64,000 nt of DNA from Tricharina praecox (lineage: Eukaryota). This document shows, piece by piece, positions 1-64,000 of the stretch (the first letter of the stretch is position 1; the number at the start of each line of letters is the position of its first letter). The DNA lies in NCBI RefSeq assembly GCF_024521635.1, contig NW_026250409.1, positions 930,001 through 994,000 of the forward strand, written 5' to 3'. A program made the position numbers and the translations under genes. Under the pieces are notes generated by a model that saw only the letters and a program-made list of their open reading frames with translations, was not told where the DNA came from and ran no database searches.

Positions 1-5
1 GAGCG

Positions 6-1547
6 GTGTCGCAAGCCACGCCGATGAATGTGTGGCAAGGAGGAAGAGAGGGAGGAGGGGGAGAAGGAGGAGGAGGAAGGACAAGGGCAAGCAGAAGGGA
101 GCAGTTCCAGCTGCCCGAGCGACTGAACATCCCGCCCCCAACGACAGCGCCTCGCGGCAGTGGACACGACAACTACACACCACACGGCGCAAACTACAAC
201 CGGGAGGGACACTACGGCAGCTTCAACCACAATAACTACAACAACAATCGTGGAATGGCGAACCTACCACCTAGGCCTCCGCCCTCGACAGCCATGCCCG
301 TGCACGGCTATGCCGCCCGTCCACCAACGCACACAAGGTTCTTCCATGACGATCGGCACCAGCAGGCTCCGCAGAAAGGAGGCTGGAAGCCGCAGAACCT
401 GCAACGGCCAGGAGGAGGCTGGCGGCAGATGGAGGAGTTTGAACGGAATGAGCAGCCGCACCCGGATTACGTGAAGCGGGGGGCCTATAACCCGCCATCG
501 GCGCCGCAAGGCAGAGCCCAGCATATTTCGCAACGGGGCCATGCACAGCCGGAGGAGCGGAAGCACAACTTTGGGTTCACAATCCAACGTCAGTACGGGG
601 GCGCCCCCGACGGAAAGCACAACCCTCAGCCTACAACTCAACATCAGTACGGAGGGGCGGCCTACGACCGCACCGCGCAGCCCACAATAGCGCCCGTCGC
701 CACCGCCGCATACCTCGAGCAATCCTTACAGCCATCGCAGAAGCTCAGCACACCCAAGGAACTGCTCGTGATCCTGGATCTGAACGGAACTCTTCTTTTC
801 CGTAAGAAGGGGAGGAACGCAACGGGTTCGTCAGCTCCCACCCTACGTCCCGGCCTTTCGGGTTTCTTGAACTACGTCACCGGCAACTTCAAAGTCATGA
901 TCTGGACTTCCGCGCGCCCCGACAACGCAAAGCGCATGGTTGATGCCGCGTTCACCAAGAAGCAGAAGCAGAAGCTCGTCGCTGTGTGGGCCCGCGATAC
1001 GCTGGGCTTGACCTCGTCCCAGTACAACGCCAAGGTCCAGGTCTACAAGACGCTCGAGAGGATATGGAACGGGAGGTTTGCGATCAAGGGTAAGGCGGCT
1101 TTTGATCAGACCAACACGGTTCTCTTCGATGACTCGACCGAGAAGGCTGTGGGTCATCCGTACAACCTGGTCTGTGTTCCGGAGTTCGACGGCAACCAGA
1201 GCCAGATTACAGGAGATATGGTGCTCCAGCAGTGTATTGAGTATCTGGAGAAACTCAAGTGGCAGTCGGATGTATCTGCTTACATACGTGCACATCCATT
1301 TGAGTCCGTCACTAAATCTAAGGGGACACCTAAGGGTGCTGGACCGAGACAGACAGCTAAGGAATTGTCTGTCGATGAAGACGATGTTGCTGAACATAAG
1401 GAAGATGGGGAGGAGGAAGACGAAGACGGTTATCCCGAAGATAAGGAGGAGGGGGAGGAGGAAGAGGAAGACGATTATGCCGAAGATAAGGAGGAGAGCG
1501 AGGATCAAGAGGAGGGGGGTGTCAAGCTCCGCGGTTGGAGGCGATGA
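6..1547 (+). CDS. NIF/FCP1-like HAD-superfamily phosphatase-domain protein with low-complexity N-terminus and acidic tail; frame is open to the window edge, so it may be 5'-truncated
   Basis: LLVILDLNGTLL (HAD motif I variant), RPGLSGFL, VMIWTSA, VYKTLERIW and NTVLFDDSTEKA..HPYNLV are NIF-domain motifs; single long ORF. Confidence 0.8.
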   Translation: MSQATPMNVWQGGREGGGGEGGGGRTRASRREQFQLPERLNIPPPTTAPRGSGHDNYTPHGANYNREGHYGSFNHNNYNNNRGMANLPPRPPPSTAMPVHGYAARPPTHTRFFHDDRHQQAPQKGGWKPQNLQRPGGGWRQMEEFERNEQPHPDYVKRGAYNPPSAPQGRAQHISQRGHAQPEERKHNFGFTIQRQYGGAPDGKHNPQPTTQHQYGGAAYDRTAQPTIAPVATAAYLEQSLQPSQKLSTPKELLVILDLNGTLLFRKKGRNATGSSAPTLRPGLSGFLNYVTGNFKVMIWTSARPDNAKRMVDAAFTKKQKQKLVAVWARDTLGLTSSQYNAKVQVYKTLERIWNGRFAIKGKAAFDQTNTVLFDDSTEKAVGHPYNLVCVPEFDGNQSQITGDMVLQQCIEYLEKLKWQSDVSAYIRAHPFESVTKSKGTPKGAGPRQTAKELSVDEDDVAEHKEDGEEEDEDGYPEDKEEGEEEEEDDYAEDKEESEDQEEGGVKLRGWRR

Positions 1548-1711
1548 TCAAGTCCATTCATGATGTTTTGCTTTGCCACTTTGGTGCCAGTATACCCGCA
1601 GTTTTACTCTGTATAATTGGGAGGGGGGCGGTGCCCGGACAGCGTTGTTTTTCTAGGTGAAGCGGTTTCAATTTTGCAAGACCTTTTAACAAACAAATAG
1701 AAGAAGTAGAA

Positions 1712-2920
1712 TTAGTCTCGCCAATTGACGTGTACTTCGTCCGTCCTGATGGAGGAAAGAAACCCGTCAGTCTTGCATCGAACGAATGAGTCTGGAGGAG
1801 AAGTAGGAACTGACCTGAACCTCTGCGTGCATGTCGATTCCTCCAACGGAGTCTTGAACCCCATCTTGTGGGCCAATAGCCCCGCATGCGCAATCATGAT
1901 ACCATTATCGATGCAGAAGCGCTCATCAGTCGCATAGACACTGCCACCCCGGTCCCTCGCCATAAGCCCCATCATCTCCTGCAACCTCTCATTACACCCC
2001 ACACCGCCGACGATCAACACCTGGCGCGAGCCGACATGCGCCATGGCGCGCTCTGTGATCTCCACCAGCATGGAGAAGACCGTTTCCTGCAGCGTAAAGC
2101 ACAGGTCCTCCCTCGTAACCTCCTCGGTGCCCTCGACATTCATCAGCGGCCTCGGCCTGCGAGTCAGCAGCTGCGCGGCGAGCTGGTCGACGACCGCCAG
2201 GATCCCTGAGAACGAGCAGTCCATGCCCTTGACGGCGTACGGCAGATCCAGCAGGTTTTTCCCGCCTTTCGCTAGCTGCTCGATGTTGTAGCCCGGCGCG
2301 GGGTCGTTGCTGATCTGCAGCGTGCGCGCGAACCGGTCCAGACAGTTCCCCACCGCGATGTCCAGCGCTTCGCCAAATATCCGGTACCTTCACCTTGTGC
2401 TATCAGCTAAATACATCCGCGCTCCTCCTCTTCTGAGCGGGTGAGGAAGGGGGGGAGTGTGGGGGTAGAACCTCTGCTCGGCGTACGCGATGACCTGCGT
2501 ATTGCCGCCCGACACGTACAGCACGACGGGATTATCTGCGCCGGTGATTTCGCGGCCCATCTCGATGTGGCCGACACAGTGGTTGACGCCCACGAGCGGC
2601 TTGTCCCACAGCAGGCTCAGGGCGCGGGCGGCGACGGCGACGGACTGCAGCGGCGCGCCCATACCGGGGCCCTTGGTGTAGCATATGCAGTCGATATCTG
2701 CGATCTTGGTGTTGGACTCCTTGAGCGCGCGCGCAACGAGCGTCGTGAACCATGTGCGGTGGTGCTTGGCTACGTCTTTGGGCAGGAAGCCCTCCCCCGG
2801 GGGTGAGACGTAGGTGTGGCGGATGTTCGAGAGGACTTGCGCGGGCTGTCCGGGTAGGTGCTGGATTAGGCCCACGCCGAGCTTGTTGGCGGAGCCTTCG
2901 AGGCCGAGTGCGATCGTCAT
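1712..2920 (-). CDS. KAE1: tRNA N6-adenosine threonylcarbamoyltransferase (KEOPS subunit Kae1/OSGEP), 3 exons
   Basis: [77 protein letters not shown]; intron 2388-2471 and a second intron near 1743-1814. Confidence 0.97.
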
Positions 2921-3279
2921 TTTTTTTGTGGTGGAGTGCGGGTGTTGAAAACGTGACGAATCGAGAATCGCGGGGGAGGGGCAGCGTCGAAGTAGTCATT
3001 CAAACCCTTACCCCTGGACTTTCGACGTCATGTTTCCCATCGATCGTCCGTGCACATTGATTTTCAAGTCGGATTTCTCCGATTGGTTGAGCATAATTTG
3101 ACTTCAAGGCCTGAGCACTCCAGGGGCCTTTTGTGGAGAGTGCTAGATTGGGGCTTTCAGGTCACGGAATCAATGCTTGGTGGAATGACTTCTAGTAAAC
3201 ACGGGCTCATTCGGGCACCTGGTACCGTTCACACATAATTTTTTGTTCTATTCTACTCAACGTATACCTACTCCGATAC

Positions 3280-4487
3280 TCATGTCGAGGAGATGTCGTC
3301 GATAAACTGTCGGACGAGGGCCTGTAAGGAGAGTTAGCACCGCGACTAGATCTTCGGAAACCACTACACACCTGCATATCGGCCGCCGCCTCGAATCCAG
3401 TCTCCAGCACCTCAACGTGGTTCGCCTTGCCCGCTTCGATAACCTTATTCAACTGCCCAGAGACCGCATTACTGTCGTCTAGTACCTCGTCACCCCTGGG
3501 GCCAGGTGCCAGCACGGCAGCGTTAGTAACTAGACTCATCGCGAGCACCCTCAATCCCGCATGTCTAGCCACACAGATTTCTGGAACCGTCGACATGCCA
3601 ACTACATCCGCGCCCATGGTCCGTAGCATCCTGCATTCGGCACGCGTCTCGAACGTGGGACCCGAAACGAAGGCGTACACGCCCTCCTTCAAGCTCCTCG
3701 TCTTGCTCACTCCCGGGAGTTTGCGGTAGGCGAGGTGAGCAGTGCGGCGGAACTCAAGGTCGTAGGCGTCCGAAAGCGCGGGGAACCGCGTGCCGAAGGA
3801 TTCCTCGTTGGGGCCGCGGAGGGGGTGGTTCCCGGCGAGACCAGGGAAGTTGATGTGCTGTCACCACGCCGTGTTAGCCCTGTAGCGGAAAGAAGCGGGA
3901 TGATGAGTCGTACATCGTTCAGTATCATGATGTCGCCAACTTTGTAATCCTCGTTCAGACCTCCAGCGGCGTTGGTAACGATGATCGACTTGATTCCAAG
4001 CACCTTCATCACGCGGACCGGGAATGTGACTTTTTGGATGGAGTGGCCTTCATAGAAACTGTGCTATAGTTTAGAATCATGCCACACACCGACAGAGAGA
4101 GATAGAGGCAATGTGTGTGTGAGGGGTGACATACTGCGCGCGGCCAACCATGATGACAACTGGTGTCAGCTCCTTTCCGAGGTGACCGAAAACCAACTTT
4201 CCGGCATGGCCCACGACTACAAACACAACGCCTTTAGTTGCGATTCACTGGGGGGAAATCAGATAGAAGCACTCACCTGTCGAGCGAGGGAATTCGGGAA
4301 TGTCGGAGTAAGGGATTTCAACCCTCGGGGAAGCCTCGAGCGTATCCACTAGCCCTCCGAGCCCGGATCCGCATATGATTCCTACCGATGGAGCCCTGAG
4401 TCCCTCCGGCACCACTGACTGGATGTATGCGGCTGACGAGGTGGCCGCCTGGAATATCGTCGTGAGGTTTTCTTGGGGTTCGGACAT
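3280..4487 (-). CDS. PNP1: Purine nucleoside phosphorylase, 5 exons
   Basis: GIICGSGLGGL, GHAGKLVFG, GRAHFYEG, IVTNAAGGLN, GPTFETRAECRMLRTMGADVVGMSTVPE, SLVTN after splicing canonical GT-AG introns. Confidence 0.95.
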
Positions 4488-4747
4488 TGTGGGATGTTGC
4501 TTACGATGGGGAATAGTAGTGCTCACTCGACGAGGAGACTGAAGGTTATATACTCGAGCTATGGAAGGATGGTTGGTTACACGATAGATCGTGGCACCTT
4601 GAGGGCCAGCAACTGGGAACGGAGATGGCCGGCCAGTCGGGTCCTGCAGATCGGCCTCTACCCCGCTCCCACGTCCTCCACCCCCACCACATAGAAACCA
4701 CAAAACCTCTAGATATCAGGAGAACCCATTCCCGTTCACCCATCAAT

Positions 4748-5248
4748 TTACAAACACCTTCCTACAAGCTCGACAAGCTCTAGAAACCCCTGCTGATCCA
4801 ACTCCGCCGACCTCAACCCAAGCCCACAAACCACCATCCTCCCCTCATCCTTGTTCCTAGTCGTGATGATGGAAGCAAGCTGCACCGCGATAAGCTGACC
4901 CGTAGCTTCGCGTTCGGGAACCGTTCCGCCCAGGAGCGTGGTCGGCGTTAGGTGCGAGAGCGGGAGAAGTGAGTCGTCTTGATCTTCTTCTCCTTCCGCT
5001 GTTTCTTCAGCGATGACGCGGTGCGCGCTGTCGAGGGGAACGTGAAACTGCCCGGTCAGCCCGTGTTGAATGGTGCCAAGAAGAAGACGACATACCCACT
5101 GCGCCAGTCGTCCGGCTTGGGTCACGGTGATGAGGAGCTTGTCGGCGAAACCGACAACCATGGCGTCGGTCGGGACATCTTTTATGTAGCCAGCGGCTCG
5201 CTTTGTGGTCGCGGGGTATCGCGAATCGATGGCACCGGCAGACTCCAT
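4748..5248 (-). CDS. Proteasome assembly chaperone 3 (PAC3/POC3-like), 2 exons
   Basis: YPATTKRAAG..FADKLLITVTQAGRLAQW/FHVPL, LLPLSHLTPTTLLGG, LIAVQLASII, VVCGLGL resemble the fungal PAC3 family; intron about 5049-5095. Confidence 0.7.
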   Translation of the reverse strand: MESAGAIDSRYPATTKRAAGYIKDVPTDAMVVGFADKLLITVTQAGRLAQWVCRLLLGTIQHGLTGQFHVPLDSAHRVIAEETAEGEEDQDDSLLPLSHLTPTTLLGGTVPEREATGQLIAVQLASIITTRNKDEGRMVVCGLGLRSAELDQQGFLELVELVGRCL

Positions 5249-5781
5249 TGTTGTCGTGTAGGTTGTAGATACTGGGAGAGCTGGTAGTGGTGGTGAGGAA
5301 ATAACTTGTGCTTCTAGAGCACTTAGGGCTTTGTTCCGGGGCATGCGATCATCGATGTCTCCTCAGAAAAAACTCCACGTCTCATCGGTTTACAGCCATG
5401 AGAGCCCTCTTACAGGTCCATTGAGAAGTCAAGGTGTTCGTATAAGTGTTTCACCATGACGACCGTAACTCTCTACTGGTAGTGAGGCGAGCTGTGTCGT
5501 ATCCCAGCACTCGATACTCCAGTGCTCACCTCTGCCCGTCTTAGTTTACGCCCTGCTACCTGCAGTGCTCATAGACATGTAGATCCGTAAGCAGTTGAAA
5601 CTTGAAACCGCTGCCTGACGTTCCGTCGCGCGTGAAGAACTCCAGACTTTTGTTCGGGGCCAGAGGAAACCTAGTGAGTGCTTGGCACCTAGCAGGGATA
5701 AAACTCTAACCCAACCTTTAAATCTGCATGTAAGGTTGATCTCTCGACAAAAAAAAACCGACCACCAATACCTCAACCACG

Positions 5782-8700
5782 ATGCCGCCAAAAAGCTTCA
5801 AACCCACCCGCGAGCGCAAGCAGCGCCGGCGCGCGCGAGTTGAACAAAGCGAAGCCCCCGCCGATGCCGCCGACAATGCCGCACCCTCCGCGCCGGCCGA
5901 TCCCAATGCCGAAATCATGGTTCCTCTCACGGCCGCCGAGAAGGCTGAGAAGCGTCGCAACCAGCTGAAGCAGGAATTGGCGGCGGGACTACCGAAGATG
6001 TCGGCTAAGAAGAAAAAGCGCTTCAATAAATACATCGAGACGAAGCTCAAGAAGGAGGAGTCTCAAGCTATCATCGAAAAGCTTGCGGAGACTACGGTCG
6101 ATACGAGTCTTTTTGCCAGCACCAGGAGTATCGGCGCATCGAGGGAGAGCAAGAAGCAGGCTATCAAGCGCGCGCTGCTGGAGGAGCAGGCGGGTATCAA
6201 TATGGAAAAGAACAGAGATATTCTGTATGAGGAGCGGCGGCCGGTGGATCCGGAGGATATCGACATGGAGACAACGATGGATGAGCCTGCGGTTGAGGCC
6301 GAGTTGGAACAGCCGAAACCAGTGGTGAATCGGTTCGCGATCGGTGCGATTGTGGGAGCTGGCCTTAAGAGACCGTTGGACGGCGATACAGTTGGACCAC
6401 CCATTATTAAACGGATCAAAAGGAACCGGAAGCCCTTAATCATTCAGCCAATGGTAATCGACAAGCCAGAAGAGACTTCGAGTGAGGAGGAAATGCCGAG
6501 TGGCGAGGGGGAGAGCGAGGAAGAGGAAGAGAGTGGCTCCGAGGACGAAGAGGAGGAGGAATGGGGTGGTATCTCAGACGAAGACAACGAAGCATCCAAC
6601 GCCGAGCCATCAGAAGGAGATTCTGACGAAGATAGCGACGAGAGTGATAGCGATGGAGAAGAAGAAGGAGAAGAAGAAGAATCTGTCGCTCCACTAAAGC
6701 GAGGACAGTCCGGAAGGGCAAACGCCTTCAAAGAATGGGCTATGGCACAGAGAAGGACGGTTGTTTATGGCGAGGACGATGCCGTTGCCCCGTCCAATAT
6801 AGAGACGTCAATTGAAGCACAGTCTGATATTGTCCATATTCCCCGAAGCCGTGAAGAAGACATGACCCCTCCGCCAGAGGAGCTGGCACCATCATCGCAA
6901 ACGGAAAGAAAGGTAGATTGTAATGCTCGATATCCAGTAGTATGCAGGGCTGAGTCTGAGATCATAGGTTCACTACGTGACGGTGACTCGTCCCGAAGAC
7001 ATCCAGACCGCCCGCATTTCCCTTCCGGTTGTAGCAGAGGAACAGCGAATCATGGAAGCGATCCACCGCAGCCCATGTGTTGTGATTTGTGGTGAGACGG
7101 GTTCCGGAAAGACCACCCAGATCCCACAATTCTTATACGAAGCTGGATATGGATCACCTGGTAGTCCCACGCCTGGACTCATCGGTGTCACTCAGCCGCG
7201 CCGTGTTGCAGCAGTGTCTATGGCAAATCGTGTTGGCACGGAGCTCGGACCTGGCGGCAAGGAGAAGGTGTCTTACCAAATCCGATTCGATGGAACTGTC
7301 GGTCCGAAAACCGCCATCAAGTTCATGACGGATGGTGTTCTTCTCAGAGAGTTGGCAGATGATTTCCTTCTGAGAAAGTACTCAGCCATCCTAATCGACG
7401 AGGCCCACGAGCGGAGCATAAATACAGATATCCTAATCGGTGTTATGAGTCGTGTTGTGCGCCTAAGGGAAACCATGAGCAAGCAGGACGGAGAGACAAA
7501 GGTGAGACCTAGAGACTCCGTGATAGTTCATGATGATTGATTGACGTATGCTGACTATTCCTCAAGCCCCTCAAGCTAATTATCATGTCAGCAACACTGC
7601 GTGTCTCGGATTTCGTGGAGAACAAGACTCTATTCCCTAGACCGCCTCCTCTGCTCAACGTAGAAGCCAGACAGCATCCTGTAACCATACACTTTTCTAA
7701 GCGGACGGCCTCGGACTATGTCGAGGAAGCCTTCAAGAAAGTCTCTCGTATAAACCGGAGACTTCCTCCCGGAGGTGAGATCCATCGCCGCCTCAGCTAG
7801 CGTGTATGCTAACAAATATTCTAGGCATTTTGGTGTTTTTAACTGGTCAGAACGAGATCTTGACGCTGATGAAGAGACTGCAACAAACTTTCCCAGAAAA
7901 GAACAAGAAATCTGGAGGTAGACGTTCTGAAAAACGTTTCCAATCACAAGTGAAGGTGCTGGCGAGCGAAGGTATGAAATTCTCCGGGATTGTTTGGGTA
8001 ATGCATGCGCTAATATCAAACTCCAGCCACCGTGGAGACTGAAGATGTGGAGCTGGGAGAGGACAATACACTCGCCCAAGAGGAGGACCCCATCTCCGAA
8101 GATGAGGATGACAACCTTGGCGAGGAGATGGGAGACAAAGATGTGGAGTACCCACTCCACATTCTCCCGCTTTACTCCCTTCTCCCGACGAAGGAGCAGT
8201 TAAGAGTCTTTGAGGAGGCACCTGAGGGTACTCGTCTATGTGTCCTGGCCACTAACGTTGCGGAAACATCGTTGACCATTCCCGGTATCCGATACGTTGT
8301 TGATTGCGGACGGTCTAAGGAGAGGAACTACGACAAAGTGACTGGTGTTCAGAGCTTCAACATTCAATGGTCGAGTAAGGCCAGTGCCGCTCAGCGTGCC
8401 GGTCGTGCTGGACGAACCGGTCCCGGCCATTGTTATCGTCTGTTCTCGAGCGCGGTTTACGAGACAGACTTTGAGGAATACGCACAGCCAGAGCTATTGC
8501 GGATGCCGATCGAAGGTATGTCGCAGACGGCCTCCATCCCACTCCATGTCGGAGTTGAAACTGATATCTCGTAGGTGTGGTATTGCAGATGAAAGCTATG
8601 AACATCGATACAATCGTCAATTTCCCTTTCCCGACGCCCCCTGACAGGGAGAGTCTGCTCAAGTCCGAGAAGGTTGGTGACTCTGAACCACTTCTACTAT

Positions 8701-9858
8701 ATAGCTGGCTAACGGGTGTGGCTTACAGTTGTTGGGCTATCTACGTGCCATTGCTCCTGACGGCTCACTCACCGAGCTGGGACGCACGATGAACTTCTTC
8801 CCTCTATCACCGCGCTTCGCTAAGATCTTGATGATTGGCCAACAACATGGGTGCCTGCCCTACATCATTGCCATAGTATCCGCACTATCGGTTGGCGACG
8901 TATTCGTGCCGGAGCAACAACTTGGATTCTCCGCAGAGGAAGACGAGGACGATCACGCTTCCAGATATGAGAGGAACATTGCGAGGGACGCGAAGTCGAA
9001 GATGCGCAGCGACTACTACCGTGCACATGCAAACTTCGCAGCTCTGGATAACGAAAGTGATGCAATCAAACTGCTGGCTGTAGTATGCGCGTTTGAGTAC
9101 GAGAAGAATCCTGCAGACTTCTGCTCTCGTAGCTTCATTCGGTTGAAGGCCATGGAAGAAACGAGAAAACTCAGACAGCAAATCACGAATATCGTCATGG
9201 CCAACTCTCCGGGAGTCTTGACCAAGTTTGAGGCTAAACTGCCGCCTCCTTCCAAACTACAGGTAAGGATGGTTCGCCTGTGCGGTGGGTCAATTCAGTT
9301 ACTGATGTTCGGGTTCGATAGGTCAAAGCACTGAGACAGATTGTGGCGGCTGGATTCGTGGATCAAGTCGCAATCCGTGCCGACTTGCTCCCCAACTCGG
9401 ACTTCAAGGTCAACAACATCAAGCTGGCCACGCAGATACCATACGTCACTTTGTTCCCCTCCAGCACGCAGCCTTCAGACGACATTGCAGATCGATCCGT
9501 ATTCCTCCACCAAAGCTCAGTTCTGGCTTCGCAGAATGCAAAGCCTGAATACGTTATCTACAGCGAGCTCACACGATCGGCTTCTGGTAGCGAAAGGGTT
9601 TGGATGAAGCCCCTGACTACGATAAAAGGAGGCCAGCTAGGTGCGCTCGCGGAAGGCACTCCGCTAATTACATACTCCAAGCCCTTGGAATCGAAGCCTC
9701 CGAGGGTTCTGGAGGATTCCGGTGGCAAGAGGCGGGAGGTGTGGGTTGTTCCCAGAGTTGGCGCGGCCATTGGCAAGAGTGGCCTTGGATGGTCGCTGCC
9801 GCCACAGAGAATTATTCAGAAGAAGGAGGGACTTTCGCAGAAATGGGAGAAGGAGTAG
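5782..9858 (+). CDS. DHR1: DEAH-box RNA helicase Dhr1/Ecm16 (DHX37), SSU processome; multi-exon
   Basis: [108 protein letters not shown]. Confidence 0.95.
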
Positions 9859-10111
9859 ATTTCGTCAGGAGCTTTTGTATTTAGACCGGAGTAAAAGATG
9901 AATGATGAGGAAGCACCTGCATAGAGATATTTGATTGCCGTCGGTCTTTTTGTTTGGAACATGATATGATGCATGTACTTCTTTGTGTTACAATGGGTTC
10001 GGCAACTGCCGTCGCACGCTAAAAAAGTTACGCCGTATATCATTCAAAATCTTATCCCACCCCGCCACTCTCACACAATCCTCCACCACCACCGACCAGC
10101 AAACCTTCGCA

Positions 10112-12923
10112 ATGCTTCGACACTCGCTTCGGGGCAGCTTGCATCAGAATTTCAGGCGGTCTATAACTCCCACCGCTCGACCGACTTCCGGCTTCGTTTG
10201 CGCCTTCTGCGATGTTCCGCGTCGCTTTAATTCCACTTTCACACCGTCGGATTCCAGTCCTCAGGCCGCACACCAGAAGGATGACACGCATGTCAGTATA
10301 CTTGGGAACTTCACCTCAGGGAAGGACGAGAGCAAGTACGACAAGTCCACGTCGGAGAATGAACCCGGGAAGAAAGCCTTCTACAAAGGTGCAAAGAAAA
10401 ATGTGAAGGAAGGGTCTATATTCAAACTCAACGACAGCCCAACGGGTGACGGCCACAATTCTCGCAAGAGAAATTTTAAGGACAAAAAGCCATATAAGGA
10501 ATTTGGTGGGGAGAAACAGGGTGCGGAGAAGTCAAACAGCAAACGGGCGCCGAAAAAGGGAAAACCGTCCGACCATGTAGCAAGGCCGAAGAAGTCTGAA
10601 CCAGTAGACGGTGCAGGTACCAGAATACGCAGGGTGCGGGCGAAAGGCGGTGCGGAAACTCAGGATGTATGTTTACACGGACCGCTATATCCAGTCACAA
10701 GAGGGCAAGTACTGATGGTTGTCTAGGAATCCGGCGGAATGTCTATTTCTACAGCAATGAACCCACGTGGTACATCGGTGATCGAGGAAGAGGCCGGTTT
10801 AAGTGTCAGCGATGTTGAGGTTGAACGTACGCACGCAGACCTACCCCAAATCCAATACGCGTCGACTGAAAATTGTGCCAGCTATTTCGATTGTGCATCA
10901 GAAAGATGTCGCAACACTATCGCACGGATTAGATCGAGTGCTTTTTAAGTGAGCCGACTCCCCATTGAGGCCATTAGAGTGGCGGTTTACTGACTTACGG
11001 CAATAGCCCCGGCGTCGTTTACCTCCAGGATCCGAGATCGCGAATCTTTAACTTCGATCCCTACCTACAGAAGATCATGCCCGTTACTGAGTTCGACTTC
11101 GATGCCGTCGCTGGCTACATTACTTCTTCGAAGGACGTGAAGTTGGAGGCGCTCATGAAAGAGCATGGAAAGAAGTATATGGGGTCAACCTCCAGTATGA
11201 CTTCTGTATTGTCGCATTTCCATTATCTACTATCAGCGTGGAGGGAGATTAACATCGATATCCTCTCAAAATCTTTCTCGGCGGACTACAAGTCATTTAC
11301 AGCGCTTTCACGGTTACCAACATCAATCTTCCTGCGTTATAAAGGCGATGGAACGTACGCCATCGACTCCGACAAGGAAACGGATGCGGACAATATCTTG
11401 AGTTACTTGGGACGTTCAATGGAAAAGTTGTTAACCCTGCCACCGGATGAGTTCGAGAAGTACCGTCGGGGAAACTCCCACGTACTAGACGACGATACCC
11501 GCAATGCTCAGGATACCTACCATTATTCAACATTTGGAGACTTCCTCATGCGCTCGCAGCTAGACGCACACGACAGCCGTCTGCCTGGAACCGGTATGTT
11601 TGACTTGAAGACAAGAGCAGTTGTTTCCATTCGTGTGGACGTCACCAAATTCCATTTGGGATCGGGCTACCAGATCAAGACGCGAACCGGTAACTGGGAG
11701 TCTTTCGAGAGGGAATACTTCGACATGATCCGAGCTGCGTTCCTGAAGTACTCTCTGCAGGTGCGAATGGGTCGCATGGACGGAATCTTTGTGGCTTTCC
11801 ACAACACCGAAAAGATCTTCGGGTTCCAGTACATTTCTTTGGATGAGATGGATGCCGCACTCCACGAGGGGCCTGGTTCTGGAATTGGTGCCCAAGAGTT
11901 CAAGATGAGTCTGTCATTACTAAACAAGCTCTTGAACCAGGCAACGGCCAAGTTCCCGGAGAAGGTGAGCTATATGACTGCTTCGAATTCCTAGAAAAGT
12001 ATACTAATACTATCCAGTCTCTTCGGATTCACTTTGAGACGAGAGAAACCTCAACGCCGTACATGTACATGTTCGCCGAACCCATGGAGGAGGAGCAAAT
12101 CGAAGAGATCCAGACTGGTGAAAGGGGAACTCTCGAGGAGTTTATGGCAAAGATCAAAGCACAGATCTACGCACACGAGAACCCCGATTCAGTAGTAGTC
12201 GAGGATGAGGTCGATGAGTTCCAAGTTGAGCCTGCTGAGGACAGAACTGAGCAGGAGACTATTGAGGCTGGTGAGATCGCCGAGACTGCTGAGATTGATG
12301 AGGCCGTTGTGGGAACTGCCGAGACCGAGACCTCCACGATCGAGAATGTCGACGAGAACGAGACTGCGGACGAGATCGAGGCCTCCAAGATCGAGAATGC
12401 CGATGAGACCGAGACTGCCGACGAGATCAAGACCTCCAAGATCGAGAATGCCGATGAGACACCGGTGGCGGCGGACGCCAGTGCAGAGTTTGGAAAGGCT
12501 GAAATCGAAAATGACATGCAGCAGGATGAACAGGTGGACGATGCATTCCTGAAGGAGCTCCAAGATCAACGAGACAAGGACGAAGGAAAGGATTTGTTTG
12601 GCGTCACACTGACAGTCAAGAACATTGTGAACGGGAGTCAGGTGAAGCGTCCCACCCACCTGGTGGAGGGAGACAAGTGGGAGGTTGACTACAACATCGC
12701 CGAGTTCAGCACACAAGCAAGAGCATGGTCGATCTACAACGCATTGAGAATGCGCAAGAAGAAGGCTTTCCTCGCACGACTCACGTCGACGGACTCGGAT
12801 CAAGTTGGTCAATACCAGCAGTACATTCAAACGTTGGCGGCCGAGGGTCGGGACTGGGAAAAGCTCCAGGACGAGCGTGATTCTGGAAGAGAAAAGGTTG
12901 TGTTTCAAACTAAGAGCACGTAG
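10112..12923 (+). CDS. PET127: Mitochondrial RNA 5'-end processing nuclease Pet127; multi-exon
   Basis: Arg/Ser-rich presequence-like N-terminus; LSHGLDRVLFNPGV, YITSSKD, KYMGSTSSMTSVLSHFHYLLS, MRSQLDAHD..LPGTGMFDLKTRAV, ESFEREYFDMIRAAFLKYSLQVRMGRMDGIFVAFHN. Confidence 0.93.
12339..12460 (+). repeat. In-frame 51-nt (17-aa) tandem repeat, about 2.4 copies, in the acidic region of PET127
   Basis: IENVDENETADEIEASK / IENADETETADEIKTSK / IENADET. Confidence 0.85.
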
Positions 12924-13755
12924 GCTTGCTTGATGCGGATTTTTTTTCTTATTTTATTTCGGAGGATCTTGTTTTATGGTTGAGGTGGAGCGGGAGCACG
13001 CCATAGAAGACGTCTATGATGATGTCTAGACTGTATAGTACAAGTATAGGGGAACGTGGGTAGAAGGTAGTGTAAGATGTAAAGGTATTTGTCTGTAGGG
13101 GGCATATAAAGAGTAGGATGATGAAGAGAGTGGACAATGCCGTACGGCACCGTTGCATGAAGGCAGAAATATAAACGATTATTACACTCAATTTGTTCTG
13201 GTCATTTACGATACAATTCGGGGGCACATTCAGGATTTTCTCTATGCTTACAAGTCCGGAAAACACCAGAATTCACCGGCCACGCATGGGTTCGGGGGAG
13301 CTGTTTCTAGCATGCATGTTCGGCATCACCTGCGCCAATCCAGCCGCGCAAATGGATTACCATGTCGCTAGGAGATTCATTTGGAAGGTTTTTAATTGTG
13401 GCCCTACCCCAAATATCTTGCCTGCGGATGGTTATTTCACGGCAGGCAGATGTTTGCAGAAACTGCTCTACTAGGAACCGGATACGTGAAGATTCCGGCG
13501 CCTCTGATGTGCTCGAATGAAAAGCTTTCCGAGCAATGCCTCCAGTACGGCACCAGCGCGACAACTTGCATGCTGACATTAGCCTCAGGGTTATACTCTA
13601 CGTCTCAAGCTCACACCAATTAATGTGGCGAGGTGCCCAGTGGGTATCAAATGAACGTTTATCATGTGATTATTTACAGTTGTGCTTCCTGAATTCCATG
13701 CTTTTATGACCGGCGAACAAAAATCAAAGTAAACCCAGCTCCCAGTTCCTCCAAA

Positions 13756-14262
13756 TCAAGCCTTTGTCTTTCGCTTGGCGCCCTGCCTCAGAAGATTTTT
13801 CCGAAGACTCGGGAAGACGACAGCGTTGCGGGTATGCCGAGGTCTAGAGATCTTCCCTTTCGACGCTCGCTTCTTGCTGGGGCCGTTTGCAGGCGCTGCT
13901 GCAGTCGTCTCTCCAGCCTTGGACTCTTCGACTACATCCATGGCATCGTCCTTCTTGTTCGCGGGGTTGGTGGACTCTGCGCAAACCACATCAATCGGCG
14001 CTCCGTTTCTCCATGTACAGACGGAGGGTCCAAAACGAACCTGTGGGGAGCTCCGCCTTCGCGATCGCGAGAAGCTTCTCCGACAGTCTCTGTAGGCGCT
14101 CGTCTTCGACGGGCTTGTGGATGGTGTCGCGACGAGTCGCACTGTTGCGCTTCGAGATGGCTGTTTTCCGAGTTCCGTGTCAGAAAGCTTTGTCTCCTCT
14201 TATTTCCCGTATATTCCTATAATGCGGATTGGGGACGTACTGGCTCTGGCAGATTTGGCCAT
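13756..14262 (-). CDS. Small basic DUF2423-family (YBL028C-like) nucleolar protein, 3 exons
   Basis: Splicing gives MAKSARA-intron-TISKRNSATRRDTIHKPVEDERLQRLSEKLLAIA..., then a Lys/Arg-rich C-terminus containing RNAVVFP. Confidence 0.75.
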
Positions 14263-14805
14263 TGTTCTTTGTGTTTTTCTTTGGGGTGGAAGTGGCGAGA
14301 AAGTGGCGAGAAAGTGGCGGTCGCGGTGGTGGTGGAAGTGGTGGGGTAAAGGTGGTGGAAGAAGTCAACTGTTTGTTCGTTGGGTTTGTTCTGGTCGCTA
14401 CCGCGGAATTTCAGCACAGCAAAAAAAGCTTTGTTACGTGATTCGAAGTCAAGCGAGAAGCGGCTCTTGCCCCCCCCACGCATAGACCTCCGCTCTGTCT
14501 ACTCGCTGCGGAGTCCTAGACGCGCAGTGAATCACCACAACCACAACTCCATTCCTCTCCCACTTGCCCCCCTCCAGCTGCTGACCCCCTTCAAGTCCTT
14601 CTTTTAATCCGCTCCAGTACTACAACAACCACCCCTCGTATCCTCCCGTCACCACCGATCCGCCGCCTTCGTTCCTACTGAAGGGTCAGCCGGCTGCACC
14701 CCTCGATCTCGCGACTTTCCCTGCGCCGGCTATGCAGCATTTCCGCCTTTGATTGCACAACCACAAAAATCACTAGACTCGAACACTACAAATCGAAATA
14801 CAACC

Positions 14806-16835
14806 ATGGCTATCACTCAACAGGAAGCCGCGATCCTCATCCGCTACGTGAACGGCAGCCTTATCGTGCGGCAACTGCAGGCTGTTCTGAAGGCCGAGGG
14901 ACAGCCTACCAGCGGACTCAAACAACCCCTTCAGAAGCGGTTGACGACGTGTAGGTTACAATACATACCGCTCCTTGATCGCGTCGCCGACAGGCAAACT
15001 GACGCTTGTCTGCAGACATCGAATCGATCGTTTCGAGAGGCGACACACAGGCGTTCCAACGAGTCAAGAACCTGGTACATCACAACGAAGTCCCCGGTAG
15101 CAGTGCCTCGCCCGCGAGGTCGGTCTCCCGCGGCGTAACCCACGCTGCTAATGCCTTCACTGCTTCCCCGCCCGGCCGCCCAGCTCTACCGCCTCACGCA
15201 TACGGTCATACCGGAGGTAAGCGGCCCAGATCGCCAATGTTTGGTTCGGTGGACAGGATGACTGAGTCTGGATGTCTAGCGCCGATCCGCATCTTCTGGA
15301 AGGAGAGTCCGTTCTACACGATACTGGCGCCGCTCAGCGATCAGGCAAAATGTCCAGGTTTGCTGCATCTTTCCCCTCGGAACACCCGCATATCAAGGCT
15401 AACATTCCTGCGGTCATGTCGTCTCATCGAAATACAGTTACAACGGTTGTTTCACTAAGCCAGAACCAAGTCAACCAGTTGACCAATGACCTGTCATATA
15501 GATGCATGGTCTATTGTGCGGCAGTGGAGCAATTCTCACCATTTGTTCGAAACACCGAAATCGCGTTCCCACACCAGGTCGAACTACGTGTCAACGAGAC
15601 GGTGGTGGCGGGCCCGGGTCTGAATCTGCGAGGTCTCAAGAACAAGCCTGGATCTACGCGTCCAGCAGACATCACTGATAGGTTGAATCTCACGCCCAAC
15701 TACCGCAACCAGATCGGACTCACATATGCAATGACTCAGAAGGTTCGCTCATAACGCACGTGAAGCATTCGGGCTTGTGGCTAACTGACAAGAATAACCA
15801 GGAGTTTGCTTTTGTGGTTAACTTGGTCAAGTTTGAAACGGTTGAGAATCTAGTCTTGAAACTACGGCAGGGGAATGCCATCGCCAAAGAAACAGTGATA
15901 TCTGATAGTAAGTGTCTTCGTCGCTTGTGTTTTAGCCTACGCCTCTTAATAGGTCATCCTAGTGATCAAAAAGAACGAGGATTCCGATCTCGTTGCAACT
16001 TCCGCCATCATGTCCCTGAAATGTCCAATATCGACACTGCGCATTGATCTACCCGTGCGCTCATCGTTTTGCGCGCATTCGCAGTGCTTTGACGCCACAT
16101 CTTTCCTGCAGTTGCAGCTACAAGCACCGGTATGAACGACTCGAGATTTTTCCTTGGTTGATTTCTAACTGACATGGCGTAGACATGGACTTGTCCTACT
16201 TGCAACCGTAGCATCATGTTCACACAGCTCGTCGTGGATAGGTACGACTTTCATACCCCGCTCTAAATGGGGCCGTGCTAATGACTGTTCAAATCAGATA
16301 CTTTGACGATATCCTGAACTCTACACCGAAGACGGTCGAATCCGTCACCATCAATTCCGAGGGTAAATGGTCCGTCGCGGCGGAGGCGTCGAACTCTCCC
16401 ATAGCTAGCTCGGACGATGAGGGCGGTCACTACGACAGCAAGATTGTCGATCTCGATGATATCCACCCGAGGAGGAGTTACCAGCCTTCTGCCACCACCA
16501 CACCAGCGGGTTCCAACTCCCGGGATGAATCATTTACCAACAGTGCCAATGGCCGGAATGGAGGCATGGGCAATAAGCGTCCCATCGCGCAAGTCATCGA
16601 TTTGACGTTGAGTGACGACGACGATGAGCCGCCTCGCCCAGCTAAGCGTACCGCCACCAGTAACGGTAATAACAGCAGCGACAACTCACTACCGACCCCG
16701 TCGAGTGTTGTGGGCTACATGCGCTCTTGTTCTGATTCGACGGCTCCGAATGGATATTCACCGGTAGGGACTCCACCATACAACATAAACTACCCGGACC
16801 TCTCAAACAGTGGTTGGTATGACGAACCATTCTAA
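14806..16835 (+). CDS. SIZ1: SP-RING/MIZ SUMO E3 ligase (Siz1/PIAS family); multi-exon
   Basis: SAP-like N-terminus, PINIT region (FWKESPFY, IAFPHQVELRVN, NLRGLKNKPGSTRPADIT), SP-RING (MSLKCPISTLRIDLPVRSSFCAHSQCFDA..WTCPTC), SIM VIDLTLSDDDD. Confidence 0.92.
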
Positions 16836-18089
16836 TCTATTTTCTTTTGACAGTGACGTTTCCTTTTACCTTTTCTTGAGTCTCCCATGGTTATATCAGG
16901 CCTCAAGTATGGAAAGGACTTCATCTTGGGACGGAAGTAACAGCTACACATCATCCTCCTATTCCCCAAATAAACTAGTCGGTTTTCTTCCACGCCCTCG
17001 TATTCCTTCTTTTTTTCTACCTTCCACCTTGTTTCGCATGTTGTCTTTTGGATGATATCGATATTTCTTTTGCATGCTGTGTGTTGCGTATTGTTTGTGG
17101 TGTCTGTTGTCGGGGCCGGTAGGTAAAACGGGATACTCGGAGTCATGGGATTTGATTGATTGATTGATTTCTTTAGGCTTGTTCTTTTTCCTTTTTGCAT
17201 TCTTTTTTTTTCTTCCCGTCTCCTTCTTTCTAGTCATGGTGGATTTCTTGATTTCTTTGTCTACATTTTTTTTTCTTTTGCTTTTTTTTTACGTTCTGGA
17301 GGCTCAACAGTCTTTTTTTTCTTTCTTCTCATTTCCCATTTCTCAGGAGAGGCATTCATTCTTAGTTTGTAATCCGGAGTGGTTGTCATTTTGTTTTCTT
17401 CCTTCCGAAGCGAGGACGTAAGTGGGTATCATACTGTAGCTTTTTCGTTTCAGCGGGTTGGCGGCATGGAATGGATTGGACGGATGGGGCGGGCGGTCAT
17501 GACAATTTTAGGCATACACCTTAATACCAAGTACTTCTACTCTACCCTACTTAGTGCGATCGTGCGGATGTGTGTTACTTGATGATTTGCTGGGGAAAAT
17601 GCCCAACTGGCTTATGAATATGAGAAACCATCCAGTAATATGGTGTATGTAAATGAAATGAAGCCCCCCCCCCTCCCCCAACCAAACGAACCGCGCGCGC
17701 GCTTTCTAGAGAATAAGCGAAACGACAAAGGGAAATACGATACTGATAGAGACACACCGCCGCCGCCGTACAGTAGAGTATCAATCAATCAACCAAGCAG
17801 AAAAGGAAAAAGAAAAAGAAAAGAAAAAAGGAAATGTATGCTCCCCTGACCCCCGAAACAAAAGAAAAAATGATATGTAGCCCTACCCCAACCTATGACG
17901 AATGAAAAATGGAAGATGGAAAATGGAAGATGCAAAGGCAGAAGGAAAGGTGGATTGAATCGAAGAGCCCGTGTGTGGGGTGACTGTCGGGTCGGAAGGC
18001 GGATATAATAGTTTTTGTGGACAGGTCTTGTTTTGTAGCGACTAGGTCGCTCGGCCGAACGAGCGACCATGAGTCGGTAATCCGATCAT

Positions 18090-18571
18090 TTATGAGAAGA
18101 ACACAGCCCTCGGATCTGGTCATTTCCGTCAGCACTTGGCACCACATCATCCGCACCCGCAATCATGTGACAACATACCCAGTGGTCTGCCATCCGGCGC
18201 GATGCCGTTCCGCGCCAGCTTCTGCTCGACGGCGATCCGTCGTGCCTCGTCGAAATCGACGCCCCGTCGCTTCATGATGGCGAGGACCTCGCGCTTCGCG
18301 GCTACGTCGAGCCCGCTCCGGCTGTCTTCGTCGTCGATGTTCGCCGTTAGGCTGAAGGTGTCGCTGTGAAGGCCGGCTTCAAGGTCTGAGCTGAAGGAGG
18401 AGGACGAGGTGATCATCGGCAGCCAGGAGGTGCGGTAGATGTAGAGTGCTGTGTGGAGATACGTGGTTAGTGCTGGGGGTGAGGTAGGTGCGGAGGAGAA
18501 AGCTTACCAGTGGAGAAGGCCATGAAGACGAAGACGTAGGACCAGAGCATGTAATGATCCGTCAAGGCCAT
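18090..18571 (-). CDS. DUF2015/UPF0357-like small membrane-anchored protein, 3 exons
   Basis: Hydrophobic N-terminus, SFSSDLEAGLHSDTFSL..NI..DSRSGLD, IMKRRGVDFDEARR, NGIAPDGRPLDPRAVFFS*. Confidence 0.85.
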
Positions 18572-20715
18572 GATTGCGGATTGCGGGAGGGTTTTGTGTA
18601 CGTTGAGATGTTGTAAAAGGGAGTCCTGCAGTGCTATGAAACAAGGAAATGCGGAGCTGTAGGGAGGTAGTATGCAAGAAGGCGGAGTTCAAAAATAGTT
18701 GTGCGTTGACGCGAGGTAGGTAGTTAGGTACAACTTGGTAAGGCAAGGGATGTAGGGGAAAGGAACGTGAAGCGGCTTTTTTGAAAAGCAGGTTGTGTTG
18801 GTTTGGTTGGTGGAAGGTGGGTGCAAGTGGTGAGACTTGGAGATGAATTGCGTGGCCGACGACTGGGGGGTGTGGGAGGCAGTGCATGACGACTGGTGGT
18901 GGTGCGAGCGCCGAGAACGGCACGCGCTATGCTAAATACGGGCATGAGCGGGGGGCGCTTGGAGGCTGAATCCTGATGGAAGGGTAAGGCTTGGGAGATC
19001 CCCGCCCATGCTCCGGCCACGCGCGCGGCGAGCGGGGAGGACGGACCTAGGGCTGCATGCGGTGATGTGCGGCGCATCTTCTGGGGCAGAGATCTGCATA
19101 TGCGCTTCAAGGTCTATGATACATACATAGAATGATAGAGTCTAGTGTACCAGTAGTTCAGTGCACACTACACACCCGCAAGTATTTCTATCGTTACTTC
19201 AGGGTGGCGGTCTGGAGTTTCAGTTCACGGCGATCGTGATGTGTCGGGTGCTCGGTTCGACTTCCACGGAGTTGAAACAAGACGCCAACCTCTCCTTTTC
19301 CCTCACGCAGTTGTAACTTGGAAGTGCTTTTGTCGTACTTTTGTCGTGCGGATTTCCATCTCGATGTAGCCAACGTGTACGATTCAACCGACGAAACACG
19401 CCAGAATGTTTCAAGTGTGCCGAGGGGGCTCCGCAGTCTGCGAGGTCGTGAAAAGGAGTGATTGTCAGCTTACATCGGTTGGATACCTTTCAACAGATGT
19501 CAGTTCCTGCCGGAACCGCATGATACCGTTTCGAAAGCTGCACGTCAACAACCATCAAGGCCAACAACAGGAGGCCACTTCACTCCGGACTGCTCGTCGA
19601 TGCTTCTCCTCGTAAAAAAGTTTCGGTCATCATCTTCGAAGGAGAAGTGAGAAGATGGCCGGCCGGCGGCACGGCATGAGCGGCGAGTGCGGCCAGCCAG
19701 CAGCTGCCGGAGGACTCAGGAAGCCGCCACCGGGCAGCTGAACCTGATGGAGTTGTGCCCATAGCTGGAAAAAGCAAGCGTGAATGCATATCGGTATCAA
19801 TGCTATCCAGACTCTGGAGTGGAGCGGGAAGAAGCGAGGAATGTGTCTATGTACTCTAGATGCCTTGGCGATATGTACCCACATCTATCAGACACCTTGA
19901 AGCCTTGGCCGGGCTGTAGTCTCGTGATGTTCGATTAGGTGTGTAAGTAGACGGATAAGCTCGTAGGCGTCTCAAGGGGAAGTGCAAGGGAGTAGGAGAG
20001 TGTAAATTTGTGGGATGTGAGGGTTGATATTATGCGTGTTTTTGCCTGTTCCGGTGTCACTGCTACTTTTCCGTGTCCTCTGTCCTTTTGCATCGTCGCA
20101 TACAGCCTTCATGGCCTTCGTGGCTTCCTTGCATTGTCACTGGCTTCTCACCAGAATAAGCCTCTTCAGGCTCCCAGCCCGAGTCCGGCGACAGCTATCG
20201 TCGCATCCTCTGTCCGAGGCCCGGCTTCATCTTGTTGTTTACACGAGCTCGTTTTTCTACAAGCAGTCTCCTTTCTCATCTTTCTCGTATCGTTCTATAA
20301 TCAAATCAAGTTCTTCTCCCAGTTTCAATAGTGAGGTCAAACTAACGCCGAGTGCTATGGCGAGAGTGGCGGAAAAAGGGTGGTTACGGCCGAGAGTCTG
20401 CCACCGCATCACAAGCCAGCCTTCCTCAGCCTGTCGGCATGTGGAAGGTACCTTGCTAGGTAGGACTTCCTTTCTAGCCTCCAACCCTTCATTCGCATAC
20501 AACCGCTGGGCTGAATATTGTGGCGATCTAAAGGAATGACGTCAGTCACCTTGGGGGCCTCATGGGAGTAGTTCCCCCAAGTCTACCGGCACCAGTAGAG
20601 TAGACGTCAATACGTAGAGATCAACGACGTCACTAATAATGAAGACGATCCTTATTTGGCGAACTAGGCTTCCGTCCCTGTCCCTGGACAGACTCCATGC
20701 CTGTTTATCTCCGTT

Positions 20716-20848
20716 CGAATTCCTCATCCTCCATCCCCCAGAGCACCCACTATCGCCGAATTCCTCATCCTCCATCCTCCAGAGCACCCACTATCGCCGA
20801 ATTCCTCATCCTCCATCCCCCAGAGCACCCACTACACCGCCGAATTCC
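20716..20848 (+). repeat. 41-nt tandem repeat, 3 copies plus a partial fourth
   Basis: cgaattcctcatcctccatcc(c/t)ccagagcacccactatcgc starts at 20716, 20757 and 20798, with a partial copy at 20841. Confidence 0.9.
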
Positions 20849-20919
20849 AACATCACGATCAGGTGCGTACTACCAATCAAACCGGCAAACGATAGTTCAC
20901 ACACTGCTGTCTCGAAAAC

Positions 20920-21598
20920 GTGACCATCAATCACAACATCAGCTCCGATCTCATCTAGGAGATCGCCAGCAATGGTTCCTCTGTATGAACGCCTTCACTA
21001 GAGAAAATCGTGTAGCCAACCTCAGCTTAGGTACATCGTCAAGCGGGGCTCAAAAGCTCCCATGTTCTCCAAGGAGCCTCCGAACCTGACCAATGTGCGC
21101 AACCGCATGGCAACTCGTACGCAGATCGGTTGGGGATATGTTCTGACGAGTGTGTAACAATCCGGGTCCGTCAACGAGAATGTCGTGCTCCTGCAGTAGC
21201 CGCTGGTATTGGTGATGTTTTTGTTTGGCTCATCGGAGAATAGGCCATTGGAGTCCAACATGCGCCTGGCGAGGGTGGTGTTATCGGTACATCAACCCAA
21301 CTGTTTTTTTCTTTTCTTCCGCAGCGGCACGACTGACACGTCCGAATAGTAATCATCAAGCACGACTGTGAGGACAGCAGCCAGAAGCCTACCGCCCTCT
21401 TCCAAGAGAAGGAGTTCGAGAGGAGAAACCGCGGTGCCTATTCCACGACCACCAACTTCTCGACCAAGAACCATTACCGCCCCGACCTCGTCCAGGTATC
21501 ATTTCACTTCCGCCGGATTCATCCTGGGGGTTCCGACATTTATATACAGGACACTGCCGCCAGAACTAGCGCAACCCCCCACTCGCATAGAGGTGTGA
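20920..21598 (+). pseudogene. Decayed, intron-retaining pseudogene of 60S ribosomal protein eL28 (L28e)
   Basis: Exon relics read NISSDLI*EIA / YIVKRGSKAPMFSKEPPNLTNV / SGSVNEN / AIGVQHAPGEGGVI / IIK...QKP...NHYRPDLVQ / AARTSA, colinear with eL28 (S.DL.WE, FS.EP.NL.N, SG.VN.KAIGV, YRPDL..AA.RASA). GTG in place of ATG at 20920, TAG at 20956 where Trp is expected, damaged splice sites. Confidence 0.85.
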
Positions 21599-22839
21599 AG
21601 GAATCCCACGGGAAAGCGAACCGTGGATCAAAGGGAAACGAAGTGGGGACCGCTGAGGCTTGAGCTCTCAGTAGCTAGATGTGGCTGGCATGCGCCTGCT
21701 GCACTAGCGTGTACCGTAGCTTTGGAAGGGAAGTGGCCGGACCAATAAATGGGGATAACCGGAAGATCTGGCGTTCTTTGTTGCATGATTCCGTGCTGTC
21801 TTTCCTCCGTCCGCCGGCGCCGCCGCGGTTGTTCCGAAAAGAGGGATAACCGTCGTTGCAGGCGGCGGGTGTCCCGTGCAAATAGTTATTCCGTCTCTCT
21901 CCGGTAGCGAGAATTCCCGATGGATTTTTGGGGCCCCAGCCGGGGAAGCTGGCTGCATAGCCGAACATGCCTCGGAGGATCGGAGTGTAAATCCTCTAGT
22001 TGGAGCAGATCGTCTGCCGGCTGCAAGGCTGTTTCCGGCCGGTTGAGGCCCGTGGCGCAGCTTCTTTGCTTGTTGACGATGGTGATGGTCGTGGTGATGG
22101 TCGTGGTGATGGTGACACTGGGGGTGATAGTGGGATTGGTGGGGGTCTGCCGATGGAGTGCAGCTGCCCGTGGGGAGCTGTAGATGAGGGTACCTATTTC
22201 GTAAAAATTCTCCATGCGCCGAACTCCCGCGCCGATGCTTGCGGCCGTATTGATGCTGTCAAACATTGGGGGTAAACGCGGGATACGGATATCGAGATGG
22301 TATGTGCTACCACCGCCAAACTCCGCACGAAAAAAACACCTGCTGTCACAGGCTGAAGTCAATGTGGCGATGGATGGATGGGGAAGCGGATCGAAGACCT
22401 CATGTGAAGTAATATGCGGAGTTCTGCAGGCAGAGTGGCATCCATCCATCGCATCATCACCACCACCACCATTATCACCATGATCATCGCGGCGAGCTTC
22501 ACCTCTATGGTTGCTCTAGGTGGGGAGTTGATCCCTGCGATGCCGCCATTTTAATTCTGCTAGACAAACAACCACCACCACCAGCACCCAACCTACCACG
22601 ACCACTACCCAAACTAACCCCTCCTTCCTTGGAGCCATGCACCCACATGTATGCGTAGAGGAGAGTTGTCCGCCGTCGTCGCCGAGCTTATTTACCCCAC
22701 CATCCACATCATCTCCTCCTCTTCCTTAAGATAAACCCCATCCCACCCTCAATCCAACAATCAACACAGCCCCTCAGCTTCTCTTCATCACCTCATACCC
22801 ACTTCCCATTCTTCATCCATAACTCCTACTACCGTCAAA

Positions 22840-24188
22840 ATGGTCAAAGCTGGTACGTTCATATCCACCGGATGCGGAGGGAGGATGCGTGCTGCCATCA
22901 TCGCGGGCGGTTGACTGACGCGCAAAACAGCTGTCCTCGGTGCTGCTGGTGGAATCGGCCAGGTAAACGACGAAGACCCCTCTTTACCCCTCAGTGGGAC
23001 AAGGCAGGGGCAACGGTTTATTGACACGGTGTAACCATCTGTAGCCTCTGTCCCTCCTCCTCAAGGCCAGTCCCCTCATCGACGAGCTGGCCCTCTACGA
23101 TGTTGTGAACACCCCCGGTGTCGCGGCCGATCTTTCCCACATTGCCTCCCCGGCTGTAAGTTTGCCCCGAAGAATCAACATCCATCTCCCCCGCGTCCAG
23201 GACTGACAGTTTTCGCCGCCCGCCGTAGGTCACCACCGGATACCTCCCCAAGGACGACGGACTGCAAAAGACCCTCGAGGGATGTGACATCGTTGTGATC
23301 CCCGCCGGCCTTCCCCGCAAGCCCGGTATGACCAGAGATGAGCTCTTCACCAAGAACGCCGGAATTGTCGCCGCCCTGATCACCGGTGTCGCCAAGTGGT
23401 GCCCCAAGGCCTACGTCCTGGTCATCTCCAACCCTGTCAACTCCACCGTTCCCATCGCCGCCGAGGTGCTGAAGGCCCACAACGTCTTCGACGCCCGCAA
23501 GCTCTTCGGTGTCACCACCCTGGATGTCGTTCGTGCTTCCACCTTCACCGCCGAGCTTACCGGCGAGAAGGACCCCCGGAAACTCACCATCCCCGTCGTC
23601 GGTGGACACAGTGGTGACACTATTGTTCCTCTGTTGAGCCTGGCTACTCCTTCTGTCTCGATCCCCGATGACAAGATTGAGGCTTTGATCAAGAGTGAGC
23701 CATACACCCCCCACTCCACCGTCAAGCTCCATCGGCTAACAAACCCCAGGAATCCAATTCGGTGGTGACGAGGTCGTTAAGGCCAAGGATGGCGCTGGAT
23801 CCGCCACTTTGTCCATGGCTTACGCTGGTTACCGCTTCGCCGAGGCTGTTCTCAAGGCCGACAAGGGTGAGACCGGTATCGTCGAGCCTTCATTCGTCTA
23901 CCTTCCCGGTGTTCCCGGTGGAGACGAGATCTTGAAGGCAGTTGGTGGTTTGGAGTACTTCGCCGTTCCGATTGAGCTCGGAGTATGTATCCCACTTTTC
24001 AGGAATCCTTCCTTCCATCCGCTAATACTCGATGTGTGCAACAGCCCGGTGGTGTCGTCAAGGCCACCAACCCTCTGGGCAAGGCCTCGGACGCCGAGAA
24101 GAAGCTATTGGAGGTTGCTATTGCTGGCCTCAAGGGCAACATCTCCAAGGGTGTCGAGTTCGCCCAGGCCTCCAGTGCAAAGTTGTAA
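22840..24188 (+). CDS. NAD-dependent malate dehydrogenase, no mitochondrial presequence, C-terminal PTS1 (-AKL); multi-exon with small 5' exons
   Basis: [91 protein letters not shown]; ends QASSAKL*. Confidence 0.96.
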
Positions 24189-24612
24189 TCCCAACTTGGT
24201 TCGCTTGTTTCGAGTGTGTAAATCAAACAAAAGCTGATGATGATTCGGTTGTGATGTACAGTTAATCAATCAATCCTGCGCACAATCCTTTTTCCTCTCT
24301 CTTTTTTCCTGCATCGGTCTCAACGGCGGGTTCGGATGAAACAGTTGCATGATACCAAAGTTTTTTTGTTGAGGAGGAAGATGGAAAGGTGAGGGGAAAC
24401 GGTGGATGGTATTTGCTGCTTGAGTTCTTACATGGCAATAACGATATCAAATAAAAAAGTCATTGCGCCAGTCGCCAGTTCCATGCAATATCAAGATGAA
24501 GAAAACAAACAAAACCGTGAAGTGTGACAGTGACAAATTTGTGGTTCGCAGCAGCAGCAGTAGTAGGCAGAGTATAGCTGTAGCTGAGTTCCCCCTCTCG
24601 TCCCGCCTCCGT

Positions 24613-25453
24613 CTATACCGCCGATCTCCCGGAGATGGTCTCGATCTTGAAGGTTGCTGTCGGTAGCTCTGTCGTTTCGGCTTGCACGCTTGCATTGACT
24701 CCCATGTTTGCCAGCGCGCCTCTGACGATGCCGCAGGGAAACCATAGAAACTGAAATACCCGTCAGCACCATCTCCTCCTCCTCCTCCACTTGCGCCACA
24801 GGTAGGATATTCTTACAGGTTGTGCTTTCAACACGGCATTCCCGCCCGCTTCGGTACTCATCCGGGAAAACGGCCGGAACGCATTATCCGTCAAAACGTA
24901 GACCCCCTTTTTCACGTCCGTCCATCATCAGCGGAGGCCAGGCAAGGAAAGCAGGCTCGGCGACGGAGGACGAGAGGAGGGCGGGAGGACATCATCATAC
25001 CCTATGGTTCGTCTTGAGATTATCGATCTGCTTCCGGAACACAATCATCCACAGGTCCTTGCAGATGAACTTTATTACATCGAGCGTCTCGACCATTCTT
25101 GCGCGGTCCCTCGAGAACCTATTCTCTCCCGCCCATCATCAGCACTCGCCCTCCCCTCCCTCCTCCCCTCCTTCGCAACGTACGCACCTCTCCACGAGCC
25201 CCTGCCCAACCTTGAACCCCAGCTGCTCAAGCCGGTAGAACATAGCCTCGCGCTGCTCCTCCTCGTCGGCGGTGGCCTCGCCATCGCCCCCCTCGCCGTC
25301 GCCCCCCTCCCCCCCGGCGCTCGTAGAGTGGAGCGCGAGCCGTCGTGCCAAAGGCACGATCTCGATCAGCAGTAGGTCGAGCGCGGAGCTGTTGAGGAAT
25401 GTCGCGTTCGGGTCGGACGCGCTGAATGGCGGGAGCGGGGCGTCGAATGACAT
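24613..25453 (-). CDS. TRS33: TRAPP complex subunit Trs33 (TRAPPC6), 4 exons
   Basis: [72 protein letters not shown]. Confidence 0.93.
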
Positions 25454-38543: not shown

Positions 38544-39961
38544 ATGTCTGTTTCCACCAGCAAGCTCGACGCCGAGAGCCACCTCCTTCTCGTCCGCCCC
38601 CCCCTCCGGCCACCCACGCAGCAACAAGCTAACACACACATTGTAGGATGAACCACTCCTGCGGCTCCCGCACGAAATGCTGCGCAAGACGTTCAAGCAA
38701 TCGCAGAAGCACTTCGAGCGCGAGCAGACGGTAGTGATGACGTCGATCAAGGAAGCGGCCAAAGCGGCAACGACAGGAAAGGCCACGGCCGAGGACTCGC
38801 TGCGTAGCTTGAACGCGATGATATCGCGCATGCAGGGGTTCAAGCGGAAGGTGGAGGCACTGCACGAGGAGGAGAAGGTCCTTCACGGACATGAGAGGAA
38901 GAGGATCGCTCATCTGCAGGACCTTTACAATGTGGAGAATCTGCTGGATCCTGGGTATGATCGGTGGAGCCGAGTCAGGCTGGATAGGCTGCTTGTCGAC
39001 TTTTTACTCCGCAGTGGGTTCGGTGAGACTGCGGCAATGTTGGCCGAGGAAAAGGGCATCAAGGTGTGTGGTGGCGGCGGGGTCTTCTAGGGACAATGCG
39101 GGGTGCTGACGGTGGTAGGAACTCGTGGATGTCGATGTGTTTGTGCAGTGCTCTAAGATTGAGAGGAGCTTGAGAGAAGGCAGTACGAATGAGTGTCTGG
39201 CATGGTGCGCGGAGAATAAGCAGGCTTTGAGGAAGCAGAAGGTATGTGCTTCCAACCATGACTACGCGCCGTGCACTGATACGGGAAGTACCAGAGCACA
39301 CTCGAGTTCGAACTACGGCTACAGCAATTCATCGAATTGGTACGGCACGGTCGACACAAGGAGGCTATGGCACATTCGAAGAAGTTCCTAGCTCCGCATT
39401 CGGAGGCGCATTTCAACGATATCCAGATCGCCGCTGGGCTGCTGGCCATGGTTCCTAGCACGCCGGTGCACAGATACAAGGTAAACGGACATGTTGCTAT
39501 CGTCTGATGCTCGGCTGACTGGTGTCTGATAGGCTCTCTACTCGGTCTCCCGCTGGGATAGCCTTGCCACAACATTCGTCAATACCCATCATAGCCTTTA
39601 CGGTCTTCCTCAGCGCCCACTGATCCACATCGCTCTATCTGCGGGACTTTCGTCGCTCAAAACGCCATCGTGCCACTCATCGATAGCGTCGTCGAGTAGT
39701 AATACTGCTAGTACGACCACATCGTTGTGTCCTATCTGTTCAACGGAACTGAACGACCTGGCACGCAACATTCCGTACGCGCATCATGCGCGCTCGTCAG
39801 TTGAACCCGACCCTGTCATCCTGCCGAACGGAAGAGTCTACGGAAGAGATAGACTGGAGTTGTTGGCGAGCAAGCTGAACCTGCCGGCGGGGATGATTCG
39901 AGACCCGACCACCGGTGAAGAGCTGGAGGCGAGTTTGTTGAGGAAGGTGTATATTATGTGA
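38544..39961 (+). CDS. FYV10: GID/CTLH E3 ligase subunit Fyv10/Gid9 (MAEA), 5 exons
   Basis: MSVSTSKLDAESHLLL/DEPLLRLPHEMLRKTFK, LisH RLDRLLVDFLLRSG, CTLH ECLAWCAENK..LEFELRLQQFIEL, LSAGLSSLKTPSC, CPICSTELN..PYAHH, LPNGRVYG. Confidence 0.93.
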
Positions 39962-40167
39962 GGTGCTCGGATGCGGTGGCGCGTGATATCGATAATACTG
40001 CATAGCTGTGGTTTAGTGCGTTTGTTTGTTGGGTTTGTTTGCGTTGCTGGCGTTCTTGGTCTGCTTGCTTTTGCTCTTGCTTCGCTTTCATCTATTATTG
40101 TGGGTTCGGCAGAGTCAAGCCGTTGAACATCAAGTTGTGGTATTATCTTGTAGGCATCATACTCATT

Positions 40168-41100
40168 TCAATCTTCATCGTCATCATCGCTCGCCTTTGC
40201 CTTCCTCTTGCGGTTGATCAGTGATCCCTCACCTGCAACACCGAATAAGAACATCCTCGCCGCCCTATCCTCCCCCTTCCACGCACCACCACCCTCGATA
40301 TTCCCCAGAGTCCGCACATGCGCATAGCCCGGGTACATCTCCGACTCAAACACGAAACTAACCCTCGTAGCCAACCCGGCCTCCTTCGCCAAACCGCGGA
40401 TGTTCCACAGCTCATACGGCAACCCTTCAAACAGCGTCACTGCCACACTCCCGGTGACAGGTTTCAGCAGCGGCCGCGCGTGCTTGAAGAACCCGGCCAG
40501 CAGTTGCTGATTATACCGCACCTGCCGGTCCTGATCCTTCGTTGCGCCGCCCACGTGCGGGAACATGAACACGATGAAATCGTATCGCCGCGAGGACTTC
40601 GAGAACATCCGCCGCTTCAGCAGCGCCGTCGCATCGATCGAGTAGTGGACCTGGTAATTGACCTCCGCGTTGGCCGCCGCTGGTGTCTCATCATCCTCGT
40701 CGTCGTCCTCCACCACCTCCTCGCCCTCGACATACTCCGCCTTGCGAGCCTCCGGCGGCGCCAGGAACGCGGCGATATTCTCTTTAGCCTGCGGATACTT
40801 CTTGTGCAGGTCCGCCTCGGAGTCGTGGCACGTCGCGATGACGTTGCGCACGCCCAGCGCGCGGCGCAGCGACAAAGCGAACGAGAAGTCGCCTTCGCCT
40901 ACGAGCAGGACGGTGGAGGATTTCTGGAACGGCGGGGGCGTGCGGCGGGGCGGTTGTGCGGCCTGCTGCGACGCCTGCGGCTTCTTGGGTGCCGGAGGAG
41001 GAGCGCCGCCTTTTCTATGCCGTTTGGAGGCCGGCCCGCCGCCCTTGCCACCTTTGGTTTTGCTGTTGCCGTCTTGGCCGTGTTTTCGCTTTTTGGACAT
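40168..41100 (-). CDS. BMT5: 25S rRNA (uracil-N3)-methyltransferase Bmt5 (DUF2431)
   Basis: VLLVGEGDFSFALSL, IDATAL, YDFIVFMFPHVGG..DQDRQVRYNQQLL, TLFEGLPYELWNIRGLA, YPGYAHVRTLG; ATG at 41100 (MSKKRKH). Confidence 0.9.
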   Translation of the reverse strand: MSKKRKHGQDGNSKTKGGKGGGPASKRHRKGGAPPPAPKKPQASQQAAQPPRRTPPPFQKSSTVLLVGEGDFSFALSLRRALGVRNVIATCHDSEADLHKKYPQAKENIAAFLAPPEARKAEYVEGEEVVEDDDEDDETPAAANAEVNYQVHYSIDATALLKRRMFSKSSRRYDFIVFMFPHVGGATKDQDRQVRYNQQLLAGFFKHARPLLKPVTGSVAVTLFEGLPYELWNIRGLAKEAGLATRVSFVFESEMYPGYAHVRTLGNIEGGGAWKGEDRAARMFLFGVAGEGSLINRKRKAKASDDDDED

Positions 41101-42071
41101 GGTGGGATGTGGTACGGAGGGGGGATTACGGATTGAGGTTTGGGAGGTGCGTTGCTGGTGGAACGTGAAGAATTGGTTTGCGCGCGCCGTTGATAAGCGA
41201 TCTCGGCTGCGCATTAGTGGCTGGGCGGGCAGGCCGAGCTCAGAGACCGCCCTCAGCCTTCAGGTCCTCAGGTCCTCAGGTCCGTCTGCGGAATTCGTGA
41301 TTCGTGGACAGCGCTCATATGTCAGAATCGACCTGGGAGAGAGGCAGAGAGGATACATGATGGGCTTTCAGGTTCCAGGGGGATTAGCTACGTAGATGCC
41401 AGTGTCGTTCTGTCTACTCCCTGTATCTGACGTGAAGGAACTACGTAGCTGTCGGGTACCTGTGAAGCCCAAGCATGGTGCGAATAGAAAGCCGATCTGC
41501 GACTGACTGCAGCCCAACAAGTCGTCATAATTGTTTTTTCCTCCTTGATTAGCTATCGGCAGAGTAGATTGGCGGGTAGATGGATGGATGTGGTTTCACA
41601 GTCACCTTCAGCTGTCTGGTTTGATGATAGCCGAAAAACCGCCATTTTGCGATCGATAAATTTGCCGCATCCTTCGGCCACAATTAGAGTGTTTGAGCGG
41701 GATGAATGAATCAACGGTATGCGGAAGCCTTCTAGATTCCTACTCGAATGGGAAGGGGAAGAGAACTCTTCGATGAAGAGAGGGCGACGGCGAGAGATCC
41801 CGAACCCGAAGTTGTGGTTCAACCAGTCAGTCGCCACTAGAGTTACTCTAGGTGGGCCAAGGCCGCATTGCGCCGAACTGAACTGCCTTGTGAACTCACA
41901 TCTTGCTTGTGTCGCTTGCTCGCTCGCTCAACTTATCCACTACGTCGACCTACCAACCCACTCCCTCTGCCGCCTCCAAACAAACCCACTTGCCTTCGCA
42001 CGAACAACACAACTCCATACTCAAACCACCCTACGCCCTACACATTCCTCTGAACTCGCTTGCTACATCCA

Positions 42072-43006
42072 ATGCCGGCCACACATCCAAAGCAGCGCAA
42101 GATCGCAATTGTAGGCAGCAGGGCTGTCGGTGCGCTTCCTCTCCCCTCTCCGCTCCCCGTCGCGGAGCTGAAGCTGAGCTGAGCTGACAACGTCCTCCAC
42201 AGGCAAATCGTCGCTCACGGTCCAGTTCGTCGAGAACCACTTCGTCGAATCCTACTATCCCACAATCGAAAACACCTTCTCGAGGACCATCAAGTACAAG
42301 GGACAGGAGTACGCGACCGAGATCATAGATACTGCCGGACAGGTATGTGGCGCCACTCTTACTTCTGCTACTCTACGGCCCGCCATACCCAGTCCTGCCC
42401 TGCTCTGCCGTGCTCTGCCCTGCTCTGCCCTGCTCTGCCCTGCTCTGCCCTGCTCTGCCCTGCTCTGCCCTGCTCTGCCCTGCTCTGCCCTGCTCTGCCC
42501 TGCTCTGCCCTGCCCTGCCCCTACCCCGCCTGCCCGCCCGCTTACATGGACGGAACAAAACGAACAGGATGAGTACAGCATTCTGAACTCGAGACACTCG
42601 ATCGGTATTCATGGTTACATGCTCGTGTACTCGGTCACGTCCAAGCAGTCCTTTGAGATGGTCAAGATCATCAGAGACAAAGTTCTGAATCATCTGGTAT
42701 GCACGGAGCAGCTCCTACTCTCACTCCCTTCCTCTCTCCCTCCGTCCGCCTTTGCTGACTGTACGACAGGGCGCGGATTGGGTCCCAATCGTAGTAGTCG
42801 GCAACAAATCTGATCTGCACATCCAACGGCAGGTCTCGACGGACGAGGGAAAGGCGCTGATGACGGAATGGAACTGTTCCTGGACCGAGGCGTCGGCGAG
42901 GCACAACGAGAACGTCGTCAAGGCGTTCGAGCTCATGATTGCTGAGGTGGAAAAGGCACAGAATCCGGCGCAGCCTACTGGTGGTAAATCGTGCATCATC
43001 ATGTAA
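42072..43006 (+). CDS. RHB1: Rheb small GTPase, 4 exons
   Basis: KQRKIAIVGSRAVGKSSLTVQFVENHFVESYYPTIENTF, DTAGQDEYSILN, VGNKSDL, EASAR, CAAX box CIIM*. Confidence 0.97.
42395..42520 (+). repeat. Decamer minisatellite (TGCTCTGCCC)n, about 12 copies, in RHB1 intron 2
   Basis: Visible near-perfect 10-nt tandem array. Confidence 0.95.
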
Positions 43007-43851
43007 TTGCACATCTTCTACTTCTGCTTCTGCTTCTTCGCGCTTTTTCTTTTTCTTTTTGGAAGCCATCTCTTTCTATCGCTCTCTCCTGCGGCCACCA
43101 CCACCGTCCGAAACATTCTGGCCACGCACGGAAATAGGTGGTTGCAAGTATGTTTGTGCTGTATTGCCTGGAGTAGTAGAAGGGGAAGTGATGAGAACAC
43201 GATCTGTCGAGTATAATGAATGACTTTTGCTGCCTGTTCTGCTTCCGTTTCGGTCTGTTCGGTCCTTTCCTGTAATAAGGCAAGCAATAGCTTGAGTTAC
43301 TCTGCACTATGTACCTTTTGGTACTTTCTTCCTGGGGTTTTCCGAGAGCATGTGTTTCGCTGCTTGTGGTTCTATTTTTCCGTTTATTGCCGTTTTTGAT
43401 CCGATATTGCATGTAGACGGATATGAGGATGAATGCAATCATGATGTGTCAATGGCAATATAAATTACCATTTCTACGTACGATCGAAGCTCAATGTGTG
43501 GCGACTGCGTTGTGGCAGGTAGGTGTGGCGAGGCTCTTGGCGGCTTGGCTCGGCTTATTGTAGCATAGTTGAGCTTCTCTCTCAATAGTTAATCGACACA
43601 CACATAACACTGCGTGCGGTCTCATCTCCTCTACTTAGAGCAACTACCCCGATCGACCCTCCGCGTCTCCACCTCTCCAACACCACACCACACTACACCA
43701 CAACCCCACCACCACCACCTCTACTGCTGCAAACAACCACAGCTACAGTAACAGCAACCGACAGCACCGCTTTTTCGCTACAACACACTTGCTTCTACGA
43801 CACGACACGATCACACATCTTTTCGCGAGAGCTGCAACTAAGCTACCAACC

Positions 43852-46139
43852 ATGACGATGAAGCGGGAGTCTCCGACGCCGCCCTCGGCGAGCGCGGAGC
43901 CGCCACGCAAGAAACCACTCACGATCGATCCGTCGGGCCGTCCGCGGTTCAGGGGATGCGAGACGATCAAGGCGTACGAGATGCTCGGCAAGCTCGGCGA
44001 GGGAACGTTTGGGTACGTGGCACTGCGTTTTGAGTTTGCGTTTGCGTGTTTGTGTGTGGGTTCGCGAAAGGAAACGGGTTCACTCGCTAATACGTGGGTT
44101 ACGGGTCGCAGCGAGGTCCACAAGGCGCGACACAGACAGAACGGAAAGCTCGTGGCATTGAAGAAGATCCTGATGCATAACTCGAAGGACGAGGGGGTAA
44201 GGCATATCCGATCCGGTTCAATTCGGGCATCCGTGGCGGAATGGAATTGGCGGGCTGATCGCCGTGCGTGTGGGTGATTTAGTTTCCGATTACGGCACTC
44301 CGGGAAATCAAGATCTTGAAGATGTTGGAACATCGGAATATCATTCGCCTCATTGAGATGGCGGTCGAGCGGAAGAGTACGTGCTGTCGTCGCTTTTCTG
44401 GGTGCTTTTCATGTTTGGTGGTTTGCGTGAAAACATAATATGGTTGCTGACTGCACCCACTACAAACAGAAGAACGGACGGTTTCACCTAGAGGTACCAT
44501 GTACATGATCACTCCGTACATGGAACATGATCTGGCGGGGTTGTTGGAGAACAAAGATGTCGTGTTTAGCGACGGCTTGATTAAGTGCTACTTACTTCAG
44601 CTACTCGATGGTACAAAGTATCTTCACGATAGTCACATTTTGCACCGAGACATGAAGGGTGAGCTACACCGAACAATGCCCTCGTTTGGGTTTGCCCAGT
44701 CTAATATGCGTAGCCGCGAATCTTCTGATCGATAACCGTGGAGTTCTTCGTATCGCTGATTTTGGACTTGCCCGGATATTCGACGAAGCAGTGCCTGTTG
44801 CGGGTGGGGGAGGTGGACAGGCTCAGCGCGATTACACCAACTGCGTTGTCACTCGTTGGTACAGGCCACCGGAGCTTTTATTGGGAGAGAAGCGATATAC
44901 GTCTGCCATTGATCTCTGGGGTGTCGGGTATGTTTCGCTGGGTACGCGTGTTCTTCTCCCGCTAATTGACATCATAGATGCGTCTTTGCCGAAATGTACA
45001 AGAGGAAGCCGATTCTTCAGGGAAACAGCGACATGGACCAGATGCACAAAATCTTTAGTCTCTGTGGTCCGCCTACTGCGAGATCCATGCCCGGCGCCGA
45101 ACGGTTACCAGGATTCGAGATGATCAAGCATGTCACCTACCAGCGGACCCTCGAAGGACAGCACAGCAGAATGGGAAGCTCCGGTGTCGCTCTATTGTCG
45201 GAACTACTGAAATTGGACCCGGCCAAGCGAATCAATGCGATTGACGCCCTGAAGCACGAGTACTTTAGGGTAGATCCTCAGCCCCTCAAGCCTGGAGAAG
45301 TGCCGAAGTTCAACGACAGTCACGAATTGGACGGCAAGAAGAATCGGAACAGAGGCCCGCCCCCTGCACCAGCTGGCGGTAGTGTCGGCGTTGGTCAAAA
45401 CGGTGGACCCGAGTGGGCAGGCAGAGCTGGAGAGGTTGGGCCATGGAGCAGTGGCGGGACTGGTGGCGGAGGTAGCAGGAGGCCAAATGACTGGGGCAAC
45501 GGAAGCGGTGCGAGCCGACTACCTCCACCACCACATGGACGACCCCCTCACGACAGATTGCCTCCACGCGACGACCGCGGATTGCCTCCTCACGATAGCA
45601 GTCGCATGCCTCCCATCCATCGCGATCGAGGAAACGGCACAGACCATAGACCCCCGTGGGCAAAGACAGCCAACCCACCTGACCACCCCCACCCTCGCGA
45701 GGCCAGTCTACCGCACCGAGATGCGGGCTTGCCACTACCACCCCCACCTCCACGCTCTTTGACTGGAGCACCGGACAGAGATCGCGATCGTCGAGGACGC
45801 AATCGTGGCGGTGGAGGAGGTGGCGGAGGCCCTGACCGGGACACTTACATCCCTTCTTACGGAGCGGATGATGACCGGAGGGGCGGTGGTGGTGGTCGTG
45901 GCTGGGAGAGGGAGCGGGGAGCGAGCCGCGACAGGGATAGGGGAGATAGAGACCGGGGAGACAGGGACAGGGGGGACAGGGCCGATTGGCGTGATCGCGG
46001 GCTTCCGGAACGCGGGGAGAGGATGGAGCGCGGATATGGCGGAGGAGGCGGTGGAGGCGGCCCCCACCCCCACCCTCATCCCCACAGAAGCCAGAGCCGT
46101 GACCGCGAGCTCTCCACCCATAATCTTTACCGGCGGTAG
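43852..46139 (+). CDS. BUR1: Cyclin-dependent transcription-elongation kinase Bur1/Sgv1 (CDK9-like) with a Pro/Arg/Asp-rich tail; multi-exon
   Basis: [81 protein letters not shown]. Confidence 0.95.
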
Positions 46140-46919
46140 GACGCTGGTTGGAAACGTGGGTGGAGGGCGGATGGGGGGGCTGCGTACGAGCGTCGTCGAC
46201 GGGGTGAGTGAGGGAAGAACCCTTACCAGGAGTCTCCGGGGGGAGGGGGCGGGGGGGTCCTTCAGATCACCTAATACTATTGTTTTTTAAATGGCAGAAA
46301 ACTTGCTCGTTTTTTTTCATTATAGGGATTGATGTTTGAGTCGGTAGTGTGTTTTGCTTTGTGTTTTGAGCGCTTGATCTGGATCAGATCAATGTTTTCA
46401 TTCGTGGGGCGGAGTTATTGTTTTTCTAGGTACCTACTCTGTTGTTTTGCTGCGCTTAACGCTTTAGATTGTTCATTTCTTTCCTAAGGTACCTATCTTT
46501 TCTAGGGTCAATAGCTCGTTGAAGATGCCCAAGTGCTTGGTGGATTATGGCTGTGAATTGAAACGAAACGGCGGTGTAATTACTGCCTATCCCACTGAGT
46601 GTGACAACAAATCGATATTCTCTCTTGGCCTCTTATGTACCACGGACATATTCGGGGCAGCATCATATTGTATGATCCACCGGCCACCTTCCATACCGGC
46701 AATGACATCACCCACCACTATGATCGCAACCAGGCCCAGTCCGCCAATAAAACCCTCTACTACTTCAGTCTACCACTTCACTCCTCTACAAATAGCTAAT
46801 ACATAGTCTCGCGGCCATTTAGCTTCTGTCCTGGAGGGACTGGACGGATTGGACGGACTGGTTGTGTGTCGGTGGAGGAGGTGGAGGACGGATCGGACCA
46901 TACATACTGGACGGCACCG

Positions 46920-47190
46920 TTAGGACTGGCAGACACCATAGTTACCGTCCGCGCACCATTAGGACTGGCGGGCACCATTAGGACTGGCGGGCACCTTTAG
47001 GACTGGCGGGCACCTTTAGGACTGGCGGGCACCTTTAGGACTGGCGGGCACCTTTAGGACTGGCGGGCACCTTTAGGACTGGCGGGCACCTTTAGGACTG
47101 GTGGGCACCTTTAAGACTGGCGGGCACCATTGGGATTTGCGGGTACCGTCGGGACTGGCGGGCGCTATTAGGACCGGTGGGACCATTAGG
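46920..47190 (+). repeat. 19-nt minisatellite, about 13-14 units with a homogeneous core and degenerate edges
   Basis: Unit ttaggactggcgggcacc(t/a) at 46959, 46978, 46997, 47016, 47035, 47054, 47073 and variants beyond. Confidence 0.95.
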
Positions 47191-48203
47191 TATTGATTTC
47201 CCTGAAATAGAATGGGAATACTAGAACCTTGAACCGACCACAAGGACCTTGGCTGTCAGAACATCGACATGAAAGCTGGATTCGAGGATGTCGATAGTGA
47301 ATCCGGCGATTCGGCGATTCGGACGGGGGCGTGGAAAAGAAGTGTCACTACTACCTACTCTATGGTAAAGCCTACATACAGCTAATCACTCGGGCTGAAG
47401 TGGGATTGTTTGATAAAGTCTTGGGGAGGGGGGGGGGGAAGCCCGAGAGTGAGGGAGAGATTGTGCCAGAGGAGGAGAGGGGAAGGCACAGCTGGCCATG
47501 ATTCCCCCCTCCCCCTCCATGGTATGAATACACAAACACAATAGCATGCCCTCCCGGTGAAAAATAGCTATAAGTTGCAGCAACCGGGAGGATACTGTAG
47601 ATAACGGTGTGTATGGAAACCGCTTGCTTGCTTGCTTATTCCACCGTTTCTGTACGCATGAAACAAGCTTGCTTGCCTGCTTGCTTGTTGCGCCGTTTTG
47701 TGCGTACATACCTCCTACCTGGTACACAGGATTATCCGGACAGCATGTGCTATACTGCTGGGTACTCTATCCCGATCACGAGAAATCGCGTGCCCGCAGC
47801 ACAGGCGAGCAAGCTGACGAGAGCACATAGGATCCAGCCCAGGCTGCAGTGCAGCGCAGTGCAGATGCTCGCTTTGCCTTGCTTTTTTTTCCTTTCTCTC
47901 TCTCTCGCAATGCAATCCGTTTGGCTCAGGGAGAAGTCCAAGTGCAAAGTGCAAAGTGCAAGTGCGCGAAGTCACATGAAATTGCGTCTTCGCCGTTCGG
48001 AGCGCCACGGAAAGGTCTTCGAGCATATCTCCTACATACAGAGCCTACATAGATGCCCACCACAATGGATTACATATGGGATCAGGAAGATGAGCTTACT
48101 AGTATAAAACGCTCGCCGATTCTCCACGGACCATGACTTCCTCCCATCCGCAAGCGAGAAGCTAGAAAGTAGGTAGTTAGAGTCCTTGGCGAAACTGATA
48201 GAT

Positions 48204-50129
48204 ATGAACGGAACAAAAACCGCGCCCCACCATCCACGTCCATCTCCAACCCCCGCCTCCTCCGCCGCCGCCATCCCTCCTCCCTGCAAACGATTCCGCC
48301 GCGCGAACAACATGGCCGCCACCACCATCCAAGAGCGAAGAAAGAACTCCGCCGCTGGAGGCTGGGTTATCCAGAAGTTTGGCGGGACCAGCGTGGGAAA
48401 GTTCCCGGCGCAGATTGCGGAGAATATCGTTGGGTATGTGGTATGGATTGAGATTTGTGGTGGTGCTGGTGGTGGTGCTGGTAGTGGGGGTGGGGGTGGT
48501 GGGGACAATGCTGGTGGGGCTTTGTATAGCTGATGCGTGTGTGTAGACCCTCCATGAAGGACAACAAGATCGCCATTGTATGTTCCGCCCGGAGCACCGA
48601 TACCAAAGCGGAGGGCACAACGAACCGGTTCGTCTCCCGGAGTTCCCCCCGTCGTGTGGGGCTGATGGGCTGATGGTGGTGGTGGTAGCTTGATCCTCGC
48701 AGCGGAAGAGGCGCTGAAGCCGTCCTCGCGGTTATACGTTGGGATCGTGGACGCGATCCGGGAAGACCACATCCGCGCATCGAAGGAGGTGATCAGCGAT
48801 CCGGAGGTGCTGCAATCCCTTCAGGTGGAGATCGAGGAGGAGTGCGCACATCTTGCCAGCTTCCTCGGTGCGGCGCAGATCATCGACGAGATCTCCCCAA
48901 AGACCAAGGATGCGATCATCGGGACTGGAGAGAAGCTCAGTTGTATGTTTATGGCGGCGTTATTGAAGGATCGGGTATGTTATGCTGTCGGGAGGTGGCG
49001 GATGAGTGCTGATGTTGGATATGCGAATAGGGTATCGATGCCGAGTATGTCGACCTCGGAAACGTCGTTGATACTACGTACAACTCGAAGGGAGGGTTGA
49101 ATCAGGACTTCTACGATGCGCTGTCGAAGAACCTGGCGGAGAGGATAGAGCAGTGTGGAGACAAGCTACCGGTTGTCACTGGATACTTTGGCGTGGTGCC
49201 GGGAAGCTTGTTGACATCCGTTGGGAGGGGCTACACCGATCTCTGCGCGGCGCTTCTCGCCGTCGGCCTAGACGCACACGAGCTCCAGGTGTGGAAGGAA
49301 GTCGACGGCATCTTCACCGCCGACCCCCGGAAAGTCGTCACGGCCCGCCTGATTTCGATCATCACCCCCGAGGAGGCGGCCGAGCTCACCTACTACGGCT
49401 CCGAGGTGATCCATCCGTTCACCATGGAGCAGGTGATCCGCGCGCGGATCCCAATCCGGATCAAGAACGTCGAGAACCCCAGCGGGGAGGGCACCATGAT
49501 CTTTCCCGACACGCTCGCACGCAAGGGTGAAGACACACCGAGCGAGATCCCGCGCCACTTCCGGAACCGCTCGCACGACGCGCTGCTGCAGCCGCGCCAC
49601 TTGCGGCCCACCGCCGTCACGACGAAGAGCAACATTGTCGTGCTGAACGTCCACTCAAACCGCAAGAGTCTCAGCCACGGATTCCTGGCGGGCATCTTCC
49701 AGATCCTGGATCAGCACCAGCTCTGTGTGGATCTCATCTCTACGTCCGAGGTGCACGTGTCGATGGCGCTGCAGTCCGAGGTCAAGGACCATGCGTTGAA
49801 GCAGGCGCTCGAAGAGTTGAAGCGCCATGGCTCCGTCGATGTCATCCGGAACTTGACCATTCTGAGTTTGGTCGGCAAGCAGATGAAGCACATGATTGGT
49901 ATTGCGGGCCGCATGTTCACCACTCTGGCAAAGGCCAACGTCAACATCGAGATGATATCCCAAGGTGCGCATCCCCCTTCATGCAGCGATTCTTGTAGAA
50001 GCGATACACTGATGCACAATAACAACAGGAGCGAGTGAAATCAACATTAGCTGCGTGATCAATGAGGACGACGCAATCAGGGCTATGAATGTGCTCCACA
50101 CACAGCTGTTTACATATCAAGACATGTAA
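48204..50129 (+). CDS. HOM3: Aspartokinase; multi-exon; start could be 48204 or 48312
   Basis: WVIQKFGGTSVGK, VCSARS, GEKLSC, VVTGYFG, GRGYTDLCAAL, WKEVDGIFTADPRKV, EAAELTYYGSEVIHPFTM, ACT domains, MISQGASEINISCVI. Confidence 0.97.
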
Positions 50130-50624
50130 ATACATAGCTTTTTCTGGTTGCTTTTTGTTGCTGTTTTCTGGCGTTGGATAGTTCGAGCCACACTTTGGGA
50201 TTTTCTTGGTCGATTTAGTTAGAATACCTTCTGTAGGCTGTAGAGATGAAGTCTAAAGAGTTGTTTTTTTGGGTTGTTTCTTCGTTGATCGCATGTAGCC
50301 TATCAGATGACAAATTGGTTTCTGTTGGTTCGTTTGATCATACATACTCGCATTCGGCCTAACCACCGGTACACTACGGCGACTTAGCGAGTTGATGTTT
50401 TTCTTCTATTTCTTTTTCAATCATCAATTGCATGTGATTAACGACGAATTGATGCTTCCTCATGTGTTCACGAACCGATGGTCGGCACAGTGATCTGACA
50501 TGATTGGCCCCACGAATGATCATCGCCAAGGAGGGATGTCTCGGGACGCACAGACCATGTACCAAGCGCTGCTCATGCAGGTTCTCGGCGCACGTACGCA
50601 CGATCACCAACCATCACCCCACCA

Positions 50625-51889
50625 ATGTCGCACATCACCCGGCACCTCCGGCGGGCGCTCTCCACCACCGCCGGGACCTCCACCGGCACCTCCGTCGCTG
50701 CCCCACGCGTCGTCTTCTCGGGCATCCAACCGACTGGCGTCCCGCACCTCGGCAACTACCTCGGAGCGCTGCGCACATGGGCGGACATCCAGGCCTCAGC
50801 GTCGGCGGACACGCAGCTGATCTTCAGCATTGTCGACTTGCACGCGATCACGCAGCCGCAGGCCGCCGAAACCCTGCGGAAGGCGAGGAGAGAGACGCTC
50901 GCGACTATCCTCGCCGTCGGTATCGACCCGGAGCGCTGCACGCTGTTCGAGCAGAGCAGGGTCCCGCACCATGCTGAGCTCATGTGGATCCTCAGCTGCG
51001 GCGCGAGTACGGGTTACCTCAGTCGGATGACTCAGTGGAAGGTATGTACCACGACGAAACGGCGAGAGGCGGCGCTGAGTGTCGCGACAGAGTAAATTGG
51101 GCGTCAAGGAGGATGTGAATGCGTTTGAGGGAAAGTCCACGGCGAAACTGAAGTTGGGGCTGTTTTCGTATCCAGTTTTGCAGGCGGCGGATATTTTGGT
51201 GCACAGGTTTGTTTCCTATGAAGTTGGAGGGGAGGGGAAGGGTACGGCTGATGGAAGTAGGGCTACAGATGTGCCCGTGGGAGAAGATCAGGTGCAGCAC
51301 CTCGAGTTCACCCGTGAAATCGTCGGAACATTCCACAGCTCGTACGGCGAAGTATTCCCGCTTCCTAAAACAATCCTCTGTAACACGCACCTACCCACTC
51401 ATCCGATAGCTGGCTGCTGACATTGAACGCACAGCACCGGCGCGAAGAGTAATGTCACTCCGTGACCCACTCCAGAAAATGTCCAAATCCGATCCACAGC
51501 CGTTGTCCCGGATCCTCTTGACCGATGGTCCCGACACGATCTGGGAGAAGCTGAAGAAGTCGATGACGGATTCCGAGCTGGGAGTCAGTTACGATCCTAA
51601 AAATCGACCGGGCGTGTCGAATCTGATCGAGATATATGCGCACATGCAGCGGAGAGACGATTTCGGCGCTATCGCACAGGAGTGGGAAAATCTAGAGAAG
51701 AAGGAGCTCAAGATGCGGGTTGCAGAGTGTATTTCTGAGGGATTGAAGCCCGTCAGAGAGGAGTATGAAAGGATCATGAAGGAGGGCGACGGGTATCTTG
51801 ATAAGATCGCAGAGAAGGGTGCGGCTAAGGCGAGAGAGAGCGCGGAGAAGACGATGGTCCTCGTCAGGAAGGCTATGGGATTGGCGTGA
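50625..51889 (+). CDS. MSW1: Mitochondrial tryptophanyl-tRNA synthetase, 4 exons
   Basis: Presequence; [18 protein letters not shown] (HIGH motif), [47 protein letters not shown]. Confidence 0.96.
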
Positions 51890-52294
51890 GTTTGACGTCG
51901 GTCATGCCTTACTATAGTGAAATGGTAGCTCTTCGATAGATAGGATCATGCGCTCGCATTAGAACACGGCAGGGCTGAAGGTGGTCAGAGAGTTGGCCCC
52001 GCGACTACTCCACTTATCATTTACTGCTTCACGAGAAGTACGTTGCATTGCTTGCCGGTCCAGTCGTACACTCGGACTCGGACTCGGTGTCACAAACATG
52101 CCATATCCTTCCACTGGTCTAAACAAAGCGGACCATCCACCCATCTACGCAATTAGAGTAAACAACATGAACATGTCCAGGGTTCCATCTCATTCACAAT
52201 AAAAGCTGTCAGTCATTCGTTATCTCCACCGTCGATCCCCAAGAACCCACGCAACACGACCAACGCCTACGAAACCGATCCGATCAAAGAAGAA

Positions 52295-54231
52295 ATGGCG
52301 AAGAAACCGAAGCCGACGAACACACCAACGAAAGAGGAGCCAGCGAAAACCCCAAAGAAAACGAAGCGGGAGAAAATACCGCCCAAACCGCCCTCCCGCT
52401 GGGCGCGCAAAGAAGGCGAGCTTATCACCCTCACAGCAGCGACCTGCAAAGCGAAGTATCACAACAGCTTCCGTTTCACCCCGCTGTATTCGCGACATGT
52501 TACTCTGAGATCCATCCGCAAGCCCAAGGTTTACATCCCCGTAGCCGTTGTCCATGGGCCGCTAACACCCGCTAGGCATTCTACGCCACAATCGGCCTCA
52601 CCAAGAAAGACGTAAAGCAATTCCACCTGCGCGCGCCGTTGAAATACAACATCATCAGCTCGGCTTTCATGCGGCTGCACCCGAAGGATCTGAAGACCGT
52701 GCTGTTGGATGACATCGTCAGGTACATCTATGTCATTGAGTATGACGACGATGACGGCAACGGCGGTACCAAGAAGGCTTATGATATCGTCCTCACCGAT
52801 TCGCCCATGACGGCAAAGGAAGAAGATATCCTGAAGGAAATCCCACCGGACCCGCCCTCCCGGGGGGTCCGCGTAGAAGGCGAGCTCATCGTCCTCACCG
52901 AAGCGTCCTCCCAAATCAAGTATAGCGAGATGTTCCGCTTCACCCCGCGGAGGGTGCGGCCTCTTAATCCGAGATCGATCAACACGCCAAATGTATGTTA
53001 TGTATCTCAGACCCTTCCTCCTTCTCCTCCTCTGCCTATAGATATTAACATCTGCTAGAAATTCTACAAACTCCTGGGTGTCCTGAGAAAGAATGTTAAC
53101 AACTACTTCCTGCACAGCCCGCTGAAGTATAATCTGATCACCTCGGCGTACATGCGCATGCACCCGAGAGACCTGGGTTCTGTGCTGGATGATAATGTCA
53201 TCAAGTACATCTATGTCATCGAATATGACGATGATGATGGGAACAATGGCACGAAGAGGACGTGGGATATTGTCCTTACCGATACGCCTATGATAGATCG
53301 CGATGAGGTGCATGAGGGTGATGAGGAGGACGAGGAGGACGAGGAGGATGAGGAGGACGAGCAGGATGAGGAGGATGAGGAGGATGAGAAGAAGAAGAAG
53401 AATAAGAATAAGAGACGAGAGTCAACGATGTCAGAGACCGAGAAGCTCGAGATTGAGACGGAGGATGGGAAGAAGAAGAAGAAGAATTCAAAAGAGGAGA
53501 AGGCTACCGCTGAGGAGGAAGGAGATGAGGACAAGACCCCGACCAAGACACCAAAGCAGAAGACACCGTCAAAGGGAGGAAAGAAAGCCAATATTATTGA
53601 GCCAGACAAGGAAGACACAGGACCTACCGCTTCGTCGAAGAAGAGGAAAAAGACCGGAGATGAAGAAGAGGAGCAGAAAACACCGAAGTCTTCCACGAAG
53701 AGAAGGAAGAGCACAGCTGAGAAAACGGAGGAGAAACCAAAATCGTCTACAAAGAAAAAGCAGAGTTCTGCAGAGAAAGAGGAAAAGGAAGATGACAAGC
53801 CGACGACCCCATCAAAAAGGAAGGCCAAAACAGAGGAGCAGGAAACACCGAAGAGTTCCACGAAGAGAAGGAGGAGCGCAGCTGAGAAAACGGAGGAGAC
53901 GCCGAAAACTCCGGCAAAGAAAAGGCAGAGTACTGTGGGGGAAGAGGAAAAGGAAGATGACAAGCCGACGACCCCATCACGAAGGAAGAAGGCCAAGACA
54001 GAGGAACAGGAAGAGGCAAAGACTCCGGTCAAAGGAGGTGGGAGTGCCACCAGGAAAAAGGAAGAGGAGAAGTCGAAGACTTCTGCAAAAAGAAGACAGT
54101 TTACTGTGGAGGTAGAGGTAAAGCCCAAGATCCCAGCAAAGAGGAAGAAGGCCAATACCGAGGAAGAAGAAGAAGAAGAAGAAGAAGTCATGCCTCCGGC
54201 CAAGAGAAAGAAGAGGATCTCTAGAAGTTAG
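52295..54231 (+). CDS. Orphan protein with two tandem copies of an unrecognised ~135-aa domain, an acidic stretch and a Lys/Glu/TP-rich repetitive tail; 3 exons
   Basis: Removing introns 52529-52575 and 52993-53058 (both phase 0, GT-AG) joins ORFs 52295, 52639 and 53152 into one frame; the internal duplication is visible in the protein. Confidence 0.8.
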
Positions 54232-54698
54232 GCTACAGCTAGTTTTCTCCTCCTTTCATTCTTCTAAACACCACGTAGCCTTAGATCTGCTGTTGTATGA
54301 TGTCCTTTTTCTTCCATCATCAATCGCTTTCGACCTTTCTAGACCATGGGATATGTACACATCTGTCTTGCTTTTCCGTCCGCCCCGGCCATAAAGATTC
54401 CGCTACCACTCGTTTTATGATGCTGCAGTTTATGTCCCTATATTTTTGACACTCCGCAGAGCAGAGGTGTCCGAGTGATCACAGAGCATGCACACGTCAC
54501 CAGTAACATAGTCGCGTAGAGTAGCACTCGTACCACGCGCCAAGGCTAGTTAAACCCGTAACATCCCCCACGCCATCCAGAGCTCTTGCATTCCGTTCCG
54601 CTATCACTCACTCACTCACTCACTCAGCACCTTCCCCTCCCTCAATCCCCAACCCACCACGCGAACCTACCTACCACAACCACCACCTCATCTGCACA

Positions 54699-55864
54699 AT
54701 GGTACTCCACAACAACAGTAACACCTCCCCTCCCCACTCCCGAGGAATAAGGCAGTTCTGATGCCCTACGCTATATAGAGTGGGACCGTAAACAAAACCG
54801 CGACCGCGTGCGCAAGCTCAAGGCGAAGGGAAAAGAGGATCCGGCCGCTGCTGTCACCGCCGCCGCTGCTAAGGATGCTAAGGATGGCAAAGTCGGAGGC
54901 AGATGCAGGCGCGGTAAGGCTGCGGGTGGGGTTGTGACGCCGGCCGGGGCCAAAAAAGATGAAGAAGAAGATGAAGAAGAAGAGGAGACTGAGAGCTCGG
55001 GCTCGGAGGACGGTGAGGACGGGGAGGAGGAGAATGGCGAGGACGGCGAGGAAAACGCGCACAAGGGCCAGTTTAGTCGGCGGAAGCTGGCCAGTAATTC
55101 CTGGCGGTACGAGAAGGCTGCTGCAGCCGGGGACAATCTGCTCGGTGAGTTTAAGTTTTGGTTTTGGTTTTGGTTTTGGGCTCTGTCACCATCTACACGA
55201 TACGATACTGGGGTCGGGGGAGGAGGGTGGGAGGAGGGGTGGGGGGTTTCGCTAACACGTTTCATCTACAGACCCGAGCGGCGCACATGCACGAGCGGGG
55301 GGGGAGGGGGAGGAGGATGGAGAGGAGGAGGAGGAGGTGCACGAGGACTACGTTGCGCTCACGCTGGCGAAGAAGGGCGGGCAGTGGGTGGATGCGCAGG
55401 AGGAGAAGATACGCAGCGGGGCGGTTGACGCGGCGTTTCTGCGGGAGAGCTGGACTCCGGCGAGCACGAAACAGCCGCTGATCAGTGCGCTGCCGATGAA
55501 GGGGAATATCGTCAAGGTGGACAGGAAGGACTTCGTCGACGTCACGGAAAAGATCGCGAAGAGGAATAATGCCGATGCGTTCCGGGCGAGGTTCGAGAGT
55601 AGTAAGAGTAAGGCGAAGAAGAGGGCGCCGAGAATGGCGGCGGACGATACGGGCGGCGGCGACGGCGACGACGACGGTGACGATCTGGATGCGTTCCTGG
55701 GAGGTCTGGAACTGGATCCAAAATTGGCGGGGAGGGGGAAGGAGGACGACGATAAGCAGGCGGCGGCCGCGTGGTCACGGGAGATACGGCCTGCTGTGGC
55801 GCCGCCGGCTGATGAGGTGGAGACCGGAGACGAGTGGTTGGATCAGATGCTGGGTGGCCGTTGA
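54699..55864 (+). CDS. Low-complexity hypothetical protein with AVEN-like motifs, 3 exons
   Basis: Introns 54718-54778 and 55145-55271 give MVLHNNKWDRKQNR...FSRRKLASNSWRYE...EDYVALT...DDLDAFLGGL...DEWLDQMLGGR* in one frame. Confidence 0.75.
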
Positions 55865-56196
55865 TTGTACAATCTACAAATTACGGATCCCCGCCTCCGT
55901 GCCCTTCGCCTCCCTACCCCACCCCCTGAATTCCTGATGAACCAGTTAAAGTGCAATTGGTGATTTCTGAGATTTCATCCGTTTTGCTCTTTTACCGGTA
56001 TTTGTTTTTCCATTTGGATATTTAAATTTCCCGTCGATACAAGTGAAGGCTGAAGGCTCAAACCAAGTGGGTATGTCGTTTGAGCCACCAGCCTTCCTTC
56101 CTTCCTTCGAGATGAATCAACTAACCGGATCATCCGAACACGCTCACTCGCCATTACTTGGCCCGTAGGTGCTCTCGTACATGGCAAGGCGACACC

Positions 56197-56355
56197 TACT
56201 GTATAGTGAAGGGGAGGGTAAAAAATACGCTTTGTGGCCGTACCGATACGGAAAAAAAGCGTATCGATACGGTCAAAATACGTAACGATACGCTTTTTTC
56301 CGTATCGGTACGGCCACAAAGCGTATTTTTTTACCCTCCCCTTCACTATACAGTA
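56197..56355. mobile_element. MITE-like foldback element with ~70-bp inverted arms, TA at both ends
   Basis: TA-CTGTATAGTGAAGGGGAGGGTAAAAAATACGCTTTGTGGCCGTACCGATACGG... is mirrored by ...CCGTATCGGTACGGCCACAAAGCGTATTTTTTTACCCTCCCCTTCACTATACAG-TA; the arms differ by single-base homopolymer indels; no coding capacity. Confidence 0.65.
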
Positions 56356-59300
56356 CGCACGAAAGGCGAGACATACCGTATAGACTAGTAGCATGCCACA
56401 GAGTAGAGTGCGCAAATGTGGAATGATGTCCAGAGTCCAGACTCCAACCCTCTCCGCCGGTATACCGGCAAATCTCCTCGACTCAACTCGGCAGCGGCGC
56501 CGGCGGCTGTCTAGATATATCATATTCCCGTCCGCCCGTTGTATATGTACTCACATGGAGGTCTCAGCTGTGTATGTACTGGTACTAGTAGTGCAGCATA
56601 CCTACACAGGTACTTGAGGATGTAGAGTGCCTATGAGGAGTGCCTATATTACTGCCTGATATCCCCCCTTGTCCCAAGCTCCCAACTCCCAACTTCCAAG
56701 TTCACTAGTTTTGGGTAAGTACCTAGCTCTCCCGGTACCGAATTCTAGCATACATATCTAGCTCCTCTCGCGCGCTCGTGCGAGCGGTGACGAGGATCGT
56801 TCGAAGTCGACGATCGAAGTCGAGGGACGCGCAACGCAACGCAACGTGCCGGCCGGCACGGGCGGCACGGGTGATGATGTTTCTCCTCCTCGCCGGCGAT
56901 TGCATATTGCCGTCCCCCCGCACCGCCTCCGCCCCCGCCCCCGCCCGGCCATGGTCGGCCGGTCGGTTGATCGGGCGGTCGGTTGGTACATAGGTCGGTC
57001 GGTCGTCTTATGTGCAGAGTACCTAGATAACTGGTTGTCCAGCTTCCGTGGTGAAGACCAATTGAACCAAGTAGGTACCATAGTATCTACATAGCAGCTT
57101 GTCGTGCATGTACAATACATACAGTAGGTAGTTACATAGCCCTTCAAAACCCGGGCGCCGGGCGGTGACAGTGACAGTGCCAGTTCGAAGCGCTCGGGGT
57201 CCCGGAGCGGGCGGGAGGGAGTGAGGGAGGGGGGGCGGAGTGCAGCGGAAGCGCTGTGGAATCATGGAAGCGCCTTGTTGGGTAGGTACGGTAGGGATGC
57301 CGCGGTACGGGTGCAGACTTGTAGTGCAGTGTGGGTGGATGACTGTGCACAACCACGACAGAACATACCATCTACATACTGTGTACTAGTAGAGCTCCAC
57401 CAACGACGCAAAACATTGCGCACTGCACAACGCTGCACGGGTCAAACTTCACTTCGAACTGGCGGCGGCACCTGGTCGTTAAACGTGTTCGGTACGGTAT
57501 CTGCTCTGACTGTGTGTAGGACGTAGGTATGAGGTAGGTATGAGGTAGGTATGAGGTGGATATGATACGACGGTGCGAGTTCGCGGCGGTGAAACTTCTA
57601 CTGCACGTAGCTACTGTAGCGACAAGTTACAACCCCCCGTTTGCACGAGCGTCGAGGCCGTCCCGGCGCCGTAGCGGTCGAGGCGGCGATCGATCGGGGC
57701 GGCGATTCTCGTGCGATGAGGAGCACGTCCACTCACGTCTACCCGACTCTCCTCGACTCCAGTGCCGTCACTCGGGATAATACACCTACCTTATAATCAT
57801 TGTACAAGTGCAATGGGAAACAAACGTTCCCTTGCGGTCGACGACTGCAGAATAAAGCCCCGTATCCAGCCCTTAATCGGGCCTTACTCGGCCCATGCAC
57901 TCTACCCAAACGGGCCTGCAGCTCTTTGCTCTGAGCTCCTCAAAGCTTGGAATATCGGCATACTCACCATCCCCCCTCCACCCCATCTATGGCACGTGAC
58001 ACCTTTCGAGTCGCAAGGCTACATGTATCTACTCTGCATGTGTGTGCAGCGTCAGGATCGAGTAGCATTCGGACAGCTGCGACTCCAGACTCCATTGGAT
58101 ATGCACTTCACTGTCCACCGGTAGTCGTAGTACCAGTACATAGAAACAGAACATTAAGCGCTCGCTGAACTCAGGAAGCAGGCGTGTATGTATCCTATGT
58201 ATGCACATACACAGAAGCTCCCGACTCGACTCGGCGCAGTTGCAGTTGCAGTTGCAGCCTCCTCAAGCTTATTCGAGGCAGAAACCCAGTTCACGGTGTG
58301 ACGGTGCAGACACGAAATACACGAAATGCCCCCCGTCCCCACATTCCACAGATCACATTCCCGTCCCCACATCCCACACATCCCATCCCCGTCCCCACAT
58401 CCGGTTCTCCCGCCCGCCCGCCTTCGAGACGGTACGGAGACGGAGACGGAGATGCCACTGCGATGCGACTGTGCAGCATATCCACGATCATGATCCTTCC
58501 TCTCCCGGCCGCTCGCTCGCTGGGTCATGATCAAACGCATCACCGCATACTCTACTCCACGCGTGATGCACTAGCCCTCTTTTCTCTTTCCTCTCTTCTC
58601 TTTCTTCCCGACTTTCGCGTTTCATAGACGCCGGACTTTGCCATGTGAAACCAGGCCATTCTGCGCGGTGGGGGTGGAGGGACCGGTGGTGGTGGTGGTG
58701 GTGGTGGCGTGGGGTGGAGGGTGGATGGTGCAGTGGTGAGTTTCAGGGGGTGCTCTAGGGGGGGGTGCTCTAGGGTAGGGGGGTGGGCTGCTCGCTGGTG
58801 GACTGGCATCATGAAACCGATCGAGCGCTAATTCTGAGGCAGCAGGAGTTGGGGGTAGAGTACCGCAGTAACTAGAGTAGCAGCTAGGGACTAGTAGGTA
58901 GGACCTACATACAGCTTCTCAGACGCAGATGGAGACGGAGACGAAGAGGAGGAGTAGATGGAGGGAGAAGCAGTAGGAGAAGCAGTCGGAGTCGGAGCCG
59001 GAGGAGAATGGTGGGAAGCGAGAATGAGAGCGCGAGTGAGAGTGAGAAGAGTGATGGCTGCTTCGGGGAAGTCTTGGGGGCTCTTTCTTTGCCTCTTTCC
59101 GGAGAGAGCGCGGAGGAAGGGGTGTGTTTCCGTTGTTGTTTTCTTGTTCTCGTCCGTTACAGCCGAGCTGGTGGGATGTGGCGGCGATGGCGACGGCCAC
59201 CACGCGAGGACGGTGGAGGAAGGGGAAGGAGAGAGAGGGAGGGGGAGGGGCCGATGACCTTCCTGCCTGCCTGCCCGCCGCCTGCTTCTCGACTTTGCCG

Positions 59301-60116
59301 CCGCCGATGGCGTGGGTTGGCTGTGCCTTCCATGTGGGCGACTCGCGAGTGCTCTACATAGAGTCTAGATAGTCCCATGTACTCTGGATAGTCCAGGTAC
59401 TCTACATGCACTCCAATCGCCGCCGTGAAAGTGAATGTGCCTGCCTGCCGCCGTTGCTGGTACAGAAACAAAAAAACACTCCGTTCGCATCCGCCAGAGC
59501 ACTCCACCGTAGGTACCCAAGTCCCTAGAGTGCTCAACCAAGTACTTACTCAGCGGAACTACGCGCGCAAGCAAGCAAGCAAGTGCGTTCTGATTGAGCA
59601 ACGAGACCGAGAGTGAGGAAAAGCAGCAGCAGCGGTTGTTGTTGTTTGGAGTCTAGAGTCTGCGTATGAGTCTAGAGTCTGCGTATGAGTCTAGAGTCCT
59701 GAGTCTCCCCAGAGTAGAGTGGCAGACTGCGCCATCGTTCACCTCACCTTGCTCGCTGCATTGCATTTGCACTTCTGGACTTTGCACAGCTGCATTCATC
59801 ACCATCACTTGCAATATCAAACCTGCGCCATTAGATGGACACCAAGTAACCATTCGTCTTCGTGTCGGGGAGATCAATTACAATATCCCGTCCCCTCCCC
59901 CTCCAACCTGTCCTCCTCCAACCCATCCATCCAGCAATACCCCCCGAGCTCTTGTTCCTCCTCTTCCTGCTCCTCCCCTTCCTCCTCTCATTCCATCTCC
60001 CCCCCCCACATCAACTATCGTGATCGCAATCGTCTCGTTTGCCATAGAACGCTAAAGAGGTATGTACCGTTGTACCTGTTGCTCTCCATCCACCATCTCC
60101 TTGTCGATCATCCGTC

Positions 60117-60117
<1 letters not shown>

Positions 60118-60147
<30 letters not shown>
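60118..60147 (+). repeat. Poly-C tract, 30 nt
   Basis: Uninterrupted C run. Confidence 0.9.
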
Positions 60148-60149
<2 letters not shown>

Positions 60150-60550
60150 AAAACAATCCTATACCCTCCACCCATCTCAGCCCCCACAAAGCCAAAACAT
60201 CCTCCCCTTCCTCATTCACTATCCGCGGCGGCCACCGTATCGTCTTGTATCGTTTGCGGTCTCGTCATTGTGTCCATCCATCCTCCTCCTCCTCCCCCTC
60301 CCCGCCTACCCTCCACAGCCACACAACCCCAATCGCCTGCATCCCCTTATTGTTCTTCTCCCCTTCTTCTCCTTCCGATACCCTGTGTCCGCTTACACTT
60401 GCTTACCTGCGTCCTGCTCCCTCTCAAGTACCCCTCCTCCTCCTCTCGTTCCTCTTTTCTCTCTCTTTCTCTTCCTCTTCTCTTACTCTCGCTCTCCTCG
60501 CCTCCTTCTCCGAGTAGTCGTACTCTCACCTTAGGTCGAGTACCTACATT

Positions 60551-60620
60551 ACTGTCGCTGCTGCTACTGTCGCTGCTGCTACTGTCGCTGCTGCTACTGT
60601 CGCTGCTACTGTCGCTGCTA
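60551..60620 (+). repeat. 15-nt tandem repeat (actgtcgctgctgct)n, about 4-5 copies
   Basis: Visible tandem array. Confidence 0.85.
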
Positions 60621-60910
60621 CACGCCCCGGCTTCCCGTCAGCCTATTGTTTCACGCCCTTGCAATTGCGTTTCTGCAGTCCACTCATTTCTTCGCAGCAC
60701 CGCCAGTCGCACTCCCTCACCCTCAGGGTTTCTTCTTGATCTTTCCCCTTTCTTGCCGAGCCCTTCACCTCGCTCTTTTATCCGCGCATTCGCTCCCGAC
60801 AAGTCAAAATAACCACACCCCCCAGCGGAAGGGAAACATCTCAACATCGCAGCAAGCAATATCCCGTCGACACCGCGACGCTGATCGATTCCTCGTCCTC
60901 CTCATACATA

Positions 60911-60913
<3 letters not shown>

Positions 60914-60960
<47 letters not shown>

Positions 60961-60965
60961 ACTGC
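60914..60965 (+). repeat. (CTG)n trinucleotide repeat about 85 nt upstream of the ATG at 61049
   Basis: About 16 CTG units. Confidence 0.9.
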
Positions 60966-61048
60966 TATACCACCTCGTCGCCTAGTAGACTAACGTAGCC
61001 GAACCCCGAACCCGAACCCTCGAACCTTGTTACTCCCATCGGACGGCA

Positions 61049-62390
61049 ATGGCTACAGAGACCGCAACCGCTCCGCTTCAGGTCGTAGAGACCGAGAGGC
61101 TGTCTCCAGCGAAATCACGAGTCTCCGGAACACCGCCGTCAAAGAGGATGAGACCGACCTTGAACACTTCTCTCGCGACTGGCGGCGCCTCGACACCCAT
61201 CACACTAGACACTCCAGTGGAAAGCAGTCCGTACGTGGAATCCCGTCATTCTCACTTCTTTCCCACTCCCCTCTGCGTTGTATCCTCCCTTCTTCTTCTT
61301 ATCAGCTGCTCACGATCGATGCAGTAGCAAGCGCAAGGAGCTACCCAAGATCATCGTCAAGAAGGAGCCCACATCCCCCGAGCCTCCGTCGCGACATCGG
61401 CCACCGAAGCTACACCTGAGCAAGGACACCGGAGACACCAGTCCTGCCGTTCCGCACACTGCCGGAGGAAGTCTGTCGACGATGCGCGACGTTGGCATGG
61501 CCTGTCTCTCTCCGGGATTCGCGACCCAGGACCCAACGATGCGTGAGCAGTTGCAGCGCAGTATCTCGGTTCGAGATCAACAGCGGAGCATAATCGAGGC
61601 TCGTTTGCAGCGACACGTAAAACCCGGAGGAGGAAGTGGAAGTGGAGGAGGAAGTGGGGGCGAAAGAGCAGGAAAGGATAGGGACGAGCATCCCCAGTCG
61701 GCCCGCGGATCGTCGAAGCGACGACCACCAAACAGTCTGACGATTGTGCCCCCGTCGCATAGAGCCTTCGCGAACGAGCGCGTCGTGCAGTCAGCACCTC
61801 TCAATCAATCGTTTACCGGTCGCCATCATAACACCATCTACCACCCCCCACCACAGCACACGGCCCACAACCCGCACCACGTCAACCGATTACCGCCGAT
61901 AGCGGATGTGTTTGCTTCCGAGCGTCTGGACAGCGGTGCGCGTTCTTCGAGATTAGCAGCGGATCCCCCTCAGTCGGGTCGACAATACTTCCCGTCGCTC
62001 CGACCATCCCAACCATCACCCAACACGATGACCTTCCCGCGGCCTCGCGAACACAGGTCCGCGGAAGAGGCCCTGCAGATGATGTCTGGCGGCCGCGAGG
62101 ATCTGCTCCCACGGATCGTCCACTACGGCGGGCACCAACCGCCCACGCCTCCGAGCCCACCACAGGCTGGCGCTCAACAGCATACGACACCCTCCAAGCC
62201 GCATCTCAACGGGGACTACCGGCCCCCTGCGTCCGCGGGTAGGAGAAGAAACAGGGCCGAGTACGAGCGCGACCGCGACGAGGAGCAGCATTTCCTACCT
62301 GGGTCCCGGGATAGCCCAGAGACAAAAAGGCAAAAGAAGGAAGAGTTCTTGTCCCTGTGCGCCCGCGCCTGGGAGCTGTTTCATTCTTGA
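61049..62390 (+). CDS. Largely disordered fungal regulatory protein with MAPK-docking-like motifs (Dig1-like by inference), 2 exons
   Basis: Intron 61231-61324 (or 61327, NAGNAG acceptor); blocks VGMACLSPGF, LQRSISVRDQQRSIIEARL, KRRPPNSLTIVPP, VVQSAPL, RLPPIADV, QPPTPPSP, KKEEFLSLCARAWELFHS*. Confidence 0.8.
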
Positions 62391-63286
62391 AACGAAAACA
62401 AGCTGCTCGACTAGAATCGTGTTTCGATGGTGTCCTTATTCTAATTCTTGGGGGCTTTGGGGGGCTGGGGGGGTTTTTTTCCTCGGTTTTCTCTCTCTTT
62501 GTTTCTTTCTTTCAATTTGTACTGCTCGTCCTTATTTCCGTATTATGTTCGGGGGAGCAAAGGTTTACCTTGGAAGGTGTTCCGTGTTGGTTGTATTTTC
62601 CGATGGGCTGTGGATAAGGGGGGTGCAGGAGTTCAAAAAAAAGCCAAGGCAGGTACCATATACCCTGGGGGATAGGGAGTGCGGTGGTGGTGGCGGCGGC
62701 GGCGAGGTTCGCGTGTCTTTACACGTGGATACCTATGTGAGACGGAATCACTTGCGAGTCATTCCGTGGGGACATTATTGATCTGATCTGGTCTGGTTTT
62801 GATCTGGAAGGAAGGAACTGTGGTGCGGTCTTGGGCCCGGTACTTTTTTTTTTCGGTTTCTGCTTTTTTTTTTTTTTTTTTTTGCGGGCTTCTTCCTCAT
62901 TCTTTTGCGATTTTTCCTTTTTTCCCCCCGTATTTTTTGCTGTTGATTTTTTTACTACCTACTCTACCTATACCTTCTACACTTTACTTTACCTTACTTT
63001 ACTCTACCTTATTCTATTGGGATGGCTCCTAGGGGGTTCTTTGGATTTTTCTTTTTTTGCGGTTTTTGCTTGAACTTGAACTTGAAGCCGTGGATGCTTC
63101 GTTTTTGAACTCTCTCTCTCTCTCGTGCGAGATCTTCTCCTTTGTATGCTGTATTTCGTGGGGTTGGGAAGGGTGGGATGGGATGGGATGAGATGGGATG
63201 GGATGGGATGGGTGCGGGAAGGGGAATGGAAGGGGGATGGAATGGAATGGAAAAGGTCTACCTACGAATCATCGAAACGTTTTTGC

Positions 63287-63334
63287 GAGTGAGTGAGTGA
63301 GTGAGTGAGTGAGTGAGTGAGTGAGTGAGTGAGT
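63287..63334 (+). repeat. (GAGT)n tetranucleotide microsatellite
   Basis: About 12 GAGT units upstream of the tRNA. Confidence 0.9.
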
Positions 63335-63539
63335 GTCGTGCACTCGACTCGACGTTTGTCTTATCTTATCATGGCGATGCAGGCTGCGAGCGGGCGGGCG
63401 ATGTGGGTAGGTTCGTGATGGCGGTGAATCGGTGATGCACAGGCGGCCGGGCGGACGGGCGGACGATACTCGATATAACAGACATCTCGGTCTCAGATTG
63501 CGCGGTGATAGGTGCATATGGTCGCAGCAGTGTACAGAA

Positions 63540-63621
63540 GGTGTTCTGGCCGAGTGGTCTAAGGCGCTAGCTTCAGGTGCTAGTGGAGCAATCCGCGCAG
63601 GTTCGAATCCTGCGGACATCA
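63540..63621 (+). tRNA. tRNA-Leu(CAG), identical to the copy at 27358-27439
   Basis: Same 82-nt cloverleaf; T-runs downstream. Confidence 0.95.
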
Positions 63622-63840
63622 TTACTTCTTTTGTCTTTTGGGGGTTTGGCCCAAGGGCTTGGGGTTGGTTTCGGGTTTTGTTTTGGTTCCGAGTTTTGGA
63701 GGCTTGGATGGGTGTGAAGGGGTGGGGAGGTGGAGGTGAGATTGAGGTTTCGTGGGCTGAAGGGAGAGGGGATGGGATTAGGTGCACGGGAACGGAACGG
63801 GGAGCGGAGTGGTTATCGACCATGTGTGAAGGGTGGTGGA

Positions 63841-63871
<31 letters not shown>

Positions 63872-64000
63872 GACTGGACGGGACTGGACGGGACGGCAAC
63901 AGCACGCTCGCTGGTGCAGCTGTCCAATTGTCGGAGCTGCTCCAAGCCGCCGAGTTGGTTGCCGACTTGCTACGGGCGGTTGCGGGGATCGTTGGGGTTA

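Follow-up and report, generated by a model that had tools for sequence, protein, structure and literature searches.

The window, that is, the whole 64-kb stretch of Tricharina praecox DNA that was analysed, carries six exon relics of a gene for the ribosomal protein eL28 on its plus strand at 20920-21663, with the peptides spread over two frames (as read from the sequence, the stop-to-stop ORF table and the three forward frames). They lie between an exon of a DUF2015/UPF0357 gene and the exons of a malate dehydrogenase (MDH) gene, and a tandem repeat sits just before them (Table 1). A preliminary description of the sequence had already recognized six relics colinear with eL28, and the profile alignment supports this from end to end at 102 bits. 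The end that it gave at 21598 has to be corrected, because the TGA there belongs to another frame; the eL28 frame extends 65 nt more, to a stop at 21661-21663.

Table 1. Features of the eL28 relic and its surroundings, numbered from the first letter of the window
Feature	Position	Strand	Description
DUF2015/UPF0357 exon	18150..18503	-	Pfam PF09435, E 5.8e-28; conserved divergent neighbour
41-bp tandem repeat	20716..20848	+	3.2 copies, 94% matches (Tandem Repeats Finder); transcript 5' leader, just upstream of exon 1
RNA-contig cover, minimum span	20789..22000	not given by contigs	X2 extends about 455 nt past 22000
Exon 1 relic	20920-20982	+	Aligns to profile positions 5-22; GTG at 20920-22, TAG at 20956-58
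Intron 1	20983-21031	+	GTATGA...TTAGG; RNA excises 20983-21030
Exon 2 relic	21032-21109	+	LVKR...FS..P.NLTN motif region; Pfam PF01778, E 0.0086, profile positions 12-37
Intron 2	21110-21157	+	48 nt; GC donor GCAACT; GTGTAA end, where AA replaces acceptor AG; CTGAC branch site kept
Exon 3 relic	21158-21181	+	24-nt micro-exon; profile alignment
Intron 3	21182-21243	+	62 nt; GTCGTG...AATAG; ends formally intact
Exon 4 relic	21244-21286	+	ORF table and profile alignment
Intron 4	21287-21349	+	63 nt; phase 1; GTACAT...CTGAC...AATAG; removed in RNA
Exon 5 relic	21350-21495	+	YRPDL motif, common to eL28 chains in PDB
Intron 5	21496-21549	+	54 nt; GTATCA...ACAG; phase 0
Exon 6 relic	21550-21660, then stop TGA 21661-63	+	Tail aligns with Trichophaea eL28 tail
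Malate dehydrogenase (MDH) exons	23229..24234	+	Pfam Ldh_1_N, E 7e-25, and Ldh_1_C; one exon 23229-23765; tandem downstream neighbour

Homology, introns and lesions of the relic

Intact eL28 genes for comparison came from a degenerate motif scan of metagenome contigs, which yielded 53 loci; the motif lies within an eL28-like frame in 53/53, and three of the loci are cDNA-like full-length genes. One cDNA-like Dothideomycete locus was used as protein query and returned 397 matches among 447 candidates, and the best 120 of these 397, all of which carry PF01778, were made into a profile of fungal eL28. For this comparison, a script spliced the relic at the exon coordinates and wrote X for the stop, and the resulting 155 residues scored 102.2 bits against this profile (E 1.3e-33 for one target), in a colinear alignment that spans positions 5-150 of 155. 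With a profile of the three cDNA-like genes, a version of the relic that then held one extra codon reached 68.6 bits, versus a maximum of 10.3 bits in 2000 shuffles (1906 scored). Pfam, with its cut-off of 33.2 bits, was run on unjoined pieces: exon 2 alone gave 17.1 bits (one of four pieces matched), and with stops written as X one of three pieces matched, weakly. The annotated 104-aa protein model of the locus gave 25.6 bits, which also lies below the cut-off. In the PDB, 31 of the 34 chains found at E<=10 are named L28, eL28 or L28e (best E 1.9e-4), and PF01778 is common to 27 of 30 feature matches in the Atlas. The preliminary description had proposed a significant match of the spliced relic to an L28e HMM as a check on the pseudogene call; our own 120-protein profile provides that match, and the Pfam result concerns unjoined pieces only. 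The homology of the relic to eL28 exceeds chance, and the colinear match over the whole domain identifies it as Ribosomal_L28e/eL28 (PF01778) by descent.

The intron layout was compared with that of the 53 intact fungal loci. Intron 2, the 24-nt micro-exon and intron 3 of the relic amount to 134 nt, and in 31 of the 53 loci the profile matches break after the HSRK-equivalent position and resume after 115 to 174 nt of unmatched sequence, which is the arrangement of introns 2 and 3 and the micro-exon of the relic. Six other loci have the second of those introns only, and 16 have neither. Counterparts of relic introns 1, 4 and 5 were not found among the 53 metagenome loci, which have introns near profile positions 19 and 99 instead. 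Three of the loci (L001, L017 and L047) form an eL28 lineage that is 60 to 61% identical to the nearest named protein compared and has a single intron near profile position 65. With five introns, two of them at positions used by 31/53 intact loci, and with a syntenic location, the relic does not have the features of a processed pseudogene, as had been argued beforehand from its retained introns; it is confirmed as a well-preserved, intron-bearing, non-processed eL28 pseudogene.

The lesions named in the preliminary description are all present. GTG stands in place of the start codon, and no in-frame ATG occurs between the upstream stop (20893-95) and the relic, while the TAG in exon 1 occupies a column that is Trp in at least 90% of the 120 eL28 proteins. 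At intron 1 the phase is broken because the acceptor AG at 21029-30 leaves an extra G at 21031 before the eL28 frame, and intron 2 has lost the usual bases at both of its ends. A functional gene would show an ATG, an open spliced frame and the N-terminal Trp; here we found GTG, TAG and a spliced mRNA that is +1 out of frame past exon 1. Exons 3 to 6 contain zero stops and zero frameshifts, and introns 3 to 5 keep GT..AG. A rough neutral estimate of about 0.15 substitutions per site gives about three expected stops versus the one seen, a difference too weak to separate neutral decay from residual constraint. The stop-free 3' part is thus compatible with chance, and also with some past or present constraint.

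If the original states were ATG, TGG, AG, GT and AG, all five lesions would be transitions, two of them G-to-A and three A-to-G or T-to-C. The G-to-A changes had been read as RIP-like or as methyl-C deamination. However, they make up only two of the five lesions, and no RIP signature was found in the relic, in which TpA/ApT is 0.61, (CpA+TpG)/(ApC+GpT) is 1.13 and G+C is 0.532, versus medians of 0.68, 1.12 and 0.54 in the 64-kb window. Since the indices lie at the window medians, the RIP-like reading is unsupported.

Transcription and splicing of the locus

Nine runs matched 20500-22000, and contigs from four of them were aligned to it, namely X1 (DNA) and X2, X3 and X8 (RNA, with X2 and X3 labelled so by guess); X4-X7 and X9 were left out, as small word shares are uninformative. 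Such contigs give no strand, ends or level and drop rare isoforms, and their depth values cannot rank expression; likewise, the part without RNA cover at 20500-20703 is not evidence of a transcript start. The X2 contig of 1588 nt and the X3 contig of 1070 nt, which come from two studies, extend from about 20800 to 21920 or further. The only joint in either contig removes 63 nt with GT..AG ends, corresponding to intron 4, and introns 1, 2, 3 and 5 are retained in both. The X1 DNA run is unspliced and reads straight through intron 4, so the joined form in X2 and X3 represents RNA. The soil metatranscriptome X8 has a 209-nt contig in which 20982 is followed directly by 21031, with 48 nt skipped between GT..AG ends, and which then reads through intron 2. 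With intron 1 spliced there at the shifted AG, the message retains G 21031 and departs from the eL28 frame by +1.

The relic locus is therefore transcribed and partly spliced. The pattern is not that of a functional gene: intron 2, with its GC...AA ends, remains in each of the three RNA contigs that span it (X2, X3 and X8), and introns 3 and 5 are retained in 2/2, with the proviso that minor isoforms may escape contigs. RNA contigs break and stack at the repeat at 20716-20848, where short 71-nt contigs have higher depth. The X2 contig runs far past the relic stop, into a region with minus-strand ORFs at 21886-22515 (209 aa) and 21704-22258 (184 aa), and for neither of these was a Pfam match found. 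The records of X2 and X3 carry different organism codes (A and B); each run contains the stretch at 99% or above, with the same spliced form.

Ancestral position and lineage of the relic

Gene order was examined at the 53 metagenome loci, many of which have short flanks. A DUF2015/UPF0357 homologue lies upstream of the intact eL28, on the opposite strand, in 25/53 loci, with order and orientation agreeing in all 25, and it is present in 21 of the 35 loci that have at least 1000 nt upstream. On the other side, an MDH homologue lies downstream on the same strand in 14/53 loci, consistently in all 14, and in four of the six loci with at least 1600 nt downstream. Both neighbours are present in L002 and L003, and the nearest named proteins of the loci with neighbour matches belong to several different orders. 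The adjacency of intact eL28 and MDH, which the preliminary description had suggested looking for in relatives, thus occurs in fungi. For the upstream side, a published survey of gene order enters [quoted passage not shown] among the divergent gene pairs conserved in fungi (PMC2871058), and the L28e-UPF0357 pairing is reported from Pezizomycotina to Taphrinomycotina. From the shared neighbours, their strands and the published pair, we conclude that the relic lies where eL28 ancestrally stood, between DUF2015/UPF0357 and MDH, with order and strands matching in all the loci that have a neighbour on either side, as is expected of a unitary pseudogene. This synteny is not universal, since L001 and L047 have long flanks without a DUF2015 and without an MDH neighbour.

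The spacer between DUF2015 and the relic (18504-20919) measures about 2.4 kb, where the 25 loci with an intact gene have 0.4 to 1.0 kb. It may hold inserted or decayed sequence, and no Pfam match was found for its long ORFs at 20021-20536, 19996-20328 and 18727-19113. Between the relic and MDH there are tandem repeats at 22080-22113 (12-bp, 2.8 copies) and 22569-22616 (21-bp, 2.3 copies), both short and coding-like; according to the frame, they give runs rich in His/Asp/Gly or in Thr. A 159-aa protein of Chlorociboria aeruginascens (P0206) has an eL28 domain and is named "malate dehydrogenase"; it looks as if the name had been carried over from the gene next to it, in keeping with the adjacency of eL28 and MDH.

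The relic is 50% identical to eL28 of Trichophaea hybrida (P0123), 44% to that of Ascodesmis nigricans (P0125) and 40% to that of Kalaharituber, and its identity to 120 other Pezizomycotina proteins (the best 120 of 397) ranges from 29 to 42%, with a median of 35%. In a FastTree analysis of 214 rows, the relic grouped with Trichophaea and Ascodesmis (support 0.94), and the group was nested in a clade with Kalaharituber (support 0.94). To judge from these comparisons, the relic belongs to the Pezizomycete eL28 lineage. It shares with the Trichophaea and Ascodesmis proteins the motifs SSYIVKRG, FSKEP.NLTN, QSG.VNE.AIG.Q and YRPDL.QD and a similar length. In contrast to these two proteins, which are 68% identical to each other, it is not translatable and has a long terminal branch of 0.92, about eight times the median of 0.11 among the other 213 tips, whose maximum is 0.52. 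It retains 44 of the 62 columns that are identical in three Pezizomycetes and 32 of the 51 columns that are at least 90% conserved, a pattern consistent with even, unconstrained decay. Four metagenome loci (L002, L014, L043 and L049) with the common "NLTNV" and a 48-nt intron 2 were considered as Pezizomycete loci and rejected, as their nearest match is a Helotiales protein with 79 to 83% identity.

Proposed loss of eL28 and the alternatives

The search for another eL28 used a relic-weighted profile, which combined the public model with exon 2 of the relic and with nine pieces of canonical exon 2, each of 31 residues, and had a C-terminal half made from the relic only, so that matches were ranked by their likeness to the relic. 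It returned 527 matches among 585 candidates, of which the best 120 were listed. Among these 120, rank 1 is the locus's own model, rank 2 is "ribosomal L28e/Mak16, partial [Trichophaea hybrida]" with 80 bits and rank 4 is Ascodesmis nigricans with 74 bits; Kalaharituber has 57 bits and an Orbiliomycete 58 bits, and the rest are other Pezizomycotina at 55 to 77 bits. No other T. praecox eL28 protein appears among the best 120 of 527 matches, and a profile search found no second eL28 within the 64-kb window. Any working eL28 of T. praecox is expected to be no less similar to the relic than the Trichophaea protein is, and hence to stand near the top of the matches listed, if it is annotated; a protein search is blind to an unannotated gene or an assembly gap. 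Pyronema, Sphaerosporella and Wilcoxina, which had been expected, are not among the best 120 of 527 matches either, and the search may miss relatives or these may be outside the collection. The best 120 of the 397 matches to the Dothideomycete-locus query include no Pezizomycetes.

A unitary pseudogene is an orthologous gene that is dead in place and has no functional paralogue. The relic is like this class in that disabling lesions lie in the T. praecox syntenic orthologue and relatives keep the gene; it differs in that the absence of a paralogue, which defines the class, is only probable here, with no other T. praecox protein among the best 120 of 527 matches, where Trichophaea ranks second, and no second eL28 in the 64-kb window. 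It does not have the features of a duplicated pseudogene, because it lies at the ancestral locus and has no second copy in the 64-kb window and no parent among the best 120 of 527 matches. The preliminary description had left the choice between a dead duplicate and a loss in progress; the ancestral position and the lack of a second T. praecox eL28 among those 120 matches fit the loss better and speak against the duplicate.

The most likely reading is that eL28 has been lost, since the copy in decay is the one at the syntenic position and the matches listed include no other eL28 protein of T. praecox. A second copy is probably absent from T. praecox, and we lean towards the view that this fungus, perhaps with near relatives, has truly lost eL28, which would be an independent loss within filamentous Ascomycota. 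The lineage's own gene would have died in place at the DUF2015/UPF0357-MDH locus, where five point lesions in its first third would block eL28 production. The start codon would have been lost to GTG and the conserved Trp codon turned into the stop TAG; the intron-1 acceptor, one base early, puts the spliced mRNA out of frame, and the ruin of both intron-2 splice sites (GC...AA) would keep intron 2 in the RNA. The promoter would still be active, with a non-coding, partly spliced transcript as its product, and the relic would have decayed neutrally. This Pezizomycete lineage would then build its 60S subunits without eL28, as budding yeast does.

A sizeable, if lesser, chance has to be given to relocation, in which a working eL28 arose elsewhere by DNA duplication or retroposition, the syntenic original then decayed and the ribosome keeps eL28. 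The protein occurs in every other Pezizomycotina class sampled, three Pezizomycetes included, and the search for another copy was confined to the best 120 of 527 protein matches and the 64-kb window. The branch length of the relic also indicates that the cell has long been without a working copy at this locus, which is easy if a spare exists. However, an annotated functional copy would be expected to rank with the Trichophaea protein, and neither the matches listed nor the 64-kb window holds one. Moreover, eL28 is not indispensable everywhere: it is described as missing from yeast ribosomes (PMC7479938) and from those of Giardia and Vairimorpha necatrix (PMC10123126).

It is improbable that the locus is functional in a new form, either as a truncated eL28-like protein or as a regulatory non-coding RNA. 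Transcripts of the locus occur in three RNA runs, one from each of three studies, its exons 3 to 6 are open and its introns 3 to 5 have kept their GT..AG ends, and NCBI has a model for it, a 104-aa "hypothetical protein" of Tricharina praecox (P0001) that is the exact translation of 21062-21116, 21350-21495 and 21550-21660. However, the junction 21116-21350 that this model needs is absent from all RNA contigs examined (X2, X3 and X8); the frame of Met 21062 ends at TAA 21155-57 in the contigs seen, and the open 3' frame 21244-21660 has no Met. The predicted structure of the 104-aa protein is unfolded (pLDDT 0.40, pTM 0.16), and its structure matches in the Atlas were discarded as meaningless. 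By phmmer, no relative of its kind was found among 1.84 billion representatives, only the protein itself and P0002, a protein of 1060 aa made up of about 14 nearly identical repeats with a high content of Pro, Arg, Ala and Thr, which was set aside as a compositional match; a protein search with the ORF 21337-21660 likewise gave the 104-aa model as its sole match (1/1 candidate). In addition, residues conserved in eL28 have been lost at about the same rate as the others. It seems that the locus is better described as a pseudogene, the public model being unsupported by the RNA contigs.

That the gene is intact and only looks damaged through errors of assembly or sequencing is hardly credible: although the best DNA source, X1, may be the window's own sample and hence not independent, contigs of four runs from three studies (X1, X2, X3 and X8) span the lesions without listed differences, save one other letter per X8 piece, five separate lesions together with 50% protein divergence from the nearest relative, Trichophaea, cannot be base-calling noise, and the independent NCBI model avoids exons 1, 3 and 4.

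Under the preferred reading of a true loss, T. praecox resembles S. cerevisiae, Giardia and V. necatrix, lineages that lack eL28, a large-subunit protein specific to eukaryotes, and can dispense with it. In contrast to them, T. praecox keeps a recognisable, intron-bearing, transcribed relic at the ancestral locus, and its eL28-free ribosome is a prediction. The gene of Caenorhabditis elegans offers another comparison, as it shares with the relic an unusually low identity to relatives and continued expression as RNA; however, that gene is described as diverged but intact and translated (PMC11482609), whereas the relic lacks a start codon and carries a premature stop, a splice that shifts the frame and a defunct intron. 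The same account states that eL28 stabilises an ES7L helix and is "not universal across eukaryotes" (PMC11482609), and co-evolution of the protein with expansion segments 7 and 15 has been proposed (PMC10123126). We found no paper on eL28 in Pezizomycotina, on unitary ribosomal-protein pseudogenes in fungi or on the relic locus.

Few eukaryote-specific ribosomal proteins are missing from entire lineages, and eL28 is among them, being absent from budding yeast, Giardia and a microsporidian; the gene has vanished there, so the path to its loss can no longer be traced in them. In T. praecox, a free-living filamentous ascomycete, the dead gene is still legible, with its neighbours, intron layout and promoter activity kept, and its close relative Trichophaea keeps an annotated full-length eL28; therefore, the event can be dated and studied. 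If a moved copy exists, the locus would be a clear-cut example of a ribosomal protein gene that has changed its place. If the loss is true, it would be a datable, independent loss of eL28 in a free-living filamentous fungus, and T. praecox and Trichophaea would form a natural before-and-after pair for learning how the 60S subunit manages in its ES7L region when eL28 is missing, and what eL28 and its rRNA partner ES7L contribute.

What the first reader, a model, noticed from the sequence alone, without database searches (positions are those of the whole stretch)
54699..55864. Candidate fungal homolog of AVEN, the ribosome-stalling/SKI-associated factor
Seen after splicing: basic Gly-rich N-terminus, acidic run, FSRRKLASNSWRYE, then EDYVALT, DDLDAFL and terminal DEWLDQML. 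From memory, not searched: vertebrate AVEN has an acidic run followed by YSKRKIVSNWDRY, then TDFSVLL, and ends in EDWLDSMIS, the same motifs in the same order. Known: mammalian AVEN is an RNA-binding protein linked to SKI-complex translation surveillance. Inference: a remote AVEN-family member, suggesting this quality-control branch exists in filamentous fungi, where I know of no characterised member.
Basis: partly seen in the sequence, partly recalled or inferred. Interest (0 to 1): 0.7.

Follow-up and report, generated by a model that had tools for sequence, protein, structure and literature searches.

The report
Fungal member of the AVEN family
This is a real, expressed three-exon fungal gene for a mostly disordered acidic protein of the AVEN family, which papers still call animal-only although databases already tag fungal members, and its function in fungi is untested.

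Summary
Spliced transcript contigs from two runs of two studies confirm both introns.

The motifs are conserved well beyond chance. A profile of 11 Pezizomycete orthologs found 149 relatives at E<=1e-3. All 18 of the 30 looked up that carry an organism name are fungi, from chytrids to budding and fission yeasts.

The AVEN link rests on database labels, not on an alignment made here. Three orthologs carry a precomputed PF28377 hit. The ESM Atlas names PF28377 "AVEN" and shows it on 89% of a chordate Aven cluster and 79% of a basidiomycete cluster. I held no animal AVEN sequence, so no direct alignment was possible.

The window protein lacks the RGG/RG box that binds RNA in mammalian AVEN. AVEN's partner FOCAD is reported absent from fungi (PMC6711988, PMC8116306).

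Verdict: a new member of a known, database-tagged family. A role with the SKI complex in fungi is inferred only. S. pombe SPCC1919.07 is a tractable, uncharacterised relative.

The parts
54699..54717 (+). Exon 1: ATG plus 19 nt of CDS, encoding MVLHNN and the first base of K7.
   Evidence: The same N-terminus, MVLH.NKW.RK, is found in orthologs. The transcript contigs join 54717 to 54779.
54718..54778 (+). Intron 1, 61 nt, GT..AG.
   Evidence: Skipped exactly by one contig in each of runs X1 and X2 (table 5).
54779..55144 (+). Exon 2: a basic Ala/Gly/Lys-rich segment, an acidic run, then the FSRRKLASNSWRYE motif.
54781..54831 (+). Rest of the conserved N-terminal basic helix (residues 8-24, WDRK..R..RK..G).
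   Evidence: 64-90% of 51 family members have a similar residue at W8, D9, R10, K11, R14, R18, K19 and G24. In the model of ortholog P0006 this is helix 7-22, with block pLDDT up to 87.
55072..55113 (+). Motif FSRRKLASNSWRYE (residues 105-118), the family's hallmark.
   Evidence: N113, R116 and Y117 are similar in 98% of 51 members, L110 in 96%. This motif anchors the match to the non-ascomycete profile.
55145..55271 (+). Intron 2, 127 nt, GTGAGT..CTACAG, with GTTTTG repeats.
   Evidence: The transcript contigs hold 81 letters for window 55143-55350, which is 208 minus 127 (table 8).
55272..55864 (+). Exon 3 with stop codon: EDYVALT, the central helical block, DDLDAFL and the C-terminal DEWLDQMLGGR.
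55343..55363 (+). Motif EDYVALT (residues 153-159).
   Evidence: D154 is similar in 82% and L158 in 70% of 51 members. D and Y are invariant among the 11 Pezizomycete orthologs.
55499..55594 (+). Central conserved block, residues 205-236 (K..I..F..V..I.K..R.RF).
   Evidence: Similar in 66-88% of 51 members. It is helix 167-194 with block pLDDT about 90 in the P0006 model. This is the block aligned to S. pombe SPCC1919.07 (hhalign probability 96%).
55679..55699 (+). Motif DDLDAFL (residues 265-271).
   Evidence: D268 is similar in 86% and F270 in 80% of 51 members. It is helix 212-222 in the P0006 model.
55829..55852 (+). C-terminal motif DEWLDQML (residues 315-322).
   Evidence: W317, L318, D319, M321 and L322 are similar in 96-98% of 51 members. 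It is helix 254-264 in the P0006 model.
54633..56200 (+). Minimum extent covered by the spliced transcript contig of run X1. Contigs cannot fix true transcript ends.
   Evidence: table 8. Record 2 is 1410 nt long and runs past the end of the laid stretch.

Best explanation
The gene encodes a fungal member of the AVEN family (Pfam PF28377). The protein is acidic (pI 4.8) and intrinsically disordered. Its only conserved parts are a string of short, mostly helical motifs: an N-terminal basic helix starting at Met1, [FY]SRRK..SN.WRY after an acidic run, E.DY..L, a central amphipathic helix, D(L/I)D.FL, and a C-terminal (D/E)WLD.ML.

Shown here: the gene is real, spliced and expressed. The motif set is conserved in the same order across every fungal group sampled here. 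Relatives carry the AVEN Pfam label, which chordate AVEN shares.

Inferred: like mammalian AVEN, it acts as a non-enzymatic adaptor. Its linear motifs would dock onto a conserved partner of translation-coupled mRNA surveillance, such as the SKI complex or the ribosome. Because it has no RGG/RG box, it would not bind G-quadruplex RNA the way mammalian AVEN does. Because FOCAD is reported missing from fungi, the docking would have to be direct or go through another bridge.

My odds are about 0.85 that it is a true AVEN homolog and about 0.35 that it acts with the SKI complex or on stalled ribosomes.
For: Gene model and expression.

Orthologs: 8 hits at E<=1e-3 for exon 3 and 17 at E<=0.01 for P0006. 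P0006, P0011 and P0019 carry precomputed PF28377.1.

PF28377 is named AVEN by the Atlas (Pfam 38.1). In one search, 15 of the 30 nearest clusters to P0006 belong to the PF28377 set, including a 'Cell death regulator Aven family protein' cluster (Zoopagomycota). In one search, the PF28377 set again counts 15 of the 30 listed hits to P0157. Listed clusters include a basidiomycete one (79% with PF28377, score 0.92) and a chordate 'putative cell death regulator Aven isoform X1' cluster (89% with PF28377, score 0.89, 183 shared features).

Family breadth: 149 hits at E<=1e-3, 64 at <=1e-10 and 18 at <=1e-30.

Reciprocal check: a non-ascomycete profile scores the window protein 49.5 bits against a maximum of 6.4 bits for 2000 shuffles. 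The two matched stretches are collinear, at the SN.WRY motif and at the DLDAFL..WLD.ML region.

Architecture: the Mortierellomycete relative P0157 has 6 RGG, then an acidic run, then the hallmark motif, then a C-terminal WLD motif. This is the mammalian layout as described in PMC4561382 (passages read).

Disorder with isolated helices at the motifs: mean pLDDT 62.8 and pTM 0.21; the Atlas model has pTM 0.15.

[quoted passage not shown] AVEN and FOCAD protein levels depend on each other, and loss of either destabilises SKIV2L and TTC37 (passages of PMC11864970).
Against: Of 30 hits looked up from my profile search, the 18 with an organism name are all fungi and 12 carry no organism.

The local Pfam copy lacks PF28377. 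The window protein itself was therefore never scored against it, and searches found no family. The strength of the precomputed hits is not shown, and only 3 of the 11 named Pezizomycete orthologs carry one.

Atlas scores of 0.89-0.94 are leads by that tool's own caveats.

The RGG/RG box is absent: 0 RGG and 1 RG.

Nothing here tests any binding or phenotype. No genome was held, so SKI and FOCAD genes of this fungus could not be checked.
Confidence: 0.6

Rival explanations
1. It is a true AVEN homolog whose fungal job is unrelated to the SKI complex. With the RGG box lost and FOCAD absent, the conserved motifs would serve another partner, for example in ribosome or nucleolar assembly, nuclear transport or chaperoning of basic proteins.
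For: There are 0 RGG in the window protein and in most ascomycete members. FOCAD is reported absent from fungi. The protein is strongly acidic (pI 4.8). Mammalian AVEN also has reported roles outside RNA decay, with a putative BH3 domain, a nuclear export signal and ATM activation (PMC4561382).
Against: The motifs shared across fungi are the ones that define the family, so a conserved partner is the simplest reading. The SKI complex is the one conserved AVEN-associated machine known to exist in fungi (yeast Ski2/3/8, passages of PMC7083229).
Confidence: 0.28
2. It is not an AVEN relative. It would be a fungus-specific disordered protein whose short acidic and aromatic motifs resemble AVEN by convergence, with weak or spurious Pfam and Atlas labels.
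For: No alignment to animal AVEN was made here. Only 3 of 11 named Pezizomycete orthologs carry the precomputed hit. Low-complexity acidic proteins attract weak hits. The Atlas warns that scores near 0.9 occur for 4-10% of shuffled proteins.
Against: The same Pfam model sits on 89% of a chordate Aven cluster and 79% of a basidiomycete cluster. The window protein matches the basidiomycete and early-fungal relatives at 49.5 bits against 6.4 for shuffles. P0157 shows the full RGG, acidic run, hallmark motif and C-terminal motif layout.
Confidence: 0.1
3. The region is a mis-spliced or non-functional ORF: a chance open frame in GC-rich, low-complexity DNA.
For: Overlapping long ORFs exist in other frames and on the minus strand in this GC-rich region.
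Against: Spliced transcript contigs from two studies have exact GT..AG junctions. The protein matches an ortholog profile end to end at 228.8 bits. There are 149 relatives.
Confidence: 0.01

Closest known systems
Mammalian AVEN (cell death regulator Aven; Pfam PF28377)
   Same: Both carry the same Pfam family label, by proxy through orthologs. Both are disordered proteins with an acidic run followed by the [FY]S[KR]RK..SN..RY motif, a later D.D..L motif and a C-terminal (D/E)WLD motif.
   Different: The window protein has no RGG/RG box. In human AVEN that box, residues 1-73, binds G-quadruplex RNA and is methylated by PRMT1 (PMC4561382). The fungal proteins have a conserved N-terminal MVLHN.KW.RK helix and a central helix whose animal counterparts I could not examine. 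AVEN's partner FOCAD is reported absent from fungi.
Early-diverging fungal and basidiomycete 'Aven domain-containing' proteins, such as Gamsiella P0157, Gaertneriomyces P0142 and the Atlas basidiomycete cluster
   Same: They are homologous by profile: E 6.4e-4 and 1.6e-4, and 49.5 bits in the reverse direction. The motif order is the same.
   Different: P0157 keeps 6 RGG and is basic overall (pI 9.2). Their N-terminus reads MRPD.HK rather than MVLHN.KW.
S. pombe SPCC1919.07 (uncharacterised protein, 206 aa; P0166)
   Same: It lies in the cluster of hit P0119 (E 1.4e-5). hhalign gives 96% probability to the Pezizomycete profile over the central block and the DID.FL motif. It shares the N-terminal and C-terminal motifs.
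   Different: It is shorter, and its hallmark motif is degenerate. My full-text search for its systematic name found no paper; supplements were not searched.
S. cerevisiae Ska1 (YKL023W), the SKI-associated component
   Same: It is a small fungal protein with no known domain that binds the SKI complex (bioRxiv 10.1101/409490, passages). That is the role inferred here.
   Different: Ska1 is highly basic (pI 9.65), while the window protein has pI 4.8. Ska1 homologues are said to be restricted to S. cerevisiae and close relatives (PMC6711988). No Ska1 sequence was available, so similarity is untested.

Membership tests
AVEN (Pfam PF28377) | Match of the protein itself to the PF28377 model at its gathering score. 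| not testable with these tools
   The local Pfam copy (24736 models) returned no family for the window exons or for P0006, P0010, P0004 and P0005. P0006 nevertheless carries a precomputed PF28377.1 hit, so the model appears to be missing locally. By proxy, 3 of 11 named Pezizomycete orthologs (P0006, P0011, P0019) carry the precomputed hit.
AVEN (Pfam PF28377) | Significant sequence or profile alignment to an animal AVEN. | not testable with these tools
   No animal AVEN sequence came into the session. Among 149 profile hits, 30 were looked up: 18 carry an organism name and all are fungi, and 12 are unnamed. No AVEN chain appeared in the PDB searches. The indirect link is the Atlas chordate Aven cluster at 0.89 with 183 shared features for the fungal relative P0157.
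AVEN (Pfam PF28377) | Hallmark [FY]S[KR]RK..SN..RY motif after an acidic run, conserved among relatives. | tested here: met
   The motif lies at residues 105-118, preceded by 18 D/E in residues 71-104. N113, R116 and Y117 are similar in 98% of 51 fungal members.
AVEN (Pfam PF28377) | C-terminal (D/E)(D/E)WLD.M/L motif at the very end of the protein. | tested here: met
   DEWLDQMLGGR ends the protein. The motif residues are similar in 96-98% of 51 members.
AVEN (Pfam PF28377) | N-terminal RGG/RG box that binds RNA G-quadruplexes and is methylated by PRMT1 (PMC4561382). | tested here: not met
   The window protein has 0 RGG and 1 RG before the hallmark motif. RGG is kept in P0157 (6), P0086 (3), P0111 (2), P0140 (1), P0155 (1) and P0103 (1). 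It is 0 in the other 45 of 51 members.
AVEN (Pfam PF28377) | Physical association with FOCAD and the SKI complex. | not testable with these tools
   No genome is held for this window and no Ski or FOCAD sequences were available for a complex prediction. The literature reports FOCAD/RST1 absent from fungi.
Ska1 (YKL023W) | Basic protein (pI 9.65) with homologues in S. cerevisiae and close relatives. | tested here: not met
   The window protein has pI 4.8, and 50 of 51 family members have pI 4.5-6.3. The family spans all fungal phyla sampled. Direct sequence comparison was not possible.
DUF5364 (PF17322) | Match to the PF17322 model. | tested here: not met
   A DUF5364 cluster was an Atlas neighbour at 0.90 and 0.84. 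However, 0 of 51 family members matched PF17322 even at E<=10, and the window exons did not match it either.

The most novel reading that the evidence does not exclude
AVEN is not an animal invention. It would be an ancestral opisthokont factor that persists across the whole fungal kingdom, including fission yeast (SPCC1919.07) and several budding-yeast lineages, even though its only known direct partner FOCAD is reported lost from fungi. On this reading the fungal proteins dock directly on the Ski2/3/8 complex or the ribosome through the conserved N-terminal helix and the SN.WRY and WLD.ML motifs. They would be the missing general fungal counterpart of the SKI cofactor role that S. cerevisiae assigns to the lineage-restricted Ska1.
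Probability: 0.3. Interest if true: 0.65.

Novelty: new member of a known kind. Interest (0 to 1): 0.4.

Why it matters
Passages I read describe AVEN as 'metazoan-specific' (PMC8894942) or 'conserved from mammals to flies' (PMC7083229), and its partner FOCAD as absent from fungi (PMC6711988, PMC8116306). AVEN, FOCAD and SKI have become medically relevant through synthetic lethality with PELO/HBS1L in cancers (PMC11864970; listing of PMC13531002).

A kingdom-wide fungal AVEN family gives genetically tractable systems, S. pombe among them, for asking what the conserved AVEN motifs bind and do. It also lets one ask whether AVEN can work without FOCAD or an RGG box.

The gain is moderate, for three reasons. 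Pfam 38.1 and automatic protein names already tag fungal proteins as Aven-like. This gene is one ordinary member. Nothing functional is shown here.

Tried and rejected
- The exon 3 search with lengths 'longer' (344-2000 aa) found nothing. The full protein is 325 aa, so that was the wrong length band; 'near' worked.
- My first gene model had the ATG one base off. It was corrected.
- Local Pfam scans gave no meaningful family. The weak hits (CENP-B_dimeris, Paf1, Sof1, Pescadillo_N and others) are acidic low-complexity noise below their cut-offs.
- The DUF5364 lead from the Atlas was rejected: 0 of 51 members match, and no paper holds the term.
- PDB sequence searches with profiles A2 and A3 gave only insignificant hits: RBM41 at E 0.026, convicilin at 0.052, eIF1 at 1.2 and Sec3 at 5.3. 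No AVEN chain appeared among the PDB hits.
- The Atlas structure search gave all TM <=0.25 on a pTM 0.15 model, which is meaningless for a disordered protein.
- Searches of the window's own genome for FOCAD-type families failed because no genome is held. FOCAD co-occurrence is therefore untested.
- No run listed is on record as RNA. The two holders were labelled 'RNA?' by guess. Their contigs lack both introns, so I read them as transcript-derived.
- Earlier scan notes held nothing relevant.
- Literature searches for a described fungal AVEN found none. The searches were 'Aven, fungi, ortholog', 'cell death regulator Aven, fungal', SPCC1919.07, 'AVEN, S. pombe, SKIV2L' and 'Aven domain-containing protein / Aven family protein / PF28377 / PTHR16524'. 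They cover the main text of the held library only, not supplements.

Full report
**1. What is in the sequence**

The + strand between 54699 and 55864 holds a three-exon gene.
- Exon 1, 54699-54717, begins with ATG.
- Intron 1, 54718-54778, is 61 nt with GT..AG ends.
- Exon 2 is 54779-55144.
- Intron 2, 55145-55271, is 127 nt (GTGAGT..CTACAG).
- Exon 3, 55272-55864, ends in TGA.

The joined CDS is 978 nt and encodes 325 aa with a single terminal stop. I first placed the ATG one base too far right. I corrected it after orthologs showed the N-terminus MVLHNNKWDRK.

- FSRRKLASNSWRYE at residue 105
- EDYVALT at 153
- DDLDAFL at 265
- DEWLDQML at 315

An acidic run precedes the first of these, with 18 D/E in residues 71-104. 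The N-terminal 70 residues are basic (pI 10.1) but only 11% Gly, with 0 RGG and 1 RG.

**2. The gene is expressed and spliced as modelled**

Two public runs from two studies each hold a contig identical to the window (0 differences). Each contig joins 54717 directly to 54779. Each carries 81 letters between 55142 and 55351, which is exactly 208 minus the 127-nt intron. The runs are not on record as RNA. The intron-less contigs are what make me read them as transcript-derived.

**3. Conservation**

Exon 3 alone finds 8 relatives at E<=1e-3. The Sphaerosporella ortholog P0006 finds 17 at E<=0.01, all named ones in Pezizomycetes: Sphaerosporella, Trichophaea, Pyronema, Rhizina, Geopyxis, Ascodesmis, four Tuber species and Peziza.

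In the alignment of 11 orthologs, 28 columns are invariant, and they fall in the motifs. The spliced window protein matches that profile end to end at 228.8 bits.

The same profile, run against 1.84 billion representative proteins, gives 149 hits at E<=1e-3, 64 at <=1e-10 and 18 at <=1e-30. I looked up 30 of these hits. Eighteen have an organism name and all are fungi; twelve have none. The named ones are:
- Early-diverging fungi: Gamsiella (Mortierellomycota), Gaertneriomyces (chytrid), Coemansia, Bifiguratus.
- Basidiomycota: Sistotremastrum, Auricularia, Mrakia, Puccinia triticina, Exobasidium.
- Taphrinomycotina: Protomyces, Savitreella, Saitoella, S. pombe, S. japonicus.
- Saccharomycotina: Brettanomyces nanus, Pachysolen, Nadsonia, Geotrichum.

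Across 51 full-length members, the window residues most often conserved are these:
- M1-K11, R14, R18-K19 and G24
- F105, R107-R108, L110, S112-N113 and W115-Y117
- E150, D154 and L158
- a central block from K205 to F236
- D265-L274
- D315-L322

As a reverse check, a profile built only from 11 non-ascomycete members scores the window protein 49.5 bits. It does so in two collinear stretches. The best of 2000 shuffles of the protein scores 6.4 bits.

**4. The link to AVEN**

P0006, P0011 and P0019 carry a precomputed Pfam hit, PF28377.1. The ESM Atlas, which uses Pfam 38.1, names PF28377 'AVEN'.
- For P0006, 15 of the 30 nearest clusters belong to the PF28377 set. One is called 'Cell death regulator Aven family protein' (Zoopagomycota).
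- For the Gamsiella relative P0157, neighbours include a basidiomycete cluster, 'Cell death regulator Aven domain-containing protein' (79% with PF28377, score 0.92). They also include a chordate cluster, 'putative cell death regulator Aven isoform X1' (89% with PF28377, score 0.89, 183 shared features).

So one curated profile covers both chordate AVEN and these fungal proteins.

There are limits to this evidence. The local Pfam copy lacks the model, so I could not score the window protein against it. I held no animal AVEN sequence, so I made no alignment. The Atlas scores are leads by that tool's own statement.

P0157 shows an RGG box (6 RGG), then an acidic run, the hallmark motif and the C-terminal WLD motif. 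That matches the domain scheme described for human AVEN in PMC4561382 (passages).

**5. What kind of protein it is**

AlphaFold2 on ortholog P0006, with the 51-sequence alignment, gives mean pLDDT 62.8 and pTM 0.21. There is no globular fold. Isolated helices sit at residues 7-22, 30-37, 94-97, 116-125, 131-151, 167-194, 212-222 and 254-264; most of them overlie the conserved motifs. The segments between them are below pLDDT 50.

The protein is acidic (pI 4.8), as are 50 of 51 relatives. This is the signature of a disordered adaptor that works through short linear motifs, not of an enzyme.

**6. Mechanism: what is shown and what is inferred**

For mammals, I read the following in passages:
- AVEN and FOCAD levels depend on each other, and loss of either destabilises SKIV2L and TTC37 (PMC11864970).
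- The RGG/RG box binds G-quadruplex RNA (PMC4561382).

For the fungal protein, only homology and expression are shown. I infer that the conserved motifs dock on a conserved partner of translation-coupled surveillance. Two facts argue against simple transfer of the mammalian model:
- The RGG box is missing here and in 45 of 51 family members.
- FOCAD/RST1 is reported absent from fungi (PMC6711988; PMC8116306).

I could not check SKI or FOCAD genes in this organism, because no genome is held.

**7. Comparison with the known**

The closest known protein is AVEN itself. The differences are the missing RGG box, a fungus-wide N-terminal helix and the missing partner.

Ska1 of S. cerevisiae is a functional analogue at most. 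It is basic (pI 9.65) and lineage-restricted, and no sequence comparison was possible.

The DUF5364 lead from the Atlas fails, with 0 of 51 members matching.

S. pombe SPCC1919.07 is a family member: cluster of P0119 at E 1.4e-5, and hhalign probability 96%. My full-text search for its name found no paper.

**8. Novelty and score**

Papers I read call AVEN metazoan-specific. Five full-text searches found no description of a fungal AVEN; supplements were not searched. Pfam 38.1 and automatic names, however, already label fungal proteins as Aven-like.

The window gene is therefore a new member of a known, database-tagged family. The functional inference is open and somewhat weakened.

Interest is 0.4. 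The boldest reading not excluded is a FOCAD-independent, kingdom-wide fungal SKI or ribosome cofactor. I give it probability about 0.3 and interest 0.65 if true.

Noticed in passing
window 50520-51889 (+); proteins P0040 and P0031: A class I Trp/Tyr-type tRNA synthetase gene (PF00579, E 1.8e-28 and 4.2e-14 on two ORF pieces) lies about 3 kb upstream of the AVEN-like gene. Two library proteins from other sources are gene models that fuse a tRNA-synt_1b domain to an AVEN-like C-terminal part (P0040, 625 aa; P0031, 391 aa). This suggests conserved adjacency, or merged annotations, in other fungi.
   Followed up: partly
window 56197-56355: A near-perfect palindrome of about 159 bp lies downstream of the stop codon. 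It has 29-nt outer arms that are 100% complementary and 47-nt inner arms at 91%. It looks like a MITE or hairpin element. The arm sequence occurs only here in the window. The X1 transcript contig runs into its left arm.
   Followed up: partly
window 53059-54231 (+): A long open frame encodes a very Lys/Glu/Thr-rich repetitive protein with repeated TPKSSTK(R/K)R..AEK units. It ends 468 bp before the AVEN-like start codon and has no Pfam family.
   Followed up: no
window 49031-50038 (+): An ORF carries amino-acid kinase and ACT domains (PF00696 at 1.9e-25, PF22468 at 6e-20). It is probably an aspartate kinase exon.
   Followed up: no
window 54597-54632 and 55143-55189: Two simple repeats flank or sit inside the gene. 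One is a (CACT/CTCA)n run just upstream of the transcript contig's first base. The other is a (GTTTTG)n run at the start of intron 2. Both were masked as repeats when contigs were laid.
   Followed up: no
proteins P0157, P0086, P0111, P0140, P0155, P0103: RGG repeats ahead of the hallmark motif survive in the Mortierellomycete member (6) and in some basidiomycete or unnamed members (1-3). They are absent from all ascomycete members examined. This suggests the RNA-binding box is ancestral and was lost in Ascomycota.
   Followed up: partly
family-wide, residues 1-24 of the window protein: The very first residues (M-V-L-H-N-x-K-W-D/K-R/K-K) are among the most conserved in the family across Dikarya, at 70-100% of 51 members. 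That is unusual for a disordered protein and hints at an N-terminus-specific function or modification.
   Followed up: no
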